Assembly: GCF_006345805.1 (NCBI RefSeq)
Contig: NC_043014.1
Coordinates: 32,364,001-32,428,000, forward strand
From: Octopus sinensis
Lineage: Eukaryota
Length of the DNA: 64,000 nucleotides
Direction of reading: 5' to 3'
This document shows positions 1 through 64,000 of this stretch, piece after piece. Under the pieces are notes generated by a model. That model ran no database searches. It was not told the origin of the DNA and was given only the letters and a program-made list of their open reading frames with translations. The position numbers and the translations under genes are program-made. How positions within the stretch are numbered: position 1 is the first letter of the stretch; every line of letters starts with the position of its first letter.

Positions 1-898
1 TGCTTTTTGCATGCTCCAGTCATTAGTGCTTTTTATGTGGGACCATCACCAGTATATTTTGCATGGTATTAACACCAGCACATTTTATGTAGCACCATCA
101 CTAGTACATTCTATGTGGAACCATCACCAGTACATTTTATGTGACACCTGCACCAGTGCTCTTTATATGGCACCATCACCAGTACTTTTTATGAAGAACC
201 ATCCCCAGTACTTTTTATGTGGCGCCATCACCTACTTTTTAAGTGGAAGCCACACCAGTATTTTTTATGTGGCTGCAGCACCAGTACTTTTTGAGGCAGC
301 AACACTAGCACATTTTGAGTGGCACCATCACCAGTACTTTTAATATGGCACCAACACCAGTGCTTTTTATGTGCAGCAGCAACAGAACATAGTATGTGGC
401 AGCAACACCAGTACATTTTGTGTGCCACCATTACCAGTACTTTTTATGTAGCACCATCACCAGTACTTTTTATGTGGCACCAGCATCAGTGATTTTTATG
501 TAACAGCAGCACCAGAAATTTTGTGGCACCATCACCAGTACTTTTTATGTGACACCGTCACTAATGTCCTTTATATGACACCATCACCAGTGGGACCATC
601 ATCAGTAATTTTTTTATGACATCATCACCAGTGCTTTTTATGTAGCACCATCACTAGTGCTTTTTTATGTGACACAATCACCAGTGCTTTTTTAGTAGCA
701 CCATCACTAGTGCTTTTATGTGACATCATCACCAGTGCTTTTTTATTTGACTCCATCACCAGTGCATTTTATGTGGCACCATCACCAGTGCATTTTATGT
801 GGCACCATCACTAATGCTTTTTATGTGGCACCATCACTAGTGCTTTTTATGTGGCACTATCACCAGTACTTTTTTGTGGCACCATCACTAGTGCTTTC
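1..898. repeat. 26-bp degenerate minisatellite (consensus ~GTGGCACCATCACCAGTGCTTTTTAT), ~34 copies, probably continuing upstream of the window
   Basis: CCAGT/CTAGT anchor recurs at 49, 75, 101, 127, 153, 179, 205 (period 26). ORFs 11-343 and 720-1109 are translations of this array. Confidence 0.95.
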
Positions 899-1342
899 AT
901 ATCCAATACATTTCACTACATACACATACATAGGGATACATATTATTGTTTTAACATCTACCTTCCCATGTTTGCATGGGGCAGATCAAGATTATCTGAA
1001 GCAGACTATTTATGGCTGGGTGCACTTCATATCACCAACCGTCACCTATTTTCAAGCAAAACAATATTTCTTCATGGCCAGACAAGTTTTCACAGAATAT
1101 TGGATATGAATGACACAGCTTGTATGACAGTGACACTCATTTATGAATATTATCTAATGTTACGACAAGGAGACAAAAACATACAGACACATGCATGCAA
1201 GCACACACACACACACACATGAATACATATACATGTTTATATATGTGTATATGTGTATGTATATATATATATATGTGTGTGTATTCAAATTATGATGAAA
1301 GTAAACAAAGTTTGCTTTAGAAGCTTTGCGATGTATAGAAAG

Positions 1343-1532
1343 ATAAGGAAATAATTTTATTTTCAAACGCAGGGTAATGTTAATATTATAGCACGAACAG
1401 GATAAACTACCCATATTTTGCTGAAAAATGTGTCAGCGGCTGACACATTTTTCAGCAAAATATGGGTAGTTTATTCTGTTCGTGCAATATTATCAACATT
1501 ACCCTGCATTTGAGAATGAAATTATTTCCTTA
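1343..1532. repeat. Long inverted repeat (quasi-palindrome), ~94-bp arms with a 1-nt spacer
   Basis: TGTCAGC-G-GCTGACA centre at 1438. The innermost 36 bp are perfectly complementary, with about 7 mismatches overall by hand count. Confidence 0.95.
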
Positions 1533-1548
1533 TATATATATATATATA

Positions 1549-2030
1549 AATTGACTGCTGCTACTTATTAGCTGCAGGTTGGTGTTTTCCGGTCTCAGCG
1601 CGCCGAAGTGAAGGCATTTGAAAAATACATTCAAATATAATCGGTTGGACTCCATGCATGCGATACTCCGGTCAATCGTTTTTGCATCTAGTCCAGCAAA
1701 TTGTATTAATAACGGACCATGCTGACGAGGTTACAGTTTATCCTTGGGGATAATAATAACCGAAACTGATTCAGTACATCTTATTTCGTATATTTTCATT
1801 TGTCTTGTTTAATGTTTTGGTTTTGTGCTGAGTTTTATGTGAGAACACACTCTTTGTGGAGAATGGCGATTTGACGTCTATATCTAGCATGTTGACTGTC
1901 CACTTTTCATGTTCAGTCCTCAATTGGTATATATAAATATTTTAATCTTCGGATTCTTTTTAATATGCTAGACCACTGGTTTTAATTGACTAATATCAAT
2001 TTCTACCCTTAATTAATTTTATATATATTT
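1549..2030 (+). mobile_element. Hammerhead-bearing short interspersed element (Penelope-like/retrozyme type)
   Basis: Starts after (TA)n and contains the hammerhead at 1719-1779. Its 3' part (1783-2020) is repeated at 11322-11561. Confidence 0.7.
1719..1779 (+). ncRNA. Type I hammerhead ribozyme motif, canonical core
   Basis: ATG / CTGACGA (1722-1728) / GGTTA..TTATCC-TTGG-GGATAA..TAACC / GAAA (1762-1765) / ACTGA-T-TCAGT stem III / GTA site (1774-1776) / CAT. Stem I is only 3 bp in this copy. Confidence 0.75.
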
Positions 2031-2206
2031 TTGTATATAAATAAAAGATGCATGCAACAGGTTGCTTAGCCACATACCAAAAAATTAGAACTAGCAGTCA
2101 AAGACTGTTTATTTCTATTTTCTTCAAATAAGACTCCACATACGACATATCCCTGTAATTCACATATGCCAACCAGAAGGAAGAAATAGCGAAAGCAAAG
2201 TCTAAC

Positions 2207-2269
2207 GGTTATTTACGAACGGGTTTCTAGATTAGGAATACAAACTCCATGTCTTTCATCAGCATAACC
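2207..2269 (-). ncRNA. Degenerate type I hammerhead motif
   Basis: Minus strand reads GGTTATG-CTGATGA-stem II-GAAA-CCCGTTC-GTA-AATAACC. Stem I gives 6 bp, with mismatches at the junction pairs. Confidence 0.5.
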
Positions 2270-2270
2270 C

Positions 2271-2418
2271 TGCAGGAGTGGCTGTGTGGTAAGTAGCTTG
2301 TTTACCAACCACCAGGTTCAGTCCCACTGGGCAAGTGTCTTCTGCTATAGCCTCGGGCCGACCAAAGCCTTGTAAGTGGATTTGGTAGATGGAAACTTAC
2401 CACACAGCCACTCCTGCA
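2271..2418 (+). mobile_element. 5' part of a CORE-type SINE followed by an inverted copy of its own head
   Basis: TGCAGGAGTGGCTGTGTGGTAAGT (2271-2294) and its exact reverse complement (2395-2418). Confidence 0.8.
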
Positions 2419-2467
2419 CATATGTGATGGGTATGTATATATGTGTATGTATGTATGTATATACATA

Positions 2468-2554
<87 letters not shown>

Positions 2555-2619
2555 TGTATATCTACACACACACATATATACACATATACATACATACATA
2601 TATATACATACCCATCACA

Positions 2620-3930
2620 TGTGTCTTCAATCTTATGTGTAAAATGGCCTGTCCAAAATCCTCACAAGTACTTGTTCTTTCCCAAGATTCTTTATGCTAC
2701 TGTGTTCATTCTAGATTGACCTAAAGACCTAAAGAACAACTTGCAATTTGTTGACTGTTCTTGAAAGACCTTCCAATATCTATAACTGAAGAAAACAGAG
2801 TTGTGTACTTTCTTTCAACTCTATTTAGCATTTGCTTCGCTGTCTTACTAAAACACACCTTTGTGATATCAACTGGTGGTATCTACCCTTTTATCGGATC
2901 ATATAGGAATCTGTCCTGGATGAGAGTCAAGACAAAAGTACTCAAAGCAATCATATGCTGTTTGCAGAAGACATAGTGCTGACAACAATCACTTACAGTA
3001 ATTATATTGCCTTGGGGACAACTTTTCAAGTACCTGTCAGGACTTCAACCTGATGAATAGCCTAAAGAAAACCATGCATTGCACCAAGGTATGGTCGCCT
3101 CATCTGCCATTCCATGAAAAAAATTGTGAGCTGTAAGTAATTCATGAGTTCATATACCTTAACTCCACCTTCACGGAGAGTCTCTCCTGATGTCAACAGG
3201 TGAATCAGAAGACACTTATAAGACTCAGAGTCGAGAAGCACAGCAAGCTAACACTGCTAAGGTTGCAGTCCACAGAACTTTAGTTTTTCAGTACTCTGTT
3301 TTATGTCAGTGAGATCAGAAGCTTCTATTCTAGACAAAATTACATACCAATGCATTGTACCTTCACTGCTTGTGAAGCTTCATCATATGCACTGACTGTG
3401 TCACCAACAATGTATTTCCTGCCTGTGTCTATATACCCAACATCTTTATCCTGTTTCTTCAATGACATCTCTGTTAACTATACCACATATACTGTGGTAT
3501 AGTTAACAGAGAGGATCAGGAAATAACAGTTGTATGAGTAACTGGTATTCAGCAAGTGAGAATAAGAGCAATCCCATTATGATTTCAAATTGTTTACAAG
3601 AGGGAAATGAAATGAAATCATTGACCATAGAGAAATTAAAGTGAGAACACATTAACGAAATAATTATTCTCACTGGAGACTGAAACAAATCAAGCCTTAG
3701 GAAGAGGTGAGAAGAAACTGATAATTGTTGATAATTGTCATTGAAGAGGAATCTGTCCAATTAACAAACAATACCAGAACAGTGTTGTCAGGTAGTATCT
3801 TTAAATCCAGTCACTGCATATCTGGACCTCTACAGCTACTGCACATTTTGCCTTGTTAGCAAGAATTTTCAAATACAGACCCATGGTCTTGCAAGACTAA
3901 TGGATGCGGCAGAATAACATATCAACATAC
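2620..3930 (+). pseudogene. Decayed RTE-like LINE reverse transcriptase region
   Basis: HMLFAEDIVL at 2952-2981 (FADD-like RT motif) and a downstream EFIYLNS (FxYLGS-like) motif. Many stops and frameshifts. Confidence 0.65.
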
Positions 3931-3949
3931 CCAGAAATCAAGCGAAATA

Positions 3950-5290
3950 TCTGTGAAAGTAGGGAAATCTAAAAATGCACATCAAATTAACTTTAGTATT
4001 TACAACACTCTTCTGACAAATAGTAACTACAAAAACCACAACGATATCAACACTCAAGTTTAACAGATAAGAGATTCTTAAATTAACAGATATTTACATT
4101 ACATTAAGTGTTCAAAAACCAAAGAATATATATAATCTCATACTAAATTTATCATATCAATGGAAACTGAACCAGGAAGAATCAGCAAAAATATATTTAA
4201 ATAAAATCAATAACAGTATATAAAAAAACCCTATACCCTAGATTAATACTTGAGAATAAAGTCTATCTCTTATAAATTAGTTGACACATGTCTGGGAAAT
4301 ACAAGACTATACATTTATTCAGGTTGATATAGTTAACTACAATACATCATTACTATGTATCTATTATTAAAGGCTCTTGGTTTCATAAAATTCATTCAAT
4401 GCCAAACTCTAATGCAAGCATCAGAGATTTTGAGATTAATATGTTTTAGATTTAATTCACAAGATCAAAATTAAAGACATAGACATTTGAATTAATATAT
4501 AAAAGGGAGCACCACACCTTAATGGTGGACTTTATAGAGATGATAGTCTATTGATCTTATGAAATATTAACAGGCAGCTGCCAGATGAGTTTAGGAAGAA
4601 TATATATATATATATATACCAATACCATTTAATGACTTGAGACTAAAATTTCCAATAAGCATAAAATGTTAAGTTCCTTAGATGTAACATTCAGCCTCAG
4701 TAATGGAAAGTTTCAACTGTACAATAAAACTAATGATTAGATTATGTTATATCTAATAATTCAAATTACCCACTGTGTGTCACCCAGCAGCCCAAACAAG
4801 TGAAACTGTAAAAATCTTGTATGAAGAATAATGACAACATAACACATTTTCCCCTTCAATATAAGTGAAAAATTATTTAATAGCAATTTACTTAAAATAA
4901 GCTATTTTACTTTAACAAACTTAACTAAAACTGTAACAGCCATGAATAATAAAAAAAAAATTAATGGCATTGATTTTACAAATATAAGCATAAACTAATT
5001 TAAGGATGATTTCATCAACACAACTTTACATTTAGAATGCTCCAAAGAAGAACGACTGCAAAACTTACAGCAAATAAATGGTTTTTGCAAAATAATATAT
5101 TCCCAGCTATTAAGTGAAGACTTTTAGATTAAGTGCTCATACACAATAAAATTTTTTTTTTGTAGTTATTGCATCACAGAAAAGCTATTGATCTTCAAAT
5201 ATCCTAGCATAATATTAAATTGGCATATTGGATAATTTAAATTGGCAATAGAGGATCACATGCAGACATGCCTGCATAAAAACCTTAATG
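3950..5290 (+). pseudogene. Decayed Penelope-like retroelement ORF (RT and probable C-terminal endonuclease region)
   Basis: TEPGRISK (~4166-4189), FIQVDIV (~4314-4334), GLYRDDSL (4527-4550), LDVTFSLSNGKFQLYNKTN (from 4678), and terminal C..EKL and CRH-like motifs near 5160-5275. Confidence 0.8.
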
Positions 5291-5818
5291 ACATTTCGGT
5301 AGAAGCAATATGAGATTCTTCACACACATGCATGCATCTTCATATATATATATAAACATCTGCACATAGAACATAACTAAAATAAACATAATAACAACAG
5401 ACACATATATATATATATATATATAAATATATATATATATATGTATATACATGGAATAGTTCAAGTGAGCATACTTGAAGACACATATACACGTAGGGAT
5501 TGGAATTAATATACAGAAGGAAAGTACACCAATATATTTATAGCACAAACATAATAACTGACGAGAATACAAGATTCATAGTTAAAATAAAATAAGAAAA
5601 TGGAATTACAAACCACTGTGATTTTAACAATCAACAAGCAGATATTGCTTGAAATGCTATGAAAGGATGAAACTATTAGTAGTAACATAAATTGAATATC
5701 AGGCTATTAATTAGAATACTGTAGACTTTGCTTTCTAGTGGTGAGCATACATTTGCTTTCATGCCCTTTATTTTTGTATCTATCAATCAATTTTTCTATG
5801 TATTGATTTGTCTGTCTG

Positions 5819-5863
<45 letters not shown>

Positions 5864-5935
5864 TTATCTATCTTTCTATCTATCCATCAATCTATCTAGC
5901 TAGCTAGCTATATATGTATATGTATACACACACAC

Positions 5936-5976
<41 letters not shown>

Positions 5977-6149
5977 TCTGTGAGTGAGTTTTTGTATTAG
6001 CCTTTTGGTTAAGATCAAAGTGTAGTAAATTTCTATGTATATATACACACATTTATATATATATATATATATATGTATATTTATGGATGTATATATTAAT
6101 ATCCATATACACATATATACATATACATATATATATGTGTGTGTGTGTG

Positions 6150-6435
6150 AGGGTATATGGCCTAACGGTTGGGGTGTTGCACTTACAATCTTGCGATAGT
6201 GGTTTCAATTTCTTGATTGGGTAGTACATTGTCTTCTTGAGCAAAAGACTTTCTCACATTGCTCTACAATCCCTTTGACATCTGATGTGGGTACACAGTG
6301 TACCTGTTCAGACAAATGTCAATTGGATTGAGAGAGGGAGTTAATGTGCAACATGAACATTTGATCACTATATGCAAAACATTTGTCCAGATCACTCGGT
6401 ATAAGCTGAAAGGTCATACATCGTCTTTGATGGGA
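6150..6435 (+). mobile_element. tRNA-derived SINE, second family (related copies at 31118-31375 and 36487-36733)
   Basis: tRNA-like head TGGCCTAACGGTTGGGGTGTTGCACT...GGTTTCAATT followed by CTTGAGCAAAAGACTT. The same body is seen in the other copies. Confidence 0.7.
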
Positions 6436-6452
6436 GAGTCCATATATATATA

Positions 6453-7385
6453 CAGGGTGTAGTGAATAAATTGTCATCTAAATTATGCAAAAAGGTAAGT
6501 AACACTGACATCTCATTTTACCAAAGTTACATAAAAATATCTTGAAATACTAAAGAGTAAATTTATTCAATATATCTCCATTGGCATCAACCACAACCTC
6601 CAGACAACTTCAGAATCTACTGCAACTCTTCTCAACAGTCTCCTTGTTTAAGTTGGTGAATGCTGCCATAGTCCTTGCCTTCAGTTCATCTTTGGTGTTA
6701 CAAGGAATTTTGTTGGGCTCTCACTCGACTGTGCCCAACACATAATAAACAAAGGGGCTGCAGTCTGAGGTGTTAGGTGGCTAGTTGTTAGAGGTGGTAT
6801 GGTTGCAGAAATTGTCTAACAGCCATGACTGGGTTCTCCTACTTGTGTGACATGGTGCAGAGTCCTGTTGCCAGACATAGGATTTTCCAGGAGCCAGAGC
6901 AGCACTCTCTCTCCCAGACACTTGATGTAGGCCTCCGTGTTGAGTCTGAGGCCATGTGGGTATATGAATGTAGACATAACGTCACTGTCACTAGTGATCA
7001 CTCCAAACACCATGATGTTGATTGGATGTTTGATTTTTATCACTCTCAGTACATGTTTTGGGGATATGGCAAGTCAACAATTGTTCTGTGTTCACCATCT
7101 GATCCTGGGAGAAATTTTTTCTGGTCTGTAAAAAACCAAAGTATGTTTCTTGGAGGGGACGCTTGAGTTTGTTCAAAAGCTTCATAGCGTGGTTTTTCCT
7201 CTTGTCCTAGATGACTTGGGATAAAAATTGGCCTTTTCTCATCTTGTATGAAGAATGCCAAATATCTTCATGCACTACCTACCTAATAAGAAACTTAGGC
7301 ACTCCCATGTCCCTAGCAATAGACCTAACTGACTTGGAGGGATCGTTGTCAATCATAGCCTGAATCTCACCAACAAATTCAAGAC
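6453..7385 (-). mobile_element. Decayed DD37D (maT-type) Tc1/mariner transposon, 3' two-thirds
   Basis: Minus-strand KHPINIMVFG and WQQDSAPCH...PPNTSDCSPF(V). There are 37 residues between QQD and the third-D position, which is mutated GAT>GTT. The terminus TA-CAGGGTG lies at 6451-6459. Confidence 0.8.
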
Positions 7386-7625
7386 TTAATCCCCTTGTCT
7401 GTCCTTGATTGTCCCCTCCATCTTTAGCCCCTTGTGGGCAATAAAGAAATAAGAAATGTTAGCACGCTGTGTGAAATACTTAGTGGTATTTCGTCTGTTT
7501 TTAAATTCCGTTGAGGTTGACTTTGCCTTTCATCCTTTCGGGGTTGATAAATTAGGTACCTGATGTGTACTGGGATCAATCTAATCAACTGGCCTCATCC
7601 CCTAAAATTTTGGGCTTTCTGCCTA
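7385..7625 (+). mobile_element. Nin-domain SINE (partial dimer)
   Basis: GACTTTGCCTTTCATCCTTTCGGGGTTGATAAATTAGGTACC core at ~7519-7560. Confidence 0.8.
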
Positions 7626-7659
7626 GAAAAGAAAAGAATGTATCTATCTACTATAATCT

Positions 7660-8785
7660 GCTCTCTCTCTCTCTCTCTCTCTCACTCCCTCTCCCTTCTC
7701 TCACTCCCTCTCCCCCTTCACTCCCTCTCTGCCTCTCTCCACTTGATTTTAAAACTAAATCGTTTTTGGATTCAGTTATAAAAACAAGTGGAGAGAACCC
7801 AGTTAGCCAACCATGACCAAACACAGCACACACCCTCATATACAAAGAAATACCCTAAACATCCACCCACTTTCAAAAGATAGGAACAGTTAATTGACAC
7901 CCTTATCTGATCAATTGTAAAAGATCTGATAACATATAGCTCTAACCATGCACAACAAATCTAAACCCATGAAAAAAAAAGTAACAGATCAATCTGTCTA
8001 TCAATTTCATTCAATCATTCTTTCTCTCTATCTCTCTCTCTTTCTCTCTGTATCTGCTTCCCTCAGTCTGTCTCCCTCTCCTCTCTCTCTCCCTCTCTCC
8101 CTCCCTCTCTCTTCCTCCCTCTCCTGCTCCCACTCCTGCTCTCCCCTCTCTCTCTTTCTCTCTATATCTGTTTCCCTCAGTCTGTCTCCCCCCACTCTCC
8201 CTCTCCCTCTCTCACTCTGTGTTGCCCTCTGTCTGTCTCTCCCTCTCTCCCTCCTCTTTCTTCCTCCCTCTCCCTCTCCTGCTCTCCCTCTCACTCTCTC
8301 ATTCTCTCTATACCTGGTTCCCTCAGTCTATCTCCCTCTCCCCCTCTCTGTCTCTCCCTCTCTCACTGTATGTTTCCCTCTGTCTGTCTCTTTCCCTCAC
8401 TTTCCCTCTCTCTTCCTCTCTCTCTCCCTCTCCCACTTCTGCTCTCCCTCTCTCTCTCTCTCTTTCTCTCTATATCTGTTTCCTTCAATCTGCCTCCCTC
8501 TCCCCCTCTCTCTCACCCTGTGTTTCCCTGTCTGTCTCTCTTTCCCTCTCTCTCCCTCTTACCCCTCTCTCTTCCTTCCTCTCCCTCCCCTCCCGCTCTC
8601 GCTTTCTCTTTCTCTCTATATCTGTTTCCCTCAGTCTGTCTCCCTCCCTCTCTGTCTCTCCCTCTCTCTTACTATGTGTTTTCCTCAGTCTGCCTGTCTC
8701 TTTCCCTCACTCTCCCTCCCTCTCTCTCCCTCTCTCTCTTCCTCCCTTTCCCTCTCCCACTCCTGCTCTCCCCCTCTCTCTCTCA
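7660..8785. repeat. Polypyrimidine (CT-rich) tract with internal higher-order repeats
   Basis: Recurrent CTCTATATCTGTTTCCCTCAGTCTGTCTCCC and CCCACTCCTGCTCTCCC blocks. The Leu/Ser/Pro ORFs here are compositional artefacts. Confidence 0.9.
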
Positions 8786-9066
8786 ATATATACACATAGA
8801 CACACATACATACACATGCACACACATCTTTAAGTAATGGTCATTCAATTATACATATACGTATTCCCTCTTGAAACTTTAATGAATGATAACTTAGACA
8901 TAAATCATTATTATGTAATAAATATATCAACTCTGTTATAGAATACACTTTACTTAGTGGTTTCAATATTACAGATGTAATATGAATGTATATGCATGTG
9001 CGCTTGCATATATGTGTATATGCATATATGTATTCATGTGCTTTTGCATATATGTCTGCATATATG

Positions 9067-9760
9067 CAAAAGGATGGCGACAACGTGCAGACGACTGGCT
9101 GGATGGATCCCAAGAACATTCAGAACCAGAGATAAGGAAACCATGATGGTCTTCTGGTGGACATTCGTCCTCAGCCACCTGGATTACTGCTCACAGATAT
9201 GGCTACCCACCAGTGTGAAATTAACAGCGGACCTTAAAGCAATCCAGAGAAGATTCACAAAGGAGATCGTCTCTTTGCAACACCTCAGCTACTAGGAAAG
9301 GTTGAAACATCTAAGACTCTACTCCCTGGAGAGAAGACGGGAGAGGTATGCAGTAATATATATCTGGAAGATCCTGGAAGGAATTGTGTCAAATTTTGGC
9401 ATTGAAAGCTACACCAATACCAGAACAGAATGACACTGCATAGTGCCAAAGATCCCAGCAATGCCATCGCGCTTCAGGACCAGTTACTGCAACAGTCTGG
9501 GTTTCAGGAGCTCACATCTTTTTGATATTCTCCCAAAGAACCTGAGGAACCTGCACAAAGTAGATGTAGGGGTTTTTAAATCAAAGCTGGACCTTTTCCT
9601 GTCGAGAGTCCCAGATGAACCTACCTCACAGCAAGAGGTGCAAATAAGGAAAACTATATCAAATTCCATTCTTCACCAAGTGCAGCATATTAGAGGAGGC
9701 TCTCAGTAATAACAGTGTAGCAAAACGGCGGTGCATCAGCATGGTTGCAGCTCTGAGCTG
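9067..9760 (+). pseudogene. 3' end of a CR1/L2-type LINE ORF2
   Basis: WIPRTFRTRD...HLDYCSQIW...IQRRFT...HLSY*ERLKHLRLYSLERRRERY, typical of the CR1-group RT C-terminus. Confidence 0.85.
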
Positions 9761-10019
9761 AAACTAGAGAGAGAAAAAAATATATTAATATATTCAAATA
9801 TAAATGCATGAATATTTATATCCATTTCTATGCACACACACACACTTATGCACATATGTATACACTTACATACATGTATATATAAATATACATCTATACA
9901 TGTGTGAGCTAGAGAATGTAATATACACATAAGAGATCAAAATTTGAGTCACAACAGTTGATTAAATCTACCTGAACATATAACTAGTAATTATTTGATC
10001 AACCCAAAGAAGAACAGCA

Positions 10020-10385
10020 CAAACAAAATTTTAATTTCTTTTTTGTCTTTTGTTAGTAAATGTTATTTCCTCTTTGCCTCTATCTAGAAATCAAAGGAAA
10101 TGACTACTATTCCCTTCAAACTTTGCTCTTGTGACCTGGACAATCAATGTTTTGAAACTGACTTATTTTCCATTACATTTCAGATTTCGTGCTGAGTTGC
10201 TGAAGTAGAAATATTGTTATACCAAATATCCTGCTCAGTACCACAGATTTGTTTGTCAGTTGCTTGACCTTAATCACTTGAGCATGTCCCTTAGTGGCTG
10301 ACAATATGTGTATCTCTGACCATGAGTAGTAGTGGAGGAGCATCATAGTCAGGTGTTGAGAAGGATTCTTTGAGGTTTAAATAAA
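10020..10385 (+). repeat. Unclassified interspersed repeat (overlapping homology with 32335-32550 and 52555-53105)
   Basis: Shared blocks CCCTTCAAACTTTG..TTGTGACCTGGA and TTGAGCATGTCCCTTAGTGGCTGAC. Confidence 0.75.
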
Positions 10386-11153
10386 TGTAACAAAAGCAAA
10401 TTTTGAGGGAAATATTAGCCATTTTTCATACTTTCTAGGGGTAAGCAAATAGGAAATAACCATTGCTATCCAAGGACAAAAATCATGTTACACAGTATAT
10501 TAAACAAAGGCACCCTTAGCATAATTCCAGAATGAAAGAGGAGCAAATAAGACATCATCATTATCATCATTATCATCATCCCCATTGTCTTTTAACGTCC
10601 ACTTTTCCATGCTTGTATGGGTCAGATGAAGTCAGATTTAGAGTCAGATGTCCTTGGTGAGAATCATAGGAACAATCATGTGACAGTTTTTCATTGGTTA
10701 TTACTGAATTTTCTATAAAGAAAGTTCACAATTTCTATTATTTAAAACAATTAAGATTATTTTCTCAATACAGAAAATAAGATTCTAAAAAAGTCAAATA
10801 AAATTGAATTATGTAGAAATAATAGCAATAAAAGCAATAAAAACAGATGTAAAGTAAAATAAAACAAATAAATGTATAAAAATTTTTTTAAAAAACATGT
10901 CATTATTCCTCAGTTACTGTTATTAACATTGCCGTTAATTTACCATCCCCGCCAATAACAATGGCAACAACAACAACAACATCACTGTGACAGCCGCCAC
11001 CACCACTACCCCCCCAACCAACACTAACACCACAACCAATATAACAATCACTTCTACCAACACTCACCAACACCGCTAAGAGTATTACCATTGATACAAT
11101 CAAGAAACACAACGTGGATCACCTCATATACATACACACATGCACAAATACAT

Positions 11154-11222
<69 letters not shown>

Positions 11223-11321
11223 CATGCATTTATGATATATATATATTTTAAATATAACAGAGGTGCTCTAATTGTTGCTTAACATTTCCAGTTCAGGTTA
11301 TATATATATATATATATATTC

Positions 11322-11561
11322 CATTTCGTATATTTCTTTTGTCTTATCCATTGCTTTAGGTCGTGCTGAATTTTATTTTTATTTGAGAACAAAATCTTTG
11401 TGGAGAATGGCGATTTGACGTCTATATCTAGCATGTTGACTGACCACCTTTTCGTGCTCAGTCCTTAATTGGTATATATAAATATTTTAATCTTCGGATT
11501 CTTTTTAATGTGCTAGACCACTGGTTTTAATTGACTAATATCAATTTTTACCCTTAATTTT
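11322..11561 (+). mobile_element. 5'-truncated copy of the 1549-2030 element, lacking the hammerhead
   Basis: Near-identical run GGAGAATGGCGATTTGACGTCTATATCTAGCATGTTGACTG...GCTAGACCACTGGTTTTAATTGACTAATATCAAT, with (TA)n on both sides. Confidence 0.85.
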
Positions 11562-11810
11562 TAAATATATATATATATATATCAAGTATATATTTATACA
11601 TACACGCATACATACACATGCATATATACATGCACACACATCTAATGCATGCACCAATATTTTGAAATTGGTAGTATTGGAATGGTTGATTGCGTATGAG
11701 AAATGATGAGGGGAATATATGTGTGTGTGTGTGTGTGTGCGTATGTGTGTGTGTGTATGTGTGCGTGTGTGTGTGAGTGTGTGTGTATGTATACAGATAT
11801 AGATAGATAC

Positions 11811-11844
<34 letters not shown>

Positions 11845-12272
11845 GCATACATATATATACACACATATATATATGTATGTATGCATGTATGTATATATGC
11901 ATGTATGTATGGATGTATGTATGTACAGAGATAGAGAGAGAGGAGAGAGAGAGAGAGAGAGAGAGACGAGGGATACAGAAAAATAAGCTAGGAGGAAAAC
12001 TAAGTAAAAGACTGGATATATGAGTGTGAGACAAGAAATAAGAGAGGGCTGAACAAATAGTAAGACATTGACACACATAAAGAAATAATAAATCTTTTAA
12101 AAACTTGAAACATCATACAGAGAACATAATCCTATTTTGAATAACATTGTCAAAAGCCATACAAAGACAAATTCCTCAAACAATGAGAAATTTGGGGAAT
12201 TGGTGTTAGGAAGTACACAATTTCATGTGGTAATTTATCGATGAAATTTTATGAAAAATTGTACCAACAATA

Positions 12273-12842
12273 TATTGGGTTGTCTGGAAAGCTTGTGCCG
12301 ATTTATAGTAGCTTACCTTTCGACTTATTTTAGAACATGGTTGAGTCCATGAAATAGGATTTGACTACACCTCCATTTAGAGCACAGTTTAAGCTATCTT
12401 TTCTTGGAAGAAGGTTTATGTTCCTATAACCTGTGTTAATTCTGTATCCCTTTAAAATGGAAGGTAAGAAAATTCATTTTTGGCACTTGATGATTTGTGA
12501 CCCAGACAAAATTTGCTGCAGCTCGGCTGGGATGTGTTACCCCACCCTCCATATTCACCAGATATTGGTCCTTCAAATTTTCACTTATTCAGGTCTATGC
12601 AGAATAGTCTTAATGGTAAAAATGTCAACTCCTTGGATGACGTAAAAAGATACCTTGATGAATTCTTTGCCATGAAACCACCTCAATTCTGGGAAGCAGG
12701 TATTTTCAAGTTAAAGGAAAGATGGAGACGCATTGTGCAACAAAATGGTTCATCTTTGGTTGATTAAAAATGTAATGGCAAGTATTTATTGACCTTTTTC
12801 TTTCCTTTAATAATCAGCACAAACTTTCCGGACAAGCCAATA
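12273..12842 (+). mobile_element. Internally deleted mariner (570 bp)
   Basis: TA TSDs and TIRs TATTGGGTTGTCTGGAAAG / CTTTCCGGACAAGCCAATA. N-terminal MEGKKIHFWHLMI is fused to C-terminal WDVLPHPPYSPDIGPSNFHLF...RWRRIVQQNG. Confidence 0.92.
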
Positions 12843-12850
12843 TATATATT

Positions 12851-13245
12851 CTTTTACTTGTTTTGGTCGTTTGACTGCAGTCATGCTAGAGCACCACCTT
12901 GAAGGAGTTTTAGCTGAACTAATCAACCACAGGACTTATTTTTTTAAGCCCAGTACTTATTTTATCATTCTCTTTTGCTGAATTGCTAAGTTATGGGGAT
13001 GTAAACACACCAGCACTGGTTGTCAAGTAGTAATGGGGGAACAAACACAGACACAAAGTCATACACACATAGATATATACATACATATATATATATACAT
13101 GTATATATAGTCTGTCAACCAGAGTCTATCAACCAAATCCACTCACAAGGCTTTGGTCAGTCCAAGAAGACACTTGCCCTGGTTGCCACGCAGTGAGACT
13201 GAACCCTGAACCATGTGAGTGGAGAGCAAGCTTTTTACCATACAT
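12851..13245 (-). mobile_element. CORE-type tRNA-derived SINE
   Basis: Reverse complement of the family body seen about 20 times in the window. Confidence 0.85.
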
Positions 13246-13648
13246 ATGCATACATACATATATATATTTATATATCTGTGCGTGTGTGTGTGCATGCTAA
13301 TATTTGTTTGCTTTGAAATGACGTGGAGATTTTTCAGTGAATCTTCTTCAAAAACCTGAATGCAAATCAGAAATCACTCCACCATTATAATGCATAAAGA
13401 AATAACGCTAGGACTGAAGTCCTCTGATGTAAAATGGAAAGAAGGCCTGAAAAAAAATGTTGTAGGACTGATAGTCGTAAGGAAATAGACTAGAAATTCA
13501 AGTGTGCAAGTAGAGACACCTTGTTAGTTCATGATATAAAAGTCTGCTTTTCTCTCTCCCCCAGTTTGTCTTTAATCTCTCCTTTTCTTCTGTGCACTGT
13601 TTTGCTCTCTGCCTTACTTTAATTTCGTCTCTCTCCAGCTCACACAAA

Positions 13649-13687
<39 letters not shown>

Positions 13688-14083
13688 ACACACACACGCA
13701 CACACCACACTTTCTTACAATTTCACTTAATAACCTATATATTGGAACGCTGTAGTTATTAAACCTCCTCATTTAAAACATTTAAAAATCATATCTCCAA
13801 AATGTTCATTTTAAATACCATTGAAAACAGAAAATAATCTTTATTTGTTTCATTTATTGTTTCACATTTAAATTTGTTTAGATTTATAAAATAAAATATT
13901 CAGGCATCATGCTCCATGAATTGAAATGCTAGTTTTCACAAGGTTTGTAATGAGCAAAGAAAAAGAAATCTCTCTTCCTTTCCCTTTGTTATTCTCCCTC
14001 CCTTCTTCCCTCTCTCCATATATATATATATATATTTCAATAATAATATTTAATTGTCATATTCTCAAATTTACACTTGAAAT

Positions 14084-14152
14084 GCTGCACTGAAGAGGTG
14101 AAATAAGTAAGTAAATATAGACCTTACTTTAATCCCGAAACGCGTTTGTGGC
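14084..14152 (+). ncRNA. Type I hammerhead ribozyme motif, canonical C3-G8 core
   Basis: GCTGCA / CTGAAGA (14090-14096) / GG..AAGTAAG-loop-CTTACTT..CC / GAAA (14137-14140) / palindromic ACGCGT / GTT site / TGTGGC. Stem I is 6 bp including G-U pairs. It lies in a (TA)n-flanked element at ~14040-14315. Confidence 0.8.
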
Positions 14153-14344
14153 TAATCTAAGTCATGTAGATTCGCTATTTTTTCTCTTTGCCCACGTAAA
14201 AAAAGTGAGATACTTATGGTAGCAGAAAAAGTATTTTAACTGCTATTTCTAAATTCGGTGATGGTGAAGCAATTAGCTGGCCCCCTGATTATAATTATGC
14301 TTATAATTATAGAATATTTGTATATATATATATATATATACATA

Positions 14345-14585
14345 TAACGGGAAGCTTTATGAAAATAGACAAAAGACGAAGGCAGGTTTACGGAAATAAA
14401 CAAAAGACCAAGGCAGATGGAATACAAACAAACAATTGTATTAGTATGGCGCTCAGGAAATATAAATAAAACAAGTCTTTAATGTTTCGAGCCTACGCTC
14501 TTCAACAGAAAGATACACAGAGAAAAAACACAGAAAGAAGGAGAGAAAAAAAATATGCGTGCAGAGGCTAGCAAATCAACATGAT
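14345..14585 (-). mobile_element. (TA)n-flanked short element with a hammerhead-like motif at 14476-14513
   Basis: Minus strand reads TCTTT-CTGTTGA-A-GAGC-GTAG-GCTC-GAAA-CATT-AAAGA. Relatives occur at 18014-18048 and 28287-28410. Confidence 0.6.
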
Positions 14586-14975
14586 ATATATATATATATA
14601 ATTAGGGTTCAGCAAACAAATTTACTTTACCACACACCGAACTTTTAGAAATAGCAGCCAAAGAATTTAGCTATTTCCTCTACTATAAGAAGAGTCTCCC
14701 AGACAATGTATACTCAAAAACAATTCACGTAGGCATAGAGGGAAAAATAACGAAAGATCACTCGTACATTGATTACTTGAGAACGCCGTTTCTGGGTTAG
14801 TTAGATATAGAGATGCTAGAAATACATACCTATTCCAACATTCCTGTCATCAGCCCAAGATTTCGTTAAATTTAAATTTGAGAGCACTAAAAATCGAACA
14901 TACCTGTCTGATTTGAGTAACCTCAAACGAACCCCCTCAGACGAAATTATTAATTAGATTATATATATATATATA

Positions 14976-15113
14976 TGAGGTGGTATTATAAAGTTCCTGG
15001 ACTAATTCTGTTGTGTGCCAACAGATGGCAGTACACAATTGCATGCACAGTTCGAGCTATTAGTGACCTTCATGAGGTGATGTGCTGAGTGATATCACTG
15101 TGTTTACTTTGCA
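14976..15113 (+). mobile_element. Mariner-family 5' end fragment
   Basis: TGAGGTGGTATTATAAAGTTCCTGGACT...GCCAACAGATGGCAG, homologous in inverted orientation to 17000-17149. Confidence 0.65.
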
Positions 15114-15114
15114 A

Positions 15115-15244
15115 GTTCAGGTTCAGTCCCACTGTGTGGCACCTTGGGCAAGTGTCTTCTACTATAGCCTCAGATTGAGCAAAGCCTTGTTAGTGGATTT
15201 GGTAGACGGAAACTGAAAGAAGTCCGTCGTATATATATATATTT

Positions 15245-15288
<44 letters not shown>

Positions 15289-15505
15289 GTATGTATGTGT
15301 ATATGTATATGCTTGTGTGTGTGTCCCCAACATCACTTGACAACCGATGCTGGTGTGTTTACATTCCCATAACTTAGCAGTTTGGCAAAAGAGACTGATA
15401 GAATAAGCACTAGGCTTACAAAGAATAAGTCCTGGGGTTGATGAAGGCAGTGTTCCAGCATGGCCGCAGTCAAAGTGACTGAAACAAGTAAAGGAATAAA
15501 AGAAT
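15115..15505 (+). mobile_element. CORE-type SINE (5'-truncated)
   Basis: GGCACCTTGGGCAAGTGTCTTCTACTATAGCC core, central (TA)n and AAAAGAAT tail. Confidence 0.85.
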
Positions 15506-15547
15506 GTACATAATTCCTCTTCTCTTAAATATAGAAACATATTCCTT

Positions 15548-15792
15548 TATTCTTTTATTCTTTTATTTGTTTCAGTCAGCTGATTGGGGCCATGCTGGAG
15601 CACCACTTTTTAGTTGAGGAAATCAACTACTGGACTTGTTCTTTGTATGCCTGGTGTTTATTCTATCGTTCTCTTATGCCAAACTGTTAAGTTATGGTGA
15701 TGTAAACACACCAACATCGGTTGTCAAGTGACAGTGGGGCAGAAGAAGTACAAACACAGACACAAACACACACATAAATATATACTTATAAG

Positions 15793-15838
<46 letters not shown>

Positions 15839-16003
15839 CATGCAACAGACTTTTTTCAGTTTCCATCTACCAAATCCACTCACAAGGCTTTGGTCAGCCT
15901 GAGGCTATAGTATAAGACAGTTGCCCAAATTGCCACACAGCAGGACCATGTGAACTCAGAACCATGTGGTTGGGAAGCAAGCTTCTTACCACACAGCCAT
16001 GCC
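15548..16003 (-). mobile_element. CORE-type SINE
   Basis: Full body in reverse orientation. Confidence 0.85.
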
Positions 16004-16840
16004 TGTGCTTATATATATATAGTCAAATCAAATAAACAAACAATAACAAACAACAAAAGGACATGTACACAGAATGTAGGTATTAGTTTGATACTCAGTA
16101 AAAAGAGAGAGTTTTTGACATTACATCATCATAATCATCATCATCATAGTCATCCTACATGGGCTTCTGTCATATACCAGTTCCACCCACAAGGCATTAG
16201 TTGAACCAGAGTTCGAGTGGAACACACTTTCACAAGGTACTCTGCAATGAGATAGAACTCAAAACCTCATGGTCACTATGTCAATTACATATCCACACTA
16301 TCCTCCTTGCACCTATGTATGTATGTGTGTGTATGGCTTCCTGCAAATGGTTTTTCAATCTACCACCACAGGTTATTGTCTATCTTTATAATACCTTTGT
16401 CTAGTTTTGAACATTTCTCTTTATTCCCGGAGTAGATGAAGAGACAAGGTACATTGTGTCAAAACGTTGTTTCATGTTTTCATTAGTTTGTAATTTACTA
16501 GACTCTCCACAAATATATATTGCTTTTCAAAAGCAAAGTTTTGGACTTAGTGTTGAAAACCATGCTTTAATCAAAGTTAGTTCCAATTGATTCTATGCAG
16601 CTTTATCAATGAGCAACAAAAATCTTGTCCTGCAGGAAATTAGTATTTTGAGAATCAATGAACATCTTCAAAGACCATTCTGTAGCTGTCTGAGTTTTTC
16701 AAAAAGGTGTGATGGTCAAAGAATGGCTAAAAATCTTGAAAAAGCAATAAAAACATGCATGAGCAGGTATAGCTAAATGGTTAAGAAAATTCATTCTACA
16801 AACATGTGGTCTGGATTCAGTGCCACTCGAATCATTATGG

Positions 16841-17149
<309 letters not shown>

Positions 17150-17501
17150 TATGTATGTATAAAACATGCAACCAGTGTTATGGATGGGGGAAGTTAGGCC
17201 ACATATTTTGTGGACACATTTTATCAAAAGCCACATTCATGGTTCACCAGCAGAGGTACAATTATAAAATATAATTCTATCTCAGTGCACAATGTTCTTA
17301 ATAATCAGGGATGGTCTTCCTCAGTGATGAGCAGACAGCCATTATATTCATATATATATATATATTTAAATTATAACTTAGGGTATCTACGAGATACTGC
17401 CATGCTGAAAATAGCAGCCAGGATTTAACTCTAAAACCACCTTCAGCTTCAAGGAGAGAAGACAAAAAGGCAAAATAAAACTAGTAAAAAATTACTGGAT
17501 A

Positions 17502-17560
17502 ATTCCAGATTCCGGATTTCTGGCTTTGCATTTAGAAATGCTTTGCCTCATCAGTGAAAT
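17502..17560 (-). ncRNA. Type I hammerhead ribozyme motif
   Basis: Minus strand reads ATTTCA / CTGATGA / GGC..GCATTT-CT-AAATGC..GCC / A / GAAA / TCCGGA (palindrome) / ATC site / TGGAAT. Stem I is 6 bp, with one extra A before GAAA. Confidence 0.65.
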
Positions 17561-17821
17561 ATACGCAGAGGGAAACATAAATACGTATTTATATACATAC
17601 AACATGCGAATACTTATACGAATGTATACATACATATATACATATGCACGTATGCAACACGACCAGTTTAAAATGCTCGCTTCTTAATTCCATGTGCGAT
17701 ATGGTTAAAACATCATCGCAGTAAATACAATGACGAAATAAATTTAAACTTATATAAGTAAGGATTAGATCGTTAATTTAAATTAAATAATTATCTTATC
17801 AAGTGGCCAGCATGGAAATGA

Positions 17822-17921
17822 AAACCTTCAAAGGTAATAATTATTATTAAAATGATAATGGCGGTATCTCATGGATACCCTAAGTTATAACTTTAATAAT
17901 AATTATTACCTTTGAAGGTTT
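17822..17921. repeat. 100-bp foldback with perfect 30-bp arms and a central hairpin
   Basis: AAACCTTCAAAGGTAATAATTATTATTAAA and its reverse complement, with GGTATC-TCATG-GATACC inside. Confidence 0.9.
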
Positions 17922-18404
17922 ATATATATATATATATATATATGTGACCACGTGTGTACCATTGGCGATTTTTTTTCCTCCATCTTCCTTCCTTGGATCT
18001 TTCCTTTTCCTATGTTTCTGACGAAGAGTTCCGCTCGAAGCATTAAATCCTCCTTGTTTCTTTCCTTTCCTGAGCATCCAATATCACTATACTTGTTCCA
18101 CGTCCTCACGTTGTTGTGTTTTCTCTTTGCATTTTCATGTTTGGATTAACTTTACATATATATATTACGGGCTTATTTCAGTTTCTGTCTATCAAATCCG
18201 CTCACAAGGCATTTATCAGCCCAAGACTATAGTAAAAGACACTTGCCCAAGGTGCATATATGGGTTTTTTTTATACCTAAGAGAATGAAGCTCTTTTTAA
18301 ATTATATGAGCAGGTAGAAACATAGACATCTGCCTGTTCTCTTCCACATATTTGCATCTGGGCACATGTGCATATGTTTAAGTGTGTGTATATATACATC
18401 ATCA

Positions 18405-18770
18405 TCATCATCATCGTCGTTTAACGTCCGTTCTCCATGCTAGCATGGGTTGGACGGTTCGACCGGGGTTCTGGGAAGCCAGAAGGCTGCACCAGGCTCC
18501 AGTCTAATTTGGCAATGTTTCTACAGCTGGATACCCTTCCTAACGCCAACCACTCCGTGAGTGTAGTGGGTGTTTTTTACGTGCCACCTGCACAGGTGCC
18601 AGGCGGGGCTGGCAACGGCCACGGTCAGATTGGTGTATTTTATGTGCCACCGGCACGGAAGCCAGACGGGCGGTGCTGGCATCGGCCACGAGTTGGATAG
18701 TGCTTTTTACGTACCACCAGACCAGGGATCCTGGCTGGTTCAATTCGATTTCGATTTCACTTGCCCCAAC
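18405..18770 (-). mobile_element. RTE-type LINE 3' end with (GAT)n tail
   Basis: Reverse complement of GTTGGCGTTAGGAAGGG..CCAGCTGTAGAAAC...GGACGTTAAACGATGATGAT. Confidence 0.85.
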
Positions 18771-18907
18771 ATGTCTTATATACCTATATATGTATATATA
18801 CATATATATGTATATATATATGTGTGTGTGTGTGTGTGCAGGTTTTTATGCTTTTTTAATTTTATTTTATATTGTAAATTAATCTCTTATTGTAAGCACA
18901 AATACAC

Positions 18908-18961
<54 letters not shown>

Positions 18962-18982
18962 GTCTGTCTAGCTATCTGTCTA

Positions 18983-19026
<44 letters not shown>

Positions 19027-19052
19027 CATATGTTTGTGTATATACATAAATA

Positions 19053-19296
19053 TATAAAAATGAATAGAAAATGGAGATATATATAACACTTAGCAATTCA
19101 AAAATTAGGATTTAAAATTTATTAGCATAATAGTATATTGAATTATATTCTTATAATAATATAATGTAATAAGTAATAAATATTAAATATTATTATTAGA
19201 ATAGAATGTAATATACTATTATGCTAATAAATTTTAGATTTTAATTTTTGAATTGCCAATTATTATATATAGTTCCATTTTCTATTCATTTTTATA
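19053..19296. repeat. AT-rich foldback element with ~87-bp imperfect arms
   Basis: TATAAAAATGAATAGAAAATGGA...AAAATTTATTAGCATAATAGTATATT versus its reverse complement at 19210-19296. Confidence 0.85.
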
Positions 19297-19388
19297 AATT
19301 AATAAGTGTTTTTTTCTCTGCAAAATTGAGTATTTTACTGTGGAAGTAGTGAAAGATTGGATGTTTTCCATCCCTATTATCCTTGTAG

Positions 19389-19730
19389 TAAGCAGCTTGC
19401 TTACCAGCCACAGAGTTCTGGGTTCAATCCCACTGCGTGGCACCTTGGGGGAAGTCTTCTGCTATAGCTTTGAGCCAACCAAAGCCTTGTGAGTGGATTT
19501 GGTAGACAGAAACAGAAAGAAGCCCATCGTATATATATATATATATATACATGCATATGTTTGTGTGACTGTTTTTGAACCACCACCATCGCTTGACAAC
19601 TGTTGTTGGTCTGTAACTCAGCAGTTCAGCAAAAGTAACTGATAAATAAGTACAAAGAATAAGTTCTGGGGTCAATTTCTTCCAGCATGGCCGCAGTCAA
19701 ATGACTGAAACAAATAAAAGAGTAAAAGAG
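19389..19730 (+). mobile_element. CORE-type SINE
   Basis: Family body with AAAAGAGTAAAAGAG tail. Confidence 0.85.
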
Positions 19731-19740
19731 TATATATACA

Positions 19741-19824
<84 letters not shown>

Positions 19825-20045
19825 CATCCATCCATCCATCCATCCAAGCATCCATGCATCCATCCATCTATCTACGTGATCCCTTTTGATCATCCCCCCC
19901 CCCCACCGCCCGATCCCTTTTGATAGGAATTTTACTTTTTTTCTTATTTTTTCCCCTTTTTTTCATTTTCGAAAAGAAAAGCTCTACATTTGTATTTGTC
20001 CCCTCTGTGTTCAGCCCTGTGTGGCCAATAAAGAAAGTTATCTAT

Positions 20046-20516
20046 CTATGTCGTCTGCTAGCCTTGTCTGGCACCTGTATCGGTGGCACATAAAAACACC
20101 ATCCGAGCGTGGCCGTTCGCCAGCTTCGTCTGGCACCTGTGTCGGTGGCACATAAAAACACCATCCGAGCATGGCCGTTCACCAGCCTCGTCTGGCACCT
20201 GTGTCGGTGGCACATAAAAACACCATCTGAGCGTGGCCGTTCGCCAGCCTCGTCTGGCACCTGTGTCGGTGGCACATAAAAACACCATCCGAGCATGGCC
20301 GTTCGCCAGCCTCGTCTGGCACCTGTGTTGGTGGCACATAAAATCACCCACTACACTCTCGGAGTGGTTGGCGTTAGGAAGGGCATCCAGCTGTAGAAAC
20401 ACTGCCAGATCTGACTGGCCTGATGCAGCCTTCGGGCTCCCCAGACCCCAGTTGAACCGTCCAACCCATGCTAGCATGGAAAGCGGACGTTAAATGATGA
20501 TGATGATGATGATGAT
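20046..20516 (+). mobile_element. RTE-type LINE 3' end containing a 62-bp tandem repeat (about 5 copies)
   Basis: GTCTGGCACCTGT at 20066, 20128, 20190, 20252 and 20314, with a (GAT)n tail at ~20494-20516. Confidence 0.9.
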
Positions 20517-20706
20517 ACAACATGCATACATACGTACATATGTATGTTTGCGCGTATGAATTACATACAGGTGCACTTTCACTGGTTTTGCCTTACATCT
20601 CCTCCCATATTTATTTACTCCTACTACTATATACATGTTTGTGCTTATAAATGCACCCAACCTGCATATGTTCTGAAATACATCTGTATATGAGGTTTAT
20701 ATCTAC

Positions 20707-21093
20707 ACTAGTAGTATCGCCCGGCGTTGCTCGGGTTTGTAAGGGAAATAACTATAAAGCATTTTTAGAGAGTTATAGCCAAAAAATAGCAAAAAAATGG
20801 AAAAAAAATTATGGTAAATTTATTTTTGAGAGTTAAAAAGGTGGAGTTGCATCCCCTAGACAGTCTGTGGTTTGTGTTTCTGATTCTCGACCCCATGTCG
20901 AATTTATCGATTTTTTTCAGAACTGGGGGAACTTTTCAAAATTTTCGCTGCGTTAGTTTTGAATTATGACATTGGGCTATGTGTGTGTCAAGTTTCATCA
21001 GAATCGGTTGAAAGCCGTGGTCAGGGTGAGGGTACAACCTAACAGACACACAGAAACACACACAGACAAACTGCCGTTTATATAAAGAGAGAT
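20707..21093 (+). mobile_element. Helentron-associated (DINE-1/Lep1-like) short element
   Basis: Starts ACTAG..GCCCGGCGTTGCTCGGG, has internal AAGTTTCATCAGAATCGGTTGAAAG and ACAGAC repeats, and ends TTTATATAAAGAGAGAT. Classification is from recalled architecture. Confidence 0.6.
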
Positions 21094-21736
21094 GCCCCGT
21101 CTCACACTTATTACCTATGTCAAATTAAATCATGGTTTTAAATATAATCACCTTATTTATATATCATTATTTGTCACTTTTTTTTATAAGACATAATTAT
21201 TAAAATTCATCATCAACATACTCAGTAACTGCAATAGAAACAGCATTAAATTAAAATTGTCATCCATGGATCATACTAAATGTATATCCTCTATTGAAAG
21301 TCATCATACTGTGTTTTGTGTCTGAGACAAAATCTCTACACAGATGTGTCTGAAAATCACAATATATATATTTGAGTTAGGTGAACATCATCACAGCAGT
21401 GGCATGCAAGAACAACAGATGCATTTCACTCCAGTTAGTGCTTGTCAATAGCATACACCCATTTGTCTCATACTAAGATGCCTCTTCTGTGTAAACAATA
21501 TATTCATTGGAATCGTGTAAAGCTTGCCAGGCTGTAAATGATCTCAATGAACACATCTTGAGCTACACTCTAGTCTCCCTTATACTCACCTTCTAGTACT
21601 TTGAGAGTATGCCCTCATACATTCACACCATCATCTTCATTTCTCTTTCCAGGTTCTACCACTTATCCTCATGTGATGTAGGATAACCATGTATCTCCTC
21701 AGCAGCAAGTTTCTCTTCTTTTACATACTTTTTTTC

Positions 21737-21996
21737 TCTCTCTTTTACTCTTTTACTTGTTTCAGTCATTTGACAGTGGCCATGCTGGAGCACTGCCTTT
21801 AGTCGAGCAAATCGACTCCAGGACTTATTCATTGCAAGCCTAGTACTTATTCTATTGGTCTCTTTTGCCAAACAGCTAAGTGATGGGGACATAAACACAC
21901 CAGCATCGGTTGTCAAGCGATGTTGGTGCGGGGACAGGCACAGACACACAAACATACACACACACATATACATACATATACATACATACATATATA

Positions 21997-22049
<53 letters not shown>

Positions 22050-22220
22050 TATACATATATATACGACAGGCTTCTTTCAGTTTCTGTCTACCAAATCCAC
22101 TCACAAGGCTTTGGTCGACTCGAGGCTATAGTAGAAGACACTTGCCCAAGGTGCCATGCAGTGGAACTGAACCCGGAGCCATGTGGTTGGTAAGCAAGCT
22201 ACTTACCACACAGCCACTCC
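21737..22220 (-). mobile_element. CORE-type SINE, near consensus
   Basis: Full body in reverse orientation with central (TA)n. Confidence 0.9.
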
Positions 22221-23132
22221 CACGACTTTATTTTAATACTTTATTTTTGTCAACATCTAGCATAAAGTAAACCCCATCTCTGCCACATTCCACCACTCCA
22301 TCAAGTGGGATTTATCTTTGTCTTCAAAGTTACTTGATGACCTCACAAGTGTTGGTGCCATGACAAAGCTCACAGTACATTCTGTAAAATGTTTGGCATT
22401 AGGAAGGACACCCAGTCATAGGAACCTTACCAAAGCAGACATTAGTCTGTTGAATCCTGTTGAACAGTTCAACCCATACCAGCATGGAAGGCAGATTACG
22501 AGGATGATGCATGTGTGTATGTGTATGTGTATGCACGTACACACACACAGATATATATATATAGAAAGAGAGAGATGTACCTACAAAGCCACACATAAAT
22601 ATGCATAAGTAAGTATGCATATATATGTATGTGTATGTATACACTGTATACACACAAACACACACACATTGAGATCTGTCTTTTAAAAGTTTGGAAATGT
22701 GAGTGGTATTACTTTTCCTCATCTGGTAACAAATCACCAGAAGACTATACATGTCAAATATAAGGTCGATTGATCAATATTTAGGGGCCCACAGGGGCTC
22801 AAAATATTGATCAATCAATCAATCAATGGAGGCCAAATTTTACCATCTTTTTTTCATCTTCTTGGAGCAATAACTATATATTTTTTCTTTTAGCTGATTT
22901 TCATTCTGTCAGTAACTCTTTGCACAGAAAGAAAACACAATCTTATTGATTAAGGATATTTTTTATATAGTATCAGATGGTTATAAAGTTTGATTTAAAA
23001 ATATAATCTTGAAAATTCTCGTGAATATGAATTTTACATAGCTGAATATTTGATTTATTCAACATCTTTTATGATATAATGATATTATTAGTAGCAGTCA
23101 TTATAATATTCTTGTTTATCAGGTATATACGC

Positions 23133-23342
23133 TTTACTTTTTTACTCTTTTACTTGTTTCAGTCATTTGACTGCAGCCATGCTGGAGCACCACCTTTTAG
23201 TCGAGCAAATTGACTCCAGGACTTATTCTTTGTAAGCCTAGTACTTAATCTATCGGCATCTTTTGCTGAAATGCTAAGTCACGGGGACGTAAACACACCA
23301 GCATCGCTTGTCAAACGATGTTGGGGGGACAAACACATACAA

Positions 23343-23374
<32 letters not shown>

Positions 23375-23571
23375 ACATACACACACACACGCATGTATAT
23401 ACATATACATATATTCGACGGGCTTCTTTCAGTTTCTGTTTACCAAATCCACTCACAAGGCTTTGGTTGGCCTGTGGCTATAGCAGAAGACATTTGCCCG
23501 AGGTGCCATGCAGTGGGACTGAACCTGGAACCATGTGGTTGGTAAGCAAGCTACTTACCACACAGCCACTC
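23133..23571 (-). mobile_element. CORE-type SINE, near consensus
   Basis: Full body in reverse orientation. Confidence 0.9.
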
Positions 23572-23923
23572 CTGATAACAGTTAAATTAGAATTAGGTTA
23601 GCTTGAAATTTGTTACCTTAAAATTTGCAATTCCTGTATTTAAGTAAAAAAAAAAAAAATGATTCAGCAGAGAAAATTGATGGAAAGCTTTATAATAGAT
23701 ATAACCTATATGCCAGGTAGATGTGGCTGTGTGAAACTTGCTTCCCAACTGCATGGTTCCATGTTCAGTTCCACTGTGTGACACCCTGAGCATGTGTCTT
23801 CTACTTGGGCTGACCAAAGCCTTGTGAATGGATTTGGTAGAGGGAAACTAAAAGAAGCCTGTCATATATATAAATATGTGTGTGTGTGTGTGTGTATATA
23901 GATATAATATATTGTAGGTATAT

Positions 23924-23961
<38 letters not shown>

Positions 23962-24133
23962 ATAAATATTAGGGAATGAATCCAAAATTACAGGGAAAGA
24001 TCAGATTTAGGGTTAAATCCAATTTTATAGTAAAATATTATATAATATAATTCGAGACAAAACCACTATTTTAAAACCAAACAAGGAAAGACTTAATCAA
24101 TACATAAAATTTTAATATAAATTAAATAAACCG

Positions 24134-24176
24134 CCACTACAAATGTTTCATGTCTGCTCCGACAATCTTCAGGTGG
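24134..24176 (-). ncRNA. Mirror copy of the minimal type I hammerhead
   Basis: Exact reverse complement of 24231-24273 within the palindrome. Confidence 0.75.
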
Positions 24177-24230
24177 ATTTTCGATCTTCTAATCAGTATC
24201 AAATTTGATACTGATTAGAAGATCGAAAAT

Positions 24231-24273
24231 CCACCTGAAGATTGTCGGAGCAGACATGAAACATTTGTAGTGG
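24231..24273 (+). ncRNA. Minimal type I hammerhead motif
   Basis: CCAC / CTGAAGA / T-TGTC-GGAGCA-GACA-T / GAAA / ACA-TT-TGT stem III / GTA site (24267-24269) / GTGG. Confidence 0.75.
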
Positions 24274-24382
24274 CGGTTTATTTAATTTATATTAAAATTT
24301 TATGTATTGATTAAGTCTTTCCTTGTTTGGTTTTAAAATAGTGGTTTTGTCTCGAATTATATTATATATATATATATATATA

Positions 24383-24433
<51 letters not shown>

Positions 24434-24654
24434 GTGTGTGTGTTTATCCTCTACCATTGCTTGACAGCTGTTGTTAGTATGTTTATGTCCCTGTAACAAA
24501 GCAGTTCAGCAAAAAGAGACCTATAGAATAAATACCAGGCTTATAAAGAAAGCAAATACCAGGGTCAATACATTTGACTAAAAATACTTAAAGGCAGTGC
24601 CCTAGCATGACCACAGCCTAATGACTGAAACAAGTAAAAAAAAAAAAGATAAAA

Positions 24655-25545
24655 GAACCTGCAGAGCTGGTAAGCTGAAGGACTGCACCAGACTCCAGTC
24701 TGATTTGGCATGGTTTTCTACAGCTGGATGCCCTTCCTAATGCCAACCACTCTATTTACATAATGGGTGCTTTTACGTACCATTATCAACTTGATAGGTC
24801 TTCTTCTCAAGCATGACATAATGCCAACGGTCTCAGTCATTGCCTTCGTGAGGCCTAATGCTTAAAAGGAATTTGGCTACTTTGACTCCGTGAAGCCAAA
24901 CACTTGAAAGGAACATGGCCACTTTGCCTACATGAGGCTCAATGCCTGAAAAGAACTTGGCTTCTTTGCCTCCGTGAAGCCCAACGCTTGAAAGGAACTT
25001 GGGCACTTCTGTGAGACCCAATGTTCCAATGGTGCTCTTTATGTGTCACTGGCATGATACCAACATCAGCCACGACTATGATTTCACTTGACTTGACAGG
25101 TCCTCTCAAGCATAGGATGTCACCAAAAGTCTCAATCACTAGTTATTGCCTCTGTGAGGCTCAAATTTCGAAAATCATGCTTCATCACCTCATTGCACGT
25201 CTTCCTGGGTCTACTTTTACCACAGGTTCCCTCCACAGTTAGAGATCGGCACTTTTTTACACAGTTGTCCTCATCCATATGCATCACATGACCACACCAG
25301 TACTGTCATTTCTCTTGCACACCACATCTGATGCCTCATGCCTAACTTTTCCCTCAAGATGTTTACACTCTGTCGAACATGCACACTGACATTGCACATC
25401 CAAAACAACATACTGGTTTCATTTCTTTCAAGCCTATGCATGTCCTCGGCTGTCACAGTCCATGTTTCACTCCCATGTAGCATCACTGTTCAGACACAGA
25501 CATCATACAATCTGCCTTTCACTCTGACAGAGAGGCCCTTTGTTG
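24655..25545 (-). mobile_element. RTE-type LINE 3' portion: ORF2 end, 3' UTR with 42-bp tandem repeats, and the shared tail
   Basis: MLHGSETWTVTAEDMHRLERNE... at 25486-25271. Repeats at 24848, 24890, 24932, 24974. Tail GGAAGGGCATCCAGCTGTAGAAA. Confidence 0.85.
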
Positions 25546-25978
25546 CTTTTGTTGCTATGTTTTAAAGAAGATTAAAGAATATCGGGATGCAGCAAGCATC
25601 CAAACTCAAGATTTAAGACAAATTGGCCTTGAAAGAAAGTTAAATAATTGAGGAATGTGGAAGACCAGATTACTAGGGAAAAAAAGTTTATTTTTAATGG
25701 GCTTTGGACAAATTTTAAAGAAAAGCTTGGCAACTTATTCCATATGATGCAGTCAAACAAATGAGCAAAAATATAACATCTTTTTCAACACATGGTTTCA
25801 CATCAGGAATTTTGCAAAACAAATTCATAAGCAATACTAAGGATAATTATGCAAAAATTGTATGATCCAGAAATTTTAGAACAGTTTTAGAGAATACAAA
25901 GAAGATGTGTTTATTTGGATTGGTTGATTCAATAAGTTTAGAAAACATAAATTGGCCCTAGAAGAAAATTAAAGCTCA

Positions 25979-26198
25979 CGAGGTAGTGCTGAAAAGTTCC
26001 TGGCTTTAAGTGTATTGCAAAAGGCCGTGGTGGGGGGACAACCTTCTGTTTTCTTTTACAGGGTTTAGAAATACTGAAGGACCACTGCAATAAGTGTGTA
26101 AATCTGAGAAGGGGAATATATTGAATAAAATCATAATTAACTGATCTTCCTGGATTTTCTTTTACCTAAAACCAGGAATTTTTCAGCACCCACCTTTT
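25979..26198 (+). mobile_element. Mariner-derived MITE (~220 bp)
   Basis: TIRs GTGCTGAAAAGTTCCTGG / CCAGGAATTTTTCAGCAC. The interior retains a transposase C-terminal remnant (..NKCVNLRREYIE*). Confidence 0.75.
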
Positions 26199-26759
26199 AT
26201 AATTTCTGAATGAGGTTGACTAAATTGTTTGAAGAAAAGGCTTATTTTCAATCGTCTTTGGACAAATTTTAAAGAAAATCTTCGTAACTTATTTGACAAA
26301 GCTGAATATGATATAGTCAAACAAGTAAGCAAAAACAAAACTAAGGATGATTGTGCAAAAATTGAGTGATCTAGAAATTTTAGAAGAGTTTTAGTGGAAG
26401 CAATGAGAATGTATTTAATTGAAATGGTTGAGAATTAATATTCATTAAATTTAGAAAACAAAAAAATTTTTCTAAATATTCTAAAAACTTTTAAATATGA
26501 AAAAGATTTTTTGATAATTCAACTTTAACAAAACTTTAACAAGAATTTCTCCAGCTTCTCAACCCACATCTAGTGTTTGAGATGATGGTAATTTAGTTAA
26601 ATCTTATGACAAAACTAAAGTGCCCCGACCACCACCACCACCACCACCAAAAAAGAAAAGAAGGAAATATATACAACAAGCTTAGTCTTCTTGATGTGAG
26701 ACTGGTTAAATATTTTATTAATGGAGAGAACAACTTCAGCAACATCCTATGCAGCAGGT

Positions 26760-27269
26760 TCGGGAGAAAATCCTGATGATGATGATGATAGTGGTGATTA
26801 TGATGATGATGAGGAGAATAATTATAGTGGTAGAGATGATGATGATGATCATGATCATGATGATGGTGGTGGTGGTGGTGGTGGTAGTGGTGATGATGAT
26901 GTCAACAACAGTGATGATGAAGACGATGGTGATGATGACAACAATGATGACGATGACTGTGGCAATGATAACAATGACAATACCAGGGCTGATGAAAACG
27001 AGACGATGACAATGATAATGTGGATGAAGGACGCTGCGATGATGAGATGGATGCTTATAACGTCATTGACACTGATGACTATGATAGCAAGAACAACAAC
27101 CACAACAATGATGATTACAAGGGCAATGACAATAACATTGATGATGACAGTGATAGCAGCAGCAACAGCAGTGGCAGTAGTAGTGGTGGTGGTGGTGGTA
27201 GAGGAGGAGGAGGAAGAGCTGGTGGTAGTGGTGGTGGTGGTGGTGATGGTGGTAGCGGTGGTGGTGGTG

Positions 27270-27323
<54 letters not shown>

Positions 27324-27400
27324 TTGGTGGTAGTGGTAATAGTAGTAGTGGTGGTGGTGGTGGTGGGGTTGACAATGATAACAGTGATGACGATGATATA
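26760..27400. repeat. Compound GAT/GGT/AGT/AAC trinucleotide microsatellite
   Basis: Direct reading. The overlapping poly-D/V/G/S ORFs are artefacts. Confidence 0.9.
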
Positions 27401-27934
27401 TATTTTAATAAATTCATATATTTAAACTGTCTCCCAATAAAACATCACCATCTGGCTCAACACTTCTTCATGTATTGAGGCCAAGTCTCTGCTATTTCAT
27501 GATCTTTCAGTATCTTGATACACCCAATGCCTTCTGCAACAAACCAGAAACTGTGGTTCTTATTCTCTTGTTACCTCCACGAGTCTCTAAAGCATCAAAT
27601 AAAATCATTGGCATTGTTCTTCCTCTTCTCACTAAACCATATATTAATATATATATTGGCTTCAAATTTTGGCACAAGGCCAAACAGATCTTAGGCAATG
27701 GGATAAGTTGATTACATCAACCCCAGTGCTCACTTTTATTTTTCAAGGCCTGGTACTTGTTCTGTCATGGTCTTTGCTGAACTGGTGAGTTCTGTGGATG
27801 TAAACACACCAACACTGATTGTCATGTGGTGGTGGGGGGACAAACACTGACACAAAGGCACACACACATACACGTGTACACACACACACATACACACACA
27901 TACATACATATATATATATATATATATGAATAAC

Positions 27935-28278
27935 AGAATGGCTTCCGTGTCGGTGGCACGTAAAAAGCACCATCCGAATCGTGGCCGAAACCAGTGCCGC
28001 CTCGACTGGCTTCCGTGCAGCTGGCACGTAAAATGCACCAATCCAACCATGGCCGATGCCAGCCTCGCCTGGCACCAGTGCAGGTGGCACGTAAAAAGCA
28101 CCCACTACACTCTTGGAGTGGTTGGCGTTAGGAAGGGCATCCAGCTGTAGAAACTTTGCCAGATAAGACCAGAGCCTGGGGCAGCCTTCTGGCTTCCCAG
28201 ATCCTCAGTCGAACCGTCCAACCCATGCTAGCATGGAGAACGGACGTTAACGATGATGATGATGATGATGATGATGAT
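27935..28278 (+). mobile_element. RTE-type LINE 3' end with (GAT)n tail, nested in a minus-strand CORE SINE (27715-28560)
   Basis: Family tail is present and SINE halves flank it. Confidence 0.85.
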
Positions 28279-28939
28279 ATATATATGAGCATAGGCTCGA
28301 AACATTAAAGACTTCTTCACTTGACGAGCAAGAAACTAATACATCTGTTTGTTGTCTACATCACCTGTCTTCATCTTTTGTTTTTTTGTGAATTCTCCCT
28401 ATATATGTGACAGGCTTCTTTCAGTTTCCATCTACCAAATCCATTCACAAGGCTTTGGTTGACTCAAGGCAATAGGAGACACTTCCCCGAGATGCCACAC
28501 AATGGGACTGAACCTGGAACCATGTGGTTAGGAAGCAAACTTCTAACCATATAGCCACCCCTCTGATGTGTGTGTGTGTCTGTGTATGTGTGTGCATGTG
28601 TGTGTATTATGTGAATATTGACTAATGGCTACATAGGTAGCTCAATAAATAGATAGGTAGTTAGACAAACAAGTATATATATTAATATTTTGCTTAGGCA
28701 GAGTGAGACTAATAACTTGTGCAGAACTCAATATATGTACGCTTTATATATTTGATGAGTATAGAGTGGTGATAAAGAAAAAAGAGATGACAGTGGAAAA
28801 AACAAAGATTATGAAATGAACTTCATTAGCTTAGAGTTGTTTCTGCTATAAATTGCAGTGGACTCTTAGCTGAGTACCTGGATAACATCCTATAGCTTCA
28901 TTGGAGCCTTGAATATGAAGTGCACTTTATTTGGGAGAA

Positions 28940-28985
28940 TTACATTTTCAGAACATACAGGTGCTATATATAGAGCGAGAGAGAC

Positions 28986-29016
<31 letters not shown>

Positions 29017-29073
29017 TATATATATATATATATATACACATATATACATACATATACATATACATATATACAT

Positions 29074-29112
<39 letters not shown>

Positions 29113-29284
29113 CACACATATATATGTATATACATATATGTATTATATATATACACACACACACGCATATATATATACACATACATATGCATGTGTGTGT
29201 ATATATATATATATACATATATATATATACATATACATATATATATATAGATATATATACATACATATAGATTAATAAATAGAT

Positions 29285-29358
<74 letters not shown>

Positions 29359-30374
29359 GTATGTAGCTTGGCAGGTAGGTAATTAGTTATACTCTTGCAA
29401 TTTGATTTGGACTCTCTGAGATAACAAGATTAAATCCAGAATTATCCATTAGTTATATGATAATGAAAGTTTCAACAACATCGATAATCGCAACAACAAC
29501 AATATTCTCTACAACAACTACCAAAACCACCACAACCAAAAAAGCAGTCACAACAACAACAACAACAACAACAATCACCATCACTTCCACCACCACCACC
29601 ACCACCACAGTCTCAATAACAACGACAATGATGGTAAGAGTAGCAAACAGAATTTGAGAACCCAAAATCTGAGAGCCAACAAATAAATATACAAACAATA
29701 ATAAAATTAAATCAATTAAAATTTTATAAAATAAGGAAAAGAAATTTAAAATATAAGATTTAAACAAGAAAAAAATAACAGCATACAAGAACACAGGGAA
29801 AAAATATATAAAAGAAAGGTTTGTAAAAACAAGAAAAAATTGAAACAAATTAAGAACATAGATGGAAAAATAAAAGACAAAAAATAATGGATATCAGAAT
29901 AAAACCAAGAATATGGCAACAACAGCAATAATATGAAGAACAAGAAATAAAAGAATGGATAAAAATGAAGATGAAGATGAAGATGATGAAGAAGGAGAGA
30001 AACATGAATGACAAGCAATTGAAATGAGAAGAAATGTCCATTTTTAATTAAGGGATATCTGATCCTGTGATGAAATAATGATAGTGCCAGAAGCTAGGCA
30101 AACACATCTTATTAATAGCTCTTTGCTTTCTTTTTCCTCTTTTGTGTAGGTAGTATGTTCAATGCTTTGGAGTTTGGTAAAGGGAGAAACATGTGTGTGT
30201 GGTTTATGTATATAGGCACACACACACACACGTATTATATACACGCATACAAGCATACATACATACACACACACACACATATATATATATGCATTTATGT
30301 ATGTATGTGTGTATATATATATATGTATGTATGTATATATATATATATATACACATACATACACATATATATGC

Positions 30375-30448
<74 letters not shown>

Positions 30449-30491
30449 CATATATACATATATATATATATACATATATATACATATATAC

Positions 30492-30549
<58 letters not shown>

Positions 30550-30860
30550 ATGTATATATATTTGAGGTTCATTTTGTGTTCTCTCTCTTCATTATCTTAT
30601 TTTTCGTTATTTGTCTATTTAATATTTATGTGTTTATGCATATAATTCTAGCTCCCTGCTTTCCTATTTAATCAACAGACAAACAGTAAGCTAGACATTC
30701 AGACAGACAGGCAGGCAGGCAGACATGCAAGCAGGTAGGTATGTAAGTTGGTAGGTAGGTAAGTAAGTAGGTAGGTAAGTAGGTAGGTAGGTAGGTAGGT
30801 AAGTAGGTAGGCAAGCAGATAGACAGACAGACAAACATCATCATCGTCATCATCATAGTT
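28940..30860. repeat. Cluster of TA, CA, GATA, AAC and GGTA microsatellites and A-rich low-complexity DNA
   Basis: Direct reading. Confidence 0.9.
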
Positions 30861-32979
30861 GTCAACATTATTCTCATTTTAGCATTTGTCTTTGAATTAT
30901 GGCTGGGTTGAATGGGTCTGCAAACACTCATTAGCTATTCTTTTTATTGAGTCATCTCCTCTGTGAGGCTCTACAAGCTGAGACTTAATGATATCACTTC
31001 TTCCTGTGTCTAACTTTGTGTTTCGCTTCTATGTTCCTTCCACTCAAAGCAGCACCATGCAGTATTTCACCGCACCTTCAGTATATATTAATATCACATT
31101 TCCATACCAATGCAAGTGGAGGTGTGTGGTTTAGTGGTTAGGGTGTTGTACTCATGATTGTAAGATTGTGGTTTCAATTCCTGGAATGTGCAATGCCTTG
31201 TGTTCTTAAGCAAAACACTTCATTTCACGTTACTTCAGACCACTCAGCTGGTAAAAATGAGTAATCTTGCAATGGACTGGCACACCATCCAGGTGGAGAT
31301 TTGTATACCATAAAAACTGGGAAACCAGTCTTTATGAGTTGGTATGATTCAAAAAGGTAACTTTATCTTTACCTTTTTTTATACCGATGCAAGTTCTCTT
31401 TTCTGGATGTCATCATCATCATCATCATCGTTTAACGTCCACTTTCCATAAACGTCTGCTTTCTATGTTAACGTCCGCTTTCCATGGTTGTCGATACCTT
31501 TAATGACCAGTCATTCCATCAGTTTAGCTAAGCCTACACTCATATGTGAGTGAACATTACATGCCTTTGATCCTAAGTTTGCTTAATTAGATGAGCCTTG
31601 CTGAAACATGATAATGATTAAAGAAAGTTGTTTCGTTTAGCCCCCAAGTGAGCCCTGATCAGACTTATGGCCAAGGAAGGATATTTTGTTTAACCCCAAT
31701 TGAGTTTTGGTCAAACAGACCTGTGATCAAAAACATTCCAGATAGATCTCTTTTTGAGCCAATGCAGAGTCCTCTATGAGGTCCAGCTTGCAAGAGATAA
31801 CTGTTAAATCTTCCTCAAATCTCACTCTACCATTTTAAAGTCCTTTGTTACCAACAGAAGAACAGTTCTGTAAAGTTTTTTTTTTTTTTCACTCCTTTAC
31901 TCTAGCTATTTTGCTTTTCTTGCATACACTTCAAGCACTAGTTGCTGTTGTATAACCCCATATTAGCCCTGACAGAGCAATCCAGTAGTACACATGTTAG
32001 CAAAATGACTAGGTACAATCCACAGAACCATAGCCTTCACTCAGTGCCAGATTTAGGCTTGGTGAGGACCCCTAAGCTATATAAAGCTTTTATCCCACCA
32101 CCTGTTAATACATTACACTAGAAGGCCTCACAAAAACATATATGCCCTTTAACTATTTCTAAGGCCCCCATTGATTGCAAGACTCTAATCTGAGTTTCTT
32201 CAAGTTTTTAACTATATCTGGAATTGCTTTCACTGAGCTGAGAACCATATTACACATATAATTAAGTGGTAAGGAAGTGTATGATGTACTGTGATAATCT
32301 GAATGTGTATGATTGTCTGTTCATATTCAAGCTCTGTGCAACAAAATTTTAATTTTTTCATCTTTGATCAGTAAATGTTATTTCTTATTTGCTTCTATCT
32401 AGAAATCAAACGGAGTTACTACTATACCCTTCAAACTTTGTTTTTGTGACCTGGATATCAATGTTTTGAAACTAACCTATTTTCCATAACATTTCAGATA
32501 GATTCAGTACTGAGTTGCTGAAACAGAAATATTGTTATAGTAAATATTTTACTTGTGGAGGCACAAGTAAAACTTAACATGCAATCATATGATCCCATAT
32601 GATTGACCATATTATCGAGTCAACAACTTTGCTGCTTCAAATGAAAGCATGCCATAAAATATCTTCCTTTGGCACACATACGCACACACACACACACACA
32701 CACTCTAGGTAAGACTTCTGAATGACTTACGTTATTTCTTGCTGTGTGCATGTGCAAAATTGCAAATCCAATTGAAATCACCTTTTTCTATTCTGTAATT
32801 TGTGCTTGTGATGAGCATATTTAAAAACCTGATCTTTGATATAAACTTAAAAGGAAGTTTTCCCAGAAATCCTGTCCTTTGCTTGTTGTTTCTAGCATGT
32901 CCAAGGCAATATTTGTGCTCCCGCCCATATTGCTTTCCTAAATTTCTTCTAATTCCTTTGTTTTCAATACAGAAGATTA

Positions 32980-33620
32980 GGATTTCACCCAAAAAACACA
33001 TCCTTGATATTTTAATTTTCTCCTTCCCCACCCCAGTTTCTTCATTTTTATTTTTTCCAAATTTTTTTCGTGGTAATCCACACAGAAAAACAGAGTACAA
33101 ATCTTAAACAATTTTCTTCTTCCTTTTTTTCTTAAAGAAACACTAAAATCTCCTTTCCAAACATCCACCCATCACTTCACCACTTTCAAAAAGCTACAAA
33201 CTCCCAATGTTTCACTTTAAGCTTTTTGGAAAGTGGGGAAGTTTCTTCAGAAATAATGTCATTTACCTGTTGTTTCTAGCATGTCGGGTTTTCTGGTGGT
33301 GGCCTGGTATTTTTTATGTTTGCTGTTTCAGTACAATTCTACACATGCATGAGATATCAGATGAAAGTGAAACATAGGGAGGTTTTAGCTTTTTAAAAGC
33401 AGGTAGGTGATGGGTATGCGAGGTGGAGGAAGAGGCATTGAGTGTTTTTTCAAGAAAAATTAAACTTTACAAAAAAACATATTTCCCAGATTTGTAATTT
33501 TTATATTTTTCTATGTGGATAAAAAAAATTTTTTTTTAAAGTTATATATTAAGAAATTATTGTGGGGACAGAGGTAGAAATTAAAATTTTGCAAATGTGA
33601 TTTCTGGGCAAAATCGTATT
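32980..33620. repeat. Old, diverged long inverted repeat (~240-bp arms, ~140-bp spacer)
   Basis: For example AAAAGCTACAAACTCCCAATGTTTCACTTT (33189-33218) versus AAAGTGAAACATAGGGAGGTTTTAGCTTTT (33364-33393). Further outer blocks also pair. Confidence 0.65.
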
Positions 33621-34651
33621 AACCCCCTTTTATATGATGAAACAATACATAGTTTGTAATCCTTCTTAAGAACAGGAAGCACTTTCATGCAAACCCATGC
33701 AAATTGTATCGCCCCCACCTTTTACTTTTAAACAAACAATAACTTCCATTATGCCATTAACTATATACCAGTGGTGCCGATTCTGCCCATAAGAAAGGAG
33801 CAAATAATACAATGTGGCTGTAGGTCATAACATCCAGGCAACGCCAGGATGCATTGCTAGTTCATATGTATAATATTTGTGTGTCTGTGCTTGTCCCCCA
33901 CCACCATCACTTGACAACTGATGTTGGTGTGTTTACATCCACATAACTTAGCAGTTCAGTAAAAGAGACTGATAGAATTAATTAGTACTAGGCTTACAAA
34001 AAATAAGTTCTGGGGTTGATTTGTTCGACTAATGGTGGTGCTCCAGCATGGCTGCAATTAAATGACTGAAACAAGTAAAAAAATAAGAGAATATATATGT
34101 ATGTATGTGTATGTGTGTGTGTGTGTGTGTGTGCGTGCATGCGTGTGCAACACGTTTCTGTGCTATCAATTTCTTCTCATGAGGTATATTGTTCTCATTT
34201 TCAGATTAGAAAACATTTGCGGAAGAAGCCACACATAATGGGAGTGAACCTGAAATCTCATAGCTGCCAAATGAACATGTTAACCACCATACCAGCCAAG
34301 CATGTACACTTACATTATATTTACTCACCCACCACCAAAACCACCACCAATACCACCACCACCACCACCACCACCACCACTGTCCCTTTCTTCTCTGCTA
34401 TTTTCTAAAGGACACTGGTTTATTTATAGTGTGACATGGTAGTATTGTAAATAATGAGTATCTGAGATAAATCTGGACGGAATGGTGTTGATGCCAGAGT
34501 TTCTCAGTCTTTTGGTCCCTCAATAATTTCCATTCCACATTACCTGTCATTACAGCACACCTTTTCATCAATCATGTCTTACCTTCATCGTATTTTAGTC
34601 TTCATTTAGCCTTTCTCTTTCTATCTCTCTTCCTCTGTCTTTTCTCACTAA

Positions 34652-34685
<34 letters not shown>

Positions 34686-34989
34686 GTCCTTCTCTCTATC
34701 TCTATCTCTCTCACTCATTCACTCAATCACTCTTTCTGTCTCCTTCTTTTTCTCTCTCAAGCTTTAGCATTCTTAAGTTTCTTTCTCAGGGTTCCCTCTG
34801 ACTCAATCTCCTTTCCTTCTCTAAATCTTTCTTTTGTCTCTCTCCTCTTTCACCACCACTCTTTCTCCCTCCCTTCCTCTCTCTATTTCTCTCACACTCT
34901 CTCTCATTCTATCCATCTATATCTTTCTTTCTCTCTTTCTTCCTCCATTACAGCCTTCAAATCACTGAATAAATATATCATCCTTTAGC

Positions 34990-35111
34990 AATTTTGCTAC
35001 ATTATTATTACCACCACCACCACTGCTGCTGCCTCCACCACCACCACCACTACTATGACTACCACCATTACCATCACCACCACCACCACCATCACCACCA
35101 CCACCACCACC

Positions 35112-35144
<33 letters not shown>

Positions 35145-35233
35145 ACTACTACTACTACTACTACTACTACCACTACTACTACCACTACTACTACCACTAC
35201 TACTACCACTACTACTACCACTACTACTGCTGA

Positions 35234-35266
<33 letters not shown>

Positions 35267-35285
35267 CACAACTACTACTACTATT
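34990..35285. repeat. CAC/TAC/TGC trinucleotide microsatellite
   Basis: Direct reading. Confidence 0.9.
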
Positions 35286-35778
35286 AGCTAGGTTACACTA
35301 CTGCTGTTTTAAGATGTTATTATGGAGGTGTGCTCTTCTATATGAAGCATAGATGGTAAAGTTGATAGGTGTTCCGAAGACCCAGCCAACCATGAAGTCA
35401 AAGCTTCATAACGGTATCACTAATACATGCAGTAATACAGATTTGATAGAGAACTAAACTTCCCGCCCAGCCATGAGGACAGATATTTTATATCTTGTCA
35501 CCAATACACGAAACATAGATGGTAAAGTCGATAGGGCACTAGACACCCACCTAGTCGTGATGACAAAGTTTTAAATACTATTACTTGAGTATCCAACAGA
35601 TGGTAACCCGGTTATAGAGTAAGAGGCACTCACTCACCCAGCCATAAGGTTAGAAGGTTGTATCTTATCGCCAGTGTTTCATAGTAACTGTGATAAAATC
35701 TCTAAACATTTTAACAATTAACCCTTTTGATACCAACCTGCTTAAAACTACCCCTGATTGTACAATACAAATTCAGTT

Positions 35779-36800
35779 TTAACCCTTTAGCATTTAAACT
35801 GGCTACATCTGGCTGAAATATTCGACCTGTTTTAGGTTTAAACTGGCCAGCTCCAGCCTTTCATACCTGCTCCACAATATCATCCTGAAAATAAACAGTC
35901 ACATTATTGAAGTCACAAAAGTGTGAGATGATGCATTATTCATTCTAAATAGTGAAATTCCTCTGAGGCCGACTTTGCCTTTCATCCTTTCGGGGTCAAT
36001 TAATTAAGTACCAGTTGTGCACAGGGACCGATCTAATTGACTGACCTCCCCCACTTCCACAAAAATGCTGGGCCTTGTGCCTAGACTAGAAAAGAATTCT
36101 AAATAGTGAGTGGCTGTGTGGTAAGTAGCTTGCTTACCAACCACATGCTTCCGGGTTCAGTCCCACCCCGTGGCACCTTGGGCAAGTGTCTTCTACTATA
36201 GCCTCGGGCCGACCAAAGTCTTGTGAGTGGATTTGGTAGACAGAAACTGAAAGAAGCTCGTTGTATATATGTATATGTATAAATATGGGTGTATGTGCTT
36301 GTGTGTCTGTGTTTTTCCCTCCAACATCGCTTGACAACCAATGCTAGTGTGTTTACGTCTCTGTAAGTTAGCGGTTCGGCAAAAGAGACTGATAGAATAA
36401 GTACTAGTCTTCCAAAGAATAAGTCCTAGGCTTTGGTCGACCCGAGCTATAGTAGAAGGCACAAGTAAAAGAGTAAAAGAGTGAAGGTGCATGGCCTTGT
36501 GGTTAGGCTGTTGCACTCATAATCACTAGATCATAGTTTCAATTCCCTGACTGGGCACAGCGTTGTGTTTTTAAGCAAAAACACTTCATTCCATATTGCT
36601 CCAGTTTCTCTTCAATGAGTGGGGAATGTTGGCCTGTGGGGTGGCATCATTGAAGGTTAAAACAACACAAAAGTGCATTGTGACCAGCGATGTGTAATGG
36701 CATCTGATAGCCTGGTCAGTTATGTGATCATGTGAATTCTAAATAATCTGAAATAATTAGCTTTACATTTGACAGACTAATATGAATACTAAATGGTTAA
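35779..36800 (+). mobile_element. TTAA-flanked piggyBac-type MITE interrupted by three SINEs
   Basis: Starts TTAA-CCCTTTAG and ends CTAAATGG-TTAA. Nested Nin SINE at 35956-36095, CORE SINE at 36108-36482 and second-family SINE at 36487-36733. Confidence 0.65.
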
Positions 36801-37197
36801 GGTGATCTAAATTAAAACCTTCCTTTAAATTTCATGTTAATTTATGCTCCAAACATCAGCTTAATAATGACAAAGTTATCTTAATAAATTCTTGATAATT
36901 TCCCAAATTACCTGAAGCAAATGCAGTGTATTTTAATAAAAATATGTTAATGAAAAAGGTTAAATCAGTTATAGCAGGCCCAGGTATTCTTCCTGTTTTA
37001 TGTTCAGACTGGCCAGATCCGGCCTCTCACACCTACCTTACAGTGTTATTCTGAAAATAAACAACCATTTTATCGCTATTTCAAAGCTATATGATGATGC
37101 CTGGTTAATTTAAAAGAATGAGAATAGATAAGCAGTGCATTTGACAAAGTAATCTGAATGCTAAAGGAATAAATCTGGAAGAAAATAGATTGGCATA

Positions 37198-37607
37198 GGA
37201 GTGGCTGTGTGGTAAGTAGCTTGCTTACAAACCACATGGTTCTGGGTTCAGTCCCACTGCATGGCACCTTGGGTAAGTGTCTTCTACTATAGCCTCGGAT
37301 CGACCAAAGCCTTGTGAATTGATTTGGTAGGCGGAAACTGAAAGAAGCCCATCGTATATATGTATATATATGTGTCTGTGTCTGTGTGTGTGTGTGTGTG
37401 CATGTTTGTGTGTGTGTGCTTCTCCCCCCAACATCGCTTGACAACCGATGCTGTTGTGTTTATGTCACCGTAACTTAGCGGTTTGACAAAAGAGACTGAA
37501 AGAATAAGTGCTAGGCTTACAAAGAATAAGTCCTGGGGTCGATTTGCTCGACTAAAGGCGGTGCTCCAGCATGGCCACAGTCAAATCACTGAACAAGTAA
37601 AAGAGAG
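37198..37607 (+). mobile_element. CORE-type SINE, near consensus
   Basis: GGAGTGGCTGTGTGGTAAG head with B box GGTTCAGTCCC, plus full body. Confidence 0.9.
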
Positions 37608-37780
37608 AGATAGACTTCAAATAAAAACAATTTCATGTCCACTAAGTTCACTGTCATCAATTCACTGCAGGATAAGTTCACCATGAAGAATGTTCACTGC
37701 AATCCCCAAGCTCACAGTTTGATCTTCATTACTTTCATTTTTCTTTTGCAATAAAATAGATTTTAACTATTAATGTTGAG

Positions 37781-38015
37781 ATGGCTGAGGAGAGGAGAGC
37801 ACAGCTGTGGTTGGACAGGCGGGACAGGAGGAGGACAACTGCAGCAACACCCCACACGTACCCATCGATGTTCGTGTGCAGCAACTGTACCAAGGACTGC
37901 CACTCTAGAATTGGACTGTTCAGTCACAGCAGACGCTGCACATCATCAAAGTAGGCCCCACCCTTGGCGCAACCCATTGTCTATCAAGACAGACGGGGAG
38001 AAAGAAGATGATGGA
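37781..38015 (+). pseudogene. 3' end of an RTE-clade LINE (C-terminal zinc-finger-like motif and 3' UTR)
   Basis: 37781-37954 reads ...FVCSNCTKDCHSRIGLFSHSRRC, matching the RTE C-terminal CxxC..SRIGL.SH motif. Confidence 0.85.
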
Positions 38016-38685
38016 TATATTTTCTTGGTAAACTTTCCTTGTGGTGAACTTCCCTTGTGGTGAACTTTCTTCACAGTGAATTGATGGTGGTGAATTCTCC
38101 TGTGATGAATTGATGGTGGTGGACTTACCTATAAATTGAACAATTTATGCTATAAATGGTGATAGATTCAAGTTAACTTTGATTGGACAAAGGTAGTCTA
38201 GCCAGTGGCAGATATTGGTATCACACATCTGGCACCCATGCCAGTGGCATGTAAAAGCACCCATTACATTGAAGTGGTTGTGTTAAGAAGGGCATCCAGC
38301 TGTAGAAACTAGCCTGGTACAGCTCCTCAGCTTATTAGCCCTGATCAAACTGTCCAACCCATGCCAGCATGGACAATGGATACTAAATGATGATGATTTG
38401 TTTTATTGCTAGTTGCAAGATCAGTGAATGGGTGTCATTTATTTTCTACACATTGCAAGCTGGACAGAACTAGTGCTTGCCACCACCAAGGATGAGCGCA
38501 AAGAGCTCTAAACTGTACAACCTGGTGGTCTTGTGGGTGGAAGATGGTAGGGGTTCACTCCCCTGTTTGCCATATATATCAGGTGCAGATTGCATCGAAT
38601 TACCAGCTGTAGGAGGCATCTTCCTGGGGTTAAAATAGCAGTAATGTTGGTTCCTATGGAACAGCTATGTTGAAGTGGCAATAAA

Positions 38686-38969
38686 CTCTTTTACTCTTTT
38701 ACTTGTTTCAGTCATTTGACTGCGGCCATGCTGGAGCACCGCCTTTAGTCGAGCAAATCGACCCCGGGACATTTTCTTTGTAAGCCCAGTGCTTATTCTA
38801 TCCGTCTCTTTTGCCAAACTGCTAAGTGACGGGGACGTAAACACACCAGCATCGATTGTTGGGGGGACAAACACAGACACACAAACACACACACACACAT
38901 ATACATATATATATATACATATATACGACAGGCTTCTTTCAGTTTCCGTCTACCAAATCCACTCACAGG
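38686..38969 (-). mobile_element. CORE-type SINE (head missing)
   Basis: 3' two-thirds of the family body. Confidence 0.85.
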
Positions 38970-40781
38970 TTACTTCTCAGTATAGTTACTGCTTTCATTG
39001 TTTTTTAGAGATTTTCTGACTTACTGATTTGTTTTATTAAATGGCTTACTCTTTACTCTTTTTACTCTCTTACTTGTTTCAGTCATTTGACTGAGGCTAT
39101 GCTGGAGCACTGCCTTTAGTCGGTTCATACATATTTCCACAAGTATTATATTAGATTTTCCACTGCAGTATATTGGTTTTTAGGTGCATTTAAAAACATT
39201 TTTGATACTTTTAATTTCTATAATTTTAAATATGTTCACTGATACCAACAAATTGACTGAGATTTTTTTTATCATTTCCAATAATTTCTTAAATGACGCA
39301 AATTCAGAAAAGACAGAATTAAAGTAAAGGCTTGCCTGTATATTGTCAGAGAATCTCTTCAGAGTTACATAAAAGAATTAAAAGATTAGGATTAAGAAAA
39401 AGATTACATCTTGGAAGGCTGAGAATATACTTCCAAGCCCAAGAAACTGATCCCTTGGGAACTTCTCAGCTAAAAAGAAAAGTAAAAAATACTTTTAAAA
39501 ATTAAAAAATTATAATAAAAGAGAAGAGGAAATTATCCACTGCCCTTTCATTGACCCTAACCTTCTTCATGAGTCATGACCTTTATTTGTTTTCTGACCT
39601 TTTTCTCTGCATTGACCTTTCAATTAAATTAGGTTTAGGGATTTGAAGAATTCTTTAGAATGTTCTTTGAATGAAGTTATTAACTTAAAGGGTAATCGAA
39701 TCTTATCTTGCATACATACACTTACACACATACACATTCACACACATATATGCATTCGTATACATGTACATTTAGTTACACTTATTTACACACATGCACA
39801 AGCTTTTCTACATTCACACACATAAAGTAAATTAGAATATGTGTGTGTGCATTTGAGTGTGTGTGTGTGTGTTTGAGTGTGTGTTTGTGTGTGTGTGTGT
39901 GTGTGTGTACATATCCTCTTAAATATGCATCTTCCTAAATATAAATCCTTGCACCAATTGAAGCAAAAACTTATCTACACACACACGCACGCGCACACAC
40001 ACACACACACATACAAGATGCACTCATGATTTTTATATGTGTGCATATACAGGTGCTTATACTCACATGAGGTCTCAGTTGCATGTGTTCATACAATGAT
40101 GTAACACACGTACACAAAGATATGTATAAATATGTGTGCATGCGCATGTGTGTGTATGTGTGTGGGGGGTACGTGTTAAGTAGATGTATGTAAGAGAGAG
40201 AGAGAAATTATGTACACATGGCCTTGTGGTTAAGAAGTTCATTTCTCAGTCATATGTATTCAGGTTCAATCCCATCACATAATACCTTAGGAAAATTCAT
40301 GTTTCTACTTTACATCAAGACACCTATCCTTGTCCCTTTCTACCTTTAATCTCTCAAATGCACAAAGCCAAAGATGGTGTTGGTGGTGGTGATGGTGGTG
40401 GTGGTGGTGGTGGTGGTGGTGATGGTGATGGTGGTGGTGGTATTGGTGGTGGTGATGATGATGAAGATGTTTAAGATAAAATTCAAAATAAAATTTTCCC
40501 AAGCTTGCTTAGATTGGACGGGGTTAATTGAAGCAGATTGTCTACAGCCAGATGCCCTTCCTGTCACCAGCTCTCATCTTTTTTCTTGAGCAAAGTAATA
40601 TTTCCCTATGGTTCAACATTTTCATAATAGTTTGGAAATGAAGGACACCTCTTGTATGATGGTGATACTTGTTTACAGCTATCATGCAATGTCAAGATAA
40701 GGAGATAGCTACAAACACATGCAAACACACACGTGCATACACACACACATACATGAACATACATACACACACACACACAGA

Positions 40782-40820
<39 letters not shown>

Positions 40821-40984
40821 ATAACACATGTATACACACACACACAAACACACATGCACACATGCACACAAATACATAACTGTTTCTGTCTCTTTGTCAC
40901 ACTCTAACTGTTCATCATCTAACACAAGATCACTTTCTCCAATGCCCCTCCCCTCTCAAAGATTATTCCTTGTCTTGCAAAGTT

Positions 40985-41293
40985 ACATGGTGACCCTGCC
41001 AGTGCTGGAGTCACTTAAAAAGCATCCAGTCCACACTGTAAAGTGGTTGCCATTTCGAAGGGCATCCAGTTGTAAAAATCATGCCAAAACTGACTTTGCC
41101 TGTGCCAGTGCCACATAAAAAGCACTCAGCCCATTCTGTGGGGTGGTTGGTGTTAGGAAGGGCATCCAACCATAAAAAGCCATGTCAAAACAGACAGAAG
41201 TATGATGCAGGCTTCTACCTGGCCAGCTCCTGTCAAACCTTCCAGTCCATGCCAGCATGGAAGGAGGATATTAAACGATGATGATTATGATGA
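40985..41293 (+). mobile_element. RTE-type LINE 3' end with (GAT)n tail (others at 38225-38400 and 42160-42420)
   Basis: Family tail. Confidence 0.75.
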
Positions 41294-42347
41294 TACACAT
41301 CAGGCTTCTGTCAGTTTCCATCTAACAAACTAACTCACAAGGCGTTGTTCAGCTCAGGGCTGTAGCAGAAGATGCTTATCTATCACTTACCTTCCTATCA
41401 ATTTACTTACCAAGACACTTACCCAAAGTGCCATGCAGTAGGACTGAAGTATACACATATACATAAGAACTAACCTAACTTGTAGAGAAGAAAATGGGCA
41501 TTTCTTGTGTGTGGCACATTAGTTTTGCCAATTTGAAACTCATAGTTGAGACTGACTTCATATTCTTGTATGCAAACTGATTCAGTTCCCTGTCATAGCA
41601 TAGTACTGTAGTGATGTATATACATATCTACACATGATATATATTGACCAAGCCATTTTTAGGTGCATGATGTTAAAAAATGGAAGTAGATTACTTTTAA
41701 GTTCAGCTGTTCCAATGTACACTGACTTTTTCACTAATATTCCAACTTGTCTCCAATATCTAAGTTCCAAGGAGGTTTATACATATTCTTAGTACCTTAC
41801 ATAGTACACTGTATTTCTAACTTAGCAGTTGATATGTATGTTTGAGACATATTTCACAATCATTTTCACAAGGCTACATCTTATAGATAATTGATTAAAT
41901 ACTTGTTTCTTTTTGTTTTCTTTTATCTTTTTTATGATGACTTTGAGTTTGAAGCTAGATTCCTAAGAGATTCTCCTAAACTTACTAGCTAATTTGCTAC
42001 AAGGTGTTACATTCAAAACATTATACTATCAAACCTATTGTGATCATAACATAACCCAACCATGCCCAACTTCTCTGTTCCAGAAGTTATTAGAGCATAG
42101 AAGACATGTTTTATCTGCATCACTTTTTCAAACAGTTTCTTTGCTCTTTTGTGAAGTGTTTGTCATTAGGAAGGGCATCCAGCTGTAGAAACCATACCAA
42201 AGCAGACACTGGAGCACGTTGTAGTCCTTGCATCCATTGGATCCTCTTAAACCATCTGACCCATGCCAGCATGGAACACAGACAATAAATGTTGTTGATG
42301 ATGATGATGATGATGATGATGACGACGACGACGACGTCGACGACGAC

Positions 42348-42382
<35 letters not shown>

Positions 42383-42842
42383 CGACGACGTCGACGACGA
42401 TGATGATGATGATGATGATATGTACTATTAAATGGTTATGGCAAATAACTGTTCAGAATGTTACCATCAATTTTATGCCATGTATTGCACCTGAGCAATA
42501 TTGACAACATTTTAAACATACAGACTGGAAGCACATATCTGCTTTAATATTGGAAGTACATAGACTCCAAGTTGGCTCAGTGGTAATAAAAAAAAATGGA
42601 ATAAAATATAGACATAAAATTCATATCATTTTTCAAGGAGGAAAATAAAGAGTTATTTCCCATGGATTAGTGTTAGTCAGGAGTAAAGCATGTAAGTTGT
42701 GTATGTATATATATCATTTCCTGTTTCACTGTACTTCTTTTCAGTGTCACCAAACCAACGTTAGAGCTTATGTACCTCCAGCATAAAAGAAGTTACGAGC
42801 TTTTGGCTAGTCTACCAAAAGAGTCAATATTGCATAGATGTA

Positions 42843-43455
42843 AGGCAGCAAGCTGGCAGAATCATTAGCACACTGGGGAGTTGGCAGAATCATCAGCATG
42901 CCGGGCGAAATGCTTAGCGGTATTTCATCTGCTCTTACATTCTGAGTTCAAATTCCGCCGAGGTCGACTTTGCCTTTCATCCTTTTGGGGTCAATAAATT
43001 AAGTACCAGTTACGCACTGGGGTCGATGTAATCGACTTAAATCCTTTGTCTGTCCTTGTTTTTCCACTCTTTGTTTAGCCCCTTGTCGATAGTAAAGAAA
43101 TAGGTATTTCATCTGCTGTTACGTTCTGAGTTCAAATTCCGCTGAGGTCGACTTTGCCTTTCATCTTTTCGGGGTCGATAAATTAAGTACCAGTTACACA
43201 CTGGGGTCAATGTAATCGACTTAATCCCTTTGTCTGTCCTTGTTTGTCCCTTCTATGTTTGCCCCTTGTAGGCAATAAAAAATATGAAACGTTAGCACAC
43301 TGGGTAAAATTTCCTCCATCTTTATGTTCTGAGTTCAGATTCCATTGAGATTAACTTGGCCTTACATCCTTTTTGATAAAATAAGTACCAGTTGATGTAA
43401 TCAACTTAACCCCTGCCCCAAAATTGTTGGCCTTGTGCCAAAATTTGAAACCGAT
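42843..43455 (+). mobile_element. Tandem trimer of Nin-domain SINE bodies
   Basis: TTCTGAGTTCAAATTCC..GACTTTGCCTTTCATC core at ~42941, ~43124 and ~43328. Confidence 0.85.
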
Positions 43456-43750
43456 ATTGCACAGGTGAAATACTTAGTGCAAAACCAAGTTATATTCTGA
43501 CCAGTTATATATGAAAACAACATATAAAAATATAGTGTAGCTAGAGTGTGTACTACCCAGGGCAGCCCTTCCATTTGTCACCCCTGGACCTCATAAAAAA
43601 CACATGTTGCCAACACCAATAGCCTACAACAAGATGAAAAGTGCCACCCGTTTAAAAGTGCTGCCTAGGGTGGACTACCCACCCCCTAACTACTCTAGTG
43701 TATAAGGGCTCCATTACTTATACTGAGTGTGCTTTATTCTGATTTGTGAA

Positions 43751-44119
43751 CAGGCATGGCTGTGTGGTAAAAAGCTTGCTTCTCCACCACAAGGTTCTGG
43801 GTTCAGTCCTACAGTGTGGCACTTTTGGCAAGTGTCTTCTGCTATAGCTTTAGGCTGACCAAAGCCTTGTGAGTAGATTTGGTAGATAGAAACAGAAAAG
43901 AAGTCCATCATATGTGTGTGTTTTTGTCCCCCATGACCACTTGACAACCAGTGTTGGTGTGTTTATGTCCCTCATAACTTAACAGTCCAGCTAAAGAGAC
44001 CAATAGAATAAGCAGCAAACTTAAGAAATAAGTACTGGAGGTAAATCATTTGACTAAAAATTCTTCGAGACGGTGCCCCAGCATGACTGCAGTTTAATAG
44101 CTGAAACAAGTAAAAGATG
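43751..44119 (+). mobile_element. CORE-type SINE
   Basis: Full body. Confidence 0.85.
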
Positions 44120-44163
44120 AAAAACAAGACATGTGTGTGTATGCGTATATGTGTGCCTGTGTG

Positions 44164-44240
<77 letters not shown>

Positions 44241-44356
44241 CATTCATATATATATCCTTGGCACTTATGTGAATTTTTGCTACCCTGGTGACTATCTATT
44301 TATTTCTTGCTTGTTATTTGTACACATTGAAAAGATATACATACATTTATGTATAA

Positions 44357-44389
<33 letters not shown>

Positions 44390-44704
44390 TGGTATGTGTC
44401 TGTTTTTGTAATCATGTTCCTATCTATATCCATTTTATATTTACTAGAGTATAACCAGCAAGGTATCAAAATGTATAATTTAATGATTTATTAAATATAA
44501 ACTGATAAAATATGCACCAAACAAACATATGTACAGTAGTCAATGTAAATGATTAAAAGACTTTGGAAGTGATACCCAGCATAGCTGCATTCCAATTGCT
44601 GGATTTAGACAATGAATAAAATTACATGTTTCTGAATTACACCACTGTATCAATAAAAATATTATATCTTTTATATTTTACTTGTGTCAGTCATTAGACC
44701 ACAG

Positions 44705-45415
44705 GGATCTTTACCTTTTGACCTACAGATTTAAAAAATAATTTTTTATAACTAAACACTCCCAAACTTCGGACACTGGTAGAATGTGTCATATAAAATA
44801 CATTTTACTCTTAGCATTTTTGAGAAAAACTTATATTTACGAAGTTATTTCAAGTTAAAGTTCTCATATTTCGGTTAATTTCAACCAATCAATGATGTGT
44901 ATTCAGCTGAATAAAATTACTGCCTTTGTTTGTCAACAACAACTATTGGCAGTGTATTTTTCATTTGTCACTGTTATTTATGACATTGTTTGTGCATTTG
45001 TATTGGTTTTAAGGTTTTAGGGTTAGGGTTGGGGTTAGTGTTTTAGGGTTAGTGTTAGGATTTTAGGGTTAGAGTTAGGGTTTTAGGGTTAGGGTTAGGG
45101 TTTTAGGGTTAGGGTTAGGGTTTTAGGGTTAGGGTTGTCATAAATAACAGTGACAAACGAAATATACACCACCAGAAGTTCTTGTTGACAAACAACAGCA
45201 GTAATTTTATTCAGCTGAATACATGTCATTGATTAGTTGAAATTACCGAAATACGAGAACTTTAATGTGAAATAACTGCGTAAATATAAGTTTTTCTCAA
45301 AAATGCTAAGAGTAAAAGATGTTTTATATGACACATACTACCAATGTCCGAAGTTTGAAAGTGTTTAGTTACAAAAAATTATTTTTTAAATCTGTAGGTC
45401 AAAAGGTAAAGATCC
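44705..45415. mobile_element. Foldback DNA element (711 bp) with ~280-bp TIRs, 8-bp TSD and a TTAGGG-rich loop; Merlin-like
   Basis: GGATCTTTACC...GGTAAAGATCC termini. TSD GACCACAG (44697-44704) / GACCGCAG (45416-45423). Inserted into a minus-strand CORE SINE. Confidence 0.85.
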
Positions 45416-45640
45416 GACCGCAGCCATGCGGGAGCACTGCTTTGAAGAACTTTTAGTCAAATTAATTGATGCCAGTTCTTATTTTTGTGCTAAGCCTGGT
45501 ACTTATTCTGCCAGTCTATTTTGCTGATCTGCTAAGTTATAGACATGTAAACACACCAAAACCAGTTGGGACACATACAGACACAAACACACACACATAT
45601 ATTGCATGTGTATATGTATATATACATATCTATCTATATA

Positions 45641-45671
<31 letters not shown>

Positions 45672-45754
45672 TTATTTTATAGAAGGAGCTTCTACAGGAC
45701 TAGAACTGTTTTACTGTGGTTAACCCCGACTCAACCCGGGACCTACATATATAT

Positions 45755-45802
<48 letters not shown>

Positions 45803-46656
45803 TATATTGATAGATAGATATTCAGATATAGTATATATAAATCACAGTATGAGTGTGTGTATTGACTAGCGCATACATTTCCACAATTCTCAACTGATTT
45901 TCACCAAACTTTACACACACAAAACTTATGTCTCAAGGATGGTCATGCACTATAGCATTTTTCCCGGAGCTCCTGAGGAAATGGACAAACCAGGAAAAAC
46001 GGTGGTTTACATGGGTTTTTCTCTAATTTGTTGTATGTACATAGTTTACTTGTATGTAGGGTCTTCTATACATTTTAATCTATGTGGTAGTATATTGGCA
46101 TTAGAGAATATTTTTTGTGGCTTTCCTATTTTTTGATTTATTATTTATTTATATGTTGTAATTGTGTATTATTATTTGGTTAGAAAATATTATAAAAGTG
46201 AAAGGATTTTGTCTATTTATTTCGACTGTCCACCTGTGATGGTGATTAAATTGACCAGGAACACTGTAGCTGATGAATATCCAATACCAAATAATCTTAA
46301 TTTCCATATTTAAACTGCATTAAACTTTGGCAAGATTACCTTCACCTATTCTGAGTTAGCCAAAAGGTAATGTTCCCTTCCCTCTCTTCTTTTTGTTGAT
46401 ACCTTTGTATACTTACCAATGCGTTGTTTCATTTTAAGGATGCTTATTCACCCATTCGTTATGATATTTCGAACACATCTTTTCACTGCAAACTGCTAAA
46501 GATTCAAAGCAGTATTCATGAAGTGAAGTCAAACCTTCATGTCTTCATTTTTCATTACCTGATGTCATTTTGAGAGTGGTCGTACACTGTAAGCACATAA
46601 ATACATTCCTTTCACTCTACGTTTTCAAGTAGGTATTTTTTAATGTACCAATCGTA

Positions 46657-47947
46657 CGAGGGGCGTTCAATAAGTAATGCCTCTGACCCACTTGCAGTTG
46701 TTTGATCTAGCTGAAATTTTGCATGTGCAATCATTTATATCTCTATAGATTAAGTGGCAAATTACAGCTCTGAACTAATTGTGGTTTTCGATTTACAGGT
46801 GTTTGAACTGAGTCAAGTGTGAAATGGAGCATGTTGAGTGTTGAGCAGTGATCCGGTTTTTGTATTTGAAAGGACGCACACCACAGGAGACTTTTGATGA
46901 ATTGAAAGTAACTTATGGTGATAATGCCCCATCATATGACCTTGTAAAATGCTGGCATCGTGAATTCAAACATGGTCGGAACTCTGTGGAAACAGCTCCC
47001 AGATCTGGTCGCCCCCATCTGCCATTGATGAGGCATCTGTCTGTCAAGTTGAGGCTGCCATTTTGGAAGATCGACGCATAACTATTCGCCAAATAGCCCA
47101 TGAGGTCAAGATTAGTACCGGGTCTGTGGAAACTATCATTCATGACCATTTGCATATGCAAAAGGTGTCTGCCAGATGGATTCCCAGGTTGCTCACACCT
47201 TTCCAGAAGCAAGAACTCGTTGATTGCTCGAGGATGAATTTGGAGATGTGCCAAGAAGATGAGTCAAAATTTTTCAAAAGACTGATTGCAGAGGATAAAA
47301 CCTGGGTCCATCACTATGATCCAGAGACCAAAGCCCATTCAATGCAGTGGAAGCACCGTGACTCACCTCCCCCAAAGAAGGCAAGGGCGCAGCCCTCCGC
47401 TGGCAAGGTCATGCTTATAGTCTTCTGGGACCAGGACGGAGTAGTGAAGACAGATTTCCTGGCAAAGAGTGCCACAATTACAGGAGTCTATTATGCTTCA
47501 CTTTTGAGGAAATTAAGAGAAGCTATCAAAATCAAGAAGCGGGGCAAGATCAGCAAAGGCATCGTCCTCCTGCAGGACAACGCTCCGATCCACAACTCGC
47601 GTGTCGCCAGATCAGAAGTACAGGTGTGCGGCTATGAACTCATCCCCCATCCCCCTACTCTCCTGACCTTGCACCCTCTGATTTTCACCTCTTCCCAGCC
47701 ATGAAGTTGTTTTTGAAAGGAAAGTGTTTCCCAGATGATGCAGCCTTGATTTCTGAAGTAGCATCGTGGTTGGAGGACCAAGCTGGGGTCTTCTACAAAA
47801 ACGGTCTTCAGAGCTGCATCAAACGATGGGAGAAATGCGTAACTCTGGGTGGTTCCTATGTAGAAAAAGACTAATAACTGTTCCAAGTTTCGTTGCTCTA
47901 CTGCTATGGGAAGTGGATCAGGGGCATTACTTATTGAACGCCCCTCG
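46657..47947 (+). mobile_element. Full-length mariner (DD34D) element, 1291 bp
   Basis: TA TSDs and 37-bp TIRs with 2 mismatches (CGAGGGGCGTTCAATAAGTAATGCC..). Confidence 0.95.
46824..47874 (+). pseudogene. Mariner transposase pseudogene
   Basis: WIPRLLT, EDKTWVHHYDPE, LLQDNAP and YSPDLAPSDFHLF motifs. Stop at codon 7 (46842) and two frameshifts (~47020, ~47655). Confidence 0.92.
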
Positions 47948-48832
47948 TACTTCTCTCCAAAAAAATAACTCCCTTTGCTGTTGACTAAAATAAACTCACA
48001 GAAGGAAAGTTTCAATGCCTTCCTTCAATTTCCTTACACCATTTATGTGGCTGTTTCTGACAAGAAATTTTGCTTTCATGTAAAACAACTATATTTTGTA
48101 GTCATTATCCATAATCTACTCCCAAAATACTTCAGTAGCTCTACTTTGCATTGCTTGCAAACTTATATGTTCTATGATCATTAAAGTGCAATGATCTCCA
48201 CAATAACCAGCCTTCAATTTGGTTTTCTGTTCCTAGGTTAATCAGAAACATAGATTGCCATACTACTCATAAACCTTCTTGGCAGTTCAATTATTTGGTG
48301 AGCAAAATACTACTAAAGCAACTTAAACCATTCAAAAGACGGGTGCATTTGCTAGTATATATATATAATGATGGGCTTCTTTCAGTTTCTTGCTGCCAAA
48401 TTCTCTCACAAGTCTTTGGTCAGCCTGAGTTTAGAGTAGAAGACACTTGCCCAAAATGCCATGCAGTGAGACTGAACCTGACACTAAGTGGTTGGGAAGC
48501 AAGCTTCTTGCCACACAGCCAAACTTGCACCTATATGTTCCGTTTACTGTTTTTGCAACCATTCTTAAAATAATTATTCTTTCTAATTTTTGGCACAAGG
48601 CCAGAAATTTTGAGGTGAAAAGAACTTGATTACATAAGCCCCCAGAGCTCAACTGCTACATATTTTATTGATCCCCTGAAAGGGTGAAAAGCAAAATCAA
48701 CCATGGCAAGATTTGAACTCAGAATGTTAAGCCAGAATGTTGTCCAGTATGCTAATGACTCTTCCAGCTTACTGCCCGAAAACTGGACCATGCAACAGTT
48801 ATACAATCCATTGTCTTGTATAACTGTTGTAA

Positions 48833-49098
48833 GAGATATGAACTCACAATCTCTGGTTTACAAGACCCAGTGGTCTAAATCAGTGGTTCCCAAAGTGGGT
48901 GGTACTGCCCCCACTCCCCGGGGGTGGTGCAAAGATCCAGGGGATCATTGAAGAAAATTGGGGTGATAATGGGGTGACCAAAACAGGGCAATGGATGTAA
49001 AAAAAAATAATGGGTTAATTAGGAATGTGGCCTTAGAATCAAGGGAGCAACAGCATGAAAATATTTGGGTAACACTGGTCTAAACCACTGAGCCATTA
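48833..49098 (-). pseudogene. tRNA-Thr(UGU)-like pseudogene interrupted by a hAT MITE
   Basis: Joined minus strand reads GCTCAGTGGTTTAGAC|CACTGGGTCTTGTAAACCAGAGATTGTGAGTTCATATCTC. Confidence 0.6.
48881..49077. mobile_element. hAT-type MITE (197 bp)
   Basis: TIRs CAGTGGTTCCC / GGGTAACACTG and 8-bp TSD GTCTAAAT / GTCTAAAC. An empty paralogous site exists at 51099-51106. Confidence 0.85.
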
Positions 49099-49496
49099 AA
49101 CTGTCAAACATTATTAAAGTAATAATTTGGTATTTTGGGAACATTTTAATATTACTGGAGAAAGTAATGTTTACATTTGATAATCTGTGTCTCTATTATT
49201 ATAACATTTTTTATTAACCAATGAGTGAGCTTCTATGTGGTTATAAAAGCTACTAGAAATAACAATCAAATTACCCTCAAATTACACATCTTGAAGAATG
49301 TAGAACAGGTTAGGCAGTATGGTTCCAAAGAGACTGTCCAAAAATACAAAAGCAGCATGGTCTTGGCTAGAATAATAACTGAATGAAGACTGTTGTATAT
49401 TGGTATGCATGTGTACATATATGCTTGTGTAGACGTGTGTGTGTATGCGTGTGCACATGTATATGTTTGTATATATATATGTATATATATATATAT

Positions 49497-49775
49497 AGGA
49501 GTGGCTGTGTGGTAAGAAACTTGCTTCCCAACCATATGGTTCTGGGTTCAGTCCTACTACATGGCACCTTAGGCAAGTGTCTTCTACTACAACCTCAGAC
49601 CAACCAAAGCCTTGGGAATGGATTTGGTAGATGGAAACTGAAAGAAGCCCATCATATAGGTGTGTGTGTGTGTATGTCTTGTCCCCCCCACCATCTCCTG
49701 ACAGCTAATGTTGGTGTGTTTACATCTCCATAACTTAGCAATTCAGCAAAAGAGACTGATAGAATTAGTACTAGG
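49497..49775 (+). mobile_element. CORE-type SINE (3'-truncated by a Helentron-like fragment at 49775-50055)
   Basis: Head and core present. Confidence 0.8.
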
Positions 49776-50424
49776 CTGTGTAGTCTGATTGTGCACAAAC
49801 TGCACGTGCATTTTTCTCGCATACATGTAGCATCGATCACAACAGCTGATTTACTTGCTCGTACAAATGCACGTTCCCATGGCTTTATCGATTGCATTCT
49901 CACCTGGAATCGATTTTTGTAATTTTTTCAAGACTTATACACGCCCTGATACCATCGGTAGCTACATATCAAATTTGAGTACAATTGGATGGAGGATGCC
50001 CGAGATCCTAGAAGACACACACACAGACAGACAGAACAGATTTTATATCATAGATATCCATGCAAACACATATACACACATATATATGCATATACAGAGA
50101 CACAAACACACACACACAGACACACACATGCATACACACACATACACACATGAACACATGTGCACATATGTCTATACACACCCATCTAAGTATTCAAACC
50201 ACACTGCTGAGTATCTTGACATGACCAAATACATAATTGAAAACTATAGAGTTTCACCCAGCAACAGATTGTCATTAAGAGAAAGCTGACATCAATCATA
50301 TTTTTTCTTGTTACTGCTATTCCTCCACCTTCTCCACTTTCCTCTTCCTCCCTCCACTAATTCTCTCCACTATTCCTTCTCATTGTCGTCATCATCATCA
50401 TCATCATTATTAGCATCATCAGTA

Positions 50425-50465
<41 letters not shown>

Positions 50466-51052
50466 TATAGCTCTATTCTTGTCTCTTCTCTAAACAACTT
50501 TATTCCATATGATGAATGCAATGCATATGTTTTCCTATGCACTAATCCAAAATCCCTCCTTTGATAGGGGAGGAGTCTAATAAAAGCTTTAAAAAAAATT
50601 ACCAAAAACAGTGTAAACAACAACCGCAATGACTAAAATAATAACTATTGTTACAGTAACCATGACTACAATAACAACAACTAAATTGCCAACCACAATA
50701 ACAACTACATTGACATCAACGTTTAATACCTACAACAATAATTTCAGTTGCAACACCAACAATTCCAAAATTCTTTCTACTATAGGCACAAGGCCCGGAA
50801 TTAGACTGGTGCTTATTTTGTTGACCCCAAAAAGAGGAAAGGCAAACTGGACTTCAGGGGAATTTGAACTCAGAATGTAAACCTTGAAGAAATACCACTA
50901 AGCATCTTGTCAAGTGTGCTGATAATTCTGCCGGCTCTTCACCATACAACAATTCCCAGAATTAAGCACAATAACAAGATTAATATCAACAACGCAACAA
51001 CAACACCAACACCAACAATCTACTGTGTTGTATAACAAACACACGCACATAT

Positions 51053-51113
51053 ATATTGTGAGATGTGAACTCACAACTTCTGGTTTACAAGACCAGTGCT
51101 CTAAACCACTAAG
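51053..51113 (-). pseudogene. tRNA-Thr(UGU)-like pseudogene
   Basis: Anticodon arm CTGGT-CTTGTAA-ACCAG and T arm GTGAG-TTCACAT-CTCAC pair perfectly, but the acceptor stem does not form. Confidence 0.7.
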
Positions 51114-51187
51114 TTTTTAAACCGTTGAGCATTATTAAAATAATAATGTGGTATTTCGTGTAAATTTTAACATTACTGAAGAAAATA

Positions 51188-51633
51188 GGTAGCAAGCTGG
51201 CAGAATCGTTAGCACGCCAGGCAAAATGCATAGCAGCATTTTGTCTGTTCTTATGTTCTGAGTTCAAATTCCACCAAGGTCAACTTTGCCTTTCATGCTT
51301 TCAGAGTCAATAAAATAAGTACCAAATGAACACTGGGGTTGATATAAACAGCTTACTCCCTCCCCCAAGTTTGCTGGCCTTCTGCCAAAATTTGAAGTTG
51401 ATATTACTGAAGAAAATAAGGTGGTGAGCTGGCAGAATTGTTAGGACACCAGACAAAATACTTAACAACATTTATTAATCTTCGTGCTCTGAGTTCAAAT
51501 TCTGCTGAGGCCGACTTTGCTTTTCATCCTTTTGGGGTTGATAAAATAAGTATCAGTTGAGCACTGGGGTCAATACTATCAACTTACCCCAAACCCTGGA
51601 ATTGCTGGCCTTGGGCCAAAATTTGAACCCAAT
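51188..51633 (+). mobile_element. Two tandem Nin-domain SINEs separated and flanked by a 16-bp direct repeat
   Basis: ATTACTGAAGAAAATA at 51172 and 51403, and ATTATTGGAGAAAATA at 51634. Confidence 0.85.
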
Positions 51634-52361
51634 ATTATTGGAGAAAATAGCATTTAGTAATTTATACCCTGTGTCCCTATTATAACATATTTACTAACCA
51701 AAGATAGAGCTTCTTTGTGATCATGAAAGCTACTAAAAAAATAACAGCCAAATTACCTTTAAATCACATCTCTCTTGAACAAAAACAACAACCGTGACAA
51801 CAACAGCAACAGCAGCAACTAGAACAACAGTCAGTAATTAGAGAAGGATTATAGTTGGATTAATTTATCCATCCACAATTCCTTCCCCAGACCAGTCCAG
51901 GGTGAAGGTCAGAGTTGACATAGAAATGATTTGAACTATGAATGTAAATAAGTGAAACTGAATATCTAATTTATTTATCTGTGTGTGTGTGTGTGTATGT
52001 ATACATGTGCACATATGCATGTGTGTATGTGCATGTGTGTGCATGCATGTGTATGTATCTTTGTTTCTCAATATACAGTGTGGGTCAAAAGTCATAAGTT
52101 CAATACAGTCCAGAATTATAAAATAAAATCAAGTAAAATAAACAAAATAAGGATGAATACCCACATACTTGTACATGTTGAACAAAATGAATAATAATAA
52201 TAATAGAATCAAAATTAAAAGAAGAGTGCCATTGTCATCCAGGCAATGATATTTTGACATCTTGTGTGTCTTCAACAGGTTCAAAAAATGGCACCCTTCT
52301 TTTAATTTTGACTCTATATCTTCTGGAGGAGTTACGTCAATCCTTTATATAATAATAATGA

Positions 52362-52441
<80 letters not shown>

Positions 52442-53124
52442 GTTGTTGTTGTTACTATTTCATTTATTAGCCACTAGGGTTGGATAATAATAACAATAAT
52501 AATATAATAATGATGAATACACACATACTTGTACATATTGAACAATAATAATAAATGCCCTGATGCAGTACTAGGCACTGGTTCTCATGGCTTCTGATCT
52601 TTGCTGATTGGAAGTGTTATCATGTACATTGTTTTATCTTAGGTATAAAAGATGGGCTACAGCAAATAGTCTGCTCAATACTACAGATTTGCTTGTCTGT
52701 TGTTTGACCATAACCAGTTGAGCATGTCCCTTAGTGGCTGACGATATGTGCATCTCTGATCATGAGCAGAAGTAGTGGAAGAGCATCATAGTCATATGTT
52801 GAGAGGAATTCTTTGGGGTTTGAATAATTCACCTCTGGAAACATGGGTGTTTCGTTCAACATCCTTAAACAACCTTTATTCAGGGACCTTTTGAGAGGGA
52901 TGGGCTACTCAACCAGAAGAAAATTCTAACTGGGCCCCACCTGCAAGGTCATGTGCTGTTTATCTTGATATGGGATCACCTTGTCACGCACATATGGTTG
53001 TGATTCATGTGCCTGGTATACCCTTATTAGGTAGGTAGTCATGATGGCTATATTGGGCTTTGTATATTTTACTCCAGTGTCACTTTGATGGCATGCACTG
53101 CTCTCTCACTCAATAATAATAATA

Positions 53125-53520
53125 ATGGATGAAAAAGGGGAGGCGAAAATCTTCTGGGACTTTGACCTCCAGACAGACAAGGTGTTAGAGCACCGAAGGT
53201 ATGATATATTAACCTTTAGGAGTGACAAACAAGAGTGCCTAATAATCAACATGGCAGTGCCAGAAGATCAACATATTATCATGAAAGAAAGGGAAAAGAT
53301 TGATAAATATGGATACCTGAGAATTGAGATCACCAAGATTTTGCAGCTATGAGAGTCAAACATAAAGTTTGTCCCTATTTTCATTGGAGCATTGAACTCA
53401 ATACAACGTAACCTGAAGAAACATCTGGAAACTTTAGAAATACCCCACAATCTAGGTGTATTGCAAAACTCGGAAATACATGCATATTGTATAAAGTACT
53501 ATCTGTCAGAGGTCCTTCTA
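53125..53520 (+). pseudogene. 3' fragment of a restriction-like-endonuclease LINE (R4/Dong-like)
   Basis: KIFWDFDLQTDKVLEHRRYDIL...CLIINMAVPEDQHIIMKEREKIDKY..L.IEI...FVPIFIGAL. Confidence 0.8.
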
Positions 53521-54289
53521 GTGTCTTGACAGACAGTACAAACCCCTGCTAGACACAATATCTTCAATCAACAACCACATGATATTAGATACTGTGCGAC
53601 ATCTTAAATAATAATAATGTAATATAAATGAAATGTCTAATGCTTTGGTATATGACTTTTTGTCCACTCTGTACTTTAAGAATGTGCCTCGAAGCATAAA
53701 GAAATCTACTAGCATATATAAAGAACATAGTTCAGTGCTATAACAACAGACTTAATTGAATGACAAAAACATTTTTTTTTCTTGATATTGGATATATTAT
53801 ACAACAAGCCTACATAGAATCTGAGGAATTTCAATTTTACAAGATCAACTCCAAATATTGTATAGAAAGATGCAATATCTGGACACATCACTGGTGTTAT
53901 ATTTTGGGGTCACTATATGATTTTTGGTCTCCTAAATCCACTAACTGTCAAGCAAATCCAATAACTAGGCTTAGATTGGATCAGGGTTATAATAAAAAAC
54001 ATTTCCACAATGTGGTTGGAAAGCAAGCTTTTCAATCACACAGCCACATGGGTGTCTATTGTATATTATTATTTCTGGAGTAAATTTCAACTATTAGTTA
54101 CTAAATTATCTAAATAATTATATAGCAAGTGACTCTGCCATCAGAATTTTCAGGTATCATAGCCATTTTAGAAACAGTTATTATTATTGTGATTCTACTG
54201 TTATATTGTACTAATACTGTGACCAGTTTAATTGCGCTTCCAATCAATTTACAACTCTTGCTGTAGAATGAGAAGCATATTTTGTACCT

Positions 54290-54679
54290 TACTCTCTTTA
54301 CTCTCTTTTGCTTGTTTCAGTCATTTGACTGCGACCATGCTGGAGCACCACCTTTAATCGAGCAACTCGACCCTGGGACTTATTCTTTTGTAAGCCCAGT
54401 ACTTATTCTATCGGTCTCTTTTGCCGAACCACTAGGTAATGGGGACATAAACACACCAGTATCGGTTGTCAAGCAATGCTAGGGGGATAAACACAGACAC
54501 ACAAACACACACACGCATATATATATATATACATATATACGACGGGCTTCTTTCAGTTTCTGTCTACCGAGGCTTTGGTCGACCCAAGGCTATAGTAGAA
54601 GACACTTGCCCAAGGTGCCACGCAGTGGGACTGAACCCAGAAGCATGTGGTTGGTAAACAAGCTACTTACCACACAGCC
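54290..54679 (-). mobile_element. CORE-type SINE
   Basis: Full body in reverse orientation. Confidence 0.88.
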
Positions 54680-54799
54680 GTCAAAAGTTTTTTTTTTTTT
54701 TTTGGCTGTTCATATCTGTTCTTACTTAGTTTTGTGGACTTTTGAGGTAACTGTAGCAGGACCAGAAAAAAAAAAAAAAGAACGAAAGAGGATTTTCTG

Positions 54800-55035
54800 C
54801 GTTGCACTCATTCCAGCATTTGAGTTATCACTATTTTCTAATCTGGAAATAGAAATAATCCAAATGTAGGCGGCTGAAAGCAGAAACAATTTCTGTAATA
54901 ACAGTGATCATGAGAATAATCAAAAAACATGCAGACAAATATATAGCCAAGAGCACAGGACTTAAACACATGCACAACATAGATAATATTTTATTACTAG
55001 GCACCACGTACATGTTATGTAGATTACTTTCAATA
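54800..55035 (+). pseudogene. Second 3' fragment of an RLE-type LINE
   Basis: LEIEI...LKAETISVI...IKKHADKY...NILLLGTTYMLCRLLSI*. Confidence 0.65.
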
Positions 55036-55139
55036 TAATAAGAGCACTGAAATAACAAAACCAACATAAAACACAAGATGTACACAGTACATACATATAC
55101 ATACATATATCCATTCATAAAATATATACAGGACAGCTG

Positions 55140-55570
55140 CATAAAGATGTTCTAAGAGAATCTGTGGAAAGGGTAGACCCAGGAAGACATGGAATGAAGT
55201 GGTGAGAAAAGATCTTTGGCTGTTGGGCCACACTGAAGAAATGACAAGGGAGTGGTGGCGATTTGCTGGACTTGAGAAGACACATCAAGTGAAGTAAAAT
55301 CATTGCTGTCCATACATACAGACTTACAGGTGTCGATGCTACATAAAATGCACTTGTGGCTGATGTTGCACGAATGCACCCATGCAAGTGGGACATAAAA
55401 TGCACCCAGCACACTCTGTAAAGTGGTTGGCATTAGGATGAGCATCCAACCATAGAAACCGTGCCAAAAAGAGACAATTTAGAGTCTGGACAGTTCCCTG
55501 GCTGGCCAGCTCCTATCAAACCATCTAACCCATGCCAACATGGAAAACAGATGTTAAACGATGATGATGA
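55140..55570 (+). mobile_element. RTE-type LINE 3' end: ORF2 terminus joined to the (GAT)n-tailed 3' UTR
   Basis: GKGRPRKTWNEVVRKDL...MTR...WRF followed directly by the tail family found across the window. Confidence 0.8.
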
Positions 55571-56102
55571 TAGGCATGGCTGTGTGGTAAGAAGCTTGCT
55601 TCCCAACCACATGGTTCCAGGTCCAGTCCCACTGCATGGCACCTTGGGCAAGAGTTTCCTACTATAGCCTCGGCCAACCAAAGCCTTGCATGTGGATTTG
55701 GTAGACGGAAACTGAAGAAGCTCATTGTATACATATATATATGTGTGTGTGTGTATATATATGTATGTATGTATATAATTATATTATATATATATATATA
55801 AAGAAATATTAAAATTACTAATCTCTCTAAAAGAGAACAGCGGCAGCGTTCCCCGGAAAAATAGTTATCGCCATACTAATATGGCATTCTTATAAAAATA
55901 AGAATAAAGCTTTATTCTTATTTTTATAAGAATGCCATATTAGTATGGCGATAACTATTATTTTCGGGAACGCTGCCGCTGTCTCTTTTAGAGAGACTTA
56001 GTAATTTTAATATTTCTATTATTGAAAACAAGTGGATGTATTCCACCGAAACTAGGTAAATAAAACCATCGAACAGAGATTGTCAAGAAGCGACACCTAC
56101 TG

Positions 56103-56159
56103 GCTGGCTACGTTGCATTGAAAAGGGGAATACCCCGAAACGCGTCTGTAGCTGCCGGT
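56103..56159 (+). ncRNA. Type I hammerhead motif with U3-A8 variant core (unit 1)
   Basis: GTTGCA / TTGAAAA (56118-56124) / GGGG-AATA-CCCC / GAAA / palindromic ACGCGT / GTC site (C17=56146) / TGTAGC. Stem I extends via GCTGGC:GCCGGT after an internal loop. Confidence 0.8.
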
Positions 56160-56458
56160 CAAGTGTGGAGCGACTGACCTCCCTTGTTCGAAGGTTATAT
56201 GGATACAGTTTGTGTATCAAATAGCTAACTTAAGGCGATGGCCTCATGGAGCTAATAAGCGGACAGCTTTATTCTTATTTTTATAAGAATGCCATATTAG
56301 TATGGCGATAACTATTATTTTCCGGGAACGCTGCCGCTGTTCTCTTTTAGAGAGACTTAGTAATTTTAATATTTCTATTATTGAAAACAGTGGATGTATT
56401 CCACCGAAACTAGGTAAATAAAACCATCGAACAGAGATTGTCAGAAGCGACACCTATG

Positions 56459-56516
56459 GCTGGCTACGCTGCATTGAAAAGGGGCAATACCCCGAAACGC
56501 GTCTGTAGTTGCCGGT
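56459..56516 (+). ncRNA. Type I hammerhead motif with U3-A8 variant core (unit 2)
   Basis: GCTGCA / TTGAAAA (56474-56480) / GGGG-CAATA-CCCC / GAAA / ACGCGT / GTC site (C17=56503) / TGTAGT. Confidence 0.8.
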
Positions 56517-57668
56517 CAAGTAGTGTGGAGCGACTGACCTCCCTTGTTCGAAGGTTATATGGATACAGTTTGTGTATCAAATAGCTAACTTAAGGCGATG
56601 CCTCATGGAGCTATAAGCGGACAGCTTTATTCTTATTTTTAAAGAATGCCATATTAGTATGGCGATAACTATTATTTATATATATATATATATAATATGT
56701 ATGTATGTATTTATTTTGTCCCCTAACCATCACTTGACAGCTGATGTTGGTGTGTTTACATTCCCATAACTTAGCAGTTTGGCAAAAGAGACTGACAGAA
56801 TAAATACTTGGTTTACAAAGAGTAAGTCCTGGGGTCAATTTGTTTGACTAAAGGCAATGCTCCAGCATGGCAACAGTCAAATGACTGAAACAACTAAAAG
56901 AATAAAAGAATATATACATATATATATATATAATATACATATACACACACACACTCACAGGATTCAAATTTGAGCTACCATTAGTTTTCTGCTGTGAAAA
57001 CATGATGGTTATTGAAGCTTGTGTTACCATGTGTTACCAAGCAATCTTTCAAACTTAAATATACAATATAGTTTGTGAAAGAAAGAAAAAACTTAAAGAA
57101 TGCTGGTCTTTAAAAAACAATAACAAAAACAACACTGGTCTTTGTGAAAAAAGGAGATGGATATGGAAAAGGAGAAAGGATGAAAGGAAGGTAAAAGAAA
57201 AAATGGAATGAAAAAAAGGAAAAAAGATGAAGAATTGCATCCCTTTGGTTCGTTTGGATCAGAATTAATATGGTTGGTATGAATTAACTCAACAGGGAGA
57301 AGGGCAAAGTTTGTGAGACTTCTTGCTTAATCCAGAGAGGGTGGTATTTTCCAGTCCAGTAAAAGAAATTTGTCCAGATGCCTAATTTTAATAAAAATTT
57401 CAGGTCTAGAATTTAGTAGGGCAATAGAGTTCTTAGATCTAAAGAGGATCATGTGTATGTGTGTGTGTGTGTACGTATGTATGTATGTATGTATGTATGT
57501 ATGTATGTATGTATGTATGTATGTATGTATGTATGAATGTGTGTATGTATGTGTGTATGTATGTGTGTATATATGTATGTACACAAGGTATACAGAGTTG
57601 TATTCAGTGATGCAGAGAAGGTACACAATGTAAATATATGACGACTACTACTACTACTGCTGCTGCTG

Positions 57669-57730
<62 letters not shown>

Positions 57731-57949
57731 GCTGCTGCTGCTACTGTTGCTGCTGCTGCTATTACAGCTACGACTACTATTGATAATAATAATAATGATG
57801 ATGATGATGATGACAAGAGCACTCAGAGAGTGCAAACCTCTGCCAAGGCAACACCAGCGTCCTCTCAACGAAATAATATCTGAAATAACCTTGACTGTTC
57901 TCCCAGACGAGAATTCTAAAAATGAACCCAACTGCTCTCAAAAATGAAG

Positions 57950-58160
57950 TAAAAAAAAACAGGAAAAATAATCCAGAATCCTTGTCCAGTACCAGATTGA
58001 TCCCAAAATCTAATCAATTTCTGCCAGTTATGAGGCCAAACATCCCTAAAAGTTTCATCCAAATCCATCCAGCAGTTCTTGAGATATCTTGTCCACGGAC
58101 AAACAAACTAACAAACATGACTGAAAACAATATCTCTACCTCCACTAAGGTGGAGGTAAT
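57950..58160 (+). mobile_element. Helentron-associated (DINE-1-like) 3' fragment
   Basis: AAGTTTCATCCAAATCCATCC..ACAAAC repeats and a terminal hairpin TACCTCCAC-TAAG-GTGGAGGTA (58137-58158). Confidence 0.6.
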
Positions 58161-58317
58161 AATAACAATTACTATAAACTTTTAATGAAAACTTAATTCT
58201 TAGTATATATGATCTCCTTTCCTATCATTGCTACTACTTGTAAATAACACCCACAGTAAAAACCCAACTTGCTGTTGCTTGAGATTTCTGGATGAAATTT
58301 TGGACAAAATCAAATTT

Positions 58318-58790
58318 GATGACTGGCATCAGTGCTAGTGGAGCGCTAAGAGCACCATCCTAGCATGATCATTGCCAGAGCAGCTAACTGGCTTCCGTGC
58401 TGGTGGCACATAAAAAGCACTATTTGAGCGTGATCGTTACCAGCATCACCTTACTGGCACTTGTACCAGTGGCACGTGAAAAAACATTCAAACGAGGTTA
58501 TTGTCAATGCCACTGGACTGGCTCCTGTGCAGGTGGCATGTAAAAAACACCATTTGAGCATGGCCGTTGCAAGTACTGCCTGACTGGCCCTCGTGCCTGT
58601 GACACATAAAAGCACCCACTAAACTCTCAGAGTGGTTGGCATTAGGAAGGGCATCCAGCTGTAGAAACTCTGCCAGATCAGATTGGAGCCTGGTGCAGCC
58701 ATCTGGTTCACCAGTCCTCAGTCAAATCGTCCAACCCATGCTAGCATGGAAAGTGGACGTTAAACGATGATGATGATGATGATGATGATG
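58318..58790 (+). mobile_element. RTE-type LINE 3' end with internal degenerate repeats and (GAT)n tail
   Basis: GGTGGCAC(A/G)TAAAAAGCAC modules repeated four times, then the family tail. Confidence 0.85.
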
Positions 58791-59284
58791 TTAGTAGAGA
58801 AGAGGGTGGTGGTGAGTGGTGGTGTTGATGGAGATTAGGATGATGACTGTTCCCTATTTAGGCACAAAGCCAGCAGTTTGGAGTAAACAAGGCCAGTTGA
58901 TCAAGTTGAGTCAAGTACTGAACTTGAACATTGTTTTATCGACTTTGAGATGATATAAAGAACAAGTTGATTTCAACAGGATTTGGACATAGAATATAGG
59001 GAGCCATAACAGCCTGAGGCATTTTGTCTGATGCCTTTATGGTTCTACTAATTCACAGCCCTTTCTATTTTCTAATTTAGGCACAAGGCCAGGAATTTTA
59101 AGAGAAGGTTTTTAAATCAATACCCTCAACACCTGTACTTATCTGAATCTTTATTTTATCAACCATAGAAAGAATGAAAGTCAAAAGTAGACTGTAGCAA
59201 CATTTGAACTCAGAATGTTATTGAATATCAACATAATATTTTGTCTAGTGCTCTATTTCTAACAATAGCCATTACCTAAAAAAT

Positions 59285-59502
59285 GGTTTCAAATTTTGGC
59301 ACATGGCTAGGAAGTTCAAGAGTGGGGTAAGTTGATTACATTGATCCTAGTACTCAACTGGTACTGGTACTTATTTTATCAACCCCTGAAAGGGCGAAGG
59401 GCAAAGTTAACCCCACTGGAATTTGAACTCAGGACATAAAGACAGACGAAATGCTGCTAAGCATTTTGCCTGGCAAGCTAATGATTCCGCCAGCTCACTG
59501 CC
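59285..59502 (-). mobile_element. Nin-domain SINE (other minus copies at 48585-48770, 50785-50940, 59065-59220)
   Basis: Reverse complement of the family body. Confidence 0.75.
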
Positions 59503-60047
59503 CTCCATTGTTTAAATAATGGCAAATATTTTTGCAGCAAAAAAAAAAAAGAGCAACGGTTTTTATTACAATAACAGAACAACAAAACCTCCACCAACAG
59601 CAATAACAACAACAAAATAACTACTACTACTACTACTACCACACCATCAAAAGGCAATATATTATACAATAATCCTATCATGTTTTTATTACTTTGTGTA
59701 TTAGTTTCAGTTATGTTTTGTCAATTACCAACAGTAACTAAATCTGTAGACTACATGTCTCTGCTGCCCCATCCCAGAGCACAGTATACACCACATGCTA
59801 TCAACAAACTTACTGATATGCTATCTTCATTGCTTTTCTTTTTATCCTTCTTTTGTTATGTAATAAATGCTGTAATCACAATTTATGTCAACATAAAATT
59901 GAGATCTTAATGTCAGAGCTTGACAAGTATACTTGTTCATGTATCTATGCATCTATCTATCTTCTACTATTATATATATGTATCCATGCATATGTCTACG
60001 TGTGCAAATATGTCTGTATATGTGTGTATATGTGTATGTATGGGTGC

Positions 60048-60081
<34 letters not shown>

Positions 60082-60137
60082 GATAGATATATAGATAGAT
60101 AGAGAGATGGATGGATGGATGAATGGATGGATGGATG

Positions 60138-60179
<42 letters not shown>

Positions 60180-61593
60180 CATTTGTGTCTATCTTTATGT
60201 ATCTGTACATGTATCTATTTCTCTCTCTCTCACACACAAACACAAGCATAACATGCACTCACTAACACAAACATAGACATGCACACTTACACACACACAC
60301 ATATCATCATCATCGTTTGTTTGCTATCTTTACAAGCGTGGGTTAGATGGATTGTCAAAGTCTGAGTCATGTCTTATTCAATGTTGCTCCTCCTTTAGAC
60401 ATAATCAGAAGACCACATTACTATCATAACTTTATTTTAGTATAATTTCTATAGCTGGATGCCCTGCTTAACATAATCCACTATATAAAGAGTACAGTGG
60501 GGGAGGGGGAAGATTTATCAGAGCACCAACACAAGATAGGTTGTCATATCCTTGATAAAACAAAAGACACATTTTGACCTTATGTCATCTCCACTCATTC
60601 ACCATTCCCTTTACACAGTATGCTAGGTGTATTTTATCATTGCACTAGTTCTACTGAGTCTGCCTATTACTCTTCAAGACAAAAGGACCTCATTGCTCAA
60701 TATTGTCTTCATTTGTACAGGATAATTCATCTAAAAGATTGGGTAGCACAAGACGAATAAGAGTAACAGGGAGTAGAAAGGCAAAGCATGAATCAGTGAA
60801 AAAGAGCAATCAGAGTGACAGAGGGGATGAGAAAGGAGAAATGGGAAAACAGCATTAGAAATATAAGAGAGTAATGGCAGCAAGGTGTAATAAGCAAGAG
60901 AGAAACAGTAATGGCAAGGAATATATGTACAAAATCATTCCAATGCCATCGTCACATGGAATATTAGATAATTCATTCAAAGAATTGAAACTTTCTAGCT
61001 TGTAGAATTATATTTACTAGTCTGTCATTAATGTGGGTGATGGTTCTAGGAAAGTTCAAAACGTCTCTGATGAAGTTTAGTGAATATGCACTTTTCTAAA
61101 TCACCATGATCATGTAACACTTCAAATATATCTAATTATATAATACACTGATTTTAACATTGAAGTCTTTCTTACTTGTGAACTATGTGTATACATCCAT
61201 AGCTACCTACAATGTATATGAATGCATGTATGTATGTATGTATGTATGTATGTATGTATGTATTATGTATGTATGTATAGATTTGTATGTTTGTGCATAT
61301 GTATATATGTATATGTATATATATGTATGAATATATATGTGTATAAATATATATGTATATCGATGTCTGAAATTCCCAATAGAGGGCGACACTGAACGAA
61401 CCGGTGTTTTCACACCTCTGTATCATAGGATCCACAGTAACTGTAGTGTATTTGCCTATTAGCAGTTGAAATATGTCTGTGACATATTTCGACTAGCCTA
61501 AATTCTGCTCATACCTAAACATTGCTTTACTAATATATATATATATATTTATACACACACATATATATATGTATGTATATATAAGTACATATT

Positions 61594-61650
<57 letters not shown>

Positions 61651-61761
61651 TTGTATGTATGTATGCATGCATGTATGTATGTATGTATGTATGTATGTAT
61701 GTATGTATGTATGTATGTATGTATGTATGTATGTATGTATGTATGTATGTGTCTTTATATA

Positions 61762-62956
61762 TATTGGGTTTAGTCATAAATAATTTCCAATTTTGTTAAA
61801 TACTTTTACTCGTGAAAAGATTTTACAAAGAATTATCTTCCATTATCAGTATAGTTGCCATTATTTTTGAATGATCTCTTACCATTTATCAGGTAGCTTT
61901 CTGATTCCACTCTAGTAAAATTCAGCTGGCCTCAGCATGAAGCTTTCCACATCTGTTTTCACTTGATGTACTTGAGAAAATTATTTCCCCATCAGAGCAT
62001 TTTGTAGAGAGTGAAGATGTAAATCAGTTGGTGCATGGTCCAGTGAATATGGTGAATGGAGTAAAACACACCAGCCCAAATCCAAATCCAATATTTTATC
62101 CTTGCATTATCATGGAGAAGCATAATGTTTCTCCTATTGACGAGTAAAGAGCATTTTCTTAAAAGATTTTCATACATGTGTTGCAGCTGGTCAGAGTATA
62201 TGTCAGCTTTAGTATTTGATTGTGGTTCAAAAACTCAGAATGAATAATACTGCAGTGATTCCACCATGCAGGCTGCATAACCTTCCTTCCATAGAGCTCA
62301 CTCTTTCAAATAAGTTGTGGAGATTTATCCTTGTTAGTCCACAGCCTTTTACATTTAAGATTGTCATAAAAGACCCATTTTCCATCACCTGTAATGATAA
62401 TGATGAAAAACGGGTCATTTTTCTACCTTGAAAGAAGACTTGTCCATGTAGACATGTGATCTTCCCTATTCCTCTCAAACACCCAGTTTGCTGACTTTTC
62501 CCATCTTTTTAAAGTGGCAGCAGATGGCAGATTGGAATGTGTTGAGGTCAACTGCTAATTCTCGAGTACTTTTACAATGACTTGAATTCCACTAATTCTC
62601 TTAAAGCATCATGGTCGAAGTCTGATGAGCATCATCTCTGGAACAACATTTTGAAAACCAATTTCACACTTGCTGATCTGTAATGACACCTTGGCCATAA
62701 ACACTGCATATTATCTTAGCTGTTTCTGTGGTATTTTTTCCATTCTTAAACTCTCACAGCATCACATGTTGAATATGCACTTCCAGTTCATCCATTTCAG
62801 GAGAGTGAAATTTAATATTAATCTATAACTTGCACACTTTCAGTGCTTAAATACAAATGACAGATGAGGGTCTTTTAAAAATGGTAGTTTCCATTTCCAT
62901 TTTAAACATTCAATTTACTTCCAAAATATAGAAATTATTTATGACTCAACCCAATA
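61762..62956 (-). mobile_element. Decayed full-span mariner element (~1.2 kb)
   Basis: TIRs TATTGGGTTTAGTCATAAATAATTTC / GAAATTATTTATGACTCAACCCAATA with TA flanks. Minus-strand ATG at 62795 (MDELEVHIQHVML..) and an LLHDNAR motif. Confidence 0.85.
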
Positions 62957-63010
62957 TACATATATCTATCTATCTACCTGTCTATATATACCTATATATC
63001 TATATATCTA

Positions 63011-63092
<82 letters not shown>

Positions 63093-63156
63093 ATATATAT
63101 ATTGTATATATATATACATATATATACATATATATATATTGTACACACATATATAT

Positions 63157-63197
<41 letters not shown>

Positions 63198-63209
63198 CAA
63201 TAAAATATT

Positions 63210-63252
<43 letters not shown>

Positions 63253-63283
63253 TATATGTATATATGTATATATGTATATATAT

Positions 63284-63692
63284 ATTCTCTTATTCTTTTA
63301 TTCTTTACTTGTTTCAGTCATTTGACTGTGGACATGCTGGAGCACTGCCTTTAGTCGGACAAATCAACCCCAAGACTTATACTTTGTAAGCCTAGAACTT
63401 ACTTGATTGGTATCTTTTGCCGAACCACTAAGTTATGGAGATGTAAACACACCAGCATCGGTTGTCAAGCGATGTTAGGGGAACAAACACAAACACACAA
63501 ACATATACACACACATTCACATATATATATATATATGACAAGCTTCTTCCAGTTTCCATCTGCCAAATCCACTCACAAGGCTTTGGTCGGCCTCTGGCTA
63601 TAGTAGAAGACACTTGCCCAAGGTGCCATGCAGTGGGACTGAACCCGGAACCATGTGGCTGGTAAGCAAGCTACTTACCACGGACCCACTCC
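63284..63692 (-). mobile_element. CORE-type SINE
   Basis: Full body in reverse orientation. Confidence 0.88.
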
Positions 63693-64000
63693 TGTGCCTA
63701 TGTTTATTTATATATATGCACACAAACATACATGCGCACACACATGCACACACAAACACATATATATATATATATACATACATACATACATACATACATA
63801 CATACCTACATACATACATACATACATACATACCTACATACATACATACATACATACATACATAGTTATCTGACGCTGGTAATATTTCCTTAGTTGGCAA
63901 GTGGTAAATTCCATGTTTGAAACACAAATTTCCACTGATGAGAGCACTGACTAAATATCTTTGTCTTGGAGTTTAAAAAGGACCCCAAGTCAAGTGAGAT

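What the first reader, a model, noticed from the sequence alone, without database searches (positions are those of the whole stretch)
55802..56677. Young retrozyme-like tandem array with a non-canonical U3-A8 hammerhead; predicts a 357-nt circular RNA
Seen: about 2.15 tandem copies of a 357-358-bp unit, preceded by an inverted copy of its first 108 bp and dropped into the (TA)n of a SINE. Each full unit folds into a type I hammerhead whose core reads UUGAAAA instead of CUGANGA. Stem III is only the palindrome ACGCGU, and the GUC cleavage sites (56146, 56503) are 357 nt apart. The unit has further hairpins (GCCATA-TTAG-TATGGC; GATACA-GTTTG-TGTATC). Established: C3 and G8 form a tertiary pair in the active hammerhead and the U3-A8 swap is a tolerated compensatory change. 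Minimal palindromic-stem-III hammerheads of Penelope-like elements cleave as dimers. Non-LTR retrozymes are tandem hammerhead repeats of a few hundred bp that yield circular RNAs. Inference: this is an active or recently active cephalopod retrozyme family mobilised by a Penelope-type RT. I do not know whether it has been described. The two units differ mostly by single-base indels, which looks like unpolished long-read error, so true copy number and identity may be higher.
Basis: partly seen in the sequence, partly recalled or inferred. Interest (0 to 1): 0.92.

Follow-up and report, generated by a model that had tools for sequence, protein, structure and literature searches.

The report
Hammerhead-ribozyme tandem retroelement inserted in a SINE
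A 0.9-kb insert made of 2.15 copies of a 357-bp non-coding unit, each carrying a hammerhead self-cleaving RNA motif with a rare but already reported core variant, is a new member of the known "non-LTR retrozyme" class, and its insertion scars point to copying by a Penelope-like reverse transcriptase.

Summary
There are 2.15 tandem copies of a 357-bp unit (55910-56677), preceded head-to-head by an inverted copy of unit positions 1-113 (55798-55909). The insert sits in the internal (TA)n of a SINE whose two halves are adjacent in at least six other copies in the window.

The hammerhead is not a chance motif. A covariance model built only from four experimentally validated retrozyme hammerheads (coral, mussel, two axolotl) puts unit 2 first in the 64-kb window (33.3 bits, E 2.6e-7) and unit 1 third (E 1.4e-3). 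A relaxed descriptor finds only these two sites, and none in 300 shuffled windows. Rfam's own models miss both.

Every invariant core position is kept except C3-G8, which reads U3-A8. Helix III is one base pair plus a palindromic tetraloop, as in axolotl retrozymes that cleave as dimers.

- U3-A8 is already reported in about 1,300 Schistosoma Penelope-element hammerheads.
- Cleavage, a circular RNA and multi-copy family status are untested. No homologue could be retrieved.
- The partial tandem, inverted 5'-truncated copy and (TA)n target match the published Penelope-like insertion signature.
- The spacer-less junction suggests a linear multimeric template for this insertion, not a circle.

Verdict: new member of a known kind, moderate interest.

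The parts
55540..55730 (+). Left half of the host SINE, up to its internal microsatellite
   Evidence: this segment recurs at least 15 times in the window, usually followed within 11-62 bp by the right half.
55728..55800 (.). (TA/TG)n microsatellite of the SINE, left remnant of the target site
   Evidence: TRF period 2, 55728-55800; sequence.
55798..55909 (-). Inverted 5'-truncated copy: unit positions 1-113 read on the minus strand. Its outer end lies in the second CTATTAT motif of the unit.
   Evidence: 93.9% over 114 nt; I1 (73-nt arms, 95% complementary, 0 nt spacer).
55910..56266 (+). Tandem unit 1 (357 bp)
56267..56624 (+). Tandem unit 2 (358 bp). It differs from unit 1 by 2 substitutions and 11 indel positions.
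56625..56677 (+). Partial unit 3 (53 bp), ending in the first CTATTAT motif and joined to (TA)n
56101..56161 (+). Hammerhead 1 with extended helix I. Closing stem UGGCUGGC/GCCGGUCA. Internal loop UAC/U. Helix I 56112-56117/56147-56152. Core UUGAAAA 56118-56124. Helix II 56125-56136. GAA 56137-56139. A-CGCG-U 56140-56145. C17 56146.
   Evidence: R1 20.5 bits, E 1.4e-3, no non-standard pairs; for the closing stem.
56457..56518 (+). Hammerhead 2. R1 hit 56468-56509. U3 56474, A8 56479. Helix II GGGG-CAAUA-CCCC 56481-56493. C17 56503.
   Evidence: 33.3 bits, E 2.6e-7, best hit in the window.
56147..56503 (+). Predicted 357-nt monomer RNA between the two GUC sites
   Evidence: circular fold -118.1 kcal/mol against -82.0 +/- 5.8 for 200 dinucleotide shuffles (z -6.2), 63% of bases paired. 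Helix I, the closing stem and helix II are all present in the minimum-energy structure.
56678..56712 (.). (TA)n/(TATG)n, right remnant of the target microsatellite
56700..56905 (+). Right half of the host SINE

Best explanation
This is one fairly recent insertion of a short, non-coding, hammerhead-bearing retroelement of the non-LTR retrozyme type. It was integrated into a (TA)n tract by the reverse transcriptase and endonuclease of a Penelope-like element.

Shown:
- A 357-bp unit is present in 2.15 head-to-tail copies, plus an inverted 5'-truncated copy.
- It sits inside the internal microsatellite of a SINE.
- Each full unit has a complete type I hammerhead of the metazoan retrozyme architecture: 6-bp helix I extended by an internal loop and closing stem, 4-bp helix II with G10.1-C11.1, GAA, A15.1-U16.1 around a palindromic CGCG, and GUC.
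- The only departure from the consensus core is that the C3-G8 tertiary pair reads U3-A8.

Inferred mechanism:
1. A master array is transcribed into multimeric RNA.
2. Hammerheads of neighbouring units pair through ACGCGU to build a 6-bp helix III (a double hammerhead) and cut after C56146 and C56503, releasing 357-nt monomers. These fold into a highly paired structure and could be circularised by a cellular RNA ligase.
3. For this particular insertion, both nicked (TA)n strands primed cDNA synthesis on the two A/U-rich CUAUUAU motifs of the RNA.
4. Both cDNAs ended at the same template base, giving the spacer-less head-to-head junction. That fits a linear, uncleaved RNA of more than two units better than a circle.
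For: - A model trained only on validated retrozyme hammerheads (alignment A1 from Supplementary Table 2 of PMC7229834) ranks the two sites first and third in 128 kb of searched strand, with every modelled pair standard.
- The descriptor gives 2 hits against 0 in 300 shuffles.
- The only two substitutions between the units (56113 T/C, 56152 C/T) both lie in the 12 nt of helix I and both keep pairing: U.G becomes C-G, and G-C becomes G.U. The chance of both falling there is about (12/357)^2 = 0.001.
- Changing exactly positions 3 and 8, to a complementary pair, is what selection for an active core predicts. The same covariation is documented in Penelope-element hammerheads (PMC4209133).
- Unit length 357 bp, 41% G+C, no ORF above 69 aa and no protein homologue match the published retrozyme traits (PMC7229834). 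The mussel retrozyme is 350-390 bp, and its hammerhead ends GAAACGCGCGUC.
- Circular fold z = -6.2.
- The double hammerhead is favoured in cofolding: -56.9 kcal/mol against -52.4 for the two monomers.
- The partial tandem, the inverted 5'-truncated copy at the 5' end and the (TA)n target match the Penelope-like signature (PMC8557442).
- Both outer ends fall in the two CTATTAT motifs of the unit.
- Two other hammerhead-bearing insertions next to (TA)n, each with an inverted copy, lie in the same window.
Against: - Rfam's curated hammerhead models give no hit, even on 86-90-nt slices.
- R1 rests on four sequences and a shortened calibration, so its E-values are rough.
- Both units descend from one insertion, so conservation of U3-A8 is effectively a single observation.
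- No homologous copy from elsewhere could be examined, so family size, covariation and activity are unknown.
- Penelope-type minimal hammerheads cleave poorly in vitro (PMC4209133).
- No reverse-transcriptase ORF was found among the ten longest non-repetitive ORFs of the window. That test was limited.
- No target-site duplication can be read in (TA)n.
Confidence: 0.72

Rival explanations
1. It is the same kind of element, but catalytically dead. U3 and A8 are two decay mutations in a copy or lineage that no longer self-cleaves, and the array is a fossil that makes no monomer or circular RNA.
For: Rfam models fail to recognise it. The template of this very insertion seems to have been uncleaved at two hammerhead sites (junction at 55909|55910). 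Minimal one-bp helix III hammerheads are weak in vitro (PMC4209133).
Against: Two independent transitions landing on exactly the two partners of one tertiary pair, and restoring complementarity, is improbable for decay. By my estimate the chance is roughly 1 in several hundred for two hits in a 13-nt core. All other invariant positions are intact in both units. Both inter-unit substitutions preserve helix I. U3-A8 occurs in about 1,300 natural Penelope-element motifs.
Confidence: 0.2
2. It is not a free-standing retrozyme. It is the 5'-truncated terminal (pseudo-LTR) part of an autonomous Penelope-like element that inserted once, and its tandem copies arose afterwards at the DNA level by unequal crossing-over or replication slippage. 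This is the satellite-birth model discussed in bioRxiv 10.64898/2026.07.22.740005.
For: Most Penelope-like insertions are 5'-truncated and carry the hammerhead near the 3' end. Only 2.15 copies are present. No other copy occurs in the 64-kb window.
Against: The array begins and ends at unrelated unit phases, both next to target (TA)n. The inverted copy abuts the first unit exactly, so the multimer is bounded by the insertion junctions themselves. Partial tandems are a primary product of Penelope-type integration. No coding remnant is attached.
Confidence: 0.15
3. It is an ordinary minisatellite or DNA-level duplication, and the hammerhead-like motif is a coincidence.
For: No curated Rfam hit. 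Only one locus is available.
Against: R1 gives E 2.6e-7 and the top rank in the window. There were 0 descriptor hits in 300 shuffles. There is exactly one motif per unit. Architecture and unit size match validated retrozymes. The insertion anatomy is that of a retroelement.
Confidence: 0.03

Closest known systems
Non-LTR retrozymes of metazoans (Cervera and de la Pena 2020, PMC7229834), especially the Mytilus galloprovincialis Mg353 repeat and axolotl HHR_Amex1/Ax330
   Same: Head-to-tail repeats of a few hundred bp (mussel 350-390 bp, here 357). G+C below 45%. No coding capacity. One type I hammerhead per unit, with a 6-bp helix I and a 4-bp helix II. Helix III is A-U plus a palindromic tetraloop, as in Ax330 (ACAUGU, here ACGCGU). 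The mussel motif ends GAAACGCGCGUC, against GAAACGCGUC here. The monomer is predicted to be highly paired.
   Different: The core pair is U3-A8 instead of C3-G8. There is no sequence similarity outside the ribozyme. Only 2.15 units are seen at one locus. Expression, cleavage and circles are not shown here. An inverted 5' copy and a (TA)n target were not among the retrozyme traits in the passages of that paper I read.
Minimal hammerheads of Penelope-like elements, including the U3-A8 variant of Schistosoma mansoni Cercyon elements (Cervera and de la Pena 2014, PMC4209133)
   Same: The U3-A8 covariation in the catalytic core. Palindromic positions around helix III that imply action as dimers. 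Association with Penelope-type insertions.
   Different: Those motifs have a long helix II (7-8 bp), a short helix I (4-5 bp) and a bulged base after A9, and they mostly occur as single dispersed copies in pseudo-LTRs. The motif here has the 'canonical' metazoan 6-bp/4-bp architecture with a loop 1 and closing stem, and it sits in a short tandem unit.
Penelope-like element insertion architecture (Craig et al. 2021, PMC8557442)
   Same: 5' truncation, partial tandems, an inverted 5'-truncated copy immediately upstream, and a (TA)n microsatellite target.
   Different: There is no RT/GIY-YIG ORF, so the unit is non-autonomous. The (TA)n preference was described for Naiads, which lack canonical hammerheads and are reported as old remnants in cephalopods. 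Which clade supplied the enzyme is therefore open.
Classical hammerhead satellites (newt satellite 2, Schistosoma Sm-alpha, cave-cricket pDo500)
   Same: [quoted passage not shown] The newt motif needs a dimer. This comparison rests on my own knowledge and on the introduction of PMC7229834.
   Different: Those have the canonical CUGAUGA core and occur in large arrays. They are now regarded as retrozymes themselves.

Membership tests
Non-LTR retrozyme | Head-to-tail repeats with a monomer of about 150-450 bp | tested here: met
   Period 357, 2.2 copies.
Non-LTR retrozyme | A type I hammerhead in every repeat unit | tested here: met
   Both full units hit model R1, built from four validated retrozyme hammerheads (33.3 and 20.5 bits), and both pass the descriptor. 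Caveat: Rfam's curated models give no hit, and the core is U3-A8.
Non-LTR retrozyme | Low G+C (below 45-50%), no LTR/PBS/PPT, no coding capacity | tested here: met
   41% G+C. Longest ORF is 69 aa, with no homologue. No terminal direct repeats other than the units themselves.
Non-LTR retrozyme | Monomer RNA predicted to be highly self-paired | tested here: met
   Circular minimum free energy -118.1 kcal/mol, z -6.2 against shuffles. This is a prediction only.
Non-LTR retrozyme | Self-cleavage at the predicted site, and accumulation of linear and circular monomer RNA | not testable with these tools
   Needs in vitro transcription and RNA blots or RNA-seq.
Non-LTR retrozyme | Multi-copy, dispersed family in the genome | tested here: inconclusive
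   No second locus in the 64-kb window. No eukaryotic genome collection was available. Exact-ORF, protein, viral and metagenome searches were all empty.
Hammerhead ribozyme (catalytic core consensus) | C3 U4 G5 A6 N7 G8 A9 / G12 A13 A14 / A15.1-U16.1 / H17, with G10.1-C11.1 | tested here: inconclusive
   All positions are met except 3 and 8, which are U and A. They stay complementary, and this natural covariation is published. Activity of this core in this context is not measured.
Rfam Hammerhead families (such as RF00163) | Score at or above the family's gathering threshold | tested here: not met
   No hammerhead hit at gathering, nor at E up to 10 on 1.5 kb or on 86-90-nt slices.
Penelope-like-element-mediated insertion | Partial tandem, plus an inverted 5'-truncated copy adjacent at the 5' end, plus a microsatellite ((TA)n) target | tested here: met
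   compared with the description in PMC8557442.
Penelope-like-element-mediated insertion | A cognate RT/GIY-YIG element present in the genome | tested here: inconclusive
   Only the ten longest non-repetitive ORFs of the window were scanned. Just a mariner-type transposase fragment was found.

The most novel reading that the evidence does not exclude
U3-A8 is the fixed, functional core of a whole retrozyme family in this (reportedly cephalopod) genome. That family would be invisible to Rfam-based annotation, expressed as abundant self-cleaved or circular RNA of about 357 nt, and currently mobilised by a (TA)n-targeting Penelope-like element. This locus would then be the first insertion-level evidence (twin priming on an A/U motif, common 5' run-off) that retrozymes use Penelope-type integration.
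Probability: 0.3. Interest if true: 0.6.

Novelty: new member of a known kind. Interest (0 to 1): 0.42.

Why it matters
Retrozymes are proposed to be parasites of Penelope-like elements, mainly because their ribozymes resemble each other and the two co-occur in the same species. This locus adds a different kind of evidence. It is a clean, datable retrozyme insertion with an identifiable empty site, and it carries the peculiar Penelope scars: a partial tandem, an inverted 5' copy and a (TA)n target.

It also shows that a full-architecture retrozyme hammerhead can carry the U3-A8 core and escape Rfam. Ribozyme counts in such genomes may therefore be underestimates. The giant squid paper, for example, lists 235 Rfam Hammerhead_1 loci (PMC6962438).

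The spacer-less junction gives a testable clue about the template. It points to a linear multimer with a defined 5' end, not a circle.

Tried and rejected
- Rfam at gathering threshold on the whole window: only a tRNA-like hit at 51058-51115.
- Rfam at E up to 10 on 55500-57000: only spurious microRNA and sRNA matches to the long palindrome.
- Rfam on the two hammerhead slices alone: nothing relevant.
- Retrieval of homologous copies failed. Exact look-up of the 69-aa and 48-aa ORFs of the unit found nothing. The protein search with the 69-aa ORF found no candidate. Two viral-contig pattern scans and one metagenome scan with the hammerhead pattern were empty.
- Those collections are not expected to hold this eukaryote's DNA.
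- Organism identification through the mariner-like ORF failed, so 'cephalopod' stays unverified.
- One literature search failed on term length.
- A full six-frame Pfam scan of the window for a Penelope reverse transcriptase was prepared but reduced to the ten longest ORFs. It was tangential and costly.
- A second ribozyme on the minus strand was considered and rejected. Neither R1 nor Rfam hits the minus strand in the array.
- Sequencing error as the cause of the indels was considered and judged unlikely from internal controls.
Full report
**1. What is there**

The region was read directly. Tandem Repeats Finder reports one array at 55908-56677 with period 357, 2.2 copies, 96% matches and 2% indels. 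BLAST of the first unit against the window returns:
- unit 2, 56267-56624, at 96.4%;
- a 53-bp third copy, 56625-56677;
- an inverted copy, 55909-55798, covering unit positions 1-113 at 93.9%.

It finds nothing else in the 64 kb. The inverted and direct parts meet with no spacer at 55909|55910 (I1).

The flanks are the two halves of a SINE that occurs at least 15 times in the window. In at least six other copies the halves are 11-62 bp apart, separated only by a TA/TG microsatellite. Here they are 969 bp apart.

**2. Is the hammerhead real?**

In unit 1:

| Element | Sequence | Coordinates |
|---|---|---|
| Helix I, 5' strand | GUUGCA | 56112-56117 |
| Core | UUGAAAA | 56118-56124 |
| Helix II | GGGG-AAUA-CCCC | 56125-56136 |
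| G12-A14 | GAA | 56137-56139 |
| Helix III | A-CGCG-U | 56140-56145 |
| Cleavage-site base | C17 | 56146 |
| Helix I, 3' strand | UGUAGC | 56147-56152 |

Unit 2 has the same layout at 56468-56509, with C17 at 56503.

Rfam does not see the motif. There is no hit at gathering threshold, at E up to 10 on 1.5 kb, or on 86-90-nt slices. The strong microRNA-like hits are artefacts of the long palindrome.

I therefore made an independent test. From Supplementary Table 2 of Cervera and de la Pena 2020 (PMC7229834) I took the hammerheads of four retrozymes whose self-cleavage was shown experimentally: coral Amil224, mussel Mg353, and axolotl Ax353 and Ax330. I aligned them (A1) and built a covariance model with the three helices (R1). 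Searched over the whole window with filters off:
- unit 2 is the best hit (33.3 bits, E 2.6e-7);
- unit 1 is third (20.5 bits, E 1.4e-3);
- no modelled pair is non-standard in either.

The calibration was shortened, so these E-values are rough.

As a second test I wrote a relaxed descriptor: C3-G8 or U3-A8, G-U pairs allowed, variable loops, and a palindromic helix III. It finds only these two sites in the window and none in 300 dinucleotide-shuffled windows. The motif is not a coincidence.

**3. Architecture**

- Every invariant position is intact except the 3-8 pair: U4 G5 A6, A9, G10.1-C11.1, G12 A13 A14, A15.1-U16.1 and C17.
- Helix I has 6 bp, followed by an internal loop (UAC/U) and an 8-bp closing stem (UGGCUGGC/GCCGGUCA). 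Helix II has 4 bp.
- Helix III is one A-U pair around the palindrome CGCG. [quoted passage not shown] Ax330 reads ACAUGU, and the mussel motif ends GAAACGCGCGUC.
- Cofolding the two motifs gives a dimer with the intermolecular ACGCGU helix. The dimer is at -56.9 kcal/mol against -52.4 for the two monomers, and the ACGCGU duplex alone is -8.9.

**4. The unit as an RNA**

The 357-nt monomer between the two GUC sites has 41% G+C. Folded as a circle it reaches -118.1 kcal/mol, against -82.0 +/- 5.8 for 200 shuffles (z -6.2), and 63% of its bases are paired.

No ORF exceeds 69 aa, and that ORF has no relative in the protein collection.

**5. Differences between the units**

Units 1 and 2 differ by only two substitutions, plus 11 indel positions.

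Both substitutions lie in helix I, and both keep pairing:
- 56113 T/C is position 2.5: U.G becomes C-G.
- 56152 C/T is position 1.6: G-C becomes G.U.

Two hits in 12 of 357 nt has a chance of about 0.001. With only two events this is suggestive, not proof, of selection on the helix.

The indel excess is peculiar to this array. Three other tandem repeats in the window (periods 62, 84 and 184 bp) show 0% indels, and a 165-nt inverted repeat at 24039-24368 is 100% complementary. An error-prone polymerase step, or heterogeneous template units, is my inference. Raw reads would settle it.

**6. How it got there**

Craig et al. 2021 (PMC8557442) describe Penelope-like insertions as:
- highly 5'-truncated;
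- 'often organized into partial tandems';
- preferring (TA)n microsatellites as targets, in Naiads.

All of these features are present here.

Two further details follow from the sequence. First, the heptamer CTATTAT occurs twice per unit (55955, 56016, 56312, 56375, 56669). The right end of the array stops in the first occurrence, and the outer end of the inverted copy stops in the second. This fits two priming events from (TA)n 3' ends by A/T microhomology.

Second, the two oppositely oriented copies stop at the same template base with no spacer. The simplest reading is that both cDNAs ran off the 5' end of one linear RNA of more than two units. Its 5' end lies 236 nt upstream of the first GUC site. 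That RNA would have been uncleaved at two hammerheads, so this insertion does not need a circular template. This is inference.

**7. Context in the window**

R1 also detects three further hits at two places:
- 17502-17560 (minus strand), with a canonical CUGAUGA core (23.8 bits, E 1.6e-4).
- An inverted pair at 24136-24174 (minus) and 24233-24271 (plus), with a CUGAAGA core (E 0.026 each).

The inverted pair sits in the two arms of a perfect, spacer-less 330-bp palindrome, inserted in the (TA)n of another copy of the same SINE. The 17.5-kb motif ends next to (TA)n and has a 41-nt inverted copy of its 3' end upstream.

These elements are unrelated in sequence to the 357-bp unit. They show that hammerhead-bearing, Penelope-style insertion into (TA)n is recurrent in this genome.

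**8. Comparison with what is known**

- The class is known: non-LTR retrozymes, 150-450-bp tandem repeats with type I hammerheads, low G+C, and circular RNA products (PMC7229834).
- The dimer-dependent one-bp helix III is known.
- The U3-A8 covariation is known. Cervera and de la Pena 2014 found it in Schistosoma Cercyon elements and retrieved about 1,300 such motifs (PMC4209133).
- A 2026 preprint argues on phylogenetic grounds, in vertebrates, that retrozymes derive from Penelope pseudo-LTRs (10.64898/2026.07.22.740005). A term search of it found no analysis of insertion scars, and by its own account it did not examine non-vertebrates.
- I found no paper describing retrozymes in cephalopods. 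The giant squid genome paper lists 235 Rfam Hammerhead_1 loci (PMC6962438).

The finding is therefore a new member of a known kind, with two modest points of interest. One is a full-architecture retrozyme hammerhead with the U3-A8 core that escapes Rfam. The other is an unusually legible insertion that ties a retrozyme to Penelope-type integration.

**9. Limits**

- No homologue from elsewhere could be retrieved. Family size, conservation of U3-A8, covariation, expression, cleavage and circularisation are all untested.
- The organism was not identified by any tool.
- The tolerance of U3-A8 in kinetic studies rests on my memory of the literature and on the natural covariation cited above, not on a test here.

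Noticed in passing
window 23958-24368: A perfect, spacer-less palindrome: arms 24039-24203 and 24204-24368, 165 nt, 100% complementary. The left arm extends about 80 nt further. It is inserted in the internal (TA)n of another copy of the same SINE. Each arm carries a minimal hammerhead-like motif with a canonical CUGAAGA core (R1 16.2 bits, E 0.026). It looks like a very young 5'-truncated Penelope-type insertion with an inverted copy. It is unrelated in sequence to the 357-bp unit.
   Followed up: partly
window 17363-17898 (minus strand); motif 17502-17560: A hammerhead with a canonical core (AUUUCA|CUGAUGA|long helix II|GAAA|UCCGGA|AUC^UGGAAU; R1 23.8 bits, E 1.6e-4). It is preceded by a TG/TA microsatellite and ends next to (TA)n. 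A 41-nt inverted copy of its 3' end lies at 17858-17898. Rfam at gathering threshold does not report it.
   Followed up: partly
window 55540-55730 with 56700-56905, and at least 15 other sites (for example 36111-36430, 37195-37604, 49495-49775, 63298-63681): A very abundant bipartite SINE with an internal TA/TG microsatellite. That microsatellite served as the landing site for two hammerhead-bearing insertions in this window.
   Followed up: partly
window 46964-47701 (+): A mariner-type transposase fragment (Pfam PF01359 Transposase_1, E 7.7e-23) in a 246-aa open frame.
   Followed up: no
window 55910-56624: The ratio of indels to substitutions between the two units is 11:2, whereas three other tandem arrays in the window (periods 62, 84 and 184 bp) have 0% indels. 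The excess is specific to this element and unexplained. Candidates are reverse-transcriptase slippage, heterogeneous template units, or local assembly error.
   Followed up: partly
window 51058-51115 (-) and 51172-51649: The only Rfam gathering-level hit in the window is a tRNA-like segment (37.2 bits). It lies next to a 231-bp x 2.1 tandem of SINE-like sequence and is probably a tRNA-derived SINE head.
   Followed up: no
window 25-897: A 26-bp (78-bp higher-order) tandem array of about 34 copies at the window start (consensus AGTACTTTTTATGTGGCACCATCACC). It was not examined.
   Followed up: no
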